From Acetobacteraceae bacterium (GTDB lineage Bacteria; Pseudomonadota; Alphaproteobacteria; Acetobacterales; Acetobacteraceae), in NCBI GenBank assembly GCA_947371015.1, contig CANBNK010000012.1, positions 989 to 64,988 on the forward strand: a stretch of 64,000 nt of DNA, written 5' to 3'. Shown piece by piece: positions 1-64,000 of this stretch (position 1 is its first letter; each line of letters starts with the position of its first letter). The notes beneath the pieces were generated by a model, which saw nothing but the letters and a program-made list of their open reading frames with translations, made no database searches and was not told the DNA's origin. A program made the position numbers and the translations under genes.

Positions 1-1060
1 CCAGCGCCGAAGCCAGCCCGGCCGCCGCGCCGCTGCCGGCCAGCACCCGGCCCAGCAGCACATACAACAGCATGGCCACCGCCGGCCTTCGCGCCCGCGC
101 CAATGCCGGCCCCACCCGTGCCAGCGCCCCGCCGCGCCACAGCAGCCCCAACGCCACCAGCCACAGCACCACGGCCACATGCGTCAGCGGAAACCCCGGA
201 AACTCGGCGAAGGGCTGCAGCGCCGGCGGGTCGCGCCACAGCCGCGCCAGCAATATCCCCGCGGTCAGCAGCAGATAGGGCGCCGCCGCCCGCATCGGCC
301 CGCGCCAGCCGGTCGGCGGGTCCGCCCGCCACAGCGCCAGCCCCAGGCCCAGCCCGGTGGCCAGCATGCCGGCAATCTCGAACGGCAGATACAGGTTGGC
401 CAGCAGCAGCACCGCCGCCATCAGCCCCAGCATGCCCAGCTGCGCCAGCTTCTCGGCTGGCGAGACCACCACCCCGGCGCGCCGCATCAGCGCCCACAGC
501 AAGGGCGCCAGCAGCACCAGCCAGGCGGCGTTCGGCCAGGCGGCGACCAGCGCGATGTCATGCCCCGGCAGCCCTGCCAGCGCCGCGCCCAGCGCGGTGC
601 CCGGCCCCAGCCCGCCCCAGGGCACCAGCACCAGCGCCTGCAAGGCCAGCGCGCCACCCACGGCGCCCGCAATGCCCATGCCGCGCAACGCCGAGAGCGC
701 GAAGACCGCGCCCACCGCGAACCCCGTGACACTTTCCAGGAAGGCGCCCAGCGGCAGCGTCACCGCGAAGACCCGCGCCGCCGTGGCCGGTCGCGCCGCC
801 GCTGCCTCGCCGCCCGAAACCGCGGCATGGAACAGCAGCCCGCCCGCCACCACCGCCATTGGCTGCAAGGCGAGAAAGACGCCGCGCAGCGCCTCGGTGC
901 CGAAGAATCCGCCCAGCCCGGTCCCCGCGGGCAGGGAGGCGAGCGCCGCCGGCACCGCCAGCCCCAGCCCCACCAGGCAGGCGCCCACCGGCCCGGCGCG
1001 CCCGGTCGCCAGCAACAGCAGCAGCGCCAGCAGCGGCGCCGCCTGCAACCTCAGCCTCAT
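1..1060 (-). CDS. LctP-family (L-lactate/glycolate permease-like) membrane protein, partial; 3' end lies beyond the window
   Basis: Not in the ORF track because it runs off the edge. My translation of the minus strand from ATG 1060-1058 (MRLRLQAAPLLALLLLLATG...) stays open to base 1; I found no tta, cta or tca in that frame. GC3 is high and the product is polytopic and hydrophobic. The stretches LPLGAFLESVTGFAVGAVF and LVPWGGLGPGTALG resemble LctP permease motifs. The ATG overlaps the TGA of the upstream EamA gene (ATGA). Confidence 0.5.
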   Translation of the reverse strand, partial: MRLRLQAAPLLALLLLLATGRAGPVGACLVGLGLAVPAALASLPAGTGLGGFFGTEALRGVFLALQPMAVVAGGLLFHAAVSGGEAAAARPATAARVFAVTLPLGAFLESVTGFAVGAVFALSALRGMGIAGAVGGALALQALVLVPWGGLGPGTALGAALAGLPGHDIALVAAWPNAAWLVLLAPLLWALMRRAGVVVSPAEKLAQLGMLGLMAAVLLLANLYLPFEIAGMLATGLGLGLALWRADPPTGWRGPMRAAAPYLLLTAGILLARLWRDPPALQPFAEFPGFPLTHVAVVLWLVALGLLWRGGALARVGPALARARRPAVAMLLYVLLGRVLAGSGAAAGLASAL

Positions 1061-1929
1061 GCGGTGCCTGTCCTCGTCTGCCGCGCCAGCATCGCCTCGC
1101 GCCGGGTGATATAGACCGCGCTGCCGATGATCAGCACCGCGCCCAGCCCCAGCCAGGCGTCCGGCACCTCGCCGAACAGCAGCACGCCGCTGCCGGTGGC
1201 GAAGATCAGCCGCGAATAACCGATGGGCGACAGCACGGAGGCATCCGCCAGCCGCAGCGCCGAAATCCACACGAACATCGCTGCCGGCCCCACCACCGCC
1301 AGCGCCAGCAGCAGCCCGGCGTCGCGCCAGCCGGTCCAGGCCAGGTTGGGCAGGCCGAAGGGCAGGGCCGCCGCCACGCTGACCAGGCCGATGTAGCACA
1401 TGATGGTCTGGGTCTTTTCGCTCTTGGCCAAATGCCGCGTGGTCAGCGTGATGGCGGCACTGGCCAGCGCCGACAGCAGGCTCGCCGCCAGCGGCCAGCT
1501 CAACGGCACGCTGCCCGGCCGCACGATCGCCAGCACGCCGCAGAAGCCGACCAGCGCCGCGCTCCAGCGCCGCCAGCCGACGCGTTCCCCCAGCACCGGC
1601 CCGGCCAGCGCGGTGACGAACAGCACGGCGGAAAACCCCAGCGTGGTGGCCGTGGCCAGCGGCAACCGCGAGAAGGCGAAAAAGTAAAAGCCCCAGGTGC
1701 CGACCGAAAGGCAGCCGCGGAATACCTGCATGCCCGGCTGGCTGGTCCGCAGCAGCCCGACCCCATGCGTCAGCAGCGCCGGCACTACGAACAGCAACTG
1801 CCCCAGCGCGCGGTCCAGCACGATGACGCTGACCGGCAAATGCCCCAGCGCCTTGCCCAGCACGGTTTCCAGGTTGAAGCCGAAGGCCGCCACCACGGTC
1901 AGCAGCGCCGCACGCACCAGCGGATTCAT
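1057..1929 (-). CDS. EamA/DMT-family transporter
   Basis: 290-aa ORF that is hydrophobic throughout, with about 10 TM segments in two similar halves. Composition is typical of EamA (drug/metabolite transporter) proteins. The stop overlaps the start of the next gene. Confidence 0.85.
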   Translation of the reverse strand: MNPLVRAALLTVVAAFGFNLETVLGKALGHLPVSVIVLDRALGQLLFVVPALLTHGVGLLRTSQPGMQVFRGCLSVGTWGFYFFAFSRLPLATATTLGFSAVLFVTALAGPVLGERVGWRRWSAALVGFCGVLAIVRPGSVPLSWPLAASLLSALASAAITLTTRHLAKSEKTQTIMCYIGLVSVAAALPFGLPNLAWTGWRDAGLLLALAVVGPAAMFVWISALRLADASVLSPIGYSRLIFATGSGVLLFGEVPDAWLGLGAVLIIGSAVYITRREAMLARQTRTGTA

Positions 1930-1963
1930 GGCGCCCGGCCCCTGCTTCCGGCCGGCTGCGGGT

Positions 1964-2290
1964 TCAGCGCGCCGGCGGCGGCGCGGCAGGCGTCGCCGGT
2001 GGGGCGTTGGCCGGCGCGGCCGCCTCGCCGCCCTGGCTCGGCCGCGGCCCGGGCAGGCCGCGCGTGCGCGTCGGCGTGCCGGGGTAGCTGCGGTTCCGCG
2101 CGGCGCGGCGCTGCAACTCGGCCCGGCGCTGCGCCGTCGTCATGCTCTCCGAGGAGCGCAGATCCTGCCCGGTATTCCAGCCCTGGCCGGAGACGACGCC
2201 GGAACTGGTCGGCGTACGGCTGCCGCTCTGCGCCCCGGCCGGCAGCGCCAGCCAGGGCAGCACGGCAACGGCAAGAATGACACGGCGCAT
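1964..2290 (-). CDS. small secreted hypothetical protein (Pro/Ala/Arg-rich C-terminus)
   Basis: Internal ATG at 2290 gives MRRVILAVAVLPWLALPAGAQ, a clear signal peptide with an AxA-like cleavage site. No recognisable domain. Confidence 0.45.
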   Translation of the reverse strand: MRRVILAVAVLPWLALPAGAQSGSRTPTSSGVVSGQGWNTGQDLRSSESMTTAQRRAELQRRAARNRSYPGTPTRTRGLPGPRPSQGGEAAAPANAPPATPAAPPPAR

Positions 2291-2374
2291 GGCATGACCC
2301 CCCAATCCCGGCGCGAGCCTCCGCCCGCCTGCGGTGGAAAGCATCACACCGCGCCGCCCAACGCAACTTGCGCG

Positions 2375-3505
2375 CTACAGGCTCTGCAACAACCCGCACA
2401 ACAGCTTGGCGCGCGGCACCAGGCAGTCCACCAGCAGGTGCTCTTCGAGTGTATGGCCGCCGGCGCCCTGCACGCCCAAGCCGTCCAGCGTCGGGATGCC
2501 CATCGCCCCGGTGAAGTTGCCGTCCGAGCCACCGCCGGCCGACTGGTGCTCGATATCGAAGCCGATGCGCTGGGCAATGCCGCGCGCCACGCCATACAGC
2601 GCCATCACCTTCGCATCCGGCTCCCACACCGGGCGGGTCACGCCGCGGGTCACGGTCAGCTGCACGTCGTTGCCGGTGGCCTGCAGCCCCAGCATCACCT
2701 CCACCGCGCGGTCCAGGTCCTCCTGCCGCTTGGCCATGGACAGGCTCTCGGCGTCGCAATGCGTGGTGACGCAGTTCACCCATTGCCCGCCGCCGATGAC
2801 GCCGACCGAATAGGTCACGTCGTCGGTCGTCAGGTCCTCGATCTTGACCACCTGGCGGCACATCTCGCGGATCGCGCTGCGGCCATCCGCCAGCCGCGCC
2901 CCGGCATGGCTGGGCTTGCCGGTGGTGCGCAGGTTGAAGCGGGCAATGGCATAGCGCCCGGTCACCACGCCGCCATTCGGCCGCGCCGGCTCCGGCACCA
3001 GCACAAAGGCATGCCGCGCCGCCTCGGCCTCGATCAGGTCGCGTGAGGACGGGCTGCCGATTTCCTCATCACAGGTGAACAGCACCGTGACCGGCCGGCT
3101 GGTGGTGATGCCCGCCCGCACCAGCTGGCGAATGGCCTCCAGCGCGATGTAGTTGCCGCCCTTCATGTCATAGACGCCGGGGCCGTACAGCTTGTTGCCC
3201 TCCTGCCGCCACGGCAGCGGCTGCAGCGTGCCCATCGGGTGCACCGTATCCAGGTGGCCCATCACCAGGATGCCCTTCTCGGTGCCGGCCAGCGGATGCG
3301 GGAAGGTGGCGCGCACGCAATCGCCGAAGCCCATCCGCCCCGGAATCGTCTCCACCCGCGCGCCGAGCAGCGCCAGCTCCCGCGCCGCAATCGCCATCAT
3401 GCGGTTCACCGCGGCGGCGTCGAAGGTCGGGCTTTCGCAGCACACCCAGGGCTTGAGCCCCGCGATGATCTCGCTGGTGTCGAAGGGCAGGTCGAGGACG
3501 GTCAT
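2375..3505 (-). CDS. M20-family metallopeptidase (glutamate carboxypeptidase / carboxypeptidase G2-like)
   Basis: 376 aa. Contains GHLDTVHP, GPGVYDMKGG and FTCDEEIGSP, the characteristic metal-binding and catalytic motifs of M20 peptidases. Confidence 0.85.
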   Translation of the reverse strand: MTVLDLPFDTSEIIAGLKPWVCCESPTFDAAAVNRMMAIAARELALLGARVETIPGRMGFGDCVRATFPHPLAGTEKGILVMGHLDTVHPMGTLQPLPWRQEGNKLYGPGVYDMKGGNYIALEAIRQLVRAGITTSRPVTVLFTCDEEIGSPSSRDLIEAEAARHAFVLVPEPARPNGGVVTGRYAIARFNLRTTGKPSHAGARLADGRSAIREMCRQVVKIEDLTTDDVTYSVGVIGGGQWVNCVTTHCDAESLSMAKRQEDLDRAVEVMLGLQATGNDVQLTVTRGVTRPVWEPDAKVMALYGVARGIAQRIGFDIEHQSAGGGSDGNFTGAMGIPTLDGLGVQGAGGHTLEEHLLVDCLVPRAKLLCGLLQSL

Positions 3506-3707
3506 CGGCAGCTCCGGTTCCGGAGCCTGATCGGCGCCGGCGGAATCGCCGCACGCCGCGCATCAGTCTCCCAATGGGTTGCAACCCTGCGGCCGGTGGC
3601 GCGCCGCGGCAAGAGGCCGCAGACTACAGCCGTTGTCTGGAGACTGATTCACCGCTCCGGCGATTCCGCCTGCGCGGATCAGGCTCCCCGCTGCAATGGA
3701 GGCTCAG

Positions 3708-4460
3708 ATGCGGCTGCTGCTGGCGAATGCGAACACCACGGAAGCGATCACCCAGCTCTGCGCCACGGCGGCGCGCGCGGCGGCGGCCCCGGGCACGCAG
3801 ATCATCCCCGCCACGCCGCGCTTCGGCCCCGCCGTCATCAGCAGCCGGGTGGAGGACGCGATCGCCGCGCATGGCCTGCTGGACCTGCTGGCTGGCTATG
3901 CCGGTCAGGTGGAGGCCGTGGTGCTGGCGGTCTCGCTCGATACCGCGCTGGAAGCCGCCCGCCAGCTGATGCCCTGCCCGGTGGTCGGCATGACCGAGGC
4001 CGCCTGCTTCACCGCCTGCCTCAGCGGCGGCCGCTTCGGCCTGGTGACGGTGGGCGGGGTGGAAAGCTACCGCGACCGCATCGCGGCACACGGCCTGGCC
4101 GGGCGGCTGGCAGGGCTGGCCGGCGTCGCCGCCAGCGCGCAGGACGCGGTGCGAGACCCCGAGGCCGTGGCCGCGCTGCTGCTGCCGGAGATCGAGCGCC
4201 TGGCCCGCGAGGGCGCCGACAGCGTCATCCTCGGTGGCGCCGCCATGGCCGGCATGGCCGCCTGGTTGCAGGCCCGCACCTCCGTGCCGCTGCTGGACGG
4301 CATCGCCTGCGCGGTGAAGCAGGCCGAGGCGCTGGCCGCGCTCAACCTGCCCAAGCCCGGCCAGGGCAGCTTCGCCGCGCCGCGCGGGCGGGACAGCCTG
4401 GGCCTGTCACCCGCGCTGGCGGCACTGTTGCAGACCGGCGGCAAAAGCGGCGCGGCTTGA
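3708..4460 (+). CDS. Asp/Glu/hydantoin racemase-family protein
   Basis: MRLLLANANTTEAIT..., two conserved Cys regions (MTEAAC and DGIACAV) and a size of about 250 aa fit the hydantoin/allantoin racemase family. The start at 3708 is preferred because GGAGG lies 5 nt upstream. Confidence 0.8.
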   Translation: MRLLLANANTTEAITQLCATAARAAAAPGTQIIPATPRFGPAVISSRVEDAIAAHGLLDLLAGYAGQVEAVVLAVSLDTALEAARQLMPCPVVGMTEAACFTACLSGGRFGLVTVGGVESYRDRIAAHGLAGRLAGLAGVAASAQDAVRDPEAVAALLLPEIERLAREGADSVILGGAAMAGMAAWLQARTSVPLLDGIACAVKQAEALAALNLPKPGQGSFAAPRGRDSLGLSPALAALLQTGGKSGAA

Positions 4461-4506
4461 CGCGAGGCGCTGAAGCGCCACTCTGCGCCGAACGAGGAAA
4501 CGCCCC

Positions 4507-5484
4507 ATGCAACGACGCACCCTTCTGGCCGGGATCGCCTTGCCGCTGGCCGCGCCTGTCGCCGCCCGCGCCCAGGCGAGCGGGCAGCGCTTCCCCGACC
4601 ACCCCATCCGCATCATCTCGCCCTATCCGCCCGGCGGCGGCACCGACACGTCCGCCCGGCTGATGGCGCCGCACCTGACCGAGTTCCTCGGCCAGCCCAT
4701 CGTCATCGAGAACCGCGGCGGCGCCGCCGGTGCCCTTGGCGCCGCCGTGGTCGCGGAAACCCCACCCGACGGCTACACCCTGCTGGTTGACAGCCTCGGC
4801 CATGTGGTCAACCCGCATATCCTGAAGAACCTGCGCTTCGACTACGCCACCGCCTTCGCGCCGGTCTCCCTGCTGGTGGTGCTGCCGCAATTCCTGGTCA
4901 TCCCAGCCAGCATCCCCGCCAATACCGTCGCCGAGTTCCTCGCCTGGTGCCGCGCCCGGCCGGGGCAGCTTTCCTACGGCTCGTCGGGCAACGGCACCGG
5001 CGCGCACCTGGCCGCGCTGCTCTTCGTGCGGGAGGCGGGGCTGGACCTGACCCACGTGCCCTATCGCGGCGGCAGCGCCGTGATCCCCGACCTGGTCGCC
5101 GGCAATGTCAGCTTCGCCTTCGCCACCGTCAGCACCAGCATGGCGCTGATCCAGGATGGCCGGCTGAAGGCCCTGGCCGTGACCTACAAGGACCGCCTGC
5201 CCAGCATGCCCAACGTGCCGACCACGCGCGAGCTCGGCATGCCCCGGGTGGACGTGGACGAGTGGAATGCGATGTACGCCCGCGGCGGCACGCCCGCGCC
5301 GATCCTGGCCCGGCTGCACGCCGCCGCCGCGCATGCGCTCGCACAGCCCAACGTGCAGCAGCGCTTCACCCAGCTGGGCGGCCTGATCGTCAACAGCAGC
5401 ATGGCGGAAGCCGCCGCCTTCGTGGCCGAACGCCGCGAAGCCATGGGCCGGCTGGTACGCGAAGCGCAGGTGGTGGTGGAATGA
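4507..5484 (+). CDS. Bug/TctC-family tripartite tricarboxylate transporter substrate-binding protein
   Basis: Signal peptide followed by the hallmark [19 protein letters not shown]. 325 aa. Confidence 0.9.
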
Positions 5485-5554
5485 CGACCCCGAGCGCTTG
5501 CACGCCCCGCCTATTCATCTCATATGTAATCAATCATATCCAGGGAGCCTCGCC

Positions 5555-6871
5555 ATGAACGTCGCGCTGTCGCCCAGCCTGGTGCAGGGCACCGAAGCCG
5601 GCTTGCTCTCCGGCTTCGGCAATGAATTCGCCACCGAGGCCCTGCCCGGCGCGCTGCCGCTGGGCGCCAACAGCCCGCAGCGTGTGCCCTACGGCCTCTA
5701 TGCCGAACAGCTCAGCGGTACCGCCTTCACCGTGCCGCGCACCGAAGCCCGCCGCACCTGGATGTATCGCATCCGCCCCAGCGCCGGCCACGGCGCCTTC
5801 CGCCGCATCGACAACGGCGCGCTCTGCGGCCCGCTGGCCCCGCACAACCCCAACCGCCTGCGCTGGAACCCGCTGCCGCTGCCGAGCACGCCCACCGACT
5901 TCATCGCCGGCCTGACCACCCTGGGCCTGACCGGCGCGCCGGACGCGCCACACGGCATCAGCGTCCACCTCTACGCCGCCAACCAATCCATGCAGCGCGT
6001 CTTCATGGACGCGGACGGCGAACTGCTGATCGTCCCGCAACTCGGCCGCCTGCTGGTCGCCACCGAATGCGGCCGGCTGGAAGTCCGCCCCGGCGAACTC
6101 CTCGTCATCCCCTGCGGCATGAAGTTCCGCGTGGAGCTGCCGGATGGCGAAGCGCGCGGCTACATCGCGGAAAACCACGGCGCCGCCTTCCGCCTGCCGG
6201 ACCTCGGCCCCATCGGCGCCAACGGCTTGGCCAATCCGCGCGACTTCCTCAGCCCGGTCGCTTGGTACGAGGACCGCGACGAAGCCACAGAGCTGGTGCA
6301 GAAATACCAGGGCGCGCTCTGGGCCACCACGCTGGCCTGGTCACCGCTGGATGTCGTCGCCTGGCACGGCAACAACGCACCCTACAAATACGACATGGCC
6401 CGCTTCATGGCCATCAACACGGTCAGCTTCGACCACCCTGACCCCAGCATCTTCACCGTGCTGACCAGCCCGACCGACACCGCCGGCCTGGCCAACATGG
6501 ACTTCGTTATTTTCCCGCCGCGCTGGCTGGTGGCGGAAAACACGTTCCGCCCGCCCTGGTTCCACCGCAACACCATGAACGAGTGCATGGGCCTGGTGCA
6601 CGGCGTCTATGACGGCAAGGCGGAAGGCTTCCTCCCCGGCGGCGTCTCGCTCCACCCGCGGATGAGCGCACACGGCCCCGACGCCCCCACCACGCAGCGC
6701 GCCATCGCAGCAGACCTGAAGCCGCACAAGCTGGAAGGCACACTGGCCTTCATGTTCGAGACCTCGGGCGTGCTGCGCCCCACCGAAGCTTTCATGAGTG
6801 GCCCCCACCTGCAATCCAACTATGACGCCGCCTGGGCGGGACTGCCAAAAACCTTCACCGGAGCACGCTGA
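5555..6871 (+). CDS. hmgA: homogentisate 1,2-dioxygenase
   Basis: [44 protein letters not shown] and WFHRNTMNE are diagnostic HmgA sequence. ATG 5555 is preceded by CAGGGAG. Confidence 0.95.
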
Positions 6872-6875
6872 GACC

Positions 6876-8162
6876 ATGAGCCTCGACGCCACGCACGACC
6901 CCAAGCTGAAGAGCTGGGTCACCTCGGCCAATGGCCATGCCGAATTCCCCATCCAGAACCTGCCGCTCGGCGTGTTCTCGGTGAAGGACGGGCCGAAGCG
7001 TGGCGGCGTCGCCATCGGCGACCGCATCCTGCCGCTGGCGGAAGCGGTGCCGCACCTGAAGGGCGCAGCGAAGAAGGCCGCCAAGGCCGGTGCCGGCGCC
7101 ACGCTGAACGCGCTGTTCGCGATGGGGCCGGGGGCGCGCCAGGCGCTGCGCACCGGCCTCTCAGCGTTGCTGGCCAAGGGCAGCGAAGCCCGGCCGGATC
7201 TGGTGAAGCTGAAGGACGCCACGCTGCATATGCCCGCGAGCATCGGCGACTACACGGACTTCTTCGCCGGCATCAACCACGCCACCAATGCCGGCAAGCA
7301 GTTCCGCCCCGACACGCCCTTGCTGCCCAACTACAAGCACGTCCCCGTCGCCTATCACGGCCGGGCCAGCAGCATCCGCCCCAGCGGCACCCCGGTGCTG
7401 CGCCCCAACGGCCAGCGCAAGCCGGCCAGCGAGCCGGAGCCCAGCGTCGGCCCCAGCCGCAACCTGGACTACGAAATGGAGTTCGGCGTCTGGATCGGCA
7501 GCGGCAATGCGCAGGGCGAGCCCATCGCCATCGCCGACGCGGCCAACCACATCGCCGGCTACTGCCTGCTGAACGACTGGTCCGCGCGCGACATCCAGGG
7601 CTGGGAAGCCCAGCCGCTCGGCCCCTTCCTGGCCAAGAATTTCTGCACGTCCATCTCCCCCTGGGTGGTCACGCCGGAAGCGCTCGCCCCGTTCCGCGCC
7701 GCCCAGCCGCCGCGCCCGGAGGGCGACCCGCAGCCCTTCCCCTATTTGTGGGACGAGGCCGACCAGGCCGCCGGCGCGCTCGACTGCGAACTGGAAGTGC
7801 TGCTGCTGACGCCGGCGATGAAGAAGGCCAAGGAAAAGCCCACGCGCCTGTCGCTGGCCAACACCACGCACCTGTACTGGACCTTCGCCCAGATGGTCGC
7901 GCACCACACCGTCGGCGGCTGCAACCTCAACCCCGGCGACCTGTTCGGCAGTGGCACCATCAGCAGCACCACCGAGGACGGCTTCGGCGCCCTGCTGGAA
8001 ATAACCCAGGGCGGCCGCAAGCCCATCACCCTGCCGAACGGCGAAACGCGCCGCTTCCTGGAAGACGGCGACGAGATCATTTTTCGCGCCCGCTGCACGC
8101 GCGAAGGCGCCGCCCCCATCGGCTTCGGCGAATGCCGCGGCGTGATCCTGCCGGCACGATGA
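6876..8162 (+). CDS. fahA: fumarylacetoacetase
   Basis: An N-terminal FAH_N-like region (FPIQNLPLGVF) and a C-terminal FAH fold (DYEMEFGVWIG, GDLFGSGTIS). The gene begins 5 nt after the hmgA stop. Confidence 0.9.
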   Translation: MSLDATHDPKLKSWVTSANGHAEFPIQNLPLGVFSVKDGPKRGGVAIGDRILPLAEAVPHLKGAAKKAAKAGAGATLNALFAMGPGARQALRTGLSALLAKGSEARPDLVKLKDATLHMPASIGDYTDFFAGINHATNAGKQFRPDTPLLPNYKHVPVAYHGRASSIRPSGTPVLRPNGQRKPASEPEPSVGPSRNLDYEMEFGVWIGSGNAQGEPIAIADAANHIAGYCLLNDWSARDIQGWEAQPLGPFLAKNFCTSISPWVVTPEALAPFRAAQPPRPEGDPQPFPYLWDEADQAAGALDCELEVLLLTPAMKKAKEKPTRLSLANTTHLYWTFAQMVAHHTVGGCNLNPGDLFGSGTISSTTEDGFGALLEITQGGRKPITLPNGETRRFLEDGDEIIFRARCTREGAAPIGFGECRGVILPAR

Positions 8163-9202
8163 GCACCGTCTCCGCCGCCACGCTGCGCGACTTCATCACC
8201 CGCATCTACGTGGCAGCCGGCGTGCCGGAAGCGGACGCCCACACGGTCGCGACGCTGATGACCGAAGCGGACCTGAACGGTGCCGACAGCCACGGCGTCT
8301 TCCGCCTGCCGCAATACGTGCGCCGCATGCTGGCCGGCGGCATGAACCCGCATGCCCGCCCGCACATCGTCGAGGAACGCGCCGCCAGCGCGCTGATCGA
8401 TGGCGACAACGGCCTCGGCCACCTCGCCGTCTCGCTGGCCGCTGAGACCGCCATCGCCAAGGCGAAGACGGCCGGCGTCGCCTGGTGCGGCGTCCGCAAC
8501 GGCAACCACGCCGGCCCCGCCAGCCTCTACGCCCGCATGCCGATGCAGGCGGGCATGATCGGCATGTACATGGCGGTCGGCAGTGCCAACCACCTGCCGC
8601 CCTGGGGCGGGCTGGAACTGTTACTTTCTACCAACCCCATCGCCATCGCTGTGCCGGCGGAGGAAGAGACGGATGTGGTGCTGGACATGGCCACCACCGT
8701 CGCCGCCTACGGCAAGGTAAAAGTAAAAGCCCAGCGCGGCGAGATGATGCCCGAAGGCTGGATGATCGACCGCCAGGGCAACCCGCTACTGGACCCCAAG
8801 CGCGCGAATGAGGGCCTGCTGCTGCCGATCGGCGGCTACAAGGGTTACGGCCTGGCGCTGATGCTCGGCCTGCTGGCCGGCACGCTGAACGGCGCCGCCA
8901 TGGGCCGCGACGTGGTGGACTTCAACGCCGACGACACCAGCGTCACCAACACCGGCCAGGCCATCCTCGCCATCGACATTTCCGCGTTCGGCGACCCCGC
9001 GCTGTTCCGCCGCAACGTGGACCACCTGGTGCGAGACCTGCGCGACAGCGAACGCCTGCCGGGCACCGAGCGCATCTGGATGCCCGGCGAGCAAAGCGCC
9101 CTCAAGCGCCGCGAACGCGAAGCCGATGGCATCCCAATGCCGCCGCCGCTGCGTGCGGTGCTGGATACGCTGGCCGACCAGGTCGGCACGACGCGGCTTT
9201 AG
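8159..9202 (+). CDS. Ldh_2-family (malate/L-lactate/ureidoglycolate-type) NAD(P)H-dependent oxidoreductase
   Basis: DSHGVFRLPQYV, STNPIAIAVP and LLPIGGYKGYGLALM are typical Ldh_2 motifs. The start overlaps the fahA stop (ATGA). Confidence 0.85.
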   Translation: MSTVSAATLRDFITRIYVAAGVPEADAHTVATLMTEADLNGADSHGVFRLPQYVRRMLAGGMNPHARPHIVEERAASALIDGDNGLGHLAVSLAAETAIAKAKTAGVAWCGVRNGNHAGPASLYARMPMQAGMIGMYMAVGSANHLPPWGGLELLLSTNPIAIAVPAEEETDVVLDMATTVAAYGKVKVKAQRGEMMPEGWMIDRQGNPLLDPKRANEGLLLPIGGYKGYGLALMLGLLAGTLNGAAMGRDVVDFNADDTSVTNTGQAILAIDISAFGDPALFRRNVDHLVRDLRDSERLPGTERIWMPGEQSALKRREREADGIPMPPPLRAVLDTLADQVGTTRL

Positions 9203-9367
9203 CAGGTTGCGGAAAAGCCCTGTCTCCGGCCTCGCCGCGCCTCTATCCGTCATGGCCGGGCTTGACCCGGCCATCTGACTCACCGAACTCGCATGGTACG
9301 AGATGCACGGGTCAAACCCGGGCATGACCGGAAAAAGATGCAGAACGCGCTCTTCCGCAACCTGCTA
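9200..9367. repeat. 168-bp palindromic MITE/REP-like element between convergent genes
   Basis: Terminal inverted repeats TAGCAGGTTGCGGAAAAG (9200-9217) and the reverse complement of 9350-9367, TAGCAGGTTGCGGAAGAG, match at 17 of 18 positions. Inside are two inverted copies of a ~26-nt unit: GTCATGGCCGGGCTTGACCCGGCCATC at 9249-9275 (perfect 9-bp stem, 9252-9274) and a diverged inverted copy at 9305-9330. Confidence 0.6.
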
Positions 9368-10858
9368 AAACGCCCGCGCCAACCCAAAGCAGCGCTCCCG
9401 CGCAGCGTCGATGCGCTGCGCGACCGCCGCCACCGCCGCGGCATCCCGCGCCAATGCCGCGCGGCGCGAAGCCAGCATCGCCGGCAAGGTGGCGGGGCCA
9501 CCCAGCACCGTGCGCGCCGCGATATTCGCCGCGGGGTCCAGCGCCTGCGCCACCGCCGCCTCGCTCACGCCCAGTGGCTTGCCGAACAGCGTCACCGCCG
9601 CCGCATCCACATCCGCGCTGCGCAACCTATCGCTGGTCATGCCCGCCGCCAGCGCATCCCGCACCACCAGCGCCACCACGTTATGCGCCATGCGGAAGCT
9701 CATGCCGGTCTCTCGCACGATCACATCCGCCAACTCCGTCGCGCTGCCGAACCCCTGCGCTGCCGCGCTGGCCATGCGCGGCGCATTCAGCGTCAGGTGG
9801 GCGAACACCTCCTCCAGCAGCGCCAGTATCCGCCGCGTCCGCAAACACGCATCCAGCACCGGCTCGTTCACCGATGTCACGGCGTCGTTCACATCGGCGA
9901 ACTCGGTGTTCTTCGTCGCCGCCAGCGCCGCCACCAGCGCGCCCTGCACCGCACCGGCCGCGGCCTTCAGGTGCTCCAGCGCCACCGGGTTCTTCTTCTG
10001 CGGCATGATGGATGACACCGCGGAATGCCGGTCCGCCAACTCGACGAAGCCGTATTCCCAGGTGGACCAGTTCTGCAGGTTGGTCGCCAGGCGCGAGAGG
10101 AATGCCATCAGCACCGCCATCGCGCTTGCCGCCTCCAGCGCATCATCGCGGGAGGACACCGCGTCATACGCACTCTCCAACGGCGCCGCGAAGCCGAGCA
10201 ACTCCGTCGTGATCATCCGGTCCAGCGGAAACGCCGTGGTCGTCAGCGCCCCAGCGCCCAGCGGATTGGCGTCCGCATGCGCCAGCGCGCCCATCAGCCG
10301 CACATGGTCGCGCGCCAGCACATCCGCCGCACTCAGCAGCCAGTAGCCAAACGTCACGGGCTGCGCGTGCTGCGTATGCGTATAGCCCGGCATCACCACC
10401 TCGGCGTCGCGCTCCGCCAGCCGCAGCAAGGTCCCGCGCAACGCGGCCAACAACTCCAGCACCTCCAGCAACTGCCCGCGCAGCGCCATCCGCCAGGTTG
10501 TCACGTTCAGGTCGTTCCTGCTGCGCCCGGTATGCAGCCGCCCGCCGACATCGGCCCCCAGCGCCTGCACCAGCGCCTTCTCGACGTAGCTGTAGAGATC
10601 CTCCTGCCGGTAATCCACGGCCACCGCATCCGGCCCCGCCTCGGCCAGCCGCAGCACCTCGCGCAGGATCGCGCGCATCGCATCGTGAGCGACAATCCCC
10701 TGCCGCTCCAGCATCAGCCCATGCGCCAGGTGCACCCACATCTCCGGCGCGAAGATATGCTGCTGCGCCCGCGCGACGGAGCCACGATAGTAGCTCTCCA
10801 CCAGCAGCGCGGAGGGCGGTTCCTTGACCCGCTCGCGCAGGCTCACATCCTCGGTCAT
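9365..10858 (-). CDS. argininosuccinate lyase-family (fumarate lyase superfamily) protein
   Basis: 497 aa. Contains TGRSRNDL, MPGYTHTQHAQP and the signature SSIMPQKKNP. Confidence 0.85.
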   Translation of the reverse strand: MTEDVSLRERVKEPPSALLVESYYRGSVARAQQHIFAPEMWVHLAHGLMLERQGIVAHDAMRAILREVLRLAEAGPDAVAVDYRQEDLYSYVEKALVQALGADVGGRLHTGRSRNDLNVTTWRMALRGQLLEVLELLAALRGTLLRLAERDAEVVMPGYTHTQHAQPVTFGYWLLSAADVLARDHVRLMGALAHADANPLGAGALTTTAFPLDRMITTELLGFAAPLESAYDAVSSRDDALEAASAMAVLMAFLSRLATNLQNWSTWEYGFVELADRHSAVSSIMPQKKNPVALEHLKAAAGAVQGALVAALAATKNTEFADVNDAVTSVNEPVLDACLRTRRILALLEEVFAHLTLNAPRMASAAAQGFGSATELADVIVRETGMSFRMAHNVVALVVRDALAAGMTSDRLRSADVDAAAVTLFGKPLGVSEAAVAQALDPAANIAARTVLGGPATLPAMLASRRAALARDAAAVAAVAQRIDAARERCFGLARAF

Positions 10859-10862
10859 CGGC

Positions 10863-11822
10863 TCAATCCAGGGTAATGCGTGCGTCGCGGATCAGCTTGG
10901 CATTCGCCTCGCGGTCGCGCGCGAGGAAGGCAGCAAATTCCGCCGGCGTGGTTCCCAGCCCGATCGCGCCCAGCGCCGCCAGCCGCGCCTGCACCACCTC
11001 CTGCGCCAGCGCATTGACGCAGGCCGCATGCAGCCGCGCCACCGCTTCCGCCGGCAGCCCGGCCGGCCCCCACAGCCCGTTCCACTCATTCTGGTCGTAG
11101 CCCGGGAAACCCTGCTCGGCCACGGTCGGCAACTCCGGGAGCGCGCTGATGCGACGCGCCGAGGAAGCCGCCAGCGCCCGCACCCGCCCCTCCCGCACCA
11201 GGCCGGTCGCGGAGGCCACGGTGGCAAACACGCAGTCCAGGTCGCCCGACAGCAGGCTCTGCAACGCCGGCCCGCCGCCGCGATACGGCACATGCGTCAT
11301 CTCGACCCCCGCGCGATTCACCAGCACCGCCGCGGCGATATGCGGCGCGCTGGCATTGCCGGAGGAACCATAGGTGATCTTCCCCGGCGTTGCCTTCGCC
11401 GCCGCCAGCAGTTGCGGCAGGCTGGTGTAGGGGCTGTTCGGCGGCACGATCAGGATCTGCGGTATCAGCATCACATGGCTGATCGGCGTGAAGCCCGTGG
11501 TGTAGTCGAAGTTCAGCCCGCGGATGAGGAACGGCGCCACGGTATGGCCCGACGCATCCAGCAGCAGCGTCGTGCCATCCGGCGCTGCCCGCGCCACTTC
11601 GCCGGCGCCGATGGTGCTGCCGGCGCCGGGCCGGTTCTCCACCACCACGTTCTGCCCGAGGAAGGCGGTGAAGGCCGGCGCGAACATGCGCGCCGTGGTA
11701 TCCGCGCCACCACCCGGCGGATACGGCACCACCATCCGCACGCCACGCGGCGGCGCCCATTGCGCCCGCGCTGCGAACGGCAGCAGCGCGCTCGCCGCCA
11801 CCAAGGCCCTGCGCCGCATCAT
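10863..11822 (-). CDS. Bug/TctC-family substrate-binding protein
   Basis: Signal peptide plus VRMVVPYPPGGGADTTARM. The start overlaps the stop of the upstream Bug gene (ATGA). Confidence 0.9.
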   Translation of the reverse strand: MMRRRALVAASALLPFAARAQWAPPRGVRMVVPYPPGGGADTTARMFAPAFTAFLGQNVVVENRPGAGSTIGAGEVARAAPDGTTLLLDASGHTVAPFLIRGLNFDYTTGFTPISHVMLIPQILIVPPNSPYTSLPQLLAAAKATPGKITYGSSGNASAPHIAAAVLVNRAGVEMTHVPYRGGGPALQSLLSGDLDCVFATVASATGLVREGRVRALAASSARRISALPELPTVAEQGFPGYDQNEWNGLWGPAGLPAEAVARLHAACVNALAQEVVQARLAALGAIGLGTTPAEFAAFLARDREANAKLIRDARITLD

Positions 11823-12787
11823 TGGGGCTCCACCCCCGCCGCCCGCGCCAGCTTGGCGAAACTCTCCACCTCGCTACGGATGAAGCGCTGGAACGTATCG
11901 GCCTCGCTGCCCACCGGCCGCAGCCCCAGCCCTAGGAAGCGCTGGGATACGTCATCCGACTTCGCCGCTTCCTGCGCCGCGCGGGACAGCTTCTGCACCA
12001 CATCCTCCGGCGTGTTCTTCGGCGCCAGCAGGCCCCACCAGGTGGTCACCTTGTAGCCCGGCAGGCCGCTCGCGCTCAGCGTCGGCACGCCGGGCAGGGC
12101 GGGGCTGGGCACGTCATCCGTCACCGCCAGCGCCACCAGGCGCCCGCCCTCGATATGCGTCTTGCTCGCGGCAATGGACATGAAGCCGCACTCGACGGTC
12201 CCGCTGATGATCGCAGTGATCGCGTCCGAATCGCCCTGGTACGGCACATGCTCCAGCCGCGTGCCGGTCATCTGCTGGAACAGCACGCCCGCCAGGTGCA
12301 GCGGCGCACCAACGCCCGACGACGAGAAGTTCAGCTTGCCCGGCTGCGCCTTGGCCAGCGCGATGAAGTCGGCCACGCTGCGCGCCTGCACGCTGGGATG
12401 CACCACCAGCACATAGCCCGACGCCGCCGCCTGGCTGATGGCGCGGAAGTCGCCGACGATGTCGTAGGGCAGGGTCTTGTACAGCGCCGGCGCCAGCGCA
12501 TGCGCGCCGCCGCACATGAACAGCGTGTAGCCATCCGCCGCCGCCCGCGCCGCGACGCTGCCGACCAGCGTGCCGCCGGCGCCGGCGCGGTTTTCCACCA
12601 CGAAGGGCTGGCCGAACGCCGCGCCCAGCTTGGCGCCGATGCTGCGGGCGATGATGTCGTTGGCGCCACCGGGCGGATAGCCCACCAGCACCGTCACGCT
12701 GCGCGCGGGATACACCGCTTGCGCACGCGCCACCGCCGGCGCCGCCAGCAGCCCTGCCAATACGCGGCGCCCAAAAGCCGTGCCCAT
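11819..12787 (-). CDS. Bug/TctC-family substrate-binding protein
   Basis: Internal ATG at 12787 gives MGTAFGRRVLAGLLAAPAVARAQ followed by VTVLVGYPPGGANDIIARS. The 94-aa N-terminal extension in the track has no coding character. Confidence 0.85.
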   Translation of the reverse strand: MGTAFGRRVLAGLLAAPAVARAQAVYPARSVTVLVGYPPGGANDIIARSIGAKLGAAFGQPFVVENRAGAGGTLVGSVAARAAADGYTLFMCGGAHALAPALYKTLPYDIVGDFRAISQAAASGYVLVVHPSVQARSVADFIALAKAQPGKLNFSSSGVGAPLHLAGVLFQQMTGTRLEHVPYQGDSDAITAIISGTVECGFMSIAASKTHIEGGRLVALAVTDDVPSPALPGVPTLSASGLPGYKVTTWWGLLAPKNTPEDVVQKLSRAAQEAAKSDDVSQRFLGLGLRPVGSEADTFQRFIRSEVESFAKLARAAGVEPQ

Positions 12788-12865
12788 GCCGAACTCCCCA
12801 AGCTTCGCACCCACCCTAGCAGCCCGCCGCTTGTTGCGCCCAGCCTTCCCGCATAGCCTTCCGCC

Positions 12866-13909
12866 ATGGAAGCACCCGTCATCATCATGGGCGCCGGCGC
12901 CATCGGCGGTTTCGTCGGCGGTCGCATGGCCCTGGCCGGCCAGAACGTCATCCTGCTGGACCCCTGGGCCGAGCATGTCGAAGCCATCCGCCGCGACGGC
13001 CTGCGCATCGAAACGCCGGAAGGCATCGCGGTGGCCCACCCGCGCGCGCTGCACCTGCATGAACTGCACCTGCTGCGCCGCCGCGACGAAGCGCTGCCCT
13101 GCCTCGGCATCCTCGCAGCCAAGCTCTACGATACCGCCTGGGCCGCGCAGCTGCTGAACGGCCTGCTGCCATCAGGCGCGCCGGTGCTGACGTTGCAGAA
13201 CGCGCTGGTCGAGGAACTCGTCGGCAGCATCTGCGGCCCGCAGCGCGTGCTCGGCGGCGTCGCCGGCCAGATGGACGTGCAGCTCCTCGCCCCCGGCCAT
13301 GTCAAGCGCAGCCGCCGCACCGGCGCCGCGCCGGAACCCGTGTTGAAGGTTGGAGAGACCACCGGCCGCGCCACGCCGCGCGCGGAAGCCATCGCCGCCC
13401 GGCTGCGCGCCGCGGAAACCTGCGTCGTCACCACCACGCTGTGGGAGGAACGCTGGACCAAGATGTGCATGAACACCGCCACCACCGGCCTGTCGGCGCT
13501 CGGCGGAATCTCCCTGAAGCAGGTGCTGGCCGGCCCATCGCTGCGCCCCGTCTTCCTGCGCCTTTGCGCGGAGGCACTGGCGGTCGGCTCCGCCATGGGC
13601 TTCACCCCGGCAAAACTCTACGGCGTCCCCGCCGCCCTGTTCCCTGCCGCCCACGCCGGCGACACGGCGGCGCAGGCCACCATCGCCGAAGCGCTGAAGC
13701 GCCAGACCGACAGCATGGCCGAGGACGGCATCAGCGGCACCCTGCAGGACCTGCGCAAGGGCCGCCGCACGGAGGTGGATTTCTTCAACGGCTTCATCGC
13801 CGAGCGCGGCGCCGCGCTCGGCATCCCGGCCCCGACCCACGCCGCAATCGCCACCCGCATCCGCGCGGTGGAAGCCGGCGCCAACTCCCCCGGCCTGGCC
13901 GGGCTGTAG
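12866..13909 (+). CDS. 2-dehydropantoate 2-reductase (PanE/ApbA-family ketopantoate reductase)
   Basis: N-terminal Rossmann motif IIMGAGAIGG, with ApbA and ApbA_C-like regions (EERWTKMCMNTATTGLSAL, EVDFFNGFI). Confidence 0.8.
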   Translation: MEAPVIIMGAGAIGGFVGGRMALAGQNVILLDPWAEHVEAIRRDGLRIETPEGIAVAHPRALHLHELHLLRRRDEALPCLGILAAKLYDTAWAAQLLNGLLPSGAPVLTLQNALVEELVGSICGPQRVLGGVAGQMDVQLLAPGHVKRSRRTGAAPEPVLKVGETTGRATPRAEAIAARLRAAETCVVTTTLWEERWTKMCMNTATTGLSALGGISLKQVLAGPSLRPVFLRLCAEALAVGSAMGFTPAKLYGVPAALFPAAHAGDTAAQATIAEALKRQTDSMAEDGISGTLQDLRKGRRTEVDFFNGFIAERGAALGIPAPTHAAIATRIRAVEAGANSPGLAGL

Positions 13910-13930
13910 GCCGGGCGGCCTACGCAAAGC

Positions 13931-13978
13931 CTACTGCCGCGCGGCTTACGCCAACGCTACTACCGCGCGGCTTACGCC
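13931..13978. repeat. 22-bp direct repeat (two copies, 26-bp period)
   Basis: CTACTGCCGCGCGGCTTACGCC (13931-13952) and CTACTACCGCGCGGCTTACGCC (13957-13978). The second copy contains the TAA stop (13972-13974, minus strand) of the hydrolase gene. Confidence 0.5.
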
Positions 13979-14829
13979 GCGACCCGCCGCCGCAGCATCT
14001 CCAGCAGCATGGCGTTGAACGCCTCGGGCGCCTCATACGCCACCCAATGCCCAGCGCCGGGGATCACGCCCGTCCACGCCTCCGGCTGCACCTCACGCAG
14101 CGCGACGAAGCGCTTCTCCATCTCCGGCCAGGCAATCGCGTCGCGCTCGCCATAAATCAGCGCCACCGGCGCCTGCGCCGAGCCAATAGCGTCCTTCAAA
14201 CTCGTGCTGCTGGCGAACCCCCGGCTGCGGAAGCGGCTGTTCACCGTGTTGTATTCCTGGATCACCAGCGCCAGGTCGTCGATAGCAGCGTCATCCGCCA
14301 CCATCAGCGTCCGCAGGTTGTGCTTGTGCGCGGCAATCCGCGCCTCGCCCTGCTTGTCGCGGATCTTCATCAGGTCGGTGCGCGGCCGGTTCAGCCCCAG
14401 CGCGCCGGCGCCCACCAGCGTCACGCTGCGCAGCTCATCCCGCGCCTGGCTCGCCACGTGCCCCGCCAGCAGCGCGCCAAACGAGAACCCGGCCAGGTCA
14501 TACCGCGTGTCCTCGCCCAGCACCTTGGCGATGCCCTGCCGCACAATCGCCCCCACCGGCGCCGGGCTGTCCACCGGCGGCGGCATGTGGCTCTCGCCCA
14601 GCCCCGGCAGGTCGGGCACGATCACATGCCGATGCTTCGCCAGCGCCTCGATGTTCTTCGCCCAGTGCCGCCAGGACCCGCTGCCGCCATGCAGCAGCAC
14701 CAGCGGCTCACCCTCACCCCACTCGCGCCAGGCCATGGTGCCCTCGCCGCAGGGCGTTTCGCTGCGCTTGGCGCTGGCATCCAGCCGTTCCAGAAAGGCT
14801 TCGGGCGTTTCGGTCATCATCAGTGTCAT
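13972..14829 (-). CDS. alpha/beta-fold hydrolase
   Basis: LVLLHGGSGSWRHW, nucleophile elbow GFSFG and C-terminal GAGHWV. The start is uncertain: ATGs at 14829, 14820 and 14817. Confidence 0.8.
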   Translation of the reverse strand: MTLMMTETPEAFLERLDASAKRSETPCGEGTMAWREWGEGEPLVLLHGGSGSWRHWAKNIEALAKHRHVIVPDLPGLGESHMPPPVDSPAPVGAIVRQGIAKVLGEDTRYDLAGFSFGALLAGHVASQARDELRSVTLVGAGALGLNRPRTDLMKIRDKQGEARIAAHKHNLRTLMVADDAAIDDLALVIQEYNTVNSRFRSRGFASSTSLKDAIGSAQAPVALIYGERDAIAWPEMEKRFVALREVQPEAWTGVIPGAGHWVAYEAPEAFNAMLLEMLRRRVAA

Positions 14830-14920
14830 CCGTTTCCCAGAGCCTGATCGTCCGAGGCGGGATCGCCGAAGGGCGTGAATCAGTCTCTCCAACAACCAAG
14901 CTGGACCGAGAGCACTGCCG

Positions 14921-15463
14921 TCAGCAGCGATCCTGGGCCAGCGGATATTCTATCGCCAGAAGCTCCACTTCCTCCACCCCCTGGGGCATCCGCACCTTCA
15001 CCACATCCCCCACGCGCTTGCCCAACAAGGCCCGCGCCACCGGGGAGACCCAGGAAATCCGCCGCAGCGCGCCATCGGTCTCATCCACGCCCACAATGGT
15101 CACCGTCTGCTCGGAATCATCCTCCCTGGCATAGGTGACAGTGGCGCCGAAGAACACCTGCTCCCGCCGGGTCTGAAGCGCGGGGTCCACCACCTGCACC
15201 TTCTCCAGGCGCTTCCGTAGAAACCGCACCCGCCGGTCGATCTCCCGCAGCCTTCGCTTGCCGTACTGGTAGTCGGCGTTCTCGCTGCGGTCGCCCTGCG
15301 CCGCGGCCCAGCTGACAATCGCCACCACCTTGGTGCGTTCGTCGTACCACAGCGCCCGCAGCTCCTCGGCCAGCGCCGCCTGGCCGGCCGGGGTCATGTA
15401 GAACGGCGTGCCCGCCGGCAGCCCCGGCGGGCCGGCCTCGTCCTCGTCGTCATCATCGCTCAT
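14921..15463 (-). CDS. greB: transcription elongation factor GreB
   Basis: The C-terminal 180 aa of the 419-aa track ORF. An acidic tail (MSDDDDEDE) is followed by GDRSENADYQYGKRRLREIDRRVRFL and the Gre C-terminal domain (VSWVSPVARALLGKRVGD). Confidence 0.85.
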   Translation of the reverse strand: MSDDDDEDEAGPPGLPAGTPFYMTPAGQAALAEELRALWYDERTKVVAIVSWAAAQGDRSENADYQYGKRRLREIDRRVRFLRKRLEKVQVVDPALQTRREQVFFGATVTYAREDDSEQTVTIVGVDETDGALRRISWVSPVARALLGKRVGDVVKVRMPQGVEEVELLAIEYPLAQDRC

Positions 15464-15538
15464 CCCCCCCAACTGCCCCGCCCGGCCGTTGCGGGCAAGC
15501 GCCGGAAGCGCGAAACTCCCCCCACAAGAGGAACCGCC

Positions 15539-16159
15539 ATGGCCGACCTGATTCTCTACTGGTCCACCCGCTCGCCCTTCGTCCGCAAGGTGATGGTGGC
15601 AGCGCATGAACTCGGCGTCGCCGCCCGCATCCGCCAGGTGCCCACCCTGGTGGCCGCCACCGCGCCCAACATGGAACACCTGGCCGTCAATCCGCTGGGC
15701 CGCATCCCCACCATGGTCCTGGCCGACGGCACCGTGCTGTACGAAAGCCAGGCCATCATCGAATACCTGAATGAATACGCCCGCGGCTGGCTGGTGCCGC
15801 CCAACGGCCTGCCGCGCGTGCAGGCGATGCGCTGGCATGGGCTGGGCAACGGCCTGCTGGACGTGCTGGTGGCCTGGAACAGCGAACGCAACCGCAGCTT
15901 CTCTCACCAGGTCGCCATGGCCGGCTATGAAGCCAAGACCAAGGCGACGCTGGACCTGCTGGAGCGCGAAAGCGGCCGGCTGCGCGGCACCGATTTCAAC
16001 CTGGGCCACATCGCGGTGGGGTGCGCGCTGGGCTACCTGGACTTCCGCTTCCAGCCGCTGCACTGGCGCGAAGGCCGCCCCGGCCTCACCGCCTTCGCCG
16101 CTGAGTTCGATGCCCGGCCCAGCGCCGTGGCCACCAAGCCCTTCGACGACCGCAAGTAG
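15539..16159 (+). CDS. glutathione S-transferase
   Basis: 206 aa. Thioredoxin-like N-terminal domain (YWSTRSPFVRKV, NPLGRIPTMV, ESQAIIEYL) followed by a helical C-terminal domain. Confidence 0.85.
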   Translation: MADLILYWSTRSPFVRKVMVAAHELGVAARIRQVPTLVAATAPNMEHLAVNPLGRIPTMVLADGTVLYESQAIIEYLNEYARGWLVPPNGLPRVQAMRWHGLGNGLLDVLVAWNSERNRSFSHQVAMAGYEAKTKATLDLLERESGRLRGTDFNLGHIAVGCALGYLDFRFQPLHWREGRPGLTAFAAEFDARPSAVATKPFDDRK

Positions 16160-16169
16160 GAAGCCGCCC

Positions 16170-17159
16170 ATGCGCCCCACCCGTCGCGCTGCAATCGCGC
16201 TCTCCGCGCGTGCCGCCCTCGCGCTGCCCGCCCTGCTGCCCGGTCTGGCCCGGGCGCAGACGTGGCCGGATCAGTCCATCCGCCTGATCGTGCCCTTCCC
16301 ACCGGGCGGCCCGGCCGATTTCATCGCCCGCGTCATCGCCCAGGGCATCGGCGACAAGCTCGGCCAGCAGATCGTCATCGAGGCCCGCTCCGGCGCCGGC
16401 GGCCTGGTCGGCACCGAGTTCGTCGCCAAGTCGCGGCCGGATGGCCTGACCCTGATCCACGCCAGCAGCGGCGCGCTGACCATCATGCCGCAGCTGATGC
16501 CGCGCATGGCCTTCGACCCGCAGAAGGATTTGGCGCCCATCGGCCAGATCCTGGCAGTGCCGCAGATCGTCGCCGTCGCCAACAGCCTGCCGGTCCACAG
16601 CATCGCGGAACTGATCGCCCTGGCGAAGCGCCAACCCGGCAAGCTCAGCTATGGCAGCTCCGGCATCGGTGGTTCGCTGCATGTGGCGGGCGAAGTGTTC
16701 TGCCAGGCCGCGGGGGTCGAGATCGTCCACGTCCCCTATCGCGGCGCCGCCCCGGCGGTCACGGAACTCGTCGCCGGCCGCATCCAGGTGCTGCTGGCCG
16801 ACGTTCCCGCCCTGCAGGCCCAGGTGCAGGCCGGCAGCGTCCGCGCCATTGGCATCACCAGCGCGCAGCGCCTGCCGATCCTGCCGACCTTGCCGACCAT
16901 GGTGGAATCCGGCTTGCCCGGCGTGGTGACGGAGACCTGGTACGGCTGGCTCGCCCCGGCGGGCGTGCCGGCGGACCGCCTCGCCATCCTGTCCCGCGCC
17001 TTCCACGCCACCCTGGCCGAGCCGGCAGTGCGGGCGCGGCTGGAGGAACAGGGCGGACGCGTGGTCAACAGCAGCCCCGCCGAATTCGCCCAGCACATCG
17101 CCCGCGAGTTCACCGCCATGGCGGAGGTGGTTCGCCGCGCCGACATGAAGCTGGAATAG
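16170..17159 (+). CDS. Bug/TctC-family substrate-binding protein
   Basis: ATG 16170 gives MRPTRRAAIALSARAALALPALLPGLARAQ followed by IRLIVPFPPGGPADFIARV. Confidence 0.9.
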   Translation: MRPTRRAAIALSARAALALPALLPGLARAQTWPDQSIRLIVPFPPGGPADFIARVIAQGIGDKLGQQIVIEARSGAGGLVGTEFVAKSRPDGLTLIHASSGALTIMPQLMPRMAFDPQKDLAPIGQILAVPQIVAVANSLPVHSIAELIALAKRQPGKLSYGSSGIGGSLHVAGEVFCQAAGVEIVHVPYRGAAPAVTELVAGRIQVLLADVPALQAQVQAGSVRAIGITSAQRLPILPTLPTMVESGLPGVVTETWYGWLAPAGVPADRLAILSRAFHATLAEPAVRARLEEQGGRVVNSSPAEFAQHIAREFTAMAEVVRRADMKLE

Positions 17160-17176
17160 GGCAGGGCGCCTTTTGC

Positions 17177-17203
17177 GTCATGGCCGGGCTTGTCCCGGCC
17201 ATC
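17177..17203. repeat. REP-like hairpin, same family as 9249-9275
   Basis: GTCATGGCCGGGCTTGTCCCGGCCATC matches 9249-9275 at 26 of 27 positions. It lies between convergent genes (Bug stop at 17159, SDR stop at 17232) and is likely also a terminator hairpin. Confidence 0.6.
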
Positions 17204-17231
17204 CACGCCCGTCCGGTCGGCGCCGCGCTGC

Positions 17232-17996
17232 CTACCTGAACCCCATCCGCAGCGCCCCATCCACCCGGATGGTCTCGCCATTCAGATACGGGTTCTCGAC
17301 GATCTGCTGCGCCGTCATCGCGTATTCGTCGGCGTCGCCCAGCCGCGCCGGGTTCGGCACGCTCGCCGCCAGGCTGGCCCGCACATTCTCCGGCAGCCGC
17401 CCCAGCATCGGCGTGTCCATGATCCCCGGCGCAATGGTGCAGACCCGAATGTTGCGGCTGGCCAGGTCCCGCGCCGCGCAAATGGTCAACCCGATGACGC
17501 CCGCCTTGCTCGCGGCATAGGGCGTCTGGCCAATCTGCCCCTCATACCCCGCAATCGAAGCGGTCATGATGCACACGCCCCGCTCGCCCTCCACCGGCTG
17601 GTTCTTCGCCATGGCGGCGGAAGCCAGCCGCACCGCGTTGAAGCTGCCGATGAGGTTGACGTTCACGATATTGGCGAAATGCGCCAGCGGCATCGGCGCG
17701 CCGTCCTTGTCCACCACGCGCTTGCTGCCGCCGATGCCGGCGCAATGCACTAAAATCGCCACGCGCCCCATCGTCTCGGCCTTGGCCACCGCGGCGGCCA
17801 TGCTGTCCTCATCCGTCACATTGGCCGCGGCGAACTGCGTCCCGTGGCCCAGCCCGGCCGCCACCTCGGCGCCATTGCTGCGCTCCAGGTCGATGATCAG
17901 CACGGTCGCGCCGGCGGCAATCAGCCGCTTCGTCGTCGCCAGCCCCAGCCCGGAAGCGCCACCGGTCACGATGGCCACATTGCCCTTGATCTGCAT
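17232..17996 (-). CDS. SDR-family 3-hydroxyacyl-CoA (3-hydroxy-2-methylbutyryl-CoA type) dehydrogenase
   Basis: TGGASGLG cofactor motif and YAASKAG catalytic motif, with overall similarity to HSD17B10/FadB2-type SDRs. Lies directly upstream of a thiolase gene. Confidence 0.85.
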   Translation of the reverse strand: MQIKGNVAIVTGGASGLGLATTKRLIAAGATVLIIDLERSNGAEVAAGLGHGTQFAAANVTDEDSMAAAVAKAETMGRVAILVHCAGIGGSKRVVDKDGAPMPLAHFANIVNVNLIGSFNAVRLASAAMAKNQPVEGERGVCIMTASIAGYEGQIGQTPYAASKAGVIGLTICAARDLASRNIRVCTIAPGIMDTPMLGRLPENVRASLAASVPNPARLGDADEYAMTAQQIVENPYLNGETIRVDGALRMGFR

Positions 17997-18011
17997 GTCT
18001 GCGTCTTCCCC

Positions 18012-19178
18012 TCAGATACGTTCGATGATGGTCGCGTTGGCCATGCCACCGGCCTCGCACATGGTCTGCAAGCCGTAGCGCGCGCCGCTGCGCTCCATGG
18101 CGCCCAGCATGGTGGTCAAAATCCGCGTGCCGCTCGCCCCCAGCGGATGCCCGAGCGCAATGGCGCCACCCACCGGGTTCAGCCGATCGGCGTCGCCGCC
18201 CAACTCCTTCGCCCAGGCCAGCGGCACGGAGGCAAAGGCCTCGTTCACCTCGACATGCTCGATCTGCCCCAGCTGCATCCCCGCCTTGGCCAGCACGCGC
18301 CTGGTCGCGGGGATCGGCGCCGTCAGCATCAGCAGCGGGTCATCGCCAATCACATCAAACGCCACGAACCGCGCCCGCGCGCGCAGCCCCAGCCGCGCCG
18401 CCGCCTGCTCGCTCATGATCAGCACGGCCGAGGCGCCATCGGTGATCTGCGAGGAATTCCCCGCCGTCACCCCCCAGCTGATCTGCGGAAACCGCTCGCC
18501 CAGCGCCGCATCCTGAAACGCCGCGCGCAGCCCGGCCAGGCTCTCCACGGTCGTCTGCGGCCGAATGGTCTCGTCGCGGGACACCACGCCACCCGGCGTC
18601 AGCACCGGCACGATCTCGGCGGAAAAATCGGTCGCCGCCGCACGCTGATGGCTGCGCGCCGCATAGGCGTCCATCTCCGCCCGCCCCAGCCCCCACTTCG
18701 CCGCCACGATCTCCGCCGAAACGCCCTGGTTCACCAGCCCGGGCTGGTAGCGCGCCTTGAAGGTCTTGCCATAGGGGTCCTTGTCGATCCGGCTGCTGCC
18801 CATCGGCACGCGGGACATGCTCTCCACGCCGCCGGCGATGACGATGTCATACGCGCCCGCCATCACGCCCTGCGCGGCGAAATGCACCGCCTGCTGGCTG
18901 CTGCCGCACATCCGCTGGATCGTCGTGCTCGGCACATGGTCAGGGTAGCCCGCCGCCAGCCAACCCAGCCGCCCCGGGTTCATCGACTGCTCGCCCACCT
19001 GGCTCACGCAGCCGATGACGATGTCCTCCACGCTGCCGGGGTCCAGCCGATTGCGCTCGACCAGCGCGGTCAGCACCGCCGCCATCAAATCATTCGGATG
19101 CACGTCCGAGAGCGCCCCGCCGGCCTTGCCCCGCCCCATCGGCGTGCGCACGGCATCCACGATTACCGCATTGGCCAT
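18012..19178 (-). CDS. acetyl-CoA C-acyltransferase (thiolase)
   Basis: ATG 19178 gives MANAVIVDAVRTPMGRGK. Contains the active-site Cys region RMCGSSQQA and the C-terminal GLQTMCEAGGMANA. Confidence 0.9.
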   Translation of the reverse strand: MANAVIVDAVRTPMGRGKAGGALSDVHPNDLMAAVLTALVERNRLDPGSVEDIVIGCVSQVGEQSMNPGRLGWLAAGYPDHVPSTTIQRMCGSSQQAVHFAAQGVMAGAYDIVIAGGVESMSRVPMGSSRIDKDPYGKTFKARYQPGLVNQGVSAEIVAAKWGLGRAEMDAYAARSHQRAAATDFSAEIVPVLTPGGVVSRDETIRPQTTVESLAGLRAAFQDAALGERFPQISWGVTAGNSSQITDGASAVLIMSEQAAARLGLRARARFVAFDVIGDDPLLMLTAPIPATRRVLAKAGMQLGQIEHVEVNEAFASVPLAWAKELGGDADRLNPVGGAIALGHPLGASGTRILTTMLGAMERSGARYGLQTMCEAGGMANATIIERI

Positions 19179-19238
19179 TGGCCGCGTTCCTTCGCTGCTT
19201 GCCGCATCCTTCCCGCCAAACCCGGCACGGGGCAAGGG

Positions 19239-19314
19239 CCGACGAACCCAACGGTTCGCGGCGGGCCGACGCTGCCTTCCGCACCGCGGAGACCGACGAA
19301 CCCAACGGTTCGCG
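19239..19314. promoter_or_regulatory. candidate operator pair in the divergent thiolase / acyl-CoA synthetase intergenic region
   Basis: CCGACGAACCCAACGGTTCGCG occurs identically at 19239-19260 and 19293-19314. Each copy holds the palindrome CGAACC-CAAC-GGTTCG. A degenerate third unit (GGCCGACG...) lies between them, giving a 27-bp period. Confidence 0.4.
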
Positions 19315-19362
19315 CTGAGTTGACGCCACGCCCACCCGCGCTACAGGCTGGCCCCAACAAGC

Positions 19363-20904
19363 ATGGGGAAGCGACACATGGGGCATCTGGCGCGCTGGGC
19401 GGCGCAACAGCCGGACAAGACCGCGCTGCACTTCCCCGAGATCGGCCAAACCCGCAGCTATGCCGAACTGGACCGCCGCGCCAACCTGGCCGCGCAATGG
19501 CTCATCGGCCTTGGCCTGCAACCGGACGACACGGTGGCGCTGCTCTGCGACAACCGGCCCGAGTTTTTCGAAGTTGCCTTCGCCACCCGCCGCGCCGGGC
19601 TGCACTACACGCCGCTCTCCATCCACCTGCGCCCGCGCGAAATCGCCTACGTCCTGCAGGACAGCGGCGCCAAGGCGCTGATCGTCAGCGACGCCCTGGC
19701 CGAGCTGGCGCAGGACCTCATCGCCCAAGGTGCGGTCGGCGACCGGCTGCGCTTCGCCATCGGCGGCCCGGTCCCCGGCTATGAAAGCTACGAAGCCGGC
19801 CTCGCGCCGCTGCAACCCGCCCCGCTGCCGGCGCGCCCGGTCGGCCGCGTCTTCCTCTATTCCTCCGGCACCACCGGCCTGCCCAAGGGCATCCGCCGCC
19901 CGTTGATGGCCGCCGACCAGCACGCCGCCCCCGAAGCCGACATGCACTGGAAGCACTGGTACGGCTTCGACGACAGCACGGTCTATCTGTCGCCGGCACC
20001 GCTCTACCACGCCGCGCCCAACGCCTACTGCATGCGCACGCTGAACGAGGGCGGCAGCGTCGTGGTGCTGAAGAAGTTCGACGCCGCCGCCTGCCTCGCC
20101 GCCATCGAGCGTTACGGCGTCACCCACAGCCAATGGGTGCCGACCATGTTCAACCGCCTGCTGGCCTTGCCGGAAGCGGTGCGCGCGCAGCACAACCTGA
20201 CGACCCACCGTTGCGCCATCCACGCCGCCGCGCCATGCCCGCAAGCGGTGAAGCGCGCGATGATCGACTGGTGGGGGCCGATCCTGAAGGAATACTACGC
20301 CGGCTCCGAAAGCGTCGGCACGACGGTGATCGACAGCGACACCTGGCTGCGCAAGCCAGGCAGCGTCGGCCGCCCGGTCAACAACGTGAAGCTGCACATC
20401 CTGGACGAAGCCGGCAACGCGCTGCCCCCGCACGAGGTCGGCCAGATCTGGTTCGAAGGTGGCCCTGCCTTCGCCTACCACAACGCCGCCGAGAAGACCG
20501 CTGCCGCCCGCAACGCCCAAGGCTGGCAAAGCCTCGGCGACCTCGGCAGCGTGGACGAGGACGGCTTCCTGTTCCTCAGCGACCGCCGCGCCGACCTGAT
20601 ACTTTCTGGCGGCGTCAACATTTACCCCGCCGAAATCGAAGCCGCGCTGGCGCAACACCCGAGCGTGCGCGAAGTCGCCGTCGTCGGCGTGCCGCATCCC
20701 GATTTCGGCGAGCAGGTGAAGGCGGTGGTGGTCGCGCGCGGCGAGCCTGGCGCGACGCTGGCCGAAGACCTGCGCGACTTCGCCCGCCGCGACCTGGCCG
20801 GCCCCAAGGTGCCGCGGCTGATCGAGTTCGTGGACGAGTTGCCCCGCAGCGAAGCCGGCAAGCTGCTGCGACGCATATTGAAGGAGCAGCATCGCGGCGG
20901 TTAG
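19363..20904 (+). CDS. acyl-CoA synthetase (AMP-forming, ANL superfamily)
   Basis: AMP-binding signature LYSSGTTGLPKG, plus GDLGSVDEDGFLFLSDR and GKLLRR. An alternative ATG lies at 19378. Confidence 0.9.
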   Translation: MGKRHMGHLARWAAQQPDKTALHFPEIGQTRSYAELDRRANLAAQWLIGLGLQPDDTVALLCDNRPEFFEVAFATRRAGLHYTPLSIHLRPREIAYVLQDSGAKALIVSDALAELAQDLIAQGAVGDRLRFAIGGPVPGYESYEAGLAPLQPAPLPARPVGRVFLYSSGTTGLPKGIRRPLMAADQHAAPEADMHWKHWYGFDDSTVYLSPAPLYHAAPNAYCMRTLNEGGSVVVLKKFDAAACLAAIERYGVTHSQWVPTMFNRLLALPEAVRAQHNLTTHRCAIHAAAPCPQAVKRAMIDWWGPILKEYYAGSESVGTTVIDSDTWLRKPGSVGRPVNNVKLHILDEAGNALPPHEVGQIWFEGGPAFAYHNAAEKTAAARNAQGWQSLGDLGSVDEDGFLFLSDRRADLILSGGVNIYPAEIEAALAQHPSVREVAVVGVPHPDFGEQVKAVVVARGEPGATLAEDLRDFARRDLAGPKVPRLIEFVDELPRSEAGKLLRRILKEQHRGG

Positions 20905-20964
20905 CCGCGTTGGAGAAAGCGTGGCGGATAGCGGCGTGGGACAGCGCGCGGCGGTTAGCCGCGT
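20893..20964. repeat. short tandem repeat (about 27-bp period, three units)
   Basis: CGCGGCGGTTAGCCGCGT occurs at 20893-20910 and 20947-20964, with a degenerate middle unit GTGGCGGATAGCGGCGTGG. The first unit contains the TAG stop of the acyl-CoA synthetase gene. Confidence 0.5.
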
Positions 20965-20978
20965 GCCCCCACCCCAAC

Positions 20979-21037
20979 CCTCCCCCACAAGTGGGGGAGG
21001 AGGAACGCAGCTCCCTCCCCCGTACAGCCGGGGAGGG
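20979..21037. terminator. two GC-rich hairpins (REP-like / bidirectional terminator candidates) between convergent genes
   Basis: CCTCCCCCAC-aa-GTGGGGGAGG at 20979-21000, and CCCTCCCC (21013-21020) pairing with GGGGAGGG (21030-21037). No U-tract, so intrinsic terminator function is uncertain. Confidence 0.35.
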
Positions 21038-21057
21038 CCGGGGAGGGGGCCGCCTGG

Positions 21058-22023
21058 CTACCCGCCGGAAGACAACCCCAACCGCTTCACCCGCGCTTCC
21101 TCCAGGTCGATCGTCTGGGCCATGAACCGCGCATAATCCGCGCTGTTCAGATACTCGTTCGGCTGGTCCAGCCTATCCAGCGTCGCCAAATGCGCCGGGT
21201 CGAACTGCGCGCGTTTGAACCCGTCATGCAGCGCCGCCACCAGCCCCGGCTCCATCCCCGCCGGCCCGACGATCCCGTAGGGCGAGGTCACCACCATCCC
21301 CTGGTAGCCTAGCTCCAGCAGCGTCGGCACGGTGGGGAAGCGCTTCACCCGCTCCCGCGTCCAGAAGTTCAGGAAGCGCAGCGACCCCTGCTGCACCAGT
21401 TCGCCGCTGCCGGTGCCGGTGCTGGCGGCTTCGATATGCCCACCCAGCAGCGCCGGCGTCGCATCCGCCTCGCCACGGAACGGCACGTGGATCACCTCCA
21501 CCTTGTCGCGCTCGGCCAGGTCCACATTGGTCAGATGCGGCGTGCCATTCGCCCCGGTATTGCCCCAGCGGATCTGCCCCGGCCGGCGCTTCATCTCCGC
21601 CACCAGGTCGGCATAGGTCTTCCACGGACTATCCGCCTTGACCAGCACGCCGAAGGTATAGCCGGTCACGTGCATGACCGGGGTGAAGTCGGTGCGCGGG
21701 TTGAAGCTCATCCGCTGCATGAAGGGCAGCCGCATGCCCGGCAGGATCATCTGCGCCAGCGTGTAGCCATCTGGCCGCGCCCGCGCCACCGCGGACATGC
21801 CCAGGACCGCGCCGCCGCCAGGACGATTCTCGATCAGCACCGTCTGCCCGAAGGCGCGCGTCGCCGCCTCGGCCAGCGACCGCATCTGCACATCCGTCGC
21901 GCCCCCGGCGGTGAAGGGAATGAGGATGGTGATCGGCTTGTCCGGAAACCGCGCTTGCGCCCGAGCGGCGAAAGGCAGCAGCGCGGGCGCAGCCAGCACG
22001 GCACGGCGAGTGAAATGCGTCAT
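21058..22023 (-). CDS. Bug/TctC-family substrate-binding protein
   Basis: ATG 22023 gives MTHFTRRAVLAAPALLPFAARAQ followed by ITILIPFTAGGATDVQMRS. Confidence 0.85.
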   Translation of the reverse strand: MTHFTRRAVLAAPALLPFAARAQARFPDKPITILIPFTAGGATDVQMRSLAEAATRAFGQTVLIENRPGGGAVLGMSAVARARPDGYTLAQMILPGMRLPFMQRMSFNPRTDFTPVMHVTGYTFGVLVKADSPWKTYADLVAEMKRRPGQIRWGNTGANGTPHLTNVDLAERDKVEVIHVPFRGEADATPALLGGHIEAASTGTGSGELVQQGSLRFLNFWTRERVKRFPTVPTLLELGYQGMVVTSPYGIVGPAGMEPGLVAALHDGFKRAQFDPAHLATLDRLDQPNEYLNSADYARFMAQTIDLEEARVKRLGLSSGG

Positions 22024-22096
22024 GGTCGTTCCCGGTTCTTCTGGTTCGTTCCGCAAGGCTTGGTCATCGGCGACGCAGCTGCGCCGCCTCACATCG

Positions 22097-23047
22097 TCAC
22101 GGCAGCAACCCCAGCCGCCGGATCAGCGCCTGTTCCTGTGGCACCACCTGGCGCAGGAACGCCGCATACTCAGCGCTGTCCTTGTAATCCACGTTCATGT
22201 CGAAGCGCTCCAGCACCGCCATATGCGCCGGGTCCGCCATCGCGCTGTGGAGCGCGTCGTGCAGCGTCTTCGTCACCGCCGGGTCCATCCCGGCCGGCCC
22301 GACCAACCCATACGGCCCGCTGACCACCATGCCCTCATAGCCCAGCTCCAGCAGCGTTGGCGCGTCAGGCCATTTGCGCGTGCGCTGCGCCGTCCAGGTG
22401 TTGAGCCAGCGCGCCAACCCGTCCGTCACCATCGCGCCGCCCAGCGCCGTGGTGGCGGCGGCATCGACATGCCCGCCCAGCACCGCCTGCGCACTCTCCG
22501 CCTCGCCCCTGTACGGCACATGCAGCAGCTCGATCCCCGCGCGCTGCGCCAGCTCCAGCGCGCCCAGATGCGGCGTGCCATTGGTGCCGGCATTGCCGAT
22601 GGTCAGCTTGCCCGGGTTGGCCTTCGCCTCGGCGACGAACTCGGCCCAGTTCCGCCAACGCGCATCCTGCTTGACGATCACGCCGAACAGATACCCGGTC
22701 AGGTGCACCACCGGCGTGAAGTCGCGCAGCACGTCGTAGCTGAGGCGTTGCAGGAAGGTCAGCCGTATCGCCGAGTTCGGCAACTGCGTCAGCAAATAGC
22801 CATCCGGCCGCGCCCGCGCCACCGCCGCCGGGCCGAGCGAAGACCCGGCGCCCGGCCGGTTCTCCACCAGCACCGGCTGCCCCAGCCGCTCCGTCGCCGC
22901 ACTGGCCAGCGCCCGCATCACCACATCGGTACTGCCGCCGGCAACAAACGGCACGATGATGGTCACCGGCCGATCCGGAAACCGCCCTTGCGCCCGCGCC
23001 GCAAACGGCAGCACCAACGGCGCCGCCAAAACCGCCCTGCGTTGCAT
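22097..23047 (-). CDS. Bug/TctC-family substrate-binding protein
   Basis: ATG 23047 gives MQRRAVLAAPLVLPFAARAQ followed by VTIIVPFVAGGSTDVVMRA. The start abuts the stop of the acyl-CoA dehydrogenase gene. Confidence 0.85.
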   Translation of the reverse strand: MQRRAVLAAPLVLPFAARAQGRFPDRPVTIIVPFVAGGSTDVVMRALASAATERLGQPVLVENRPGAGSSLGPAAVARARPDGYLLTQLPNSAIRLTFLQRLSYDVLRDFTPVVHLTGYLFGVIVKQDARWRNWAEFVAEAKANPGKLTIGNAGTNGTPHLGALELAQRAGIELLHVPYRGEAESAQAVLGGHVDAAATTALGGAMVTDGLARWLNTWTAQRTRKWPDAPTLLELGYEGMVVSGPYGLVGPAGMDPAVTKTLHDALHSAMADPAHMAVLERFDMNVDYKDSAEYAAFLRQVVPQEQALIRRLGLLP

Positions 23048-24201
23048 CACAGCGTCCGGGCGATGATCTCCTTCATCACCTCCGAACTGCCGCCATAGAT
23101 CCGCCCGACCCGCGCATCCGCCCAGGCCCGCGCCACCTTGGTCTCGGTCATGTAGCCCATGCCGCCATGAATCTGCAGGCAGTCGTCCAGCACCTTGCAG
23201 TACAGCTCCGCCCCCATCAGCTTCGCCGTCGCCGCCATCTCCACGGAAAGCTCGCCCTTCAGGTGCAGCGCCAGGCAGTGGTCGGCAAAGCTGCGATACA
23301 TCACCGCATTCGCCCGGCACTCCGCCAGCTTGAAGCGGTTGTGCTGCATGTCGAACACCGTGCTGTCGAACAGCTTCCGGTCCCGCGCCCAGGCCACGGT
23401 TTCCTCGATCGCCACTTCCATGCCGGTCGCTGCCCGCATGGCGATGATCAACCGCTCCTGCGGCAGGTTCGAGATCAGGTAGTTGAACCCCTTGCCTTCC
23501 TCGCCCAGCAGGTTGGCGCGCGGCACCCGCACATCCTGGAAGAACAACTCACTGGTGTCCTGCGCATGCAGCCCCAGCTTCTCCAGGTTTTTCCCCTTGG
23601 CGAACCCCGGCGTGCCCTCCTCCACGCACACCAGGGAAATGCCCTTGCGGCCGGCGGCGGGGTCGGTCTTGCAGCACAGAATCACCAGGTGCGCGTTCTG
23701 CCCATTGGTGATGTAGGTCTTGCTGCCATTGATGACGTAGTCATCGCCATCCTTCTCGGCCCGCGTCCGCATCGCCTTCAGGTCGCTGCCCATGCCCGGC
23801 TCGGTCATCGCGATGGCGGTGATCATCTCGCCGCGCGCCATCTTCGGCAGCCATTCGCGCTTCTTCGCTTCCGTCGCGTAGCTGAGGATATACGGCGCGG
23901 TGATGTCGTTATGCAGCGAGAAGCCAACGCCGCTGGCCTGCACCCGCCCGGTCTCCTCGATCAGCACCGTCGAGAAGCCGAAATCCGCACCGGCGCCGCC
24001 ATATTCCTCGGGCATCGAAAGACACAGCAACCCGGCCTCGCCGGCCGCCAGCCAGACCTCGCGCGGGACAATCCCGTCCTTCTCCCACTGCCGATGATAC
24101 GGCACCACATGCTTCTCGAAGAAGCCGCGCACCGTGGCGCGGAACGCCTCGTGCTCCTCGGTCAGCACCGTCCGCGGCGGAAAGGCCGGCAACTTTTCCA
24201 T
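23047..24201 (-). CDS. acyl-CoA dehydrogenase
   Basis: 384 aa. Contains AMTEPGMGSD, YITNG and QIHGGMGY, and has the typical three-domain ACAD length. Confidence 0.9.
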   Translation of the reverse strand: MEKLPAFPPRTVLTEEHEAFRATVRGFFEKHVVPYHRQWEKDGIVPREVWLAAGEAGLLCLSMPEEYGGAGADFGFSTVLIEETGRVQASGVGFSLHNDITAPYILSYATEAKKREWLPKMARGEMITAIAMTEPGMGSDLKAMRTRAEKDGDDYVINGSKTYITNGQNAHLVILCCKTDPAAGRKGISLVCVEEGTPGFAKGKNLEKLGLHAQDTSELFFQDVRVPRANLLGEEGKGFNYLISNLPQERLIIAMRAATGMEVAIEETVAWARDRKLFDSTVFDMQHNRFKLAECRANAVMYRSFADHCLALHLKGELSVEMAATAKLMGAELYCKVLDDCLQIHGGMGYMTETKVARAWADARVGRIYGGSSEVMKEIIARTL

Positions 24202-24202
24202 C

Positions 24203-25321
24203 TCACTTCACCCCGCTGATGCTGGCGATCTCGGCGGCGCTGAACCCCAGCGCGCCCAACACGTCCCGCGTATGCTCGCCGCGCGTCGGCGGTGGCAGCG
24301 CCGCTTCACCTGGGGTGGCACTGAAGCGCGGCGCCGGCGCCGATTGCAGCACGCCGTCCCGCTCGATGAAGGTCTGTCGCGCGACGTTGTGCGGATGCAC
24401 GGGCGCCTCGGCCATGCTCAGCACCGGCGCGACGCAGGCATCGCTGCCATCGAACAGCGCCGCCCAATGGTCGCGCGGCTGGCTGGCGAATACCTCGGTC
24501 AACCGGGCCTTCAACGCCGGCCAGGCCGCCGGCTGCATGCGGTCCTTATGCTCGGCCGCATCAATCCCCAGCTTCTCCAGCATCAACGCGAAGAACTGCG
24601 GCTCAATCGGCCCCACCGCGACAAAGCCGCCATCGGCACAGGTATAGGTGTCGTACCAGGGCGCCGCGCCATCCAGCATGTTGCTCTCGCGCTCAGCCTG
24701 CCACCGCCCGCGCGCCATCATGCCGTAGATCGGCGCCATCAGCAGCGCGGCGCCATCGGTCATGGCGGCGTCCACCACCTGGCCCTTGCCCGTGGAACGC
24801 GCACTCAGAATGGCCGCCAACAACCCAACCGCCAGCAGCATCCCGCCGCCGCCATAATCGCCCACCAGGTTCAGCGGTGGGGCAGGGCGCTCGCCCTTGC
24901 GGCCCATGGCATGCAGCGCCCCGGTCAGCGCGATGTAGTTCATGTCGTGCCCAGCGGCCTGCGCCAGCGGGCCTTCCTGGCCCCAGCCGGTCATCCGCCC
25001 ATAGGCAAGGCGTGGATTGCGCCCCAGCACCACCTCCGGCCCCAGCCCCAGCCGCTCCATCACGCCGGGCCGAAACCCCTCGATGAGAGCATCCGCGCCT
25101 TCCAGCAGCCGCAGCGCCGCCTCAACCGCGCCCGGCGCCTTCAAATCCAGGGTCACGCTCTGCCGCCCGCGCAGAATGGGGTCGCGCCGATCCATCGGCG
25201 GCCCGTCCGGCCGGTCCAGCCGCACCACCTCGGCGCCCATATCCGCCAGCACCATGGCGCAGAACGGCCCGGGGCCAATGCCCGCGAACTCGATGACCCG
25301 AATGCCGCTCAGCGGTCCCAT
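24203..25321 (-). CDS. family III CoA-transferase (CaiB/BaiF; alpha-methylacyl-CoA racemase-like)
   Basis: ATG 25321 gives [38 protein letters not shown], the characteristic N-terminus of this family. Ends 1 nt before the acyl-CoA dehydrogenase start. Confidence 0.85.
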
Positions 25322-25588
25322 GGGCGTCTCCCTTTCCGCCCAGCCTATACCGTGGCGCCGTTGGGCAGAAGCACTCACCGCCCGGGCTTTTCCGGCGCGG
25401 GACCGATTCACCGCCGCCGCCGCAAGCGCCGCCGACGCACCGGCTCCCGCCGATTTGACAGGCCCGCCGCCCTATCGGACCTTCGGCCCCGAACGGGCCT
25501 GGTCGGCCAGGGCGTCTCGCCGTGGCCGTGAATCAGCCCTGCAAACGAAACCGGTCGCCCAGCGGCCTGGCGTCCATCGGAGCGAAAC

Positions 25589-27316
25589 ATGTCCCGCCAC
25601 ACCGCCGCCCACTACTTCCTCGAAGGCCTGGTGGAGAGCGGCATCGAATACCTGTTCTGCAACCTCGGCACCGACCACGTCTCCATCATCGAGGAGATCG
25701 CCCGCTGGGACCAGACCAACCGCCCGCGCCCGCCGGTCATCACCGCCCCGCATGAGGTCGTCGCCGTCCACATGGCCGGCGGCTACGCCATCATGACTGG
25801 CCGTGGCCAGGCCGTGCTGGTGCATGTGGATGCCGGCACCGCCAACGCCGCCATGGGCATGCACAACCTCTGCCGCGGCCGCGTCCCGGTCTTCCTGATG
25901 GCGGGCCGCGCGCCCTTCACCACGCGCGGCGAAATGGTTGGCAGCCGCGACACCTATGTCCACTTCATCCAGGACCCCTACGACATCGCCAGCATCGTGC
26001 GGCCCTACACCAAGTGGGAATACTGCCTGCCCAACGGCATCGTCGCCAAGGAACTGCTGGCCCGCGGCACCGCCATGATGATGAGCGAGCCGACCGGCCC
26101 GGTCTTCATGTCGCTGCCGCGCGAAACCCTGGCCGAGGAAATCGAGGAAGAAAAGATCCGCAGCTACCCGCCGTCCCGCTACGGCGCGGTGCTGGCCGGC
26201 GGCGCCGGGCCGGAAGTGGTGGCCAGGATCGCCGCCGAGATCATGGCCGCCGACAACCCCGTGGCCTTCTGCGGCTATACCGGCCGCAAGCCGGAAGCGG
26301 TTGCCGCGCTGGCGGACCTGGCCATGCTGGCCGGCCTGCGCGTCGTCTCCCACTACCCGGTGTACATGAACTTCCCCGCCGACCACCCCGCCTTCGCTGG
26401 CTTCGAGCCCGGCGGCCTGCTGAAGGAATGCGACCTCGGCCTGCTGCTGGACGTGGACGTCCCCTGGGTGCCCACCACCCACCCGCACAACGAAAACACC
26501 TTCTTCATCCATGTCGATGTGGATGCCGCCAAGCGCGACCTGCCGATCTGGAACTTCCCCGGCGACATCCGCGTCCAGGGCGACTGCGCCATCGTGCTCG
26601 GCCAGGTCGCCGCCGCCATCCGCGGCATGAGCGACGACGCCTACCGCGCCAAGGTCGCCGCCCGCATCGCCAGCTGGGATGCCCCCCGCACCGCCCGCCA
26701 GCGCAAGCTGGACGGCTTGGCGGAACAGGCCGGCGCCGCCGATACCATCTCGGTGCCCTACCTGATGGCGGAACTGAACAAGCAACTCCGGCCGGAAGAC
26801 ATCGTCGTCAACGAAGCCATCCGCAACGGCGGCCATGTGCAGGACTTCATCACCCGCACCCTGCCGCAGACCTATATCGGCTTCGCCGGTGGCGGCCTCG
26901 GCTTCTCCGGCGGCATGGCGCTGGGCGTGAAGCTGGCGCGGCCGGAAAACCGCGTGCTGCAGATCGTCGGCGACGGCAGCTATCACTTCGGCAGCCCCGA
27001 CGCGGTCTACAGCGTAGCGCAGATGCACGGCCTGCCGATCTTCACCATCGTGCTGGACAACCGCGGCTGGGGCGCGGTGAAATCCGCCGTCAACCGCGTC
27101 TATCCCGGCGGCGAGGCCAGCAAGACCGACGCCTTCTTCAGTCGCCTGGACAAGAACGCGGATATCCGCCGCTTCGAGGATGTGGGCAAGGCGTTCGGCG
27201 CTTACGGCGAACGCGTGACCGAACCGGCGGATGTGGCCGCCGCCCTGGCCCGCTGCCTGGAGCGGGTGGAAGCCGGCCAGGCCGCGGTGCTGACCGTGCG
27301 CGTCACGCCGATCTGA
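25589..27316 (+). CDS. thiamine diphosphate-dependent enzyme (acetolactate synthase large-subunit-like family)
   Basis: 575 aa with three-domain ThDP architecture. The C-terminal ThDP motif is IVGDGSYHFG...LDNRGWG. Confidence 0.85.
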   Translation: MSRHTAAHYFLEGLVESGIEYLFCNLGTDHVSIIEEIARWDQTNRPRPPVITAPHEVVAVHMAGGYAIMTGRGQAVLVHVDAGTANAAMGMHNLCRGRVPVFLMAGRAPFTTRGEMVGSRDTYVHFIQDPYDIASIVRPYTKWEYCLPNGIVAKELLARGTAMMMSEPTGPVFMSLPRETLAEEIEEEKIRSYPPSRYGAVLAGGAGPEVVARIAAEIMAADNPVAFCGYTGRKPEAVAALADLAMLAGLRVVSHYPVYMNFPADHPAFAGFEPGGLLKECDLGLLLDVDVPWVPTTHPHNENTFFIHVDVDAAKRDLPIWNFPGDIRVQGDCAIVLGQVAAAIRGMSDDAYRAKVAARIASWDAPRTARQRKLDGLAEQAGAADTISVPYLMAELNKQLRPEDIVVNEAIRNGGHVQDFITRTLPQTYIGFAGGGLGFSGGMALGVKLARPENRVLQIVGDGSYHFGSPDAVYSVAQMHGLPIFTIVLDNRGWGAVKSAVNRVYPGGEASKTDAFFSRLDKNADIRRFEDVGKAFGAYGERVTEPADVAAALARCLERVEAGQAAVLTVRVTPI

Positions 27317-27321
27317 CCGCC

Positions 27322-27720
27322 ATGCCGCAGTACCAGGGCTCCTGCCACTGCGGCACGGTCCGCTTCACCCTGCGGGCCGAGCTGGTGGAGCTGACCACCT
27401 GCGACTGCTCGCTCTGCGTGAAGAAGAACGCCCTGATGACCAAGGTGCATGAAACCGCCCTGGTCATCACCGCCGGCGAGGACGCCCTCTCGCTGTACCA
27501 ATGGAATACGCGGCGGGCGAAGCACTGGTTCTGCTCGCGCTGCGGCATCTACACCTTCCACCGCAAGCGGGCGCAGCCGGACCACTACGGCGTCAACATC
27601 CACTGCCTGGACGGCTTCGACATGGCCAGCCTGCCGGTCCGCGCCACCGAGGGGCTGAACATGAGCGTGACCGACCCCGAGGCCCGGCCGGAATGGCCGG
27701 GGCCGCGCGAAGCAGGCTGA
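27322..27720 (+). CDS. GFA-family (glutathione-dependent formaldehyde-activating / CENP-V-like) zinc protein
   Basis: ATG 27322 gives MPQYQGSCHCGTVRF..CDCSLCVKK..WFCSRCG, the Cys-rich GFA signature. 132 aa. Confidence 0.8.
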   Translation: MPQYQGSCHCGTVRFTLRAELVELTTCDCSLCVKKNALMTKVHETALVITAGEDALSLYQWNTRRAKHWFCSRCGIYTFHRKRAQPDHYGVNIHCLDGFDMASLPVRATEGLNMSVTDPEARPEWPGPREAG

Positions 27721-27768
27721 TCCACGGCTTCACGGCCGGCGGCGATCCTGCCTCGGCCGCGCGTGCCG

Positions 27769-28737
27769 CTACTCTATCCGCACGCCCGTCTCGCGGATGA
27801 TCCGCGCATACCGCGCCCCATCCTGCCGCACCGTCGCGCGCAGCTGCTCGGGCGTGCCCGGGTCCGGCACCTGGCCGATCCGCCGCAGCGCTTCCTGCGC
27901 CGCCGGCGTCGCCAGCCAGGCCACGGTCTCGGCGTTCAGCCGCCGCACCACCGCCGCCGGCACGCCGGCCGGCGCGAACAGCCCGAACCACACCCCGGCG
28001 TCGAAGCCCTCGATCCCCGTGGTCTCCGCCACCGTCGGCAAATCCGGGAAGAAGCTGCTGCGCTCCGGCACCGCCGCGGCAATGGCCTTCACCGTGCCGG
28101 CCTGCAAGGCGCCGCCCACCACGGTCAAATCCGCCATCATCACCTGGATGCGCCCGCCCAGCATGTCGTTCAGCACCTGCACGTAGCTGCGGTACGGCAC
28201 ATGCACCAGGTCCAGCTTGTGGGTCAGCTTCAGCAACTCCATGCCCAGGTTGCCGGAGGTGCCGTTGCCGTTGCTGCCATAGCTCAGCCTGCCCGGCTCC
28301 CGCCGCGCCAGCGCCATCAGCTCCGCCATGTTGTTCGCCGGAAACGCCGCCGGCACCACCACGAAGAACGGCGCGCGGCTCACCATCCCCACCGTGGCGA
28401 AGTCGCGTTCCGGCTGATAGGGCGGGTTGGCCACCAGCAGCGGCACGCTGGCCATGGTCGAGTTGGAGCAGAACAGAAACGTATAACCATCCGGCGCGCT
28501 CTTCGCCGCGGCATCGGCGGCAATCACGGTATTGCCGCCCGGCCGGTTGTCGATGACGAACGGCGCCCCCAGTACCCGCCCAAGATGCTCGCTGAGCAGC
28601 CGCGCCGGCACATCGGCGGCGCCACCAGGCGGAAACGGCACCAGCAGTTTTACGGGACGCGCCGGCCACTCGCCCTGGGCCAAGGCCGGCGTGGCAAGGC
28701 AGGCGGCCAGCGCCGCGCGACGCGAAATTCCAGTCAT
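27769..28737 (-). CDS. Bug/TctC-family substrate-binding protein
   Basis: Signal peptide MTGISRRAALAACLATPALAQG followed by VKLLVPFPPGGAADVPARL. Confidence 0.9.
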   Translation of the reverse strand: MTGISRRAALAACLATPALAQGEWPARPVKLLVPFPPGGAADVPARLLSEHLGRVLGAPFVIDNRPGGNTVIAADAAAKSAPDGYTFLFCSNSTMASVPLLVANPPYQPERDFATVGMVSRAPFFVVVPAAFPANNMAELMALARREPGRLSYGSNGNGTSGNLGMELLKLTHKLDLVHVPYRSYVQVLNDMLGGRIQVMMADLTVVGGALQAGTVKAIAAAVPERSSFFPDLPTVAETTGIEGFDAGVWFGLFAPAGVPAAVVRRLNAETVAWLATPAAQEALRRIGQVPDPGTPEQLRATVRQDGARYARIIRETGVRIE

Positions 28738-28757
28738 CGATCCCCCCAGGGCTGCTC

Positions 28758-30377
28758 TTATGGCAGCACGGCTTGCAGGCTGGTCCTTACCACAATGGCG
28801 CCGGGGCCGGGGGCATTCAACGCTTCCGCCAGCTTCGGCAATTCGCTGTTGTCATGCACGGTGGTGATCGGCGCGCGGAACGCCGCCGCCCAGGCCGCCA
28901 TGTCCGGATTCACCAGCGTCGTCCCGCTCACGCGGCCCGGATGCGCCTTTTCCTGATGGATGCGGATGCTGGCATAGCTGCCGTTATCCGACAGCAGCAT
29001 CTTCATATTCGCCCCGCGCGCCACGCCGACGGCGAACTCGCCACCGGTCATCAACGCCCCGCCATCGCCGACACAGCCAATGACCTGCCGCCCCGGGCAG
29101 CGCAGGCTGGCCGCCACCGCCGCCGGCATGCCAAACCCCATCGCGCCGGAAATCGGCACCAGCAAGCGCTGCCCCGGCCGCCACGCCACCTTGCGGTAGA
29201 ACGGCGCGCCAAAGGTCCCGGCATCCAAGGTCACGATGGCATCCGGCGCCACCGTCGCCTCCACCAGCTTGGCCACCTCGGCAAAGGCCACGCCATCCGG
29301 CAGCTCCCGCGGCTTCACGCCGCAATCGGCCACATGCAGCGCCCGCAACGAAGCGCACCAGCCTGAGCGCCCGGCCGGCGCCGCCGGCTTCTCGGCGCGC
29401 ATCGCCGCCAGCAGCGCCCGCGCGTCCACGTTCAGCGCCAGCTCCGCCGGGAACAGCCAACCAAGGAAGCGCGGGTCGGCGCAGACATGCACCAGCCGCT
29501 GCCCGGCCGCGGGCCAGGTCCAGCCCTGCGTGGTGATATCCGTCAGCCGCGTCCCCAGCGCCACCACCAGGTCGGCCTCGGCGAAGGCGGCGCGCTGCGC
29601 ATCCGGGTTCCGCAGGCCCAGGTCGCCGGCGTAGAGCGCATGGGTGTTGTCGAACAGATCCTGCCGCCGGAAGCTCACCGCCATCGGCAATTCCCAGGCT
29701 TCGGCAAAGGCCGCCAGCGCGGCGCGGCCATCCAGCCCGCCCGGCGTATCCAGCCCATGCCCGGCGAGCAAAATCGGCCGCTCGGCGGCACGCAGCATCG
29801 CCGCCAGCCGGGCGACATCCTCGGGCATCGGCGGTGCGGAACGCGGCAGGGTCGCCGCCAGCATCGGCGCGGTGCACTCCTCGGCCAGGATGTCCTCGGG
29901 CAGCGACAGCACCACCGGCCCCGGGACCCCGCCCATCGCCATGGCATAGGCCCGCGCGATCAGCTCCGGCACCTGGCTGGCGTCGGTCGCCTCGCCCACC
30001 CACTTGGCCACGCCGCGGAACATATTGGCGTAGTCGATTTCCTGGAACGCGTTGCGCCGCAGGTCGCGCTTTTCCACCTGGCCGATCAGCAGGATCAGCG
30101 GCACCGCATCCTGTTCGGCGGTATGTACGGCAATGCTGGCGTTGCAGGCGCCGGGACCACGCGAGACCAGTACCACGCCGGGCCGCCCGGTCAGCTTGGC
30201 ATCCGCCACCGCCATGAAGCCGGCACCGCCTTCGGTGCGGCAGGTCACCAGGTCCAGCCGGTTATGCGCGTGCAGCGCATCCAGCAGCGCGATGTAGCTC
30301 TCCCCCGGCACGCAGAAGGCGCGATCCACGCCCTGCTGCGCCAGGAACTCCACGATCATCTCGGCGGCTGTCGGCAT
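28758..30377 (-). CDS. thiamine diphosphate-dependent enzyme (acetolactate synthase-like family)
   Basis: ATG 30377 gives MPTAAEMIVEFLAQQGVDRAFCVPGESY. Contains GPGACN and the ThDP motif GDGGALM...SDNGSY. Confidence 0.85.
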   Translation of the reverse strand: MPTAAEMIVEFLAQQGVDRAFCVPGESYIALLDALHAHNRLDLVTCRTEGGAGFMAVADAKLTGRPGVVLVSRGPGACNASIAVHTAEQDAVPLILLIGQVEKRDLRRNAFQEIDYANMFRGVAKWVGEATDASQVPELIARAYAMAMGGVPGPVVLSLPEDILAEECTAPMLAATLPRSAPPMPEDVARLAAMLRAAERPILLAGHGLDTPGGLDGRAALAAFAEAWELPMAVSFRRQDLFDNTHALYAGDLGLRNPDAQRAAFAEADLVVALGTRLTDITTQGWTWPAAGQRLVHVCADPRFLGWLFPAELALNVDARALLAAMRAEKPAAPAGRSGWCASLRALHVADCGVKPRELPDGVAFAEVAKLVEATVAPDAIVTLDAGTFGAPFYRKVAWRPGQRLLVPISGAMGFGMPAAVAASLRCPGRQVIGCVGDGGALMTGGEFAVGVARGANMKMLLSDNGSYASIRIHQEKAHPGRVSGTTLVNPDMAAWAAAFRAPITTVHDNSELPKLAEALNAPGPGAIVVRTSLQAVLP

Positions 30378-30460
30378 GCGGCACGTTCTCCCTCTCGGGA
30401 ATGGGTAGCGCCACCCGCGCCTGCCGCCAAGGGTCAGCGCCAAGGCGCCGCGGCGCCGTC

Positions 30461-30880
30461 CTAGCGCAGGTAAACGCCCACCTGCGGATCGATCGAGACA
30501 ACCTGCACGCCATCGGCTTCCACATGGGTGCGGATATGCGCCACGCGGCGGTCGGAGACGGCGCGGCGCCAGGTGCAGTCATAGCCGGTGTAGCGCGCGG
30601 GCTCGGGCAGGCAGCTGAAGCCGGCGCGTTCCAGCCGGGCCAGCAGCGACACCAGGCTGGTGCCGGCGGGGTGCTGCATGTTCAGGTCGCGGGTCAGTGC
30701 CTCGGTGCCCAGTCGCGAACCCAGGCTGATATAGCGCTCGAACTGGCTCGGGCCGTTGGAGGTGCCGGTGGCGCCACCGATCCAGGCCATGCTGGCCACT
30801 GAGCCGAATACCAGCGTGCCGGCCATCAGCGCGAAGCGCGCGGTCTGGAAGCCATCTTTGGAGAAGATCATCGAATGCAT
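30461..30880 (-). CDS. small membrane-anchored/exported two-cysteine protein, paralog 1 of 3 (unknown function)
   Basis: N-terminal hydrophobic segment FALMAGTLVFGSVA. Shares the pattern L.RDL...G...S.L..L...GF.C......Y.C.[WY]RR with the next two genes. Confidence 0.55.
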   Translation of the reverse strand: MHSMIFSKDGFQTARFALMAGTLVFGSVASMAWIGGATGTSNGPSQFERYISLGSRLGTEALTRDLNMQHPAGTSLVSLLARLERAGFSCLPEPARYTGYDCTWRRAVSDRRVAHIRTHVEADGVQVVSIDPQVGVYLR

Positions 30881-30901
30881 CCTTGGAAGGGGGGAGGAGG
30901 C

Positions 30902-31357
30902 TCAGCCGCCGCTCTGGGCGACAGCCAGCGCCGCCGTGGCGGTGCGGCCCATAGCGAAGACCGGCACTGGCGCGGTAACGGTGGTCAGCACCGTGCCGTT
31001 GGTGACGATGCGTACCTGCAACTCGGCCACGCGGTCGAACAGCATGTGGCGGCGATAGGTGCAGTCATAGGCACCGGGCTCGCGCAGGTTGGCGTCGCAC
31101 TGGAAGCCGCCGTGCTGCATCCACGCCAGCAGCGAGCTGGCGTTGGCGCCCTGCGCCTGCCTGGTCATCAGGTCCCGCCGCAGCGCGCCCAGTGCGTCGT
31201 CCTGGCGCAGATAGTCATTGAACTGCGGCCGCGGCGGCTGTGGCGCGGGCTGGTGCGCGGTGACCGCATAGGCGGACACGGCGGTGAACAGCAGGCCCAT
31301 GGAAGCACCGGCCATGAGGCAGGTGCGGACGGTATCGGCGTAGCGCTTGACGGTCAT
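30902..31357 (-). CDS. small membrane-anchored/exported two-cysteine protein, paralog 2 of 3
   Basis: ATG 31357 is preceded by GAGGAGAGCA. Contains TM segment CLMAGASMGLLFTAVSAYAV and the conserved GFQC....YDCTYRR block. Confidence 0.6.
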   Translation of the reverse strand: MTVKRYADTVRTCLMAGASMGLLFTAVSAYAVTAHQPAPQPPRPQFNDYLRQDDALGALRRDLMTRQAQGANASSLLAWMQHGGFQCDANLREPGAYDCTYRRHMLFDRVAELQVRIVTNGTVLTTVTAPVPVFAMGRTATAALAVAQSGG

Positions 31358-31500
31358 GTTTGCTCTCCTCACGGGAAACTCTGGTGAGGAAGAGATAACC
31401 TGGGGTTGCGAAAAACACCCGTCGTGACCTGTCGCGTGTTGTCTCTGCACAACCGCTGCGTGCGCCCGACGCAAGTGGCAGAAGCCAGCTTATGCCTGGG

Positions 31501-31878
31501 TTAGCGGGCGACATCCTGCAGGGTGAAGCCGACGCTCAACGACATCAACCGGTCACTTGTCGCCCAAATTGCAACCAGAGCGCGCAATTGCCGATGTTCG
31601 CGGGCCTGCAACCTGGCCGTGCATTCCAGCGTACCCAGGGCGCCGGGCGCCGGCCCGCAGCGCAGCCCCTGCGCCTCCAGCCGCTGCACCAGCGGTTGCA
31701 CGGCAGTACCGGGCGGAAACCCCGCCAGCAGGTCGCGCTGCATCGCCTCGGCACCCGCGGGCACGCCCAGCCGGGCATAGCCCTCCAGCGGCCCCTTCGC
31801 CGCCGGCTCATGCACTGCCCAGGTGCCCAGGCCCAGCAGTGCCAGCAGCGCGCCGCCGACCACCGCCGCCTTGCGCAT
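31501..31878 (-). CDS. small membrane-anchored/exported two-cysteine protein, paralog 3 of 3
   Basis: ATG 31878 gives MRKAAVVGGALLALLGLGTWA. Has the same RDL...GL.C....LEC pattern in more diverged form. Confidence 0.5.
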   Translation of the reverse strand: MRKAAVVGGALLALLGLGTWAVHEPAAKGPLEGYARLGVPAGAEAMQRDLLAGFPPGTAVQPLVQRLEAQGLRCGPAPGALGTLECTARLQAREHRQLRALVAIWATSDRLMSLSVGFTLQDVAR

Positions 31879-31955
31879 GGTCCCCGGCTCCCAGCCCACG
31901 CCGCGCACGGGTCCGCCGCTGGGCACCCCCTTGGGCACCCCCTTGGGCGCAGCCA

Positions 31956-33413
31956 TCAGCCGCGGTTGCGCCGAATGAGCCGCCCCGGCGCGGCGCCGGT
32001 CATGCCGGTGGCGCCGACATAGGTGGCCACCCCATTGGTCCAGACCTGCTCGATCCCCTGGCTCGGGATGGTCGGCTGGTCGAACGTCGCGCGGTCCACC
32101 ACCGTATGCGGGTCGAACAGCACCAGGTCGGCAAACGCCCCGGTGCGGATGACGCCACGATCCACCATGCCGAACAGCTCGGCGGTGCGCCCGGTCATCT
32201 TGTGGACGGCGGTCTCCAGGTCGAACAACCCGAGATGCCTGCTGTAGTACCCCAGCACGCGCGGGAAGGTGCCCCACAGCCGCGGATGCGGATGCACGTC
32301 ATGCGGAATGCCGTCCGACCCGATGATGCTCATCGGATGCGCCATGATCCGGCGGACATCATCCTCCTCCATCTGGAAGGTGATGGCGCCGGCCGGCAGC
32401 AGCTTCTCCGCCGCCGAGACCGGGTCCATGTTCCAGCCACGGGCGATATCCGCCAGGTCCTTGCCCGTCATCTCCGGATGCGGCACCGACCAGCTGACGA
32501 TCACGCGCAGCCCCTCGCGCAGCCGGTCCGGCATCAGCACCGTGGAGCCCGCGGGATAGGGATACACGTCGAACGCAATCTCCTGCGTCCGATTGATCGC
32601 CTCCATCAGCGCCAGCGTCTGCACGCTGCGGCCGTAATTCTCGGGCAGCGAGCACTTGTGGTGGCTGACATGCACCTGCACGCCCAACCGCGCGCCGATC
32701 TTCGCCGTCTCCTCGATGCTCGCGCAGACGCGGTCGGCTTCATCGCGCATATGCGTGGCGTACAGCCCGCCTGCGGCCGTCAGTGGTTCGGCGACGGCGA
32801 TAACCTCCTCGGTCGTCGCATGCATGTTGGGCTTGTAGTACAGGCCGGTCGAAAATCCGCTGGCCCCCGCCGCCAGGCTCTCCGCCACGTATTGCCGCAT
32901 CCGCGCAATCTCATGGTCCTTCGCGCCGCGCGTCAGGCAGTCATCGCCCATCACGATGGCGCGCAGCGTCTGATGCCCGACAAACGCATAGGTATTCACC
33001 GGGGAAGGCGTCTTCCGCAGCGCCTCGGCATATTCGCCGAAATGCTCGTAGCGGAAGCCCTCCTGGTCGCCCACCAGGTCCAGCGGCGGCGGCGGCCGCT
33101 TGCTGAAGGTGCCCGGCGACAGGCTGACGCCGCAATTGCCGACCACCACGCTGGTGACGCCCTGCGACGACTTGCAGCACAGGCACTGCACGCCCATCAG
33201 CACGGCGCGGTCGTCATGCGTGTGGCTGTCGATGAACCCCGGCGCGAGCGCCTTGCCAGTGGCGATGATTTCCTTGTCCGCGGAAGCCCCGCCAAGGTCG
33301 CCCACGCCGACGATGCGCTCGCCGGTGACCCCGACATCGCCGGTGAAGCGCGGGTTGCCGGTGCCATCCAGGATGGTCGCGTCGCGGATGATCAGGTCAC
33401 AACGGAGGGCCAT
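31956..33413 (-). CDS. N-acyl-D-amino-acid deacylase (D-aminoacylase), amidohydrolase superfamily
   Basis: DLIIRDATILDGTG, GFIDSHTHDD and the overall length are typical of the family. The start at 33413 lies 2 nt after the hyuB stop; an alternative is 33431. Confidence 0.85.
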   Translation of the reverse strand: MALRCDLIIRDATILDGTGNPRFTGDVGVTGERIVGVGDLGGASADKEIIATGKALAPGFIDSHTHDDRAVLMGVQCLCCKSSQGVTSVVVGNCGVSLSPGTFSKRPPPPLDLVGDQEGFRYEHFGEYAEALRKTPSPVNTYAFVGHQTLRAIVMGDDCLTRGAKDHEIARMRQYVAESLAAGASGFSTGLYYKPNMHATTEEVIAVAEPLTAAGGLYATHMRDEADRVCASIEETAKIGARLGVQVHVSHHKCSLPENYGRSVQTLALMEAINRTQEIAFDVYPYPAGSTVLMPDRLREGLRVIVSWSVPHPEMTGKDLADIARGWNMDPVSAAEKLLPAGAITFQMEEDDVRRIMAHPMSIIGSDGIPHDVHPHPRLWGTFPRVLGYYSRHLGLFDLETAVHKMTGRTAELFGMVDRGVIRTGAFADLVLFDPHTVVDRATFDQPTIPSQGIEQVWTNGVATYVGATGMTGAAPGRLIRRNRG

Positions 33414-33414
33414 C

Positions 33415-35079
33415 TCAGACGTCCACCCCATAGACCGCCTTGGCGTTGGCGGCCGTTACCAACCCATCCGCCACGTCCTGCTTCACCAGCTCCGGGTCGC
33501 GCGCCTTCGGGTCGCCCATGCCGCCGCCGCCCGGCAATTGCAGCACCAGGCGCCGGCCCTTCGGCACAATCTGGAACCCCTTGGTCCGCAGCACCGTCCC
33601 ATTCGCGTCGTTCAGCCCAACCCAACCGGCCGCGCCGCTCTCGCCGCCCTCGCGCCCCTTCGGCGGGTTCGCCACCCGGTCGAAAATCGCGTTTACCGCA
33701 AACTCCGCCTCGTTCTTGCAGCCCACAACCATGGTCTGCCCGAACCCACCGCGCGTCCGCCCGGCGCCGGCGCTGTCCGGCCGCAACTGCTTCTCCCAGA
33801 AGATCACGCTGGCCACGTTCTCGGTCGCCTCCACCGGCATGGTCCGCACGCCCGACGGAAAGGCGATGCCGCTCAGCCCATCCTTCCCCGGCCGCGCGCC
33901 CGTGCCGCCGGAGTTGAAGGTGATGACCTCGAAATCCTCGACCTCCGCATGCTGCCCGCTGACCTGCGCGCCACCACGCAGCGGCGGGTTCCACAAACAC
34001 GAAGACCCCTCGGCATTCACCCGCCCCGGCACCGCCTGGTGCAGGCAGCCCATCATCAAATCCGGCAGCAACTGCCCCACCACATGCCGCACGCTCACCG
34101 GATACGGCCGCGGTGTGTTCAGGATGCAGTCATCCGGAATCTCCATCACGAAGGGCGCCAGCGAAGCCCAGTTGTTCGGAATCTCCGGCGCCACCACGCA
34201 CTTGATGCCGAAGCAGGAATACGCCCGGCAATACGCCGCCGGCACGTTGATGCCGCGCTGCGAGAAGCCCGACGTCCCCGCATAATCCACCACGATCTTA
34301 TCCGCGTGGATCGTCATCGCCGCCTTCAGCGTCACCGGCGCTTCATAGCCGTCCGAGACGATCTGCGCCGAATACGTGCCCTTCGGCAGCTTCTCGATTT
34401 CCGCCAGCGTCGCCTTCAGCGAACTCTCGAAAATGTACGCCGCCAGCGGATCGATCGAGTCCATCTTGAACTCGTCCATCATTTCTACGAGTCGCTTGGC
34501 CCCCGCATCATTGCAGGCACACAGCGAGTAGATATCGCCTTCCAGCTCAATCGGCGTGCGGCTGCCGACGCGGATGAAGTCGAAGAAGGTCTCGTTCGGC
34601 ACGCCCTTGTCGAAGCATTTGACGATGGGGATATACAGCCCCTCCTCGAACACGCTCCGCCCTTCCGGCCCCATGCCCAAGCCGCCGATATCGATGATAT
34701 GCGCGGTATTGGCGAAGATCCCGACGCACTTGCCATTGCGGAAGGCCGGCGTCACCACCGTCAGGTCGTGCAGGTGCCCCGTGCCCAGCCAAGGGTCGTT
34801 GGTGATGTAGTGATCACCCGGCTGCATCCCCGCGACGGGGAACTTCTTCAGGAAGTGCCCGACGCTCTCCATCATGCTGTTCACATGCCCGGGCGTCCCG
34901 GTCACGGCCTGCGCCAGCATCCGCGCATCCAGGTCAAAGATGCCCGCCGAGAGATCGCCAGCCTCGCGCACCGTGGTGCTGAAGGCGGTGCGGATCATCG
35001 TCTGCGCCTGCTCCTCCACCACCGCGATCAGGCGGTTCCATTGGATCTGGCGCTGAATGGTTTCCAGTGCGTTGCTCAT
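33415..35079 (-). CDS. hyuB: hydantoinase B / 5-oxoprolinase-family protein
   Basis: ATG 35079 gives MSNALETIQRQIQWNRLIAVVEEQAQTMIRTAFSTTVREAGDLSAGIFD, the canonical HyuB N-terminus. The start overlaps the hyuA stop (ATGA). Confidence 0.9.
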   Translation of the reverse strand: MSNALETIQRQIQWNRLIAVVEEQAQTMIRTAFSTTVREAGDLSAGIFDLDARMLAQAVTGTPGHVNSMMESVGHFLKKFPVAGMQPGDHYITNDPWLGTGHLHDLTVVTPAFRNGKCVGIFANTAHIIDIGGLGMGPEGRSVFEEGLYIPIVKCFDKGVPNETFFDFIRVGSRTPIELEGDIYSLCACNDAGAKRLVEMMDEFKMDSIDPLAAYIFESSLKATLAEIEKLPKGTYSAQIVSDGYEAPVTLKAAMTIHADKIVVDYAGTSGFSQRGINVPAAYCRAYSCFGIKCVVAPEIPNNWASLAPFVMEIPDDCILNTPRPYPVSVRHVVGQLLPDLMMGCLHQAVPGRVNAEGSSCLWNPPLRGGAQVSGQHAEVEDFEVITFNSGGTGARPGKDGLSGIAFPSGVRTMPVEATENVASVIFWEKQLRPDSAGAGRTRGGFGQTMVVGCKNEAEFAVNAIFDRVANPPKGREGGESGAAGWVGLNDANGTVLRTKGFQIVPKGRRLVLQLPGGGGMGDPKARDPELVKQDVADGLVTAANAKAVYGVDV

Positions 35080-37145
35080 GCCACCCGCTCCAGTTCCAAG
35101 TAACCCAACCCATCCATCCGGCACGTCCAGCCGGCGCCGACCAGCGTGCTGGTCTCCTCCTCGGCCACGATGCACGGCCCCTGCACCATGCAGCCCGGCA
35201 CCATCTCCAGCCGGTCATACACCGCCCAGGCGCTGCGCTCGCCCGTGCTGGTATCCAGCACCTGGTGATGCCGGATCGGCGCCGGCGCCGGCGCATCCGC
35301 CACGTTCGCCACCGGATCGACACCCGGCACCACGGTGGCCACCGTCACGGCGAAGCTCATGATCTCGACATCGCTGCCCGGCACCGGCCGGTCATAGAAG
35401 CGCGAATACTCGGTATCATACGCCGCGCGGATCACCGCGACATCCGCCTCGGCCAAATCCCGCGCCGGCAGGAAGACGGCAATCTCATGCCCCTGGCCCA
35501 CGTACCGCATGAAGGCGATGCGCGTCTGCGTCGTCGGAGCATCAAACGCCGCCTTGGCGACAACGCCAGCCGCCTCGTTCGCCATGCCCGCCAGCAGCGC
35601 ATTCACCGCCAGCACGTTGAAGGTTGCGAAGCGCTGGTACAGCGACTTCACCACCTCATACGCCACCGGCGCCCGCAAGAACCCAATGGCGCTGCCAACA
35701 CCCGCGCCCGAAGGCACCAGCATCCGGTTCACGCCGATCTTCTCGGCCACGCGGTAGCCATGCACCGGCCCACCGCCACCAAAGGCGATGATGGTCCGCC
35801 CGTCATACCCCTTGCCGCTCTCGATGGCATGGACACGCGCCGCATTGGCCATGTTCTCATCGACCATTTCGACAACGCCCAAGCCCGCCATATCCGGCGC
35901 CAGCCCCAGCTTCTCGCCAACCGCCGCGCCCAGCGCCGCCAGCGCTTCCTTCGGGTGCAGCTTCAGCGCGCCACCAGCGAACAGTTCCGGGTCGTAGCGC
36001 CCCAGCGCCAGGTTCGCATCCGTCACCGCCGGGCGGGTGCCGCCGCGGCCATAGCAAGCCGGCCCGGGCGAGGCGCCGGCACTCTCCGGCCCCACCTGAA
36101 TCCGCCCCATCGAATCAACCTGCGCCAGCGACCCGCCGCCGGCGCCGATCTCCACCATCTCGATGACCGGTATCCGCAACGGCAACCCGCTGCCCTTCTT
36201 GAACCGCCCGACGCGCGCGACCTCAAACGTGCGGCTGGCCTGCGGCTGGAACTCGTCGATCAGGCAGATCTTCGCGGTGGTCCCGCCCATGTCGAAGGAC
36301 AGCACCTGCCGCAGCCCGCGCTGCTTCGCCACATGCGCCGAGAAGATCGCGCCACCCGCCGGCCCACTCTCCACCAGCCGAATGGGGAAGCGCGCCGCCG
36401 TCTCCAGCGTGGTCAGCCCACCGCCCGACAGCATCATGAACAGCGGGCAGGCCACGCCGGCCTGGCGCAGCCCGGTCTCCAGCCGCCCAAGATAGCTCGC
36501 CATCATCGGCTGCACGTAAGCGTTGGCAACGGTGGTGGAAAACCGCTCCCACTCCCGCATTTCCGGCGAGACTTCGGACGACAGCGAAATCGGCACCGCC
36601 GGCCACAACTGCCGGACGATCGCCGCTGCCTGCCGCTCATGCGCCGGATTGACGAAGGAATGCAGGAAGCCGATGGCCACGGCCTCGATCCCCTCCCGCA
36701 TCATGAACTCAACCTGCTTCGCCACCGCGGCTTCATCCAGCGGCAGCAGCACCTTGCCGGTATTGTCCAACCGTTCCTGCACCGGCAGGCGCCAGCGCCG
36801 CGGCACCAGCGGCTGCGCCAACTCGATGTTCAGGTCGTACTGGTCGTAGCGGCTCTCATTGCCCAGGGCGAGAACGTCGCGGAACCCTTCGGTGGTCAAC
36901 AGCGCGGTCTTGGCGCCCTTGCGTTCGATGACGGCATTGGTCGCCAGCGTCGTGCCATGAATGACCAGCAGCAGATCGGTGGCGGTCAGCCCGGCCCGCG
37001 CCAGCACCACCTTCACACCCTCCAGCACGCCTTCCTCCGGCGCATGCGGCGTGGTCAGCACCTTGGCAGTCCAACGCTGATCGCCCTGCTCAATCGCCAG
37101 GTCGGTGAAGGTACCGCCGATATCAACGGCCAGACGAGCGCTCAC
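35076..37145 (-). CDS. hyuA: hydantoinase A / 5-oxoprolinase-family protein
   Basis: RLAVDIGGTFTD at the N-terminus, with a second ATPase motif DMGGTTAKI. GTG 37145 overlaps the TGA of the upstream gene (GTGA). The longest ORF starts at 37184. Confidence 0.9.
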   Translation of the reverse strand: MSARLAVDIGGTFTDLAIEQGDQRWTAKVLTTPHAPEEGVLEGVKVVLARAGLTATDLLLVIHGTTLATNAVIERKGAKTALLTTEGFRDVLALGNESRYDQYDLNIELAQPLVPRRWRLPVQERLDNTGKVLLPLDEAAVAKQVEFMMREGIEAVAIGFLHSFVNPAHERQAAAIVRQLWPAVPISLSSEVSPEMREWERFSTTVANAYVQPMMASYLGRLETGLRQAGVACPLFMMLSGGGLTTLETAARFPIRLVESGPAGGAIFSAHVAKQRGLRQVLSFDMGGTTAKICLIDEFQPQASRTFEVARVGRFKKGSGLPLRIPVIEMVEIGAGGGSLAQVDSMGRIQVGPESAGASPGPACYGRGGTRPAVTDANLALGRYDPELFAGGALKLHPKEALAALGAAVGEKLGLAPDMAGLGVVEMVDENMANAARVHAIESGKGYDGRTIIAFGGGGPVHGYRVAEKIGVNRMLVPSGAGVGSAIGFLRAPVAYEVVKSLYQRFATFNVLAVNALLAGMANEAAGVVAKAAFDAPTTQTRIAFMRYVGQGHEIAVFLPARDLAEADVAVIRAAYDTEYSRFYDRPVPGSDVEIMSFAVTVATVVPGVDPVANVADAPAPAPIRHHQVLDTSTGERSAWAVYDRLEMVPGCMVQGPCIVAEEETSTLVGAGWTCRMDGLGYLELERVA

Positions 37146-38410
37146 GCCGACATCTCCGCGGCCCAACGCTGCGCCACGGCGCACGCCTTCGCAAAATCTT
37201 CCATCCGCATCGCTTCCTTCGGGTTGTGGCTGCCGTTCTGGTTCCTGACAAACAACATGCCAGCGGGAACCCCGGCCTGGGCGAAGGCGACCGCGTCGTG
37301 CCCCCCGCCGCTCGCCATCGTGTGAAAAGGTATGTCCAGCGCCATCGCCGCGCGCTTCAGGCCGTCCTGCACGCCGGCATCCATCAGGCTGGCCGGGCTG
37401 CCGGATTGTGCGCCCAGTTCAAACCTTACGCCGCGCCGTGCCTCAATCTCCGGCACCTTGTCGTACAGCACCTCCCAGATGGCATCGATGCTGTGCAGGT
37501 TCACGCTGCGCACATCCAGCTGGAAGGTCGCCTCGCCGGCCACCTTGGTGAAGCCGGCCTCCGCCGTGGTGCCCATGGTGCAGAAGGTGACGACCAACTG
37601 CTGCCCCTGCGCATCCAGCCGGCACCAGGCGTCATCCAGCGCCACTGCCAGGTCGGCCAGCGCAATCGCCGCATCCCGCCTGTACTTCCGCGGCGTCCCA
37701 CCGGAATGGTTGTACTCGCCCAGCACCCGCCCGGTGCGCAGCCGCCGGCTGCCGGGAATGCCGGTGACGATCCCAATCGGAATCTCGTCGCTGTCGAGCA
37801 CCGGCCCCTGCTCGATATGCACTTCCAGATACGCCGCGACGTTGTGCGGCCCCAACACCTTGTCGCCACGCCGGGCGAACGCGGGCTGGAAGCCCTCCTC
37901 GGTCATGTGGTCCGCCAACGAGCGCCCACTGTCCAGCCGCCGGATATCCAGCTCCTCCGCCCGCAACGCCCCCAGCGCGCCGCGAGACCCCGGAAAACTG
38001 GTCGGAAACCACGCCCCGGCCTCCTCCGCCCGCGTCACCATCACGCCGACATCGCGCTTAGGCTGCCAGCCGGCCTGCTTCATCCCCGCCACCGCCGCCA
38101 GCCCCGCCAGCACGCCAGCGGCGCCGTCGAAGTTGCCGCCATTCACCACGCTGTCCAGATGGCTGCCGATCAGCACCCGCTTCGCGCCACGGTCCGTCCC
38201 CGGCAGCGTGCAGTACAGGTTGCCGATCGGGTCGGCCGCCGTCTCCAGCCCCAGCTTCTCGGCCGCGTCCTTGACCAGCGCATGCGCCATCCGCTCGCCC
38301 GGCCCATAGGCCTCTCGCGTAATCCCCACGCCGTCGAAACTGCGCGCCCGCAAGTCGTCGAACAACCGCTCGGCCAGTGCCACGTCGGGGGTAAGGTTGG
38401 GCAACATCAC
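37142..38410 (-). CDS. M20-family amidohydrolase (N-carbamoyl-L-amino-acid hydrolase / allantoate amidohydrolase type)
   Basis: 422 aa. IGSHLDSVVNGGNFDGAAGV, HIEQGPVL, YNHSGGTP and SGGGHDA match the AmaB/HyuC/AllC subfamily. Confidence 0.85.
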   Translation of the reverse strand: MMLPNLTPDVALAERLFDDLRARSFDGVGITREAYGPGERMAHALVKDAAEKLGLETAADPIGNLYCTLPGTDRGAKRVLIGSHLDSVVNGGNFDGAAGVLAGLAAVAGMKQAGWQPKRDVGVMVTRAEEAGAWFPTSFPGSRGALGALRAEELDIRRLDSGRSLADHMTEEGFQPAFARRGDKVLGPHNVAAYLEVHIEQGPVLDSDEIPIGIVTGIPGSRRLRTGRVLGEYNHSGGTPRKYRRDAAIALADLAVALDDAWCRLDAQGQQLVVTFCTMGTTAEAGFTKVAGEATFQLDVRSVNLHSIDAIWEVLYDKVPEIEARRGVRFELGAQSGSPASLMDAGVQDGLKRAAMALDIPFHTMASGGGHDAVAFAQAGVPAGMLFVRNQNGSHNPKEAMRMEDFAKACAVAQRWAAEMSA

Positions 38411-38568
38411 TCTTCACTCCGAGAAAGGCGGCACGACCTTGCCGCGCCGCCGCGAAGCCCCAGCGCAAGCCCAGGGCCAAATGGCGGGCCACATGCAAGG
38501 CCCCCCGCGAAGACGCCACGCGCCTCCACGGGAAAGCCCGCGGCCCCGCGCCGCCGTTTCGTCCGAAG

Positions 38569-39360
38569 CTAGACCATGCCCCGCACGCGCCCGCCATCGA
38601 TGCGGATCATGCTGCCGGTGACATAGCTGCCGGTATCGCCCGCCAGGAAAGCCCCCATCGGCCCATACTCCGAAGGCATCCCGTACCGCTTCGCCGGAAT
38701 CTCCTTCGCCGCATCGGCCAGCACCTGCTCCACCGAAATCCCCTTCGCCGCGGCATTCTTCGCCGAGGTCTCGGTCGTCCGGTCGGTCAGGATGCTCCCT
38801 GGCGCCAGCACGTTCACCGTGACCCCATCCTCGGCCACTTCGCCGGACACGGTCTTCACCCAGGCCCAAACGCTCGCCCGCAGCGTATTCGACAGCGCCA
38901 GGTACGAAATCGGGTGCTGCATGCCCGTGCTGCCGACCACGATGATCCGCCCGAACTTCTGCGCCCGCATCGCCGGCAGCGCCAGGTTCGCCATCCGCAG
39001 CGGCGAGACGACGATGCTGGTGAACCAGGTCACCAGGTCGCTCTCCTTCATCTGCGTCGCGGTGCAGGGCGGCGGCCCGCCATGGTTCAGCACCAGGATA
39101 TCGACGCCACCCATCGCCTTCACGGCCGCATCGTACAGCCGGTTCATGTCATCCGGCACCGCCACGTCGCCCGGAAAGCCGACCGCGCTGGCCGCACCCG
39201 CCGTCTTCAACTGCGCCGCCGCGGCATCCAGCCGGCCCTGGTCGCGCCCGCTGATCACCAGATGCGCGCCCTCAGCCGCCAGCGAATCGGCAATGCTGCG
39301 CCCCAGCCCCTTGGTCCCGCCCATCACCAGGGCGCGCCGCCCCTTCAAACCCAAATCCAT
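38569..39360 (-). CDS. SDR-family oxidoreductase
   Basis: ATG 39360 gives MDLGLKGRRALVMGGTKGLGRSIA (a TGxxxGxG-type motif). 263 aa. Confidence 0.85.
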   Translation of the reverse strand: MDLGLKGRRALVMGGTKGLGRSIADSLAAEGAHLVISGRDQGRLDAAAAQLKTAGAASAVGFPGDVAVPDDMNRLYDAAVKAMGGVDILVLNHGGPPPCTATQMKESDLVTWFTSIVVSPLRMANLALPAMRAQKFGRIIVVGSTGMQHPISYLALSNTLRASVWAWVKTVSGEVAEDGVTVNVLAPGSILTDRTTETSAKNAAAKGISVEQVLADAAKEIPAKRYGMPSEYGPMGAFLAGDTGSYVTGSMIRIDGGRVRGMV

Positions 39361-39468
39361 TGCCTGCGTCTCCGTTACCCGTGGCCGCGAACCGTGCCCC
39401 CGCCGGCCCACCCTGGCAAGCCGCCCGCCCCGGCGGTATCACTGCGGCAACCCAGAGGAAGCGTCCCC

Positions 39469-40455
39469 ATGTCTGCACCGGCGTCCAAGCCCACCCTCCT
39501 CATCACCCGCCGTCTGCCTGCCGCCGTCCAGGCCCGCGCGAGCCGCGACTACGACGCCCAGCTCAACCAGCCCGACGACCTCTGGGCGCTGGACGCCGCC
39601 GAGATCGCCCGCCGCGCCACCGCCAGCAACGCCAGCGCCATCCTCTGCGCCGCCGGCGACGCCATGAACGCCGCCTGCATCGCCGCCCTGCCGGCAAGCG
39701 TGAAGCTGATCGCCACCTTCAGCGTCGGCACCGACCACATCGATCTCGCGGCGGCGCGCGCAAAAAACATCCCCGTCGCCAACACGCCGGATGTCCTCAG
39801 CTTCGCCACCGCCGAGATCGCCTTCACCCTCATGCTCATGGCCGCCCGCCGCGCCGGGGAGGGCGAGCGCCTGCTCCGCGCCGGCAACTGGGGCGGCTGG
39901 GCGCCGACGCAGCTGATGGGCGTGACGCTGGAAGGCAAGAAGCTCGGCATCCTCGGCATGGGCCGCATCGGCCGCGAACTGGCCAAGATGGCGCGCGGCT
40001 TCAGCATGGAAGTCCACTACCGCAACCGCTCGCGCCTTTCCGCCAGCGAGGAAGCCGGCGCGACCTTCCACGCCGAGGATTCCAGCTTCCTGGCCGGGAT
40101 CGACGTGCTGAGCATGCACATCCCCGGCGGCGCGGCGACGCGCCACTGGCTGAACGCGGAACGGCTCGGCCTGCTGAAGCGCGGCGCCATCGTGGTCAAC
40201 ACCGGTCGCGGCACCACGGTGGACGACGCGGCGCTGGTGGCGGCGCTGCAGTCCGGCCAGGTGCTGGCCGCCGGCCTGGACGTGTACGACGGCGAACCGC
40301 GCGTCTTCCCGGGCTACCTGGGCCTGGAGAACGTGGCCCTGCTGCCGCATCTGGGCAGCGGCGCGGTGGAGACGCGGGACGCGATGGGGTTCCGCGCGTT
40401 GGATAGCGTGGATGCGGTGGTGTTGCGGGGGGAAGTGGCGCCTTGGGGGGTTTAA
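39469..40455 (+). CDS. D-isomer-specific 2-hydroxyacid dehydrogenase (glyoxylate/hydroxypyruvate reductase-like)
   Basis: NAD motif GILGMGRIGRELA, catalytic region VNTGRG...D and HLGSG. 328 aa. Confidence 0.9.
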   Translation: MSAPASKPTLLITRRLPAAVQARASRDYDAQLNQPDDLWALDAAEIARRATASNASAILCAAGDAMNAACIAALPASVKLIATFSVGTDHIDLAAARAKNIPVANTPDVLSFATAEIAFTLMLMAARRAGEGERLLRAGNWGGWAPTQLMGVTLEGKKLGILGMGRIGRELAKMARGFSMEVHYRNRSRLSASEEAGATFHAEDSSFLAGIDVLSMHIPGGAATRHWLNAERLGLLKRGAIVVNTGRGTTVDDAALVAALQSGQVLAAGLDVYDGEPRVFPGYLGLENVALLPHLGSGAVETRDAMGFRALDSVDAVVLRGEVAPWGV

Positions 40456-40578
40456 ACCGCCGTTCTTGACACCCAGCTAACGTCAGAAGGCTGGAGCGCA
40501 ACAATGACGATATTCGAGTTAGTTAAGAACACGCTTGATATATTGTATGCGGAAGCGAAGTCTTAGTATCAGGACGAC

Positions 40579-41352
40579 GTGGACAACAAGATCAGGGAGA
40601 GGCTGATCTACCTGTCGCAGAGTTATCGGGAACTCGCCTCCCCTGGAAGGGCGACGGTAGATTACGCTGATCCGGCGACTCGATTTGCCTACGTCTATAG
40701 CTATGTAGCGGCCCACGGCGATTATATTGTTCAAATTCTTGATGCAAACGATAATTTAGGGTTGTTTGACAACAAGCAGGTCCGCGTATCCTGCATTGGC
40801 GGCGGTCCAGGCAGTGATCTTATTGGGATTTTGAAGTATATTTCTGATCGAAATTTGGGCGTCGAGAAAATTATCGCATATCTTCTCGATGGCGAGCAGT
40901 CGTGGTCTGATACTTGGACTGAACTTGGCGAGCAGTTCAAGTTACCAGTGCCCACCAATGTGAATTTCCAACGCATGGACGTAAGTGATCCTTCGTCTTG
41001 GAGAGGGCAAAAGAATTTTCTGAAAGCAAATTTGTTTACGCTCAGCTATTTTGTTTCAGAAATATATAGCCTGGGAGAAGATGCTGTTAGCTTTTGGACA
41101 AAAGTATTTGACAGTGCATTGCCGGGCGCCATTTTTCTTTATGTCGACAACGGCTCCCAGGAGTTTAATGACTATTTTGACGGCCTATGGAACTCGAGGC
41201 CAGATATTGAGTTGATATCCGGAATGAAGAACAAACGTTACACTCCGAGCTATACTGAGCAAGCTAGTCATTTGCAGGAATATAAGCAGAAATTCGATAG
41301 GAATGCGAAAATACAGTCAGTTTTGACTTGGCGAATATTACGCAAAAAGTAA
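40579..41352 (+). CDS. class I SAM-dependent methyltransferase-like protein (substrate unknown)
   Basis: 257 aa. GTG start, with an in-frame TAG 15 nt upstream and AGGA 4 nt upstream. Motif I-like VRVSCIGGGPGSDLIG, an acidic end to strand 2 (AYLLDGE), FQRMDVSDP, LFTLSYFVSE and GAIFLYVDNG. No DPPY/NPPY and no PCQ/ENV motifs, so it is not a canonical restriction-modification DNA methylase. The family assignment rests on motifs only. Confidence 0.6.
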   Translation: MDNKIRERLIYLSQSYRELASPGRATVDYADPATRFAYVYSYVAAHGDYIVQILDANDNLGLFDNKQVRVSCIGGGPGSDLIGILKYISDRNLGVEKIIAYLLDGEQSWSDTWTELGEQFKLPVPTNVNFQRMDVSDPSSWRGQKNFLKANLFTLSYFVSEIYSLGEDAVSFWTKVFDSALPGAIFLYVDNGSQEFNDYFDGLWNSRPDIELISGMKNKRYTPSYTEQASHLQEYKQKFDRNAKIQSVLTWRILRKK

Positions 41353-41362
41353 GGAGGCGTAA

Positions 41363-41974
41363 ATGGATCTGTTCAACGACGATGGCGTGCTTCGGCAGCT
41401 TCCCGTTCCAGGCGCCGATGTGAAATATGCACGTAGTCCAGCATTAGGGTTTGATAGCAAAATTTTGTTGTCTGATCTGATTTCTACGACTCCCTGGCGC
41501 CAGGAAAAAGTTACTGTTTGGGGAAAATCGTTCGATCAACCCAGATTGGTTGCTTGGTATGGAGACCCGGGACAAGTTTATACCTATTCGGGCATTAAGC
41601 TTGATCCCTTAGCTTGGACGGATCAGTTAAAATTTGTAAAAAATGCGGTGGAAAGCTTTGTGGGGTTTGGTTTTAACAGCCTCCTACTTAATTTTTATCG
41701 AGATAATCAAGACAGTATGGGTTTTCATAGTGATAACGAAAGAGAGCTTGGGCATGATCCTGTAATCGCATCGCTAAGTCTTGGTGCGGAGCGAAATTTA
41801 GTATTTAAGAAAAGAGGACAAAAAACAAATGAATCTTTCAGAATAAAGTTGGAGCATGGAAGCTTGTTGCTTATGGGGTCGGGGACTCAGAAGAATTACC
41901 TTCACGGTATTAATAAGTCCCGACTTCTTATGGGCCCTCGTGTGAACCTGACATTCCGTCGCATTATCGGCTGA
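41363..41974 (+). CDS. alkB: AlkB-family Fe(II)/2-oxoglutarate-dependent dioxygenase (oxidative nucleic-acid demethylase type)
   Basis: 203 aa. RLVAWYGD...YTYSG, LLLNFYRDNQDSMGFHSDNE (HxD), NYLHGI (second His) and RVNLTFRR (Rx5R) match AlkB/ALKBH2-3-type proteins. A strong SD (AAGGAGG, 41351-41357) overlaps the methyltransferase stop codon. Confidence 0.85.
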   Translation: MDLFNDDGVLRQLPVPGADVKYARSPALGFDSKILLSDLISTTPWRQEKVTVWGKSFDQPRLVAWYGDPGQVYTYSGIKLDPLAWTDQLKFVKNAVESFVGFGFNSLLLNFYRDNQDSMGFHSDNERELGHDPVIASLSLGAERNLVFKKRGQKTNESFRIKLEHGSLLLMGSGTQKNYLHGINKSRLLMGPRVNLTFRRIIG

Positions 41975-42063
41975 GTAATCCGCGCTCAAGCCAGTTTTTC
42001 TTGCGCATTCCCAAAGTTCTCTATATGTTCCCCATACCCCCCACCCCTCCGGCCACCCCTCCC

Positions 42064-42717
42064 ATGACCCCCAACCAAGCCGCCGCCCGCCCGCACTGGT
42101 CCACCCTCCCGGCCTTCAACCCGGCCAATCTCCGCCGCCCCGGCCTTACCAACCCGCGCCCCTGGGAACTCCTCTCGGACGAGGAGCTTCGCGCCCTCTG
42201 GCCCTACTTCGTCCACAAGGGCAGCGGCCGCCCCATCTTCGATATCCGCGCCAGGCTCGACGCCATCTTCTGGGTCGCCTGCCATGACGGCCCCTGGAAG
42301 AACCTGCCGCCGGACATGGGCCCCTGGGCCACCGCGCATCGCCAATTCCGCCGCTGGGTCCACAAGGGCACCTGGGCGGAGCTATTAAAAGCCGTCGCGC
42401 TGAAGACCTGCCCGCCGGTGCTGCGTCGCCTGACCCATTGGCTCTGCCGCGCCTGGCGCCGCGCCACCCGTATCGTCGGCACCTACGCCATCCGCCTCGC
42501 CCGCCGCCTCGGCCTGCTTTCGGCGCTGAAAGGCCCGCACTGGATGCTGCCCGACCCGGATTTGTCCGATACGTTACTGCCCATCGTCCAGCAGCGGGTC
42601 ATGGAGTGGCTCGCCGCCCGGAAATACCACGACACCTCGGTCCTCAAGGCCGCCCGCAGCTTCCATTTCCTGGTCGGCGGCCGGCGCTACGTCCCCGCCT
42701 GCCTCGCCCCGCCATGA
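42064..42717 (+). CDS. DUF4096-domain protein (IS5-family transposase OrfA/N-terminal-like; no DDE domain)
   Basis: LSDEELRALWPYF....GRPIFDIRARLDAIFWVACHDGPWKNLPPDMGPWATAHRQFRRWVHKGTWAELL follows the LSD.EW..I.P....GRP..D.R..L.AI.W....G..WR.LP...GPW.T....F.RW...G.W pattern of IS5/IS427-group OrfA. The C-terminal ~110 aa are unrelated to DDE transposases. The gene is high-GC like the host. The start is uncertain (TTG 42001, ATG 42025, ATG 42064). Confidence 0.6.
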   Translation: MTPNQAAARPHWSTLPAFNPANLRRPGLTNPRPWELLSDEELRALWPYFVHKGSGRPIFDIRARLDAIFWVACHDGPWKNLPPDMGPWATAHRQFRRWVHKGTWAELLKAVALKTCPPVLRRLTHWLCRAWRRATRIVGTYAIRLARRLGLLSALKGPHWMLPDPDLSDTLLPIVQQRVMEWLAARKYHDTSVLKAARSFHFLVGGRRYVPACLAPP

Positions 42718-42738
42718 AATCCGCCCTGGCCCCGGCGC

Positions 42739-43641
42739 TCAGTCCCAAAGCCGCGCCGCGCCGAACACGCCGGAGCTGTCGCCATGCGCGGCCCGCAGCA
42801 GCGGCGTGGTCACCGCATCGGCAAACACCCAGCGCGCCATCATCCCCGGCACCGCCTCATACAGGTGCGCCAGGTTGGAAAGCCCGCCCCCCAGCACGAT
42901 GCAATCGGGGTCCAGCAGGTTCACCACATGCGCCAGGGCCCGGGCCAGCCGCTCGGCATGCCGCGCCAGCGCGCCCACCGCCGCCGCATCGCCCCGCCCC
43001 GCCAGGCCGCTGGCGTCGCGCGAAGGCGCGCGGCCCGCGGCTTGCGCTGCCGGCCCATCCGCCTCGGCCGCCAAGGCCGGCCCACATAAAAAGGTCTCGA
43101 TACAGCCCCGCTTGCCGCACCAGCAGGCCGGCCCGGGAAACTCGGCCGCGGTCATCCAGGGCAGCGGGTTGTGCCCCCATTCCCCGGCCACCCGGTTGCG
43201 CCCCTCCACAATCCGCCCGTCGCGGACAATGCCGGCGCCCACCCCAGTCCCCAGAATCACCGCGAACACGCAGCCGAACCCGGCCCCCGCACCATCGGCC
43301 GCCTCGCTCATCGCCAGGCAGTTGGCATCATTGGAAAGCCTTACCGGCCGCCCCAGCGCCGCGGCCAAATCCGCGTCCAGCCGCCCGCCATTCAGCCAGG
43401 TGGAATTCGCCCCCCGCACCAGCCCCGTGGTCGGCGAAATACTGCCGGGAATCCCCACCCCCACGGTCCCGGCAACGCCCAGCTCCGCCTCCGCCGCCGC
43501 CACCAGGCCGGCAATCGCCCGCACCACGCCCTGGTACTCGGCCGGCGTCGCCACCCGCCGCCGCAGCAGCACCTCGCCCGCGGCGCCCAGCGCCACGATC
43601 TCGGTCTTGGTGCCGCCCAGGTCTATGCCAAATCGGATCAT
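42739..43641 (-). CDS. ROK-family sugar kinase (N-acetylglucosamine kinase / fructokinase-like)
   Basis: ATG 43641 gives MIRFGIDLGGTKTE. Contains GEWGH and the zinc motif CWCGKRGCIE. 300 aa. Confidence 0.85.
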   Translation of the reverse strand: MIRFGIDLGGTKTEIVALGAAGEVLLRRRVATPAEYQGVVRAIAGLVAAAEAELGVAGTVGVGIPGSISPTTGLVRGANSTWLNGGRLDADLAAALGRPVRLSNDANCLAMSEAADGAGAGFGCVFAVILGTGVGAGIVRDGRIVEGRNRVAGEWGHNPLPWMTAAEFPGPACWCGKRGCIETFLCGPALAAEADGPAAQAAGRAPSRDASGLAGRGDAAAVGALARHAERLARALAHVVNLLDPDCIVLGGGLSNLAHLYEAVPGMMARWVFADAVTTPLLRAAHGDSSGVFGAARLWD

Positions 43642-43704
43642 CGCTCCCAGCCTGCCACGCAGGCAACGCTTGCCCAAGCCCCGCCACGGTGCTGGACTCG
43701 GGGG

Positions 43705-43938
43705 ATGCCCGACACCCTCCTCGACGTCCAAGGCCTCAGCTGCCCGCTGCCCGTGCTGAAGGCCAACAAGGCCCTGCGCAGCCTTCCCCCCGGGGCCGAG
43801 CTGACGGTCCTCGCCACGGACCCCGCGAGCCCGGCGGACTTCCGCGCCTTCTGCACGGAAACCGGCCACGAACTTCTGGCGGCCACGCAGGAAGGCGCGG
43901 TCTTCCGCTACCAGCTCCGCAAGCGGGCCGCGCCATGA
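43705..43938 (+). CDS. TusA/SirA-family sulfurtransferase-like protein
   Basis: 77 aa. LDVQGLSCPLPVLKANKAL carries the CPxP motif. The stop overlaps the next gene's start (ATGA). Confidence 0.75.
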   Translation: MPDTLLDVQGLSCPLPVLKANKALRSLPPGAELTVLATDPASPADFRAFCTETGHELLAATQEGAVFRYQLRKRAAP

Positions 43939-44864
43939 GCACGCTGCTGCTCACCCACCGCGCCTGCCTGCTGCACGCACCCGGGGACTACCACCCCGAA
44001 AGCCCGGACCGCCTGCGCGCCGTGCTCAAGGCCCTGGATACCGAGGAATTCGCCGACCTCCTCCGCGATGAAGCCCCCCAGGCCACGCTGGAACAACTTA
44101 TCCGGGTTCACCCCCGCCACTACGTGGACGCCATCCTTGCGGTCCGCCCGGCGGAAGGGGAAACCCTGGCGCTGGATGGCGACACCATCATGAGCCACGG
44201 CAGCGCCGAGGCCGCGCTCCGTGCCGCCGGCGCCGGCGTCGCCGCGGTTGACGCGGTCTGCCGGGGGGAGGTGCGCCGCGCCTTCTGCGCCGTGCGCCCC
44301 CCGGGCCACCATGCGGAACCCGGCACCCCCATGGGTTTTTGCTTGTTTTCCAACGTTGTGGTGGCCGCCCGGCATGCCCAGGCTGCCCACCACATCGGCC
44401 GGGTGGCGGTGCTGGATTTCGACGTCCACCACGGCAACGGCACCCAGGCCTGCGTCAAGGACGACGCGACGATCTTCTACGGCAGCACCCACCAATTCCC
44501 GCTCTACCCCGGCACCGGGGACCGGCACGAGACCGGCCTCGGCAACGTGGTCAACGCGCCCCTGCCGCCGGGCGCCGACGGCACCGCCTTCCGCGAGGCC
44601 TGGCAAACCGAGATCATCCCGGCGCTGGACGCCTTCGCCCCCGGCCTCATCATCATCTCCGCCGGCTTCGACGCCCATGCCCGCGACCCCCTGGCCCAGC
44701 TGCGGGTGCGGGAGGCGGATTTCGCCTGGCTCACCGAACAGCTCTGCGCGGTGGCGGAGCGGCATTGCGGCGGCAAGGTCGTCAGCCTGCTGGAAGGCGG
44801 CTACGACCTGGAGGCGCTGGCGCTCTCGACCGCCGCGCATGTCCGCGCGTTGATGCGGGCGTGA
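43935..44864 (+). CDS. histone deacetylase-family amidohydrolase (HDAC / acetylpolyamine amidohydrolase-like)
   Basis: RPPGHHA, DFDVHHGNGTQ, SAGFDAH and EGGYD are canonical class I/II HDAC-fold motifs. Only the last 309 codons of the 808-aa track ORF are credible. Confidence 0.9.
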   Translation: MSTLLLTHRACLLHAPGDYHPESPDRLRAVLKALDTEEFADLLRDEAPQATLEQLIRVHPRHYVDAILAVRPAEGETLALDGDTIMSHGSAEAALRAAGAGVAAVDAVCRGEVRRAFCAVRPPGHHAEPGTPMGFCLFSNVVVAARHAQAAHHIGRVAVLDFDVHHGNGTQACVKDDATIFYGSTHQFPLYPGTGDRHETGLGNVVNAPLPPGADGTAFREAWQTEIIPALDAFAPGLIIISAGFDAHARDPLAQLRVREADFAWLTEQLCAVAERHCGGKVVSLLEGGYDLEALALSTAAHVRALMRA

Positions 44865-44866
44865 CC

Positions 44867-45415
44867 CTACTTCCGCGCCTGCACGTAATCCCAGAAGTTG
44901 AAGGCGAAGTCCTGCTGCGCCCGGGTCTGCAGGTGGCAGGTGAAGCAGGCCTCGACCGAGGCGTTGTTGCGGCTGCCGTCGGCGTTGAAGCGGGCGTATT
45001 CCCACTCGCCGTTGCGCTTTTCCGGCCCGTAGCCGAGGCCCCAGCCCGGCTGGCGTTCCTGGGCACCGATCTGCGCCCAGCCGGGTTCGGGGATGAAGCG
45101 GCCCTGCTGGTCCAGCAGCGGGGAGCCGTCCGGCGCCAGGCGGGCCTTCTGGTCGGCCAGGATGATCAGGGTGCCGTTCGGCAGCGGCTGGCCCGGGCGG
45201 GCGGCGGCGAAGGCCTCGGGGTTGACGTAGAAGTTGCGGATGATCTTGCGCTGCGGATTGTCCAGCGTGGCGAAGCGCAGGAAGCGCGTCTCCCAGCCCT
45301 GCGGCAGGGAGATGTTCTCTGGCCCCGGCGTGTAGCTGCGCTGGGCCAGCGCGAAGGGCATCGCCGCGAGGGCCAGCACCGGCAGCAGGGCAAGGGCGAG
45401 CAAGCGGCGGCGCAT
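44867..45415 (-). CDS. cytochrome P460-family haem protein (periplasmic)
   Basis: ATG 45415 gives the signal peptide MRRRLLALALLPVLALAAMPFALAQ. A single C-terminal CxxCH (EACFTCH) is followed by DFAFNFWDY, and size and layout resemble cytochrome P460. Confidence 0.55.
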   Translation of the reverse strand: MRRRLLALALLPVLALAAMPFALAQRSYTPGPENISLPQGWETRFLRFATLDNPQRKIIRNFYVNPEAFAAARPGQPLPNGTLIILADQKARLAPDGSPLLDQQGRFIPEPGWAQIGAQERQPGWGLGYGPEKRNGEWEYARFNADGSRNNASVEACFTCHLQTRAQQDFAFNFWDYVQARK

Positions 45416-45645
45416 GGTTTTTTCCTTCGTTTGCTCCTGCTCCGTGGGTTCGGTAGCGGGGGCTGCTGCGTTACGGCGCTCGACCGAGGATTCGGTCGCG
45501 ATGTTCCCCGTAACTGTGGCGTTTCGGAAACGCCTGTGTCTTTTCGGTAGCACCCCCCCCTCCGGCCGGCTTTGCCAAGCGGGCTGGGGGCGTATACTTC
45601 CCCTCCAGACTTGCGTTATTCGCTGTGCCATCAGGGGGGACTTCC

Positions 45646-45912
45646 ATGCCGCAGGCCGCTGGCCAACAGGCCACGCCGACCGCAACCGGGGTGGAGACGC
45701 TGACCTTCGAGGCAGCGTTGGAGGAACTTGAGCGGATCGTCAGGTCGCTGGAAGGTGGGCAGGGCAACCTGGCCACCGCGATCGAAAGCTATGAGCGGGG
45801 GGTGGCGCTGCGCCAGCGCTGCGAAAAGCTGTTGGCCGAGGCTGAAGCCAAGGTGCAAGCCATCGTCACCGCCCCAGGTACGGGTGGCTTGACCTTGCGC
45901 GATGTCGAGTAG
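45646..45912 (+). CDS. xseB: exodeoxyribonuclease VII small subunit
   Basis: LTFEAALEELERIVRSLEGGQGNLATAIESYERGVALRQRCEKLL is the conserved XseB core. Lies upstream of ispA-dxs, as in many bacteria. Confidence 0.9.
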   Translation: MPQAAGQQATPTATGVETLTFEAALEELERIVRSLEGGQGNLATAIESYERGVALRQRCEKLLAEAEAKVQAIVTAPGTGGLTLRDVE

Positions 45913-45918
45913 GACAGG

Positions 45919-46835
<917 letters not shown>

Positions 46836-46836
<1 letters not shown>

Positions 46837-48761
46837 TGTCTCCTGCCCCCCACACCCCGACGCTCGACCGGATCAAGTATCCGTCCGATATGCGTAACCT
46901 CTCGAACGACCAGCTGAAGCAGCTGGCGGACGAGTTGCGGGCGGAGACCATCGACGCGGTCAGCGCCACCGGCGGGCATCTCGGTGCCTCGCTGGGCGTG
47001 GTGGAATTGACCGTCGCGATCCATGCGGTGTTCGACACGCCCTCCGACCGGCTGATCTGGGATGTCGGCCACCAGGCCTATCCGCACAAGATCCTGACCG
47101 GGCGGCGCGACCGCATGCGGACCATCCGCCAGGGCGGCGGGCTCTCCGGCTTCACCAAGCGCAGCGAGAGCGAATACGACCCGTTCGGCGCGGCGCATTC
47201 CAGCACCAGCATCAGTGCCGGCCTCGGCATGGCCATCGGCCAGGATCTGAAGGGCGAGACCGAGCGTCACGTCATCAGCGTGATCGGCGACGGCGCGATG
47301 AGCGCGGGCATGGCCTATGAGGCCATGAACAATGCCGGCGCCGCCAAGTCCAAGCTGATCGTGGTGCTGAACGACAACGACATGTCCATTGCGCCGCCGG
47401 TTGGCGCGATGAGCAACTACCTGTCGCGCACCATTTCCAGCCGGCCCTTCCTGAACCTGCGCGACCTGATGGCGCGGCTGGCAAAACGCTTCCCGGCGCC
47501 GCTGGAGCGCGCCGCCAAGCGCGCCGACGAATACGCCCGCGGCCTGCTGACCGGCGGGACGCTGTTCGAGGAACTCGGCTTCTACTACGTCGGGCCGATC
47601 GACGGGCACGACCTGGACACCCTGCTGCCGGTGCTGCGCAACATCCGCGATACCGACCACCAGGGGCCGATCCTGGTGCATGCGGTGACGCAGAAGGGCA
47701 AGGGCTATGCCCCGGCCGAGGCCAGCGCCGACAAGTACCACGGCGTGGTCAAGTTCAACGTCGTCACCGGCGAGCAGGTCAAGGCGCCCCCGGGGCCGCC
47801 GAGCTATACCAAGGTGTTCAGCAACGCCCTGGTGGCGGAAGCTGAACTGGACGACCGCATTTGCGCGATCAATGCGGCCATGCCGTCCGGCACGGGCCTG
47901 GATGCCTTCGCCAAGAAGTTCCCGACCCGCAGCTTCGATGTGGGTATTGCCGAGCAGCACGCCGTGACCTTCGCCGCCGGCCTGGCGACCGAGGGGCTGA
48001 AGCCCTTCGTGGCGATCTATTCCACCTTCCTGCAGCGCGCCTATGACCAGGTGATGCATGACGTGGCGCTGCAGAAGCTGCCGGTACGCTTCGGCATGGA
48101 CCGCGCCGGGCTGGTCGGCGCCGATGGCGCCACCCATGCCGGCAGCTTCGATATCGCCTACCTTGGCTGCCTGCCGAACATGGTGCTGATGGCCGCCAGC
48201 GATGAGCTGGAACTGATGCACATGGTCGCCACCGCGGCGGCCTATGACGAAGGCCCGATCGGCTTCCGCTACCCGCGTGGCGAGGGGTTGGGGCTGGAAC
48301 TGCCGAAGCGCGGCAGCATCCTGGAGATCGGCCGCGGCCGCGTGGTCAAGGAAGGCACCAAGGTCGCCATCCTCAGCTACGGCACCCGGCTGGCCGAGGC
48401 GCTGAAGGCGGCGGAGACGCTTGAAGCGCGCGGCCTTTCCACCACGGTGGCCGATGCCCGCTTCGCCAAGCCGTTGGACGTGGAACTGACCGAGCGGCTG
48501 GCGCGCGAGCACCAGGTGCTGATCACCATCGAGGAAGGCTCGGTCGGTGGCTATGGCAGCTTCGTGGCGCATCACCTGGCGTGGCGCGGCCTGCTGGATG
48601 GCGGGCTGAAGTTCCGCCCGATGTGCATGCCGGATACCTATATCGACCACGAGAATCCGAAGAAGCAATACGACGAGGCGCGGCTGAACGCGCAGCATAT
48701 CGTCGAGACCGCGTTGCAGGCCCTGGGCGTGGACGCGGTGGCGCGGCCCGCGCGGGCCTGA
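46836..48761 (+). CDS. dxs: 1-deoxy-D-xylulose-5-phosphate synthase
   Basis: 641 aa. [43 protein letters not shown] and [10 protein letters not shown]. The start overlaps the ispA stop. Confidence 0.95.
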
Positions 48762-48765
48762 GCGC

Positions 48766-49503
48766 TTGGCCAAGCAACGGGTTGACCAGATGCTGGTCGA
48801 CCGAGGGCTGGCGGAGAGCCGAACCCGCGCCCAGGCGCTGATCCTGGCCGGGAAGGTGTTTTCCGGCGAGCAGCGCATGGATAAGCCCGGCACATCAGTG
48901 GCGCTGGACATTCCGCTGGAGGTGCGCGGCCAGGAGCACCCGTGGGTGTCTCGTGGTGGGGTGAAGCTGGCGCATGGGCTGGCGCATTTCGGCCTGTCGC
49001 CGGGCGGGCGGGTTTGCCTGGACGTGGGGGCTTCCACCGGCGGTTTCACCGATGTGCTGCTGCATGAGGGCGCCACCAAGGTCTATGCCGTCGATGTCGG
49101 CCATGGCCAACTGGCATGGAAGCTGCGCAATGACCCGCGCGTGGTGGTGAAGGAAAAGGTCAACGCCCGCTACCTGGACGCGGCGACGGTGCCGGAGCCG
49201 GTGGGCGCATTGGTCTGCGATGCCAGCTTCATCGGCATGCAGATGGTGCTGGATTTTCCGCTGAAGCTCTGCGCGCCCGGCGCCTGGGCGGTGGCCCTGA
49301 TCAAGCCGCAATTCGAGGTTGGGCCCGCGGTGGCCAAGGGCGGCGTGGTCCGGGATGCCAATGTGCACCGCGCGGTCTGCGAGCGGATGCGCGCCTGGTG
49401 GGCGGCGCTGCCAGGCTGGGAAGTACTGGGGATTGAGGCCAGCCCGATCCTGGGGCCAGAGGGGAACCGGGAGTTCTTGATCGCGGCGCGGAAGGCGGGT
49501 TAG
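48766..49503 (+). CDS. tlyA: TlyA-family 16S/23S rRNA (cytidine-2'-O)-methyltransferase
   Basis: S4-like N-terminus RVDQMLVDRGLAESRTRAQALI, and FtsJ-like SAM motif CLDVGASTGGFTDVLL. TTG start at 48766; an alternative ATG lies at 48790. Confidence 0.85.
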   Translation: MAKQRVDQMLVDRGLAESRTRAQALILAGKVFSGEQRMDKPGTSVALDIPLEVRGQEHPWVSRGGVKLAHGLAHFGLSPGGRVCLDVGASTGGFTDVLLHEGATKVYAVDVGHGQLAWKLRNDPRVVVKEKVNARYLDAATVPEPVGALVCDASFIGMQMVLDFPLKLCAPGAWAVALIKPQFEVGPAVAKGGVVRDANVHRAVCERMRAWWAALPGWEVLGIEASPILGPEGNREFLIAARKAG

Positions 49504-49569
49504 ACGCGGCGTCGCGGACCAGTCGCCCGGATGCCGCAAGCGCGGACCGCGAGCGACGCTCGGAGGCGG

Positions 49570-49710
49570 CTAGCGCCCGGCCTGCCGCAGTTCCTGCGCG
49601 CTGATCTCGGCCAGCAGGATCCAGACCCGGTTGGGGTCCATCCGTACTTCCGGGTCGTTCAGCAGACGATCAAGTTCGGCCAGCTTGGTCTGGAACTCTA
49701 GTTCAGTCAT
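49570..49710 (-). CDS. possible small protein (46 aa), unknown function
   Basis: ATG 49710 is preceded by GAAGGGA. The product MTELEFQTKLAELDRLLNDPEVRMDPNRVWILLAEISAQELRQAGR looks like a helical hairpin. The rest of the 294-aa track ORF is Arg/Pro/Gly junk. Confidence 0.35.
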   Translation of the reverse strand: MTELEFQTKLAELDRLLNDPEVRMDPNRVWILLAEISAQELRQAGR

Positions 49711-49817
49711 CGGGGCATCCCTTCGACCCGCGCTGCCGGGAACGGCAACGGGGGCATTCGGGGCTAAGAACGTGGCGAAATCCAGTCGGTTGCGGTGCAC
49801 CGTGGCGCCACGATCGA

Positions 49818-51026
49818 TCACATGGACGAGAGCACGGCCGGCGCCAGGGCAGCCAGCTTGGCGGCGGGGTGGGCGGGGTTGCGGAAGCGCAGTTCGCCCT
49901 CGGCCACCGCATCCGGCGGGGTGGCGCCGAGCATCTCGAATCGGGTGGTGCAGGAGACGGCGACCACGGGCTTCGCCGCCGGGGTGGTCAGGAAGCGGCG
50001 GACCACGCCTTCCAGTTCCAGGCTGTCGCGCAGGCCACGCCATTCGGCCCGCTCCAGGTCCTCGATGAACAGGGCCAGGATGCCCGGGCGCTGGCCGGAC
50101 AGTCGGGTGATGGCGGCTTCCGTGGCGCGGCGGGCGACGGCGTTGGCGATTTCGTTCTCGCGCCCGGCGCGGGCGGCCATGACGAAGACGCTGCCGGCGG
50201 TGGCGGTCACGGCCAGGTGGGCTTCCGGCCCGAAGGCGGCCCGTAGCCGGGCGGGCAGGCGGTCCGCGGCCTGGGCGCCGGCGAGCACCAGTGGGTCCAG
50301 CTTCAGCACCGCCTGGGCGCAGATGTCCTGGCGCTTTTCCTCGGACAGCAGGGTGCTGATGCGGGATTGCAGGTCGGCCGCCTGGTCGGGGCCGGCCAGG
50401 CCCTCCGGCAGCGTCACCTTCAGCAAATAGCGGCCGGGATGGGCGGCCAGCCAAGTCTGCAGTTCCGGGTTGATGGCGTCCACCAGCGCGAACCAGTCGC
50501 CGCGATGGACCTGGCGGCCTTCCTCGGCGGAGATGGTTTCGCAGACTACCTCGGCCTCGACGCCGTCGCGGCTGGCGATGAGGTCCTGCGGCAGGCCGTC
50601 CGCCAAGCCGGTGAAGCGGATGTCGAAGCCATGGGCGCGCAGGCCGGCGGCGGTGCGCAGCAGGTGGAACACCGGGATCAGCGTGGCGTCGCCGGTCAGC
50701 CCGGCGAGCAGCCGCTCCCGCAGCCGGGCACGGGGGCCGGCGGGCAGGCGGGCGGCCAGGCGCACGGCTTCCTGGGCGAAGCCGGCGATGCGGAGTTCGG
50801 CCTGGCTGGTGCGGCTGGCGCAGGTCGGGCTGGTCAGGCGGGCCAGGGTGAGTTCCAGCGCGTGGCGATGCTGGGCGGCGCGGGAGAGCAGGGAACTGTC
50901 CTGGGTGCGGGCGGCCAGGTCGTTAAGGCGCGCGCCCCAGCGGGCGGTGCCGCAGAGCTCGACAAAGCCCGCCATGCGCGGGGCAGGGGCGGGACGGGCG
51001 GATGATTCAACGGCGGCGAAGGGCAT
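49818..51026 (-). CDS. hypothetical protein (~400 aa, no domain recognised)
   Basis: Long high-GC3 ORF with balanced, non-repetitive composition. The region upstream of ATG 51026 has low GC3 and looks non-coding. An alternative start lies at 50975. Confidence 0.6.
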   Translation of the reverse strand: MPFAAVESSARPAPAPRMAGFVELCGTARWGARLNDLAARTQDSSLLSRAAQHRHALELTLARLTSPTCASRTSQAELRIAGFAQEAVRLAARLPAGPRARLRERLLAGLTGDATLIPVFHLLRTAAGLRAHGFDIRFTGLADGLPQDLIASRDGVEAEVVCETISAEEGRQVHRGDWFALVDAINPELQTWLAAHPGRYLLKVTLPEGLAGPDQAADLQSRISTLLSEEKRQDICAQAVLKLDPLVLAGAQAADRLPARLRAAFGPEAHLAVTATAGSVFVMAARAGRENEIANAVARRATEAAITRLSGQRPGILALFIEDLERAEWRGLRDSLELEGVVRRFLTTPAAKPVVAVSCTTRFEMLGATPPDAVAEGELRFRNPAHPAAKLAALAPAVLSSM

Positions 51027-51169
51027 GCGGCGGCCTGTCGGAAGCAACACCCAACCTGTACACTCGGATATTCCCCCACCACAAGCGGTCGCGTGGGGGC
51101 ATGTTGGACGAGTGACCAAATTTCGCCTGTCGGGTGGGCAAGGCGCTGCTCATGCGCCCGCGCGGGCGC

Positions 51170-52276
51170 TCAGTTGCGCGGCAGGCGTGCCGTTTGCGGG
51201 GCGTCCGGGTTCTGCGCACGGTGGCGCAGCAGGTGGTCGGCCAGCACCAAGGCGAGCATGGCTTCGCCCACCGGCACGGCACGGATGCCGACGCAGGGGT
51301 CGTGGCGGCCCTTGGTGAGGATCTCGGTCTCGGCGCCGAAGCGGTCCACCGACCGGCGGGGCGTCAGGATCGAGGAGGTCGGCTTGACCGCGAAGCGGGC
51401 GACCACCGGCTGGCCGGTGGAGATGCCGCCGAGCACGCCACCGGCGTGATTGGACAGGAAGCGGACGGTGCCGTCCGGGTTCATCCGCATCTCGTCGGCG
51501 TTGGCCTCGCCGGACAGCCCGGCACTGGCAAAACCGTCGCCGATCTCGACACCCTTGACCGCGTTGATGCTCATCAGGGCGCTGGCGATATCGGCGTCCA
51601 GCTTGCCGTAGATCGGTGCGCCGAGGCCGGGGGGCAGGCCTTCGGCCACCACCTCGATGACGGCGCCGACGGAGGAGCCGGACTTCCGCACGGCGAGGAG
51701 CTGTTCCTCCCAGCGGGCGGCGGCGGCGCGGTCCGGGCAGAAGAACTGGTTGTCCTCCAGCGCCGACCAGTCCCAGGCGGCGGGGTCGATGCGGTCGGCG
51801 CCCATTTGTACCAGCGCGCCGCGAATGCGGACCCCGGCGCCCAGCACCTTGCGGGCGATGGCCCCGCCGGCCACGCGCATGGCGGTTTCGCGCGCGCTGC
51901 TGCGCCCGCCGCCGCGATAGTCGCGGGTACCGTATTTCAGCTCATAGGCCAGGTCGGCATGGCCAGGGCGGAAGCGGTTGGCGATCTCGCCATAGTCGCG
52001 GCTGCGCTGGTCGGTGTTGTCGATGTGCAGGGCGATGGGGGTGCCCGTTGTCATCCCCTCGAACACGCCGGAGAGGATTTTTACCTGGTCGGCTTCCTGG
52101 CGCTGGGTGACGAACTTGCTGCTGCCGGGGCGGCGCAGGTCCAGCCAGGGCTGGATATCGGCCTCGGTCAGCGCGATGCGGGCGGGGCAGCCATCGATGA
52201 CGCCGCCGATGGCGGGGCCATGGCTCTCGCCCCAGGTGGTCAGGCGGAACAGGTGGCCGAAGGTGTTGTGGGACAT
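51170..52276 (-). CDS. aroC: chorismate synthase
   Basis: [42 protein letters not shown] and RHDPCV are diagnostic AroC motifs. Confidence 0.95.
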
Positions 52277-52280
52277 CAGA

Positions 52281-53117
52281 TCAGACGGTGCTGATATCCG
52301 GCACGTCGAGGCCCTTCATGCCGACGATGTGGTAGCCGCTGTCCACGTGATGCACCTCTCCGGTCACGCCGGCCGAGAGGTCGCTCAACAGGTACAGGCC
52401 GGAGCCGCCGACTTCCTCGATGCTGACGTTGCGCTTCAGCGGGCTGTTCAGCTGGTTCCACTTCAGGATGTAGCGGAAATCGCCGATGCCGCTGGCCGCC
52501 AGGGTCTTGATCGGGCCGGCGCTGATGGCGTTGACGCGGATGCCCTGGCCGCCGACATCGGCCGCCATGTAGCGCACGCTGGCTTCCAGCGCCGCCTTGG
52601 CCACGCCCATCACATTGTAATGCGGTGTGACACGTTCGGCGCCGAGATAGGTCAGCGTCAGCAGGCTGCCGCCTTTCTTCATCAACGCCGCGGCGCGCTG
52701 GCCGACGGCGGCGAAGGAATAGCAGCTGATATCCAGCGCCTGCAGGAAGACGTCGCGCGGCGTGTCCAGGTAGCGGCCGCGCAGGTATTCCTTGTTGGCG
52801 TAGCCGATGGCGTGGACGACGAAGTCCAGGGCGCCCCATTCGGCTTCCAGCGCGGCGAAGGTGGCGTCCATGCTGGCGTCGTCGGTCACGTCGCAGGGCA
52901 GCACCAGCTTGCTGCCGATGCTCTCGGCCAGCGGGCGCACGCGCTTCTCCAGCGCCTCGCCCTGGTAGCTGAAGGCCAGCTCGCCACCCTGGTTGGCAAC
53001 GGCCTGGGCGATGCCCCAGGCCAGCGAACGGTCATTCGCGACCCCCATGATGAGGCCGCGCTTGCCCTGCATCAGTGTGCCCTTCGGCAGATCTACAAGA
53101 GGCGATTCTTCGGGCAT
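52281..53117 (-). CDS. fabI: enoyl-[acyl-carrier-protein] reductase (NADH), FabI
   Basis: [20 protein letters not shown], the HAIGYA...Y...MGVAKAALE catalytic Tyr/Lys region and [14 protein letters not shown]. The start is 53117 or 53072. Confidence 0.9.
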
Positions 53118-53222
53118 GCTAGGCGTTTCCGGCTGGTTGCGGAGGCGCAGCCGTGGTGGCACACCCCCGGCCGCCGGGCAAGGGGGACGACCCCATGCAC
53201 CCGGTAGTTGGAGAGACAAGCG

Positions 53223-53804
53223 ATGTCCGCAGCCGACCCCTTCGCCCGCTTCGAGGCCTGGATGGCGGAAGCCAGCAAATCCGAGGTCAACGACCCCAAC
53301 GCGGTCTGCCTGGCGACCTCGACCCCGGATGGCCGGCCGAGCGCGCGCATGGTGCTGCTCAAGGGCATCGATCCCCGTGGCTTCGTGTTCTACACCAACT
53401 TGGAAAGCCGCAAGGGCGGCGAGCTGGCGGCCAACCCGCAGGCGGCGCTGTGCTTCCACTGGAAGACCCTGCAGCGCAGCGTCCGCGTCGAAGGCCCGGT
53501 GGAGCCGGTGAGCGACGCCGAGGCCGACGTCTATTATGAGAGCCGGCATCGGTCGTCGCGCATCGGCGCCTGGGCGTCGCAGCAGAGCCGCCGGCTGGAA
53601 GGGCGGTTCGCGCTGGAGAAGCGGGTGGCGGAGTTCACCCTGAAGTTCGGCCTGGGGACGATTCCGCGGCCGGCCTTCTGGTCCGGCTTCCGGGTGCTGC
53701 CGCAGCGGATCGAGTTCTGGCAGGACATGCCGTTCCGGCTGCATGAGCGGAATGTGTTTGTGAGGGACGGAGACGGCTGGCGCACGGAGACGCTGTACCC
53801 GTGA
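53223..53804 (+). CDS. pdxH: pyridoxamine 5'-phosphate oxidase
   Basis: [48 protein letters not shown] 53223 follows GGAGAG. Confidence 0.9.
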
Positions 53805-55279
53805 GCATCCCGTTCCAGCAGGCCGAGGTCGCGGCCCTGCTGGGCCGGTTGACCGGGGCGGCGCCGATCCTGACGCATGTCTCCGCCGTCTTCGTCGGCG
53901 CCGGCGATGTGTTCAAGCTGAAGCAGGCGGTCTCGCTGGAGTTCCTCGACTTCTCGACGCTGGCGGCGCGGGAGCGGTTCATCCGGCGCGAGCATGAGCT
54001 GAACCAGGGCTTCGCGCCCGGGCTGTACCGCGGCGTGCGGCCGGTGGTGCGCGGGCCGGATGGCGCGCTACGCCTGGGTGTGGATGGCGCGGCCCCGGGT
54101 GAGGTTGTGGACTGGGTGCTGCAGATGGCGCCGGTGCCGGCCGGGGACTTCCTCGACGCGATGGCCCGGCGTGGCGCCGTGACGCCGGCATTGCTGGACG
54201 AGATCGGCGACAAGGTGGCCGCCATGCACGCCGCCTTGCCGCCGCTGCCGGGCACGGACGCCCCTGCGGCGATGCGGCGCGTGCTGACCGGCAACCTGGC
54301 CGCTGCCGAACGGGCCGGCGTGCCCGGCGCCGCGGCCTGGGCGGCGCAGGCCTTCGCCTGGCTGGATCGGCTGGCGCCGGTGCTGGCGGCCCGCGCCGCC
54401 GACGGCCGGGTGCGGCGCTGCCATGGCGACCTGCATCTGGGCAATCTGTGCCTGTGGCAGGGGGCGCCGACGCCGTTCGACGCGCTGGAGTTCGACGAGG
54501 ACCTGGCGATCATCGATACCGGCTACGACCTGGCCTTCGTGCTGGCTGACCTGGCGGTGACGCTGGGGCGCGCGGCGGCCAACCGGGTGCTGAACCGCTA
54601 TATCGCGCGCACCGGCGATACCGGGCTGGTGGCGGCCCTGCCGCTGTGGCTCAGCGCCCGCGCCTTGATCCGCGCGCATGTGCTGGCGGTGCCGGGCAAG
54701 GATCCGGGCCCTTACATGGACCAAGCCATGGCTGCGCTGGCGCCGCCGCCGCCGCCGCGCCTGGTGGCGGTGGGAGGACTGCAGGGCACCGGGAAATCCA
54801 CCCTGGCGCGGGCGATTGCGCCACTGCTGGGCGCGGCACCCGGCGCGCTGGTGCTGCGCAGCGATGAGATCCGCAAGCGCCTGGCCGGCGTGGCGCCGGA
54901 ACAGCGGCTGCCGGCCGAGAGCTACACGCCCGAGGCCAGCGCCGCCGTCCTGGCCGAGTTGGGCGCACAGGCGCGGCTGGCGCTGGCGGCCGGGCATAGC
55001 GTGGTGGCGGATGCCGCCTTCCTGCGGGCGGAGGAGCGCGCGGCGATCGCCGCCGCCGCCGCGGATTTCACCGGCCTGTGGCTGACCGCGCCGCTGGATG
55101 TGCTGCGGGCGCGGGTGGCGGCGCGGCAGGGCGATGCCTCCGACGCCAGCGTGGCGGTGCTGGAGGCGGCGGCGGCCCGCGACCCGGGGCCGCTCGACTG
55201 GACGGTGCTGGATGCGACCGGCGAGGCTTTTTTGGCGGCCAGCGGAGTGTTGCGGATTTCCGCCGAAGACTTGTGCTAG
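53801..55279 (+). CDS. bifunctional protein: aminoglycoside-phosphotransferase-like kinase domain plus P-loop (AAA_33-like) kinase domain
   Basis: Kinase catalytic motif [10 protein letters not shown] in the N-terminal half and P-loop [10 protein letters not shown] in the C-terminal half. The GTG start overlaps the pdxH stop (GTGA). Confidence 0.75.
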
Positions 55280-55315
55280 CGTGTTGCCACAATCGCGTAA
55301 CAAGGGAGACGCGCC

Positions 55316-56194
55316 ATGGCCTATCGTCGTCTGCTGCTGCCACTTACCGGCACCGCGGCTGGTGAAGCTGCGTTGGCAACCGGCCTCATCGTCGCCCGAA
55401 TCTGGAACGCGCACCTGCATTGCCTGCATGTGCGCGTGGATGCCCGGGACGTGGCGCCGCTGGCCGGTGAAGGGCTTTCCGGCGCCATGATCGAGGAGAT
55501 GATGGCGGCCACCGAACGGGAGAGCGGCGAGCGCGCCGGCCGCGTGCGCGGGTTGTTCGACCGGTTCATGGCGGGCTCCGGCGGCGTCACCCTGGCCAAT
55601 AGCGCCGAGACCGCGCTGAAGACCGATGGCCCGACGCTGAGCTTCGAGAGCATCGCGGGGCGTGAGGAGGACGTGGTGGCGCAGCAGTCGCGCCTCTACG
55701 ACATGGCGGTGGTGCCGCATCCCGAGGCGGATGAGGATGTCTCGTCCTCGGATGCGCTGCATGCGGTGCTGTTCGATTCGGGCCGGCCGGTGCTGATCGC
55801 GCCGCGCGTGGCGCCGCCGGTCATCGGAACGCGGATTTGCCACGCCTGGAACGGCACCGCCGAATCGGCGGCGGCGCTGGCGGCGGCGCTGCCGTGGTTC
55901 CATCGGGCCGAGGCGGTGCAGATTCTGTACGCCGATGAGTACCAGCGCCGCGGGCCGGCGGTGGAAGGCGTGCTGGCGTATCTGCGCTGGCACGAGGTGA
56001 AGGCCGAGGCCAAGCTGTTCAAGCCGGTCTCCAAGGAAGTCGGCGCCGGGCTGCTGGGCGCGGCGCGGGACTTCGGCGCGGACCTGATCACCATGGGCGC
56101 CTACAGCCATTCGCGGCTGCGCCAGCTGATCCTGGGCGGCGTGACCCGGCACGTGCTGGAGAACAGTGCGGTGCCCGTGCTGATGTGCCGGTAG
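55316..56194 (+). CDS. universal stress protein (tandem UspA domains)
   Basis: 292 aa. The C-terminal DLITMGAYSHSRLRQLILGGVTRHVLENSAVPVLMCR is the classic Usp ATP-binding tail. The N-terminal half is a second, degenerate Usp fold. Confidence 0.8.
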   Translation: MAYRRLLLPLTGTAAGEAALATGLIVARIWNAHLHCLHVRVDARDVAPLAGEGLSGAMIEEMMAATERESGERAGRVRGLFDRFMAGSGGVTLANSAETALKTDGPTLSFESIAGREEDVVAQQSRLYDMAVVPHPEADEDVSSSDALHAVLFDSGRPVLIAPRVAPPVIGTRICHAWNGTAESAAALAAALPWFHRAEAVQILYADEYQRRGPAVEGVLAYLRWHEVKAEAKLFKPVSKEVGAGLLGAARDFGADLITMGAYSHSRLRQLILGGVTRHVLENSAVPVLMCR

Positions 56195-56198
56195 GCTT

Positions 56199-56286
56199 CG
56201 GATCGGCGGAGGGCCGATAGGCCCGGAGGCGTGAATCCGCAGCCAGGCAGCGCCGGATCGTCGCAGGGCCGATAGGCCCGGAGGCG
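56199..56286. repeat. 33-bp direct repeat, two copies with a 55-bp period, each with a GGGCC-GATA-GGCCC palindrome
   Basis: CGGATCGGCGGAGGGCCGATAGGCCCGGAGGCG (56199-56231) and CGGATCGTCGCAGGGCCGATAGGCCCGGAGGCG (56254-56286), with two mismatches. Confidence 0.55.
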
Positions 56287-56402
56287 AGACTCAGCCGGCC
56301 GGCGATCATCAGCCAGGTGAATGATGGTCGTGGCGCCGGCGGTACTGCGGAACCGGCGGCAGCGCCCTATCTCTCCGCTCAACAGAGCAGGAGAGATCAG
56401 CG

Positions 56403-57113
56403 ATGATCGACGTTCGACCCTTCAACACCCTCGGCGGCGCCAACCACGGCTGGCTGAACGCCAAGCACCACTTCAGCTTCGCCGGCTACCACGACGCCAA
56501 GCGCGAGCAATGGGGCAAGCTGCGCGTCTGGAATGATGACGAGATCGCCGCCGGCACCGGCTTCGACCCGCATCCGCACCGGGACATGGAGATCGTCACC
56601 TACGTCCGGAAGGGCGCGATCACCCACAAGGACAACCTGGGCAATGAGGGCCGCACCGCCGCCGGCGACGTGCAGATCATGTCCGCCGGCAGCGGGATCG
56701 TGCATGCCGAGTACAATCTGGAAGCCGAGACCACGACGCTGTTCCAGATCTGGATCCAGACCGACCAGCGCGGCGCCAAGCCCCGCTGGGGCGCCAAGTC
56801 CTTCCCGAAGGACCAGCGCGAGGCCGGATTCGAGGTGCTGGCCGGCGGCCGGCCCGGCGATGAAGCGAAGGGCGCGCTGCCGCTCTATGCCAATGCCGCG
56901 GTGCTGGCGACCACGCTGAAGGCCGGGCAGACCCTGGTGCAGCCGATCGCGGCGGGGCGCGCCGCCTACCTGGTGCCGGCGACCGGCGCGGTGACGGTGA
57001 ACGGCGTGGCGCTGGGGACGCGCGATGGCGCCGCCATCCGCGACGACTCCGCGCTGGAGATCACCGCGCAGGAGGATGCGGAACTGGTGCTGGTGGAAGT
57101 GGCGGCGGAATAG
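56403..57113 (+). CDS. pirin-family protein (YhhW/quercetinase-like)
   Basis: HPHRDMEIVTYV and HAEYN, the cupin metal-ligand motifs of pirins. 236 aa. AGGAGAG lies upstream. Confidence 0.9.
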   Translation: MIDVRPFNTLGGANHGWLNAKHHFSFAGYHDAKREQWGKLRVWNDDEIAAGTGFDPHPHRDMEIVTYVRKGAITHKDNLGNEGRTAAGDVQIMSAGSGIVHAEYNLEAETTTLFQIWIQTDQRGAKPRWGAKSFPKDQREAGFEVLAGGRPGDEAKGALPLYANAAVLATTLKAGQTLVQPIAAGRAAYLVPATGAVTVNGVALGTRDGAAIRDDSALEITAQEDAELVLVEVAAE

Positions 57114-57148
57114 AACGCCCTTCGTCCTTCCCGACGAAGGGCGTTCTA
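57111..57148. terminator. perfect 15-bp-stem hairpin between convergent pirin and hydrolase genes (bidirectional terminator candidate)
   Basis: TAGAACGCCCTTCGT (57111-57125), an 8-nt loop, then ACGAAGGGCGTTCTA (57134-57148). The stem begins at the pirin TAG stop. Confidence 0.6.
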
Positions 57149-57178
57149 TCAGCCTTCAATCCACCGCACGAAATCCGA

Positions 57179-58030
57179 TCACGCGGGGCCAGCGTGGTCG
57201 GATAATGCGGTGAGCTGCCACAGCAGGTCTCGCAGCACGCCGATGGGGTCGCGGCCGCCGCCTTCGGCGACCAGGCTGCGATGCCCGGCGACCAGCAGCA
57301 CCTGGTGGGCACCGGGCAGCCGGGCCGACTCCACGGGCACCAGGCCGTCATTCGGCCCGGCGCCGCGCCGGCGCATCCAGCGGCTGAGCGGCTGGTAAGC
57401 GTGGTCGTGCAGGTCCTGCGAAGGGCCGAGTTGGCTGGCCACCGCGACCACCGGCACCCGCGCGACCAGGGCGGCGATGGCGGCGGCGTGCACGGCCATC
57501 CAGGCGGTGCGGGCGGTGGTGGTCAGGTCGCGCAGCGCCTCGCCATCGCCGATGCCGAGCGCGCGCAAGGTGTGGTGGGCGGCGCGGTGCAGCGCGGCCT
57601 GGGCGCAGATGGCATCCGCCACCGGGCTGCCGAAGAAGGGCGACTGGATGGCGATGAAGCCGCGGCAGCGCGCGCCGGCGCCGGGGGAGAGCAGGGCGGC
57701 CAGGGCCTCCAGACCGCCCTTGCTGTGGGCGATCAGCAGGGCAGGGCGGGGGTCCTCGACCAATACATCAGCGAGTCGGGCGGCGTTGCGGGCCACCGGC
57801 GCGGCGGTGGGCAGCGCCACCACCTGCACCGCCAGGCCAAGCCGGCGCAGCCAATCCGCCTGCGCCCCCATGTAGTCCAGCCCGACCGGGCGGAGGCGGG
57901 CCATCACCTCCCCCAGCAGGCCGTAGCAGAGCAGGATGCGGCAGCCGGACAGCGCCGCCGCCAGAGCCGGGTCGTCCGGTGGCGGCGGGGCGGCTGCGTC
58001 CGCGCTGGGCAGGGGCCTAGTCGACGGCAA
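57179..58030 (-). CDS. alpha/beta-hydrolase (lipase-like) protein
   Basis: Nucleophile-elbow-like LIAHSKGG and a later NDGLVP segment, as in lipase and PGAP1-like hydrolases. The N-terminus is Pro/Ala-rich, so the start is uncertain. Confidence 0.55.
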   Translation of the reverse strand: MPSTRPLPSADAAAPPPPDDPALAAALSGCRILLCYGLLGEVMARLRPVGLDYMGAQADWLRRLGLAVQVVALPTAAPVARNAARLADVLVEDPRPALLIAHSKGGLEALAALLSPGAGARCRGFIAIQSPFFGSPVADAICAQAALHRAAHHTLRALGIGDGEALRDLTTTARTAWMAVHAAAIAALVARVPVVAVASQLGPSQDLHDHAYQPLSRWMRRRGAGPNDGLVPVESARLPGAHQVLLVAGHRSLVAEGGGRDPIGVLRDLLWQLTALSDHAGPA

Positions 58031-59021
58031 TGACCAGCTTGCCGAAGTTCTTGCCCTGCAGCAGGCCGATGAAGGCTTCCGGCGCGTTGCGCAGACCGTG
58101 GACGATGTCCTCGCGGAACTTCATCCGGCCCTCATTCATCCAGGCCACCATCTGCTGGCGGAAGCCGGGGTAGCGCGCCCAGCCATCCTTGTCGGAGACG
58201 ATGAAGCCCTGGATGCGCAGGCGCTTGACCAGCGCCAGGCGCAGGTTGGGGCCGGGGCGAGCCACCGTGTCGTTGTACTCGGCGATCAGGCCGCAGATGA
58301 TGACGCGGCCGAAGTCGTTCATCCGCGGCAGCACCGCCGCCTGCAAATCACCGCCGACGTTTTCCCAATAGACGTCGATGCCGTTCGGGCAAGCTTCCGC
58401 GAGTTGCGCCTTCAGGTCGCCGCGATGGTCGATGCAGGCGTCGAAGCCGAGTTCCTTGACCACGTAGTCGCACTTGTCCTTGCCGCCGGCCACGCCGACC
58501 ACGCGGCAGCCGCGAATCTTGGCGATCTGGCCGACCACCTGGCCGACCGCGCCGGACGCGGCGCCGACCACGACGGTCTCGCCCGGCTGCGGCTCGCCGA
58601 TATCCTCAAGCCCCTTCCAGGCGGTCAGGCCGGGCATGCCGAGCACGCCGAGGCTGGCCGAGAGCGGTGCCGAATCGCTGCCCATCTTGAACAGGGCGGC
58701 CGCGGGGCGGACCGAATAGCGCTGCCAGCCGAAGCCGCCGAGCACCTGGTCGCCGGGCTTGAAGGCGGGGGAGTTGCTGGCGACCACCTCGCCGGCGGTC
58801 TGCGCTTCCATCACGGCGCCGAGCTCGACCGGCTTGGAGTAGCTTTTGGAGTCGCTCATGCGGCCGCGCATGTAGGGGTCCAGCGACAGGAACTTCGCGC
58901 GGACCAGCACCTCGCCCGGGCCGGGCTGCGGCACCGGCGACTCCACGATGTCGAAATCCGCCGGCACCGGCGCGCCTTGCGGGCGGCGCTTCAGCAGGAT
59001 TTGCAGGTTGGCTTCGGCCAT
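58017..59021 (-). CDS. NADP-dependent oxidoreductase, medium-chain reductase family (YncB / alkenal-one reductase-like)
   Basis: ATG 59021 follows GGAGGA. Contains LSLDPYMRGRM and the cofactor motif GAASGAVGQVVGQIAK. Confidence 0.85.
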   Translation of the reverse strand: MAEANLQILLKRRPQGAPVPADFDIVESPVPQPGPGEVLVRAKFLSLDPYMRGRMSDSKSYSKPVELGAVMEAQTAGEVVASNSPAFKPGDQVLGGFGWQRYSVRPAAALFKMGSDSAPLSASLGVLGMPGLTAWKGLEDIGEPQPGETVVVGAASGAVGQVVGQIAKIRGCRVVGVAGGKDKCDYVVKELGFDACIDHRGDLKAQLAEACPNGIDVYWENVGGDLQAAVLPRMNDFGRVIICGLIAEYNDTVARPGPNLRLALVKRLRIQGFIVSDKDGWARYPGFRQQMVAWMNEGRMKFREDIVHGLRNAPEAFIGLLQGKNFGKLVIAVD

Positions 59022-59073
59022 GAGGGGTCCTCCCGTTCTGTCGCCCATGATGTAGGCGGCACCGGGCGGATTG

Positions 59074-60399
59074 TCAGGCCTTGGCGGCGGCCTTGCGGCG
59101 GGAGGTGCGGCGGGCAGGTGCTGCTTCCGGGGCAGGCGCGGCTTCCGGGGTTGGTGCCTCGGCTGCCTGGCCCAGCAGCCGGCGATACAGCGCCAGATGC
59201 GAGTCGGCCATGGCGGCGACGCTGCGCGGCGGGGCGATGCCCTTGCGCAGCCGATCCCACAGGCCCGGCGTCTCCACCGCGCTGCGCATCACCTCGGCCA
59301 GGCCCTGGGCGTCGTTGACCGGGGCATGCAGGCCGTCGATGCCGTCGCGCACCGTCTCGGCCATGCCGCCGATGCCGGAACAGATGGCGGGACGGCCGTG
59401 CTGGAAGGCTTCCAGCAGCACCAGCGGGGCGTTTTCCACCCAGATGCTGGGCATCACCACCCAATCCACCTGGGCCATCAGCCCCGGCAGGTCCGCGGAG
59501 TCGTACTGGCCGGTGTGGCGCGCGGCCGGGGCGGCGGCCAGGTCGGCGCGGAATCCGGCGATTAGCGCTTCCGGCTGGTAGGCGGTGCCGCCATGCAGGT
59601 GGATTCGGTGCTGCACGCCCTGGGTGGAGAGCTGGGCCGAGGCCTGCAACAACACCCGGGCGCCCTTGATGCGGTTGATGTGGCCGAAGAAGCCGAATCG
59701 GTCGCGCCGGCCGTCCGGGCTGGGGCGCAGCGGGGCGGCGGGCGATTCGAGGATGCCGTTGCGCATGACAGACAGGCGGTCGGCCGGCCAGCCGGCGGCG
59801 ATGAACTTTTCGCGGGCGAAATCGCCGGGCACCAGAATGGCGTCGGCGGTGCCCAGCGTGTCGCGCAGGGCCAGGTCGCGCATGACGAAATCGGCGCCGG
59901 GGCGGCCAGGGAAGCAGCGGCGGCAGCGGTCCAGGCTGGGGCCGGGGCAGAGCCGCTCATCCTCGGTCAGCAACTCGCCTTCGCGGGCACAGAGCGCGAA
60001 GTAGTCGTGCGCGGTGAACACCAGCTTGGCTTGTGGGGCGCAGCGGCGCAGCAGGTCCACCGTCTCCACCCCGAACAGCAGGGGGTGGTGGATGTGGATG
60101 ATGTCCGGCCGGGTCTGCTCGATCATCGGGGCCAGCGCGTCCAACCCGTGGGTGTCCAGCTGGTTCAGGAAGAACCGGTCGAAATGGCCAAGCCAGGCCA
60201 GCATTTCGTCGGGGTGTCCATTCACCGCCTGCAGCATGGCGCCGGGGTGGCGGTTGCGCAGTGGCGGCGAGACGGCGGCGAGGAAGATGCCCTCCACGCC
60301 ATGATGGTCGCGCAACTGGCGGAACAGGGTGCGGGCCACCACCTCGGTGCCGCCCGGCTGCAGCGCCGGGTGGTTGTGGCTGATCATCAGCAGGCGCAT
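59074..60399 (-). CDS. glycosyltransferase family 4 (GT-B, GT1/GT4-type)
   Basis: MRLLMISHNHPALQPGGTE and the C-terminal E..P.....EA...G.P motif region (ENAPLVLLEAFQHGRPAICSGIGGMAE). The start overlaps the GT2 gene stop by 1 nt. Confidence 0.8.
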   Translation of the reverse strand: MRLLMISHNHPALQPGGTEVVARTLFRQLRDHHGVEGIFLAAVSPPLRNRHPGAMLQAVNGHPDEMLAWLGHFDRFFLNQLDTHGLDALAPMIEQTRPDIIHIHHPLLFGVETVDLLRRCAPQAKLVFTAHDYFALCAREGELLTEDERLCPGPSLDRCRRCFPGRPGADFVMRDLALRDTLGTADAILVPGDFAREKFIAAGWPADRLSVMRNGILESPAAPLRPSPDGRRDRFGFFGHINRIKGARVLLQASAQLSTQGVQHRIHLHGGTAYQPEALIAGFRADLAAAPAARHTGQYDSADLPGLMAQVDWVVMPSIWVENAPLVLLEAFQHGRPAICSGIGGMAETVRDGIDGLHAPVNDAQGLAEVMRSAVETPGLWDRLRKGIAPPRSVAAMADSHLALYRRLLGQAAEAPTPEAAPAPEAAPARRTSRRKAAAKA

Positions 60400-62510
60400 C
60401 AGCCGGCGCTCCCCGTGCGGGCGGGGCTGGGCGGCACGGCGTGGAATTCCGGCCGGGCCATCAGCCGCTCGATCGCCTGGTCCCAGCGGGACTGGTGCAG
60501 GCGGCGGTTATAGGCGGTGGCCAGGTTGCGGTCGTGCACGGCGTGCTCGCGGATGGACTGGCGTTCGAAGTGGTAAAGCTCGGCGCGCGGTTCGTAGCCG
60601 ATCTCGCCGCCCTGGGCGCGCAGCTTCAGGCAGAGGTCCGAGTCCTCGTAGTCGCCGATGACGTAGCTGGTGGTGAAGCCGTCCACCTGCTCGAACCGGG
60701 CGCGGTCCAGCAGCATGGCGGCACCGGTGATGCCGGGCACGCGGCGCGGCTGGTCCAGCGCCGGGAAGTGGCGCGGGGCGCCCTTGAGGTAATGGTTGTT
60801 GAACCATTCCTGCAACGGGCCATTGCGTTCGAAGTACAGCCCGGCGTGCTGCACCGACTGGTCTTCGGTCAGCAGCTTCGGCCCCACGGCGAACATCGCC
60901 GGGTCGGCTTCCAGCGCGGCGACCATGGTGGGCAGCCAGCCGCGCTCGGCCGGGATGACGTCGGAGTTCAGCATCAGCAGCTTGGGCGCCCGGGCTTCGG
61001 CCGCGCCGGCATTGCAGGCACTGGCGAAGCCGTAATTCCCCGCCTGCACCACCAGCGTGACCGGCATGCGGTACAGCGCATGCAAGGACCGCAGGAGGTG
61101 CTCGGCTTCCGGGCGCTGCTCCGGGCTGTCCAGCACATAGATCAGCTCGGCCTCGCGCATCGCTGGGTCGCGGGCGAAGTGGCCCAGCTGGAAGCGGATG
61201 AAGCGCAGGTTGCGATACAGTGGCACCACCACGGAAACCGCGGGGTTGGCGATGGGCTTGCCGAGGTGAAGCACCTCCGGGGGCTGGCGCCCGGCCAGGA
61301 AGGCGGCCTGGATGCGGCCGAGCGCCGGCATGAAGGCGTCGTCCAGCATCGGCGCGGTCAGCGCGTTCAGCGGCAGCGCAGTCAGCAGCGCGTCCCGGGC
61401 CTGGTGCGGCGGCAGCATGCCGGGCGGTGAGATCGGCTCCACCACCTCGCCATTGGTCAGGCGCAGCCGCAGCATCCATTGGGATTGCGGCATCTGGTTG
61501 GCCTTGGGCAGCCAGGCGACGAAGCCGGTCAGGCTGCCGCCCGGGCCGTGCGGCGCCTGGGCGAAAGCCTTGGTCAGGTCTGGCCGGGCGTAGCGGTGGC
61601 GCTGCTCGGCCGGCAGCGCTTCCTCCACGAAGGCAGAGAGCAGGCTGGCGTCCTCGATCAGGCCCAGCGGGTCGCGCAGCCAGCCGCGCAGGAACAGGCC
61701 GCCGCCATGGTCGTCCACCGCCAGTTCCAGCGCGCCGCCCACCGGGCGTTGCGGGTCGGCGAAGACGCGGTTGGGTTGGGCCAGCGCCAGGCTGGCATGG
61801 GCGCGCAACCAGGCGCGGGCGCGCGGTTCGCTGCCGGAAGCCTGGGCCAGTTCGGCCATGCCGGCCTGCAGCAGCGCCGGCTGGGCCTGGGCCAGGGGCG
61901 GGGTGGACCTGTCCGGCGCGGCCAGGGTCCAGATGGTGGTGCCCAGGCTGTCCAGCAGGAAGCCGCCGGCGCAGTCCCGGTCCAGCAGCAGGGCGCGGCG
62001 CGACCGCGACAGGCGCATCACCAGCCGGTCCGGCAGCACCAGGTAGCTCGGCGCGGCGGAGAGGCCGGCCGGCGGCGACCAGAGCGCCAGACCTGTGCCG
62101 CAGGTGGCCAGGGGCGCCAGGGCCGGCGCCAGGCTCGGCGCCATGACCGCGGCGGCGGTCAGCAGCCGATGGCAACTGGCGGCCAATTCCTGGTCTTCCC
62201 GGGCGCGCAGGGTGCCCAGCGCGGCGCGGGCGATGTGCATGACCAGGCCGAAGGCGGCTTCCGGGGTCAGCGGGTCGAGCAACTCGCCCAGGGTGGTGGC
62301 CTCGGCCAGGTCGAATTCGGCGGCGGGGCGCATGCCCTGCACCAGCGCCATGGGCCGGCCGGACGCCAGGGCGGGGTGGCTGCGGGCCAGCAGCATCATG
62401 GTGTTGCCGGCTTCGGGTGGCAGTTGGTTCAGCACCAGCGGTGCCGGCACCGGGCCGGCCGCGCCCATGGGCTTCAGCCCGGCTATCGGCAAGGGGTGCG
62501 GCAGCGCCAT
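60399..62510 (-). CDS. glycosyltransferase family 2 with a ~400-aa N-terminal extension of unknown function
   Basis: The C-terminal ~300 aa hold a GT-A fold: VSVVVPLYRN, LNSDV (DxD-like), GAAMLLDR and YEDSDLCLKLR. The ORF is open to GTG 62681, but GC3 is low before about 62625, so the start is uncertain (candidates TTG 62609, ATG 62510). Confidence 0.75.
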   Translation of the reverse strand: MALPHPLPIAGLKPMGAAGPVPAPLVLNQLPPEAGNTMMLLARSHPALASGRPMALVQGMRPAAEFDLAEATTLGELLDPLTPEAAFGLVMHIARAALGTLRAREDQELAASCHRLLTAAAVMAPSLAPALAPLATCGTGLALWSPPAGLSAAPSYLVLPDRLVMRLSRSRRALLLDRDCAGGFLLDSLGTTIWTLAAPDRSTPPLAQAQPALLQAGMAELAQASGSEPRARAWLRAHASLALAQPNRVFADPQRPVGGALELAVDDHGGGLFLRGWLRDPLGLIEDASLLSAFVEEALPAEQRHRYARPDLTKAFAQAPHGPGGSLTGFVAWLPKANQMPQSQWMLRLRLTNGEVVEPISPPGMLPPHQARDALLTALPLNALTAPMLDDAFMPALGRIQAAFLAGRQPPEVLHLGKPIANPAVSVVVPLYRNLRFIRFQLGHFARDPAMREAELIYVLDSPEQRPEAEHLLRSLHALYRMPVTLVVQAGNYGFASACNAGAAEARAPKLLMLNSDVIPAERGWLPTMVAALEADPAMFAVGPKLLTEDQSVQHAGLYFERNGPLQEWFNNHYLKGAPRHFPALDQPRRVPGITGAAMLLDRARFEQVDGFTTSYVIGDYEDSDLCLKLRAQGGEIGYEPRAELYHFERQSIREHAVHDRNLATAYNRRLHQSRWDQAIERLMARPEFHAVPPSPARTGSAG

Positions 62511-62812
62511 GGTGACCAGCACCACGCGCGGCGAGAGCGGGAAAAGGGCCGCTGGGGGCCGTGTGACGACGGCAGCGGCGTGCGGTTGCGTGTCCAGCGT
62601 CAACTCCAAGCCCTGGGGGGCAGCGCTGCCCCGATAGTTGCGGCTACACCAAACAGGGTAACAGCGGCATCGCCTTAGCACGGTTTTGGCGAAACCGGGT
62701 TAACGGCCCGGCAGCATGGCCAGCGGGAGGCACCTGTCGGGCAGGCCGTGGCGCGGATAATAAAAAGCCCTCCGCGCCGTTGCCGGCGGGAGGGCTTTCG
62801 GGGTCAACCGCT

Positions 62813-63838
62813 TCAGTTGAAGTGGATGAATTCCAGGCCGTGGTTCTGCAGGTCACTCAGGGTCAGGCCCTGGATCGAGACCGTGACGTTGCCCAGCTCG
62901 ATCTGCAGGATGCCGCTGTCGTCAACCGAGGCGTTGGCGACGATCGTCGCCAGGTTCGCCGCGGCGTTGGCACCCAAGGTGACGCCGCCGCCGTAGGCGC
63001 CCGTGGCGAACTGCAGGCTGTCGCCCTGGCCCATCTTGAAGTCGGTGATGACGTTGCTGCCAGACGTTTGATCGAACCAGAAGGTGTCCGTGCCGGCGCC
63101 GCCGGACATGGTGTCACCGCCCCCGGCGAAGAAGGTATCGTTGCCAGCACCACCATTGAACTTGGAGTTGACACCCGCGAAGGTGTCGTCGCCCTTTCCG
63201 CCACCGAGCTTGGCGTTGAAGCCGGTCAGGAAGTCGTTGCCGTCGCCGCCGTTGGCCGAGCCGTTGCTGACATTGATGGCCTCGCTACCCGTGCCGCCGC
63301 CAACCACGTCGCCGCTGCCGGCAGCGTTGATGGTGGACGAGCCCGTCCCACCGGCGACGAAGTTCTCGTTGCCCGAGGTGGAGACCGTATCCGAACCACC
63401 ACCGGAGCGGATGATGTTGTTATCGCCCTGGACGACAATCTCGTCGTTGCCGGAACCACCGGAGATCGTATTGTCCTGGCTATTGGTCAGGCCGATATCG
63501 TTGTTGCCGCTGCCGGCATTGATAGTGCCGCCGACCACGCCATCGCCACCGATGGTGTCATCGCCGGAGCCACCATCAACGGTGCTGCCCGAGGAGCCCG
63601 ACATGCCGATCTGGTCGCTGCCAGCGCCGCCGCTGACGCTGCTGTTGTCACCGCCGGCATAAATGCTGTCGTTACCGGTGCCGGCCAGGATGGTGTCGTC
63701 GTTACCTTCCGAGACGATCTGGTGATCGCCGCCGCTGCCGCTGAAATCGGCCTCGTTACTGCCACCGGCGCCCAGATCGAAGCCGATCTCGCTCTCGGTA
63801 CCTTCGTGGGATTCGTGCGAACCGCTCAGTGTCGCCAT
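62813..63838 (-). CDS. RTX-type (haemolysin-type calcium-binding repeat) secreted protein
   Basis: 341 aa, Gly/Asp/Ser/Asn-rich, with many GGxGxDxx-like nonapeptides (GTGNDSIYAGG, GGSGDDTIGG, GGSGNDEIV, GGDGNDFLTG, GGAGNDTFFAGGGDTMSGGAGTDTFWF). No N-terminal signal peptide, which fits a type I secretion substrate. Confidence 0.85.
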   Translation of the reverse strand: MATLSGSHESHEGTESEIGFDLGAGGSNEADFSGSGGDHQIVSEGNDDTILAGTGNDSIYAGGDNSSVSGGAGSDQIGMSGSSGSTVDGGSGDDTIGGDGVVGGTINAGSGNNDIGLTNSQDNTISGGSGNDEIVVQGDNNIIRSGGGSDTVSTSGNENFVAGGTGSSTINAAGSGDVVGGGTGSEAINVSNGSANGGDGNDFLTGFNAKLGGGKGDDTFAGVNSKFNGGAGNDTFFAGGGDTMSGGAGTDTFWFDQTSGSNVITDFKMGQGDSLQFATGAYGGGVTLGANAAANLATIVANASVDDSGILQIELGNVTVSIQGLTLSDLQNHGLEFIHFN

Positions 63839-64000
63839 CGGGGGAACTCCTCGGGCCAGGAACTAGGTCTCTGGTGTTGACGTTCGTTTAACCTTTGGTT
63901 GAAGGACGGTCAACGCAAACGCCTGCTCGGTGACAAGTCATTACACTCGGCCGGCGGGGTGTAAGCCTTGCTGCGCCTGGGCTTCGCCGCAGCAGAGTAC

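Follow-up and report, generated by a model that had tools for sequence, protein, structure and literature searches.

How does a methyltransferase gene come to lie beside a gene for an AlkB-type dioxygenase in an AT-rich islet of an otherwise G+C-rich Acetobacteraceae genome, and do the two gene products act together? The window analysed here (the whole stretch of 64,000 nucleotides) had earlier been read from its letters and open reading frames only, and this sequence-only reading had proposed that the two genes form a foreign, coupled module in which one enzyme writes methyl groups and the other erases them. Below, we describe the islet, its two genes (the first of which is referred to here as MT) and their relatives in other genomes, and weigh the explanations that the pairing allows.

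An AT-rich islet with two genes

The islet spans 1.54 kb and has the lowest G+C content in the window, approximately 6.7 standard deviations below the mean of 1.54-kb windows; no second dip like it is seen elsewhere in the window. G+C content stands at 0.70–0.73 until around position 40,450, at 0.39–0.48 (300-nt windows) from around 40,500 to around 42,000 and at 0.68–0.70 from 42,000 onwards. It had been claimed that G+C drops from 73% to 38–40% and returns near 42,000. The window-wide calculation bears out the break itself but not the level, the islet mean being around 45% and the lowest 300-nt window 38.7%. The GC3 values of MT (0.50) and alkB (0.41) differ from the 0.93 of the adjoining dehydrogenase gene, in keeping with the claim that both islet genes are foreign.

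Table 1. Features of the islet and its borders (positions in the window)
Feature	Position	Strand	Details
2-hydroxyacid dehydrogenase gene (host)	39469..40455	+	PF02826, E 4.5e-49; 328-aa called gene; GC3 0.93
AT-rich islet	40456..41995	.	44.9% G+C (window 69.2%); sole content the two-gene cassette
Original start of MT gene	40504..40566	+	ATG and 19 codons (MTIFELVKNTLDILYAEAKS), then in-frame TAG at 40564-40566 (codon 21)
Remaining MT ORF	40579..41352	+	257 aa from GTG; predicted class I SAM fold; lacks conserved N-terminal helix
Shine-Dalgarno sequence of alkB (AAGGAGG)	41351..41357	+	Overlaps the TAA stop codon of MT
AlkB-family Fe(II)/2-oxoglutarate dioxygenase gene	41363..41974	+	Intact, 203 aa; PF13532, ALKBH2/3-like; 10-nt gap from MT ORF
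High-G+C ORF directly after islet	42001..42717	+	N-terminal domain of IS5-family transposase (DUF4096), PF13340, E 4.9e-17

The left edge of the islet is the stop codon of the dehydrogenase gene (Table 1). On the right, the IS5-like ORF scores 57.5 bits against the transpos_IS5_3 model, under the 110-bit cut-off, and no DDE domain was detected in it. Gene callers place the start of this ORF at 42,064 (called gene in L073, another assembly of the locus). No notable direct or inverted repeats that could represent insertion scars flank the islet, and no sigma-70 promoter or intrinsic terminator consensus was found on the forward strand. The coupling of the two genes is as first described: they share a strand, are separated by the short gap given in Table 1 and the Shine-Dalgarno sequence of alkB lies across the stop codon of MT.

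The methyltransferase gene itself proves not to be the clean 257-codon gene for which it was taken. Its homologues are typically ~287 amino acids in length with a conserved N-terminus, and in the window this N-terminus is cut by the in-frame TAG. The family sequence MTIFELVK..LD.LY is encoded in frame from the ATG at 40,504, a GGAG lies 9 nt 5′ of this ATG and the TAG aligns with a glutamate codon in the homologues. Four independent metagenome or MAG assemblies of the locus (L072–L075) have the identical start and TAG, which is therefore not an assembly error. Programmed read-through of the TAG was considered and set aside: other broken copies stop at different codons (21, 65, 133, 160 and 241) and most copies have no stop at all. 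The MT ORF is probably a pseudogene or, at best, the source of an N-terminally truncated product via re-initiation and, given a nonsense codon so near the gene start, the module is probably not working as a pair in this genome.

An intact ALKBH2/3-like AlkB

Judged by its sequence, the second gene encodes a bona fide member of the AlkB family, enzymes that oxidatively demethylate m1A/m3C-type lesions. The protein matches PF13532 with 109.9 bits (E 2.4e-31; cut-off 31.2 bits) and its best solved relatives in the PDB are human ALKBH3 (E 1.6e-33) and ALKBH2 (E 2e-30); ALKBH8 is absent from its list of PDB matches. As had been noted, the catalytic set is complete, with H122, D124 and H181 (the HxD...H iron triad) and R193 and R199 (the Rx5R motif, for 2-oxoglutarate) all present and invariant in 21 homologues. 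The Pfam domain, the triad and the Rx5R motif are thus shared with AlkB, ALKBH2 and ALKBH3.

Classical bacterial alkB genes are solitary or belong to the ada regulon. In this islet, as in a separate sub-cluster of related genes, alkB is joined instead to an MT gene on a mobile AT-rich cassette. No ada gene lies next to this alkB (its neighbours beyond the islet are the dehydrogenase gene and the IS5-like ORF), nor is there an ada-like family among the commonest neighbour families at the 71 MT loci described below. In PADLOC-DB 2.0, the sole match of the AlkB protein is to CARF_2OG (E 3e-37), of which it has the 2OG domain but no CARF domain, and the MT–AlkB pair corresponds to no catalogued anti-phage system. 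Of the two islet genes, alkB alone is clearly intact, and its product probably survives as an ordinary repair enzyme.

An uncharacterised methyltransferase family

The motifs on which the first gene was assigned to the class I SAM-dependent methyltransferases (VSCIGGGPGSD, FQRMDVSDP and IFLYVDNG) are all found in the translation, and the C-x-GGGPGSD element is invariant across the aligned family. We found 401 homologues of MT; the family comprises ~1100 clusters at 50% identity. A structure model of MT (pLDDT 90) has alternating strands and helices, and a Foldseek search of the PDB gave 320 methyltransferase matches with E ≤ 1e-3. On this model, MT is a class I SAM-dependent methyltransferase with a Rossmann-like fold and a glycine-rich SAM loop.

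Which family within this class MT belongs to is less clear-cut. The window MT scores 22.9 bits against PF11312, under the 26-bit cut-off, and matches no other Pfam family. Two homologues exceed the cut-off (P0002 with 29.0 bits and P0298 with 27.8 bits), others score 17–20 bits, and most carry a precomputed PF11312 label; some members are labelled ‘RSM22 (predicted rRNA methylase)’ by JGI. PF11312 includes Bmt6, the yeast methyltransferase that makes m3U at position 2843 of 25S rRNA (PMC5307852, PMC3950682). The m3U made by Bmt6 is a methylation of the Watson–Crick face. The solved fold nearest to the MT model is that of METTL17/Rsm22 in complex with the mitochondrial small subunit (TM-score 0.57). 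Further matches are generic (TM 0.45–0.5) and include small-molecule N- and O-methyltransferases, namely NNMT, caffeine-type synthases and PNMT. The structure search that had been suggested as a means of placing MT thus supports the class I fold, with METTL17 as best match, but is too generic to assign a substrate. Only generic class I methyltransferases were matched among viral structures, comparison with the sequences of solved structures (as a single sequence and as a 64-sequence profile) gave chance matches only, and there was no match in NCBIfam, PADLOC or PHROGs.

It was argued at the outset that MT does not resemble a restriction–modification DNA methylase, and this holds: DPPY/NPPY and PCQ/ENV motifs are absent and no DNA-methylase model was matched in Pfam, NCBIfam or PADLOC. 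The cassette resembles a restriction–modification system in being mobile, in carrying a SAM methyltransferase and in that this enzyme is almost never found without its partner. It differs from one in having no nuclease, in the absence of those motifs and of any match to a DNA-methylase family, and in that the partner is proposed to remove methyl groups rather than to read them.

Could MT instead act on a small molecule? It might produce or activate a methylating or electrophilic metabolite (an SN2-like donor), with AlkB or its alternative (see below) mending the m1A/m3C-type damage that the producer would suffer as a side effect. Three observations speak for such a role: the proteins of the family are acidic, with a median pI of 5.2 and a net charge of around −8; motif IV of nucleic-acid amino-methyltransferases is absent from the MT sequence; and many of the fold matches are small-molecule enzymes. 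Yet those matches are of the generic kind, the cassette has two genes only with no conserved biosynthetic or export genes nearby, and family and structure searches assign MT to no characterised methyltransferase family for small molecules or proteins; a clear placement in one had been named earlier as a refutation of the module. We regard a small-molecule substrate as quite unlikely. Enzymes binding naked nucleic acid are not usually so acidic.

Some of the data also favour, to a degree, a housekeeping or regulatory role in which MT marks a specific position in rRNA or tRNA, in the way of Bmt6 or enzymes of the Rsm22/METTL17 type, and AlkB reverses the mark or proofreads off-targets, with no part played by conflict or toxicity. 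The borderline match to the Bmt6 family, the nearest solved fold on the mitochondrial small subunit and the JGI label all point towards RNA modification, and the acidity of MT would be compatible with docking on a ribonucleoprotein instead of naked nucleic acid. MT is indeed like Bmt6 and Rsm22/METTL17 in its predicted class I Rossmann fold, its PF11312 match and its best structural neighbour; it differs in that the match is borderline (with some homologues just above the cut-off) and in that the bacterial family has conserved N-terminal helices and motifs of its own. The distribution and decay of the cassette, described below, bear further on this explanation.

Pairing across genomes

The pairing of MT with an eraser-type partner is conserved and general. 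AlkB is adjacent to MT in 54 of the 71 genomic loci with an MT homologue, in many phyla, and in 15 of the 17 loci that lack AlkB a gene encoding a DUF1848 protein lies directly downstream of MT. The two partners never occur together at one of the 71 loci, and only two loci have neither, one of them being cut by a contig end. The order and spacing of MT and alkB follow lineage: alkB is 9–23 nt downstream in Proteobacteria and 71–105 nt downstream in Acidobacteria, whilst in Cyanobacteria the genes are divergently transcribed. These figures agree with the proposal that the genes form a coupled unit, and the refutation set in advance, that MT homologues do not preferentially adjoin AlkB genes elsewhere, clearly fails. 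A 27%-identical relative on a Calothrix plasmid likewise has a gene for a 2OG-Fe(II) oxygenase after it. No published description of the MT–AlkB pair was found in the literature, in line with the earlier statement that the architecture is undescribed. The MT family is uncharacterised and cassettes of this kind are widespread yet undescribed.

The dependence is one-way, since near relatives of the window's AlkB usually lack MT: an MT gene lies upstream in only 17 of the 63 closest relatives that could be assessed, and in one case a PIF1-like helicase takes the place of MT. MT-linked AlkBs group with one another (for 109 of 117, the nearest neighbour bears the same label) and MT and AlkB pairwise identities are correlated (r = 0.85), both figures being confounded by species phylogeny and locus sampling. 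No third conserved gene emerged when ORFs were clustered over the 71 loci and Pfam and PADLOC matches were counted on 259 flanking proteins. Kinases recur at eight of the 71 loci, and otherwise defence and mobile-element genes are scattered. Operons of the order kinase–MT–AlkB also exist.

That close AlkB relatives are often solitary could be taken to mean that an ordinary alkB repair gene merely lies beside an unrelated hypothetical gene. The co-occurrence data contradict this: one or other partner is kept at 69 of the 71 loci, in at least eight phyla, amid unrelated flanks and in three gene arrangements, and the correlated divergence of MT and AlkB also speaks against it. The absence of any functional link is scarcely credible.

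The alternative partner, DUF1848, contains the motif CxxxCxxC, and its core is Elp3-like and of radical-SAM type, as suggested by weak Elp3-type radical-SAM fold matches. A spore-photoproduct-lyase-like identity was considered and dropped, the fold search having returned only these weak matches. DUF1848 has been reported beside methylase-fused defence-associated reverse transcriptases of group UG25. Its hosts here include Anaerolineales, Desulfobulbaceae and Aminicenantes but also Gemmataceae and Polyangiaceae, and for this reason a clean split of AlkB and DUF1848 between aerobes and anaerobes was not adopted.

The replacement of one partner by the other bears on a further possibility, namely that the two enzymes act in sequence. 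ALKBH8 is a fusion of a Trm9-like methyltransferase with AlkB that acts on the tRNA wobble uridine. By the same logic MT would methylate a base that AlkB then hydroxylates to a stable hydroxymethyl or further-modified form, with no erasure. The tight coupling of the genes on one transcript and the ALKBH8 precedent for cooperation between methyltransferase and AlkB domains favour this, and both systems couple methyltransferase activity to an AlkB-family dioxygenase. The split ALKBH8-like pathway first entertained for this locus nevertheless fares poorly. MT is not Trm9-like (PF11312 is its only match), AlkB has its nearest relatives in ALKBH3 and ALKBH2, which act in repair, rather than in ALKBH8, there is no RRM domain, and the genes are separate, mobile and sporadic. 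Close relatives of the AlkB are mostly solitary, and AlkB stays intact where MT decays. In other lineages AlkB is swapped for an unrelated radical-SAM-like enzyme, and a shared outcome such as removal therefore fits better than one specific hydroxylation. We consider a sequential pathway improbable.

Mobility and decay of the cassette

The cassette is horizontally acquired and mobile. It is AT-richer than its flanks in all 71 loci, by a mean of 11 points, and the flanking genes are heterogeneous, including integrases, type I restriction–modification genes, MADS, BrxL, STAND NTPases and PD-T4-6-like kinases; defence genes adjoin a minority of the MT loci only. The search for a phage origin gave two matches in IMG/VR, GenBank phages had none, almost no copies lie on phage or viral contigs, and plasmids yielded two distant relatives only. 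In one protein, an MT domain is joined to domains of three other kinds, AAA/SMC ATPase, TIR and protein kinase.

The pairing is asymmetric and so is the decay of its two genes. MT is broken and AlkB intact at nine loci (including this window), with stop positions that differ, and the reverse is seen at one; allowing for gene length, a binomial estimate gives p ~0.04, which is marginal, and the loci are in part MAG assemblies. Sporadic distribution, AT-rich composition, variable flanks with mobile-element and defence genes, frequent pseudogenes of MT and the fusion of one MT to other domains (TIR, kinase, ATPase) characterise accessory conflict genes and not the core enzymes of RNA modification. 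On balance, a housekeeping or regulatory RNA-modification role is rather unlikely.

A proposed writer and eraser of base methylation

The explanation that we prefer, with a probability of about 0.5, is that the cassette is a mobile writer–eraser module of the toxin–antidote or abortive-infection/defence type, probably decayed in this genome; the conserved pairing, the mobility, the asymmetry and the gene decay are shown, and its substrate, toxicity and defence role are what we infer. The writer would be the class I SAM methyltransferase, shipped with an eraser able to undo base methylation, which would be the ALKBH2/3-like AlkB in most lineages and the radical-SAM-like DUF1848 protein in others. 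In RNA or single-stranded DNA, MT is envisaged to methylate such base positions as AlkB enzymes can restore, namely N1 of purines or N3 of pyrimidines. Methylation of this kind would block base pairing, and the co-expressed eraser would hold the damage in check. The pair would then behave as an enzymatic toxin–antidote or abortive-infection-type module in the manner of DarT/DarG. The traits of a toxin–antidote cassette fit because the writer is rarely alone (69 of 71 loci with an eraser-type partner), because the cassette is AT-rich at every locus and because so few close AlkBs (17 of 63) have an MT. Indirect support for a toxic writer comes from the decay, which strikes MT and spares AlkB at nine loci and does the reverse at one. 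Also in favour are the effector-like fusion of one MT, the kinase–MT–AlkB operons, the match to PF11312 with its m3U-making member Bmt6, the likeness of AlkB to ALKBH3 and ALKBH2, and the motif, core and UG25 association of DUF1848. Against it count the acidity of the MT family, the generic fold matches beyond METTL17, the PF11312 score under the cut-off, the lack of an MT match in PADLOC, the minority of loci with neighbouring defence genes and the near-absence of copies from phage or viral contigs. The toxin–antidote and defence ideas of the earlier reading gain comparative backing from these loci. In this window the writer would be dead or crippled, leaving AlkB as an ordinary repair enzyme.

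DarT/DarG pairs a writer of DNA ADP-ribosylation with its eraser, and its toxicity and role in defence are established. The MT–AlkB cassette is like it in having two genes, writer first and eraser second, in the proposed logic, whereby a partner enzyme removes a replication- or translation-blocking group set on bases, and in that both systems are mobile and sporadically distributed. The chemistry differs, with ADP-ribosylation and macrodomain hydrolysis in the one and, as proposed, SAM methylation and oxidative or radical removal in the other. There is no kinship of sequence or fold, and toxicity and defence are established for DarTG but inferred for MT–AlkB.

A more specific version of the writer–eraser module can be put forward tentatively, as a possibility that we hold to be doubtful. 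It would constitute a new class of enzymatic toxin–antidote or anti-phage module in which MT installs m3C-, m1A-, m3U- or m3T-type lesions that block base pairing in RNA or single-stranded DNA and that a dedicated AlkB reverses. In lineages with DUF1848 in place of AlkB, this protein would serve as an oxygen-independent radical-SAM demethylase of nucleic acids, analogous in function to AlkB. We know of no radical-SAM enzyme that demethylates nucleic acids.

Implications

For this genome, the meaning is modest: the islet is probably a decayed copy, with AlkB its sole clearly intact gene. If the writer–eraser explanation is true, the wider consequence would be that bacteria turn base methylation, set by an enzyme and reversible by AlkB, into a weapon or a means of addiction, and methylation damage would join the ADP-ribosylation of DarTG among the few reversible modifications of nucleic acids that serve in conflict systems. 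It would supply a testable function for three uncharacterised families (the ~287-aa MT family, the MT-linked subgroup of AlkB and DUF1848) and a rationale for immune systems with built-in AlkB-like domains, of which CARF-2OG at type III CRISPR loci is an example. The occurrence in many bacteria of ALKBH2/3-like AlkBs whose composition is foreign could find its explanation here too.

An AT-rich islet with a broken methyltransferase gene and an intact AlkB gene

By sliding window, G+C lies at 0.70–0.73 up to ~40450, falls to 0.39–0.48 across ~40500–42000 and returns to 0.68–0.70 from 42000, confirming across the window the compositional break claimed by the sequence-only reading. Its figure of 38–40% holds as a local minimum but not as the average of the islet, which is 44.9% compared with 69.2% for the whole window. 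The islet is the lowest-G+C 1.54-kb stretch of the 64 kb, ~6.7 standard deviations under the mean, and third-codon-position G+C is 0.50 and 0.41 in its two genes versus 0.93 in the preceding dehydrogenase gene. The ORF that follows scores under the NCBIfam cut-off as a transposase and has no detected DDE catalytic domain; it may be an IS remnant connected with the islet's arrival. No flanking repeats were found around the cassette.

Features of the islet and its borders (window positions)
Feature	Position	Strand	Description
Host dehydrogenase gene	ends 40455		left neighbour of the cassette
AT-rich islet	40456–41995		methyltransferase (MT) and AlkB genes
MT start codon	40504	+	ATG
MT codon 21	40564–40566	+	TAG
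MT remaining ORF	40579–41352	+	257 aa from GTG 40579
AlkB gene	41363–41974	+	intact AlkB-family dioxygenase
High-G+C ORF	42001–42717	+	directly after the islet; DUF4096 N-terminal domain of IS5-family transposase only

The layout described earlier (two plus-strand ORFs, a 10-nt spacer and AAGGAGG over the TAA stop) is present in full, as are all the protein motifs quoted from the translated ORFs. Gene 1 is not, however, the clean 257-aa gene it was taken for. MT homologs are ~287 aa long and, in alignment, start with a near-invariant helix, MTIFELVK..LD.LY, which the window encodes in frame from an upstream ATG, the true start, preceded by GGAG. Codon 21, Glu in relatives, is TAG here, and the ORF from the GTG is the remnant downstream of it. 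Four independent assemblies of the locus, three from sequencing runs and one a MAG, all carry the TAG, which is thus a real allele; since all other family-invariant residues are kept, the lesion is probably recent, and a young pseudogene is the simplest reading of the gene. An AGGA sits 4 nt upstream of the GTG, where re-initiation would yield a product without the conserved helix.

AlkB enzymes are well understood as erasers: they remove N1-purine and N3-pyrimidine methylation from single-stranded DNA and RNA. The islet protein matches PF13532 (E 2.4e-31), its best solved relatives being human ALKBH3 (E 1.6e-33) and ALKBH2 (E 2e-30), and the catalytic set noted from the sequence (H122, D124, H181, R193 and R199) is present and invariant across homologs. 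An ALKBH8-like sequential pathway, with the two enzymes acting in turn, is considered very unlikely. The protein also matches the PADLOC CARF_2OG model (E 3e-37) over its 2OG half only, the CARF domain being absent, indicating that some candidate CRISPR-associated proteins also join AlkB-like domains of this subgroup to CARF sensors.

The methyltransferase family

By predicted fold, gene 1 is a class I SAM methyltransferase: its AlphaFold model (pLDDT 90) is matched by hundreds of methyltransferase structures. No sequence relatives were found among solved structures, no match in NCBIfam or PADLOC and no informative match in PHROG. In Pfam, gene 1 matches PF11312 alone: the window protein scores 22.9 bits, under the 26-bit cut-off, and some homologs 28–29 bits. 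This is the family of yeast Bmt6, maker of m3U2843 in 25S rRNA, a Watson–Crick-face methylation (PMC5307852, PMC3950682), and the link hints, weakly, at N3-pyrimidine chemistry. Among solved structures the model lies closest to METTL17/Rsm22 on the mitochondrial small subunit (TM 0.57). RNA modification with proofreading, in which AlkB would make the MT mark reversible or clear off-target methylation, is an unlikely reading of the pair. Other structural matches are generic and include small-molecule N-methyltransferases, and we regard as more doubtful still an MT that acts on a small molecule, with AlkB serving as self-protection. Clustered at 50% identity, the family falls into ~1100 groups, nearly all of them single-domain proteins of 280–290 aa; it is acidic (median pI 5.2), its AlkB partners being basic (median pI 9.0).

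Pairing with AlkB or DUF1848

Scanning by pattern, with each species represented by one genome, gave 71 loci with an MT homolog, spanning Alpha-, Beta- and Gammaproteobacteria, Cyanobacteria, Acidobacteria, Planctomycetes, Myxococcota, Chloroflexi, Actinomycetota and others. The MT–AlkB pairing is real: AlkB adjoins MT in 54 of the 71. In Proteobacteria, the window included, it follows on the same strand after 9–23 nt; in Acidobacteria it lies 71–105 nt downstream, and in Cyanobacteria the two genes are divergently transcribed. In 15 of the 17 AlkB-less loci a full-length DUF1848 gene (PF08902, E 2e-89) lies directly downstream (L026, L029, L034, L035, L038, L042, L045, L054, L056, L058, L060, L063, L064, L068 and L070, mostly at about 6750–7750 of the retrieved locus), and the two partners never occur together. 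The proposed check on whether MT homologs favour AlkB neighbours thus came out positive, with a second partner besides. One of the two remaining loci ends at a contig edge and the other lies among toxin–antitoxin-like genes; in this single complete partnerless locus (L040, 1410–3262), small ORFs next to MT resemble, by eye, a HicA-type toxin and a DUF104-type antitoxin. No third conserved gene was found across the 71 loci. On Calothrix brevissima plasmid6 (L162, AP018213.1; 4842–6589), a 27%-identical MT relative is followed by an annotated 2OG-Fe(II) oxygenase gene, the pair lying between relaxase and P4-family primase genes of a mobilizable 36-kb plasmid.

DUF1848 is a large (>4400 matches), highly conserved family with an invariant C-terminal CPHGCxYC, a CxxxCxxC motif over which there is a faint radical-SAM model match. 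The core of its structural model (pLDDT 82) is beta/alpha, and the best low-rmsd matches of the model, none statistically strong, are to the radical-SAM domain of Elp3 (TM 0.39, rmsd 3.5 Å); one database record labels a member 'DNA repair photolyase'. In a published survey, UG25 defence-associated reverse transcriptases are described as bearing a methylase domain at the N-terminus and as linked to a DUF1848 protein (bioRxiv 10.1101/2021.12.02.470933).

Seen from the AlkB side, the association is looser. Among the 80 closest metagenomic relatives of the window AlkB (49–57% identity), upstream sequence was sufficient in 63, and only 17 of these have MT upstream; the remaining MT-less relatives share no partner. 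The partner counts show that MT almost never occurs without an eraser-type enzyme, whereas AlkB is often alone. In one lineage (L079, 4001–6623; L080, 44–2666) an AlkB relative of 54% identity has no MT ahead of it but is followed, 10 nt downstream, by a gene for a 661-aa PIF1/AAA_30-type helicase, recalling the human ALKBH3–ASCC3 helicase partnership. MT-linked AlkBs cluster together (same-label nearest neighbour in 109/117, reached by 0/2000 permutations) and MT and AlkB divergence are correlated (r = 0.85, n = 49 loci), both measures being confounded by species relatedness and locus sampling.

Mobility, neighbours and decay

In all 71 loci the cassette has a lower G+C than its flanks, by a mean of 11 points, and the flanks are unrelated between loci: integrases, resolvases, type I restriction–modification, MADS components, BrxL, STAND NTPases and PD-T4-6-like kinases each occur in a few only. 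Phage collections essentially lack the cassette. In some Burkholderiales and Alphaproteobacteria a Ser/Thr kinase gene heads a tight kinase–MT–AlkB operon, suggesting a three-gene variant; in L001 (2993–5927) the same-strand kinase gene directly precedes MT–AlkB, with 2-nt and overlapping junctions, and L010 and L012 show the same gene order. Microcoleus copies (L032, L039, L044, L048) are flanked by giant kinase-containing proteins. In L081 (614–3985), a short contig, a 1123-aa protein combines AAA/SMC-type ATPase, TIR and Ser/Thr protein kinase domains with an MT domain at its C-terminus; no AlkB is seen in the 1.1 kb that follows.

Where both MT and AlkB could be judged, both are intact in 57 loci and disrupted in one; MT alone is disrupted in nine, including the window, and AlkB alone in one. 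Stops and frameshifts sit at differing positions between loci, and the lopsidedness (p ~0.04 allowing for gene length) is suggestive only. In L071 (4367–6595) a ~1.3-kb insertion splits MT between residues about 91 and 83–167 of the alignment, upstream of an intact AlkB.

A candidate writer–eraser module

The comparisons establish that the two genes form a conserved and mobile unit: the methyltransferase, itself uncharacterised, obligatorily comes with one or the other of two enzymes that are unrelated to each other. Most economically, AlkB and DUF1848 would both act on the product of MT, which would make the cassette a writer–eraser conflict module of toxin–antidote, abortive-infection or defence type. 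Against this reading, MT is acidic, and known defence genes show no more than a modest association with the cassette. DarT/DarG follows the same writer–eraser logic with ADP-ribosylation, whereas methylation is proposed here. In keeping with the earlier statement that no described bacterial system of this kind was known, full-text searches and papers on AlkB, 2OG dioxygenases, defence systems and toxin–antitoxin modules gave no MT–AlkB or MT–DUF1848 module. Enzymatic writer–eraser conflict modules are known; the MT–AlkB form appears to be new, with solid comparative evidence and a proposed mechanism. The window copy is best described as a decaying cassette, its MT interrupted at codon 21 and its AlkB intact, and that AlkB may persist as a repair enzyme.
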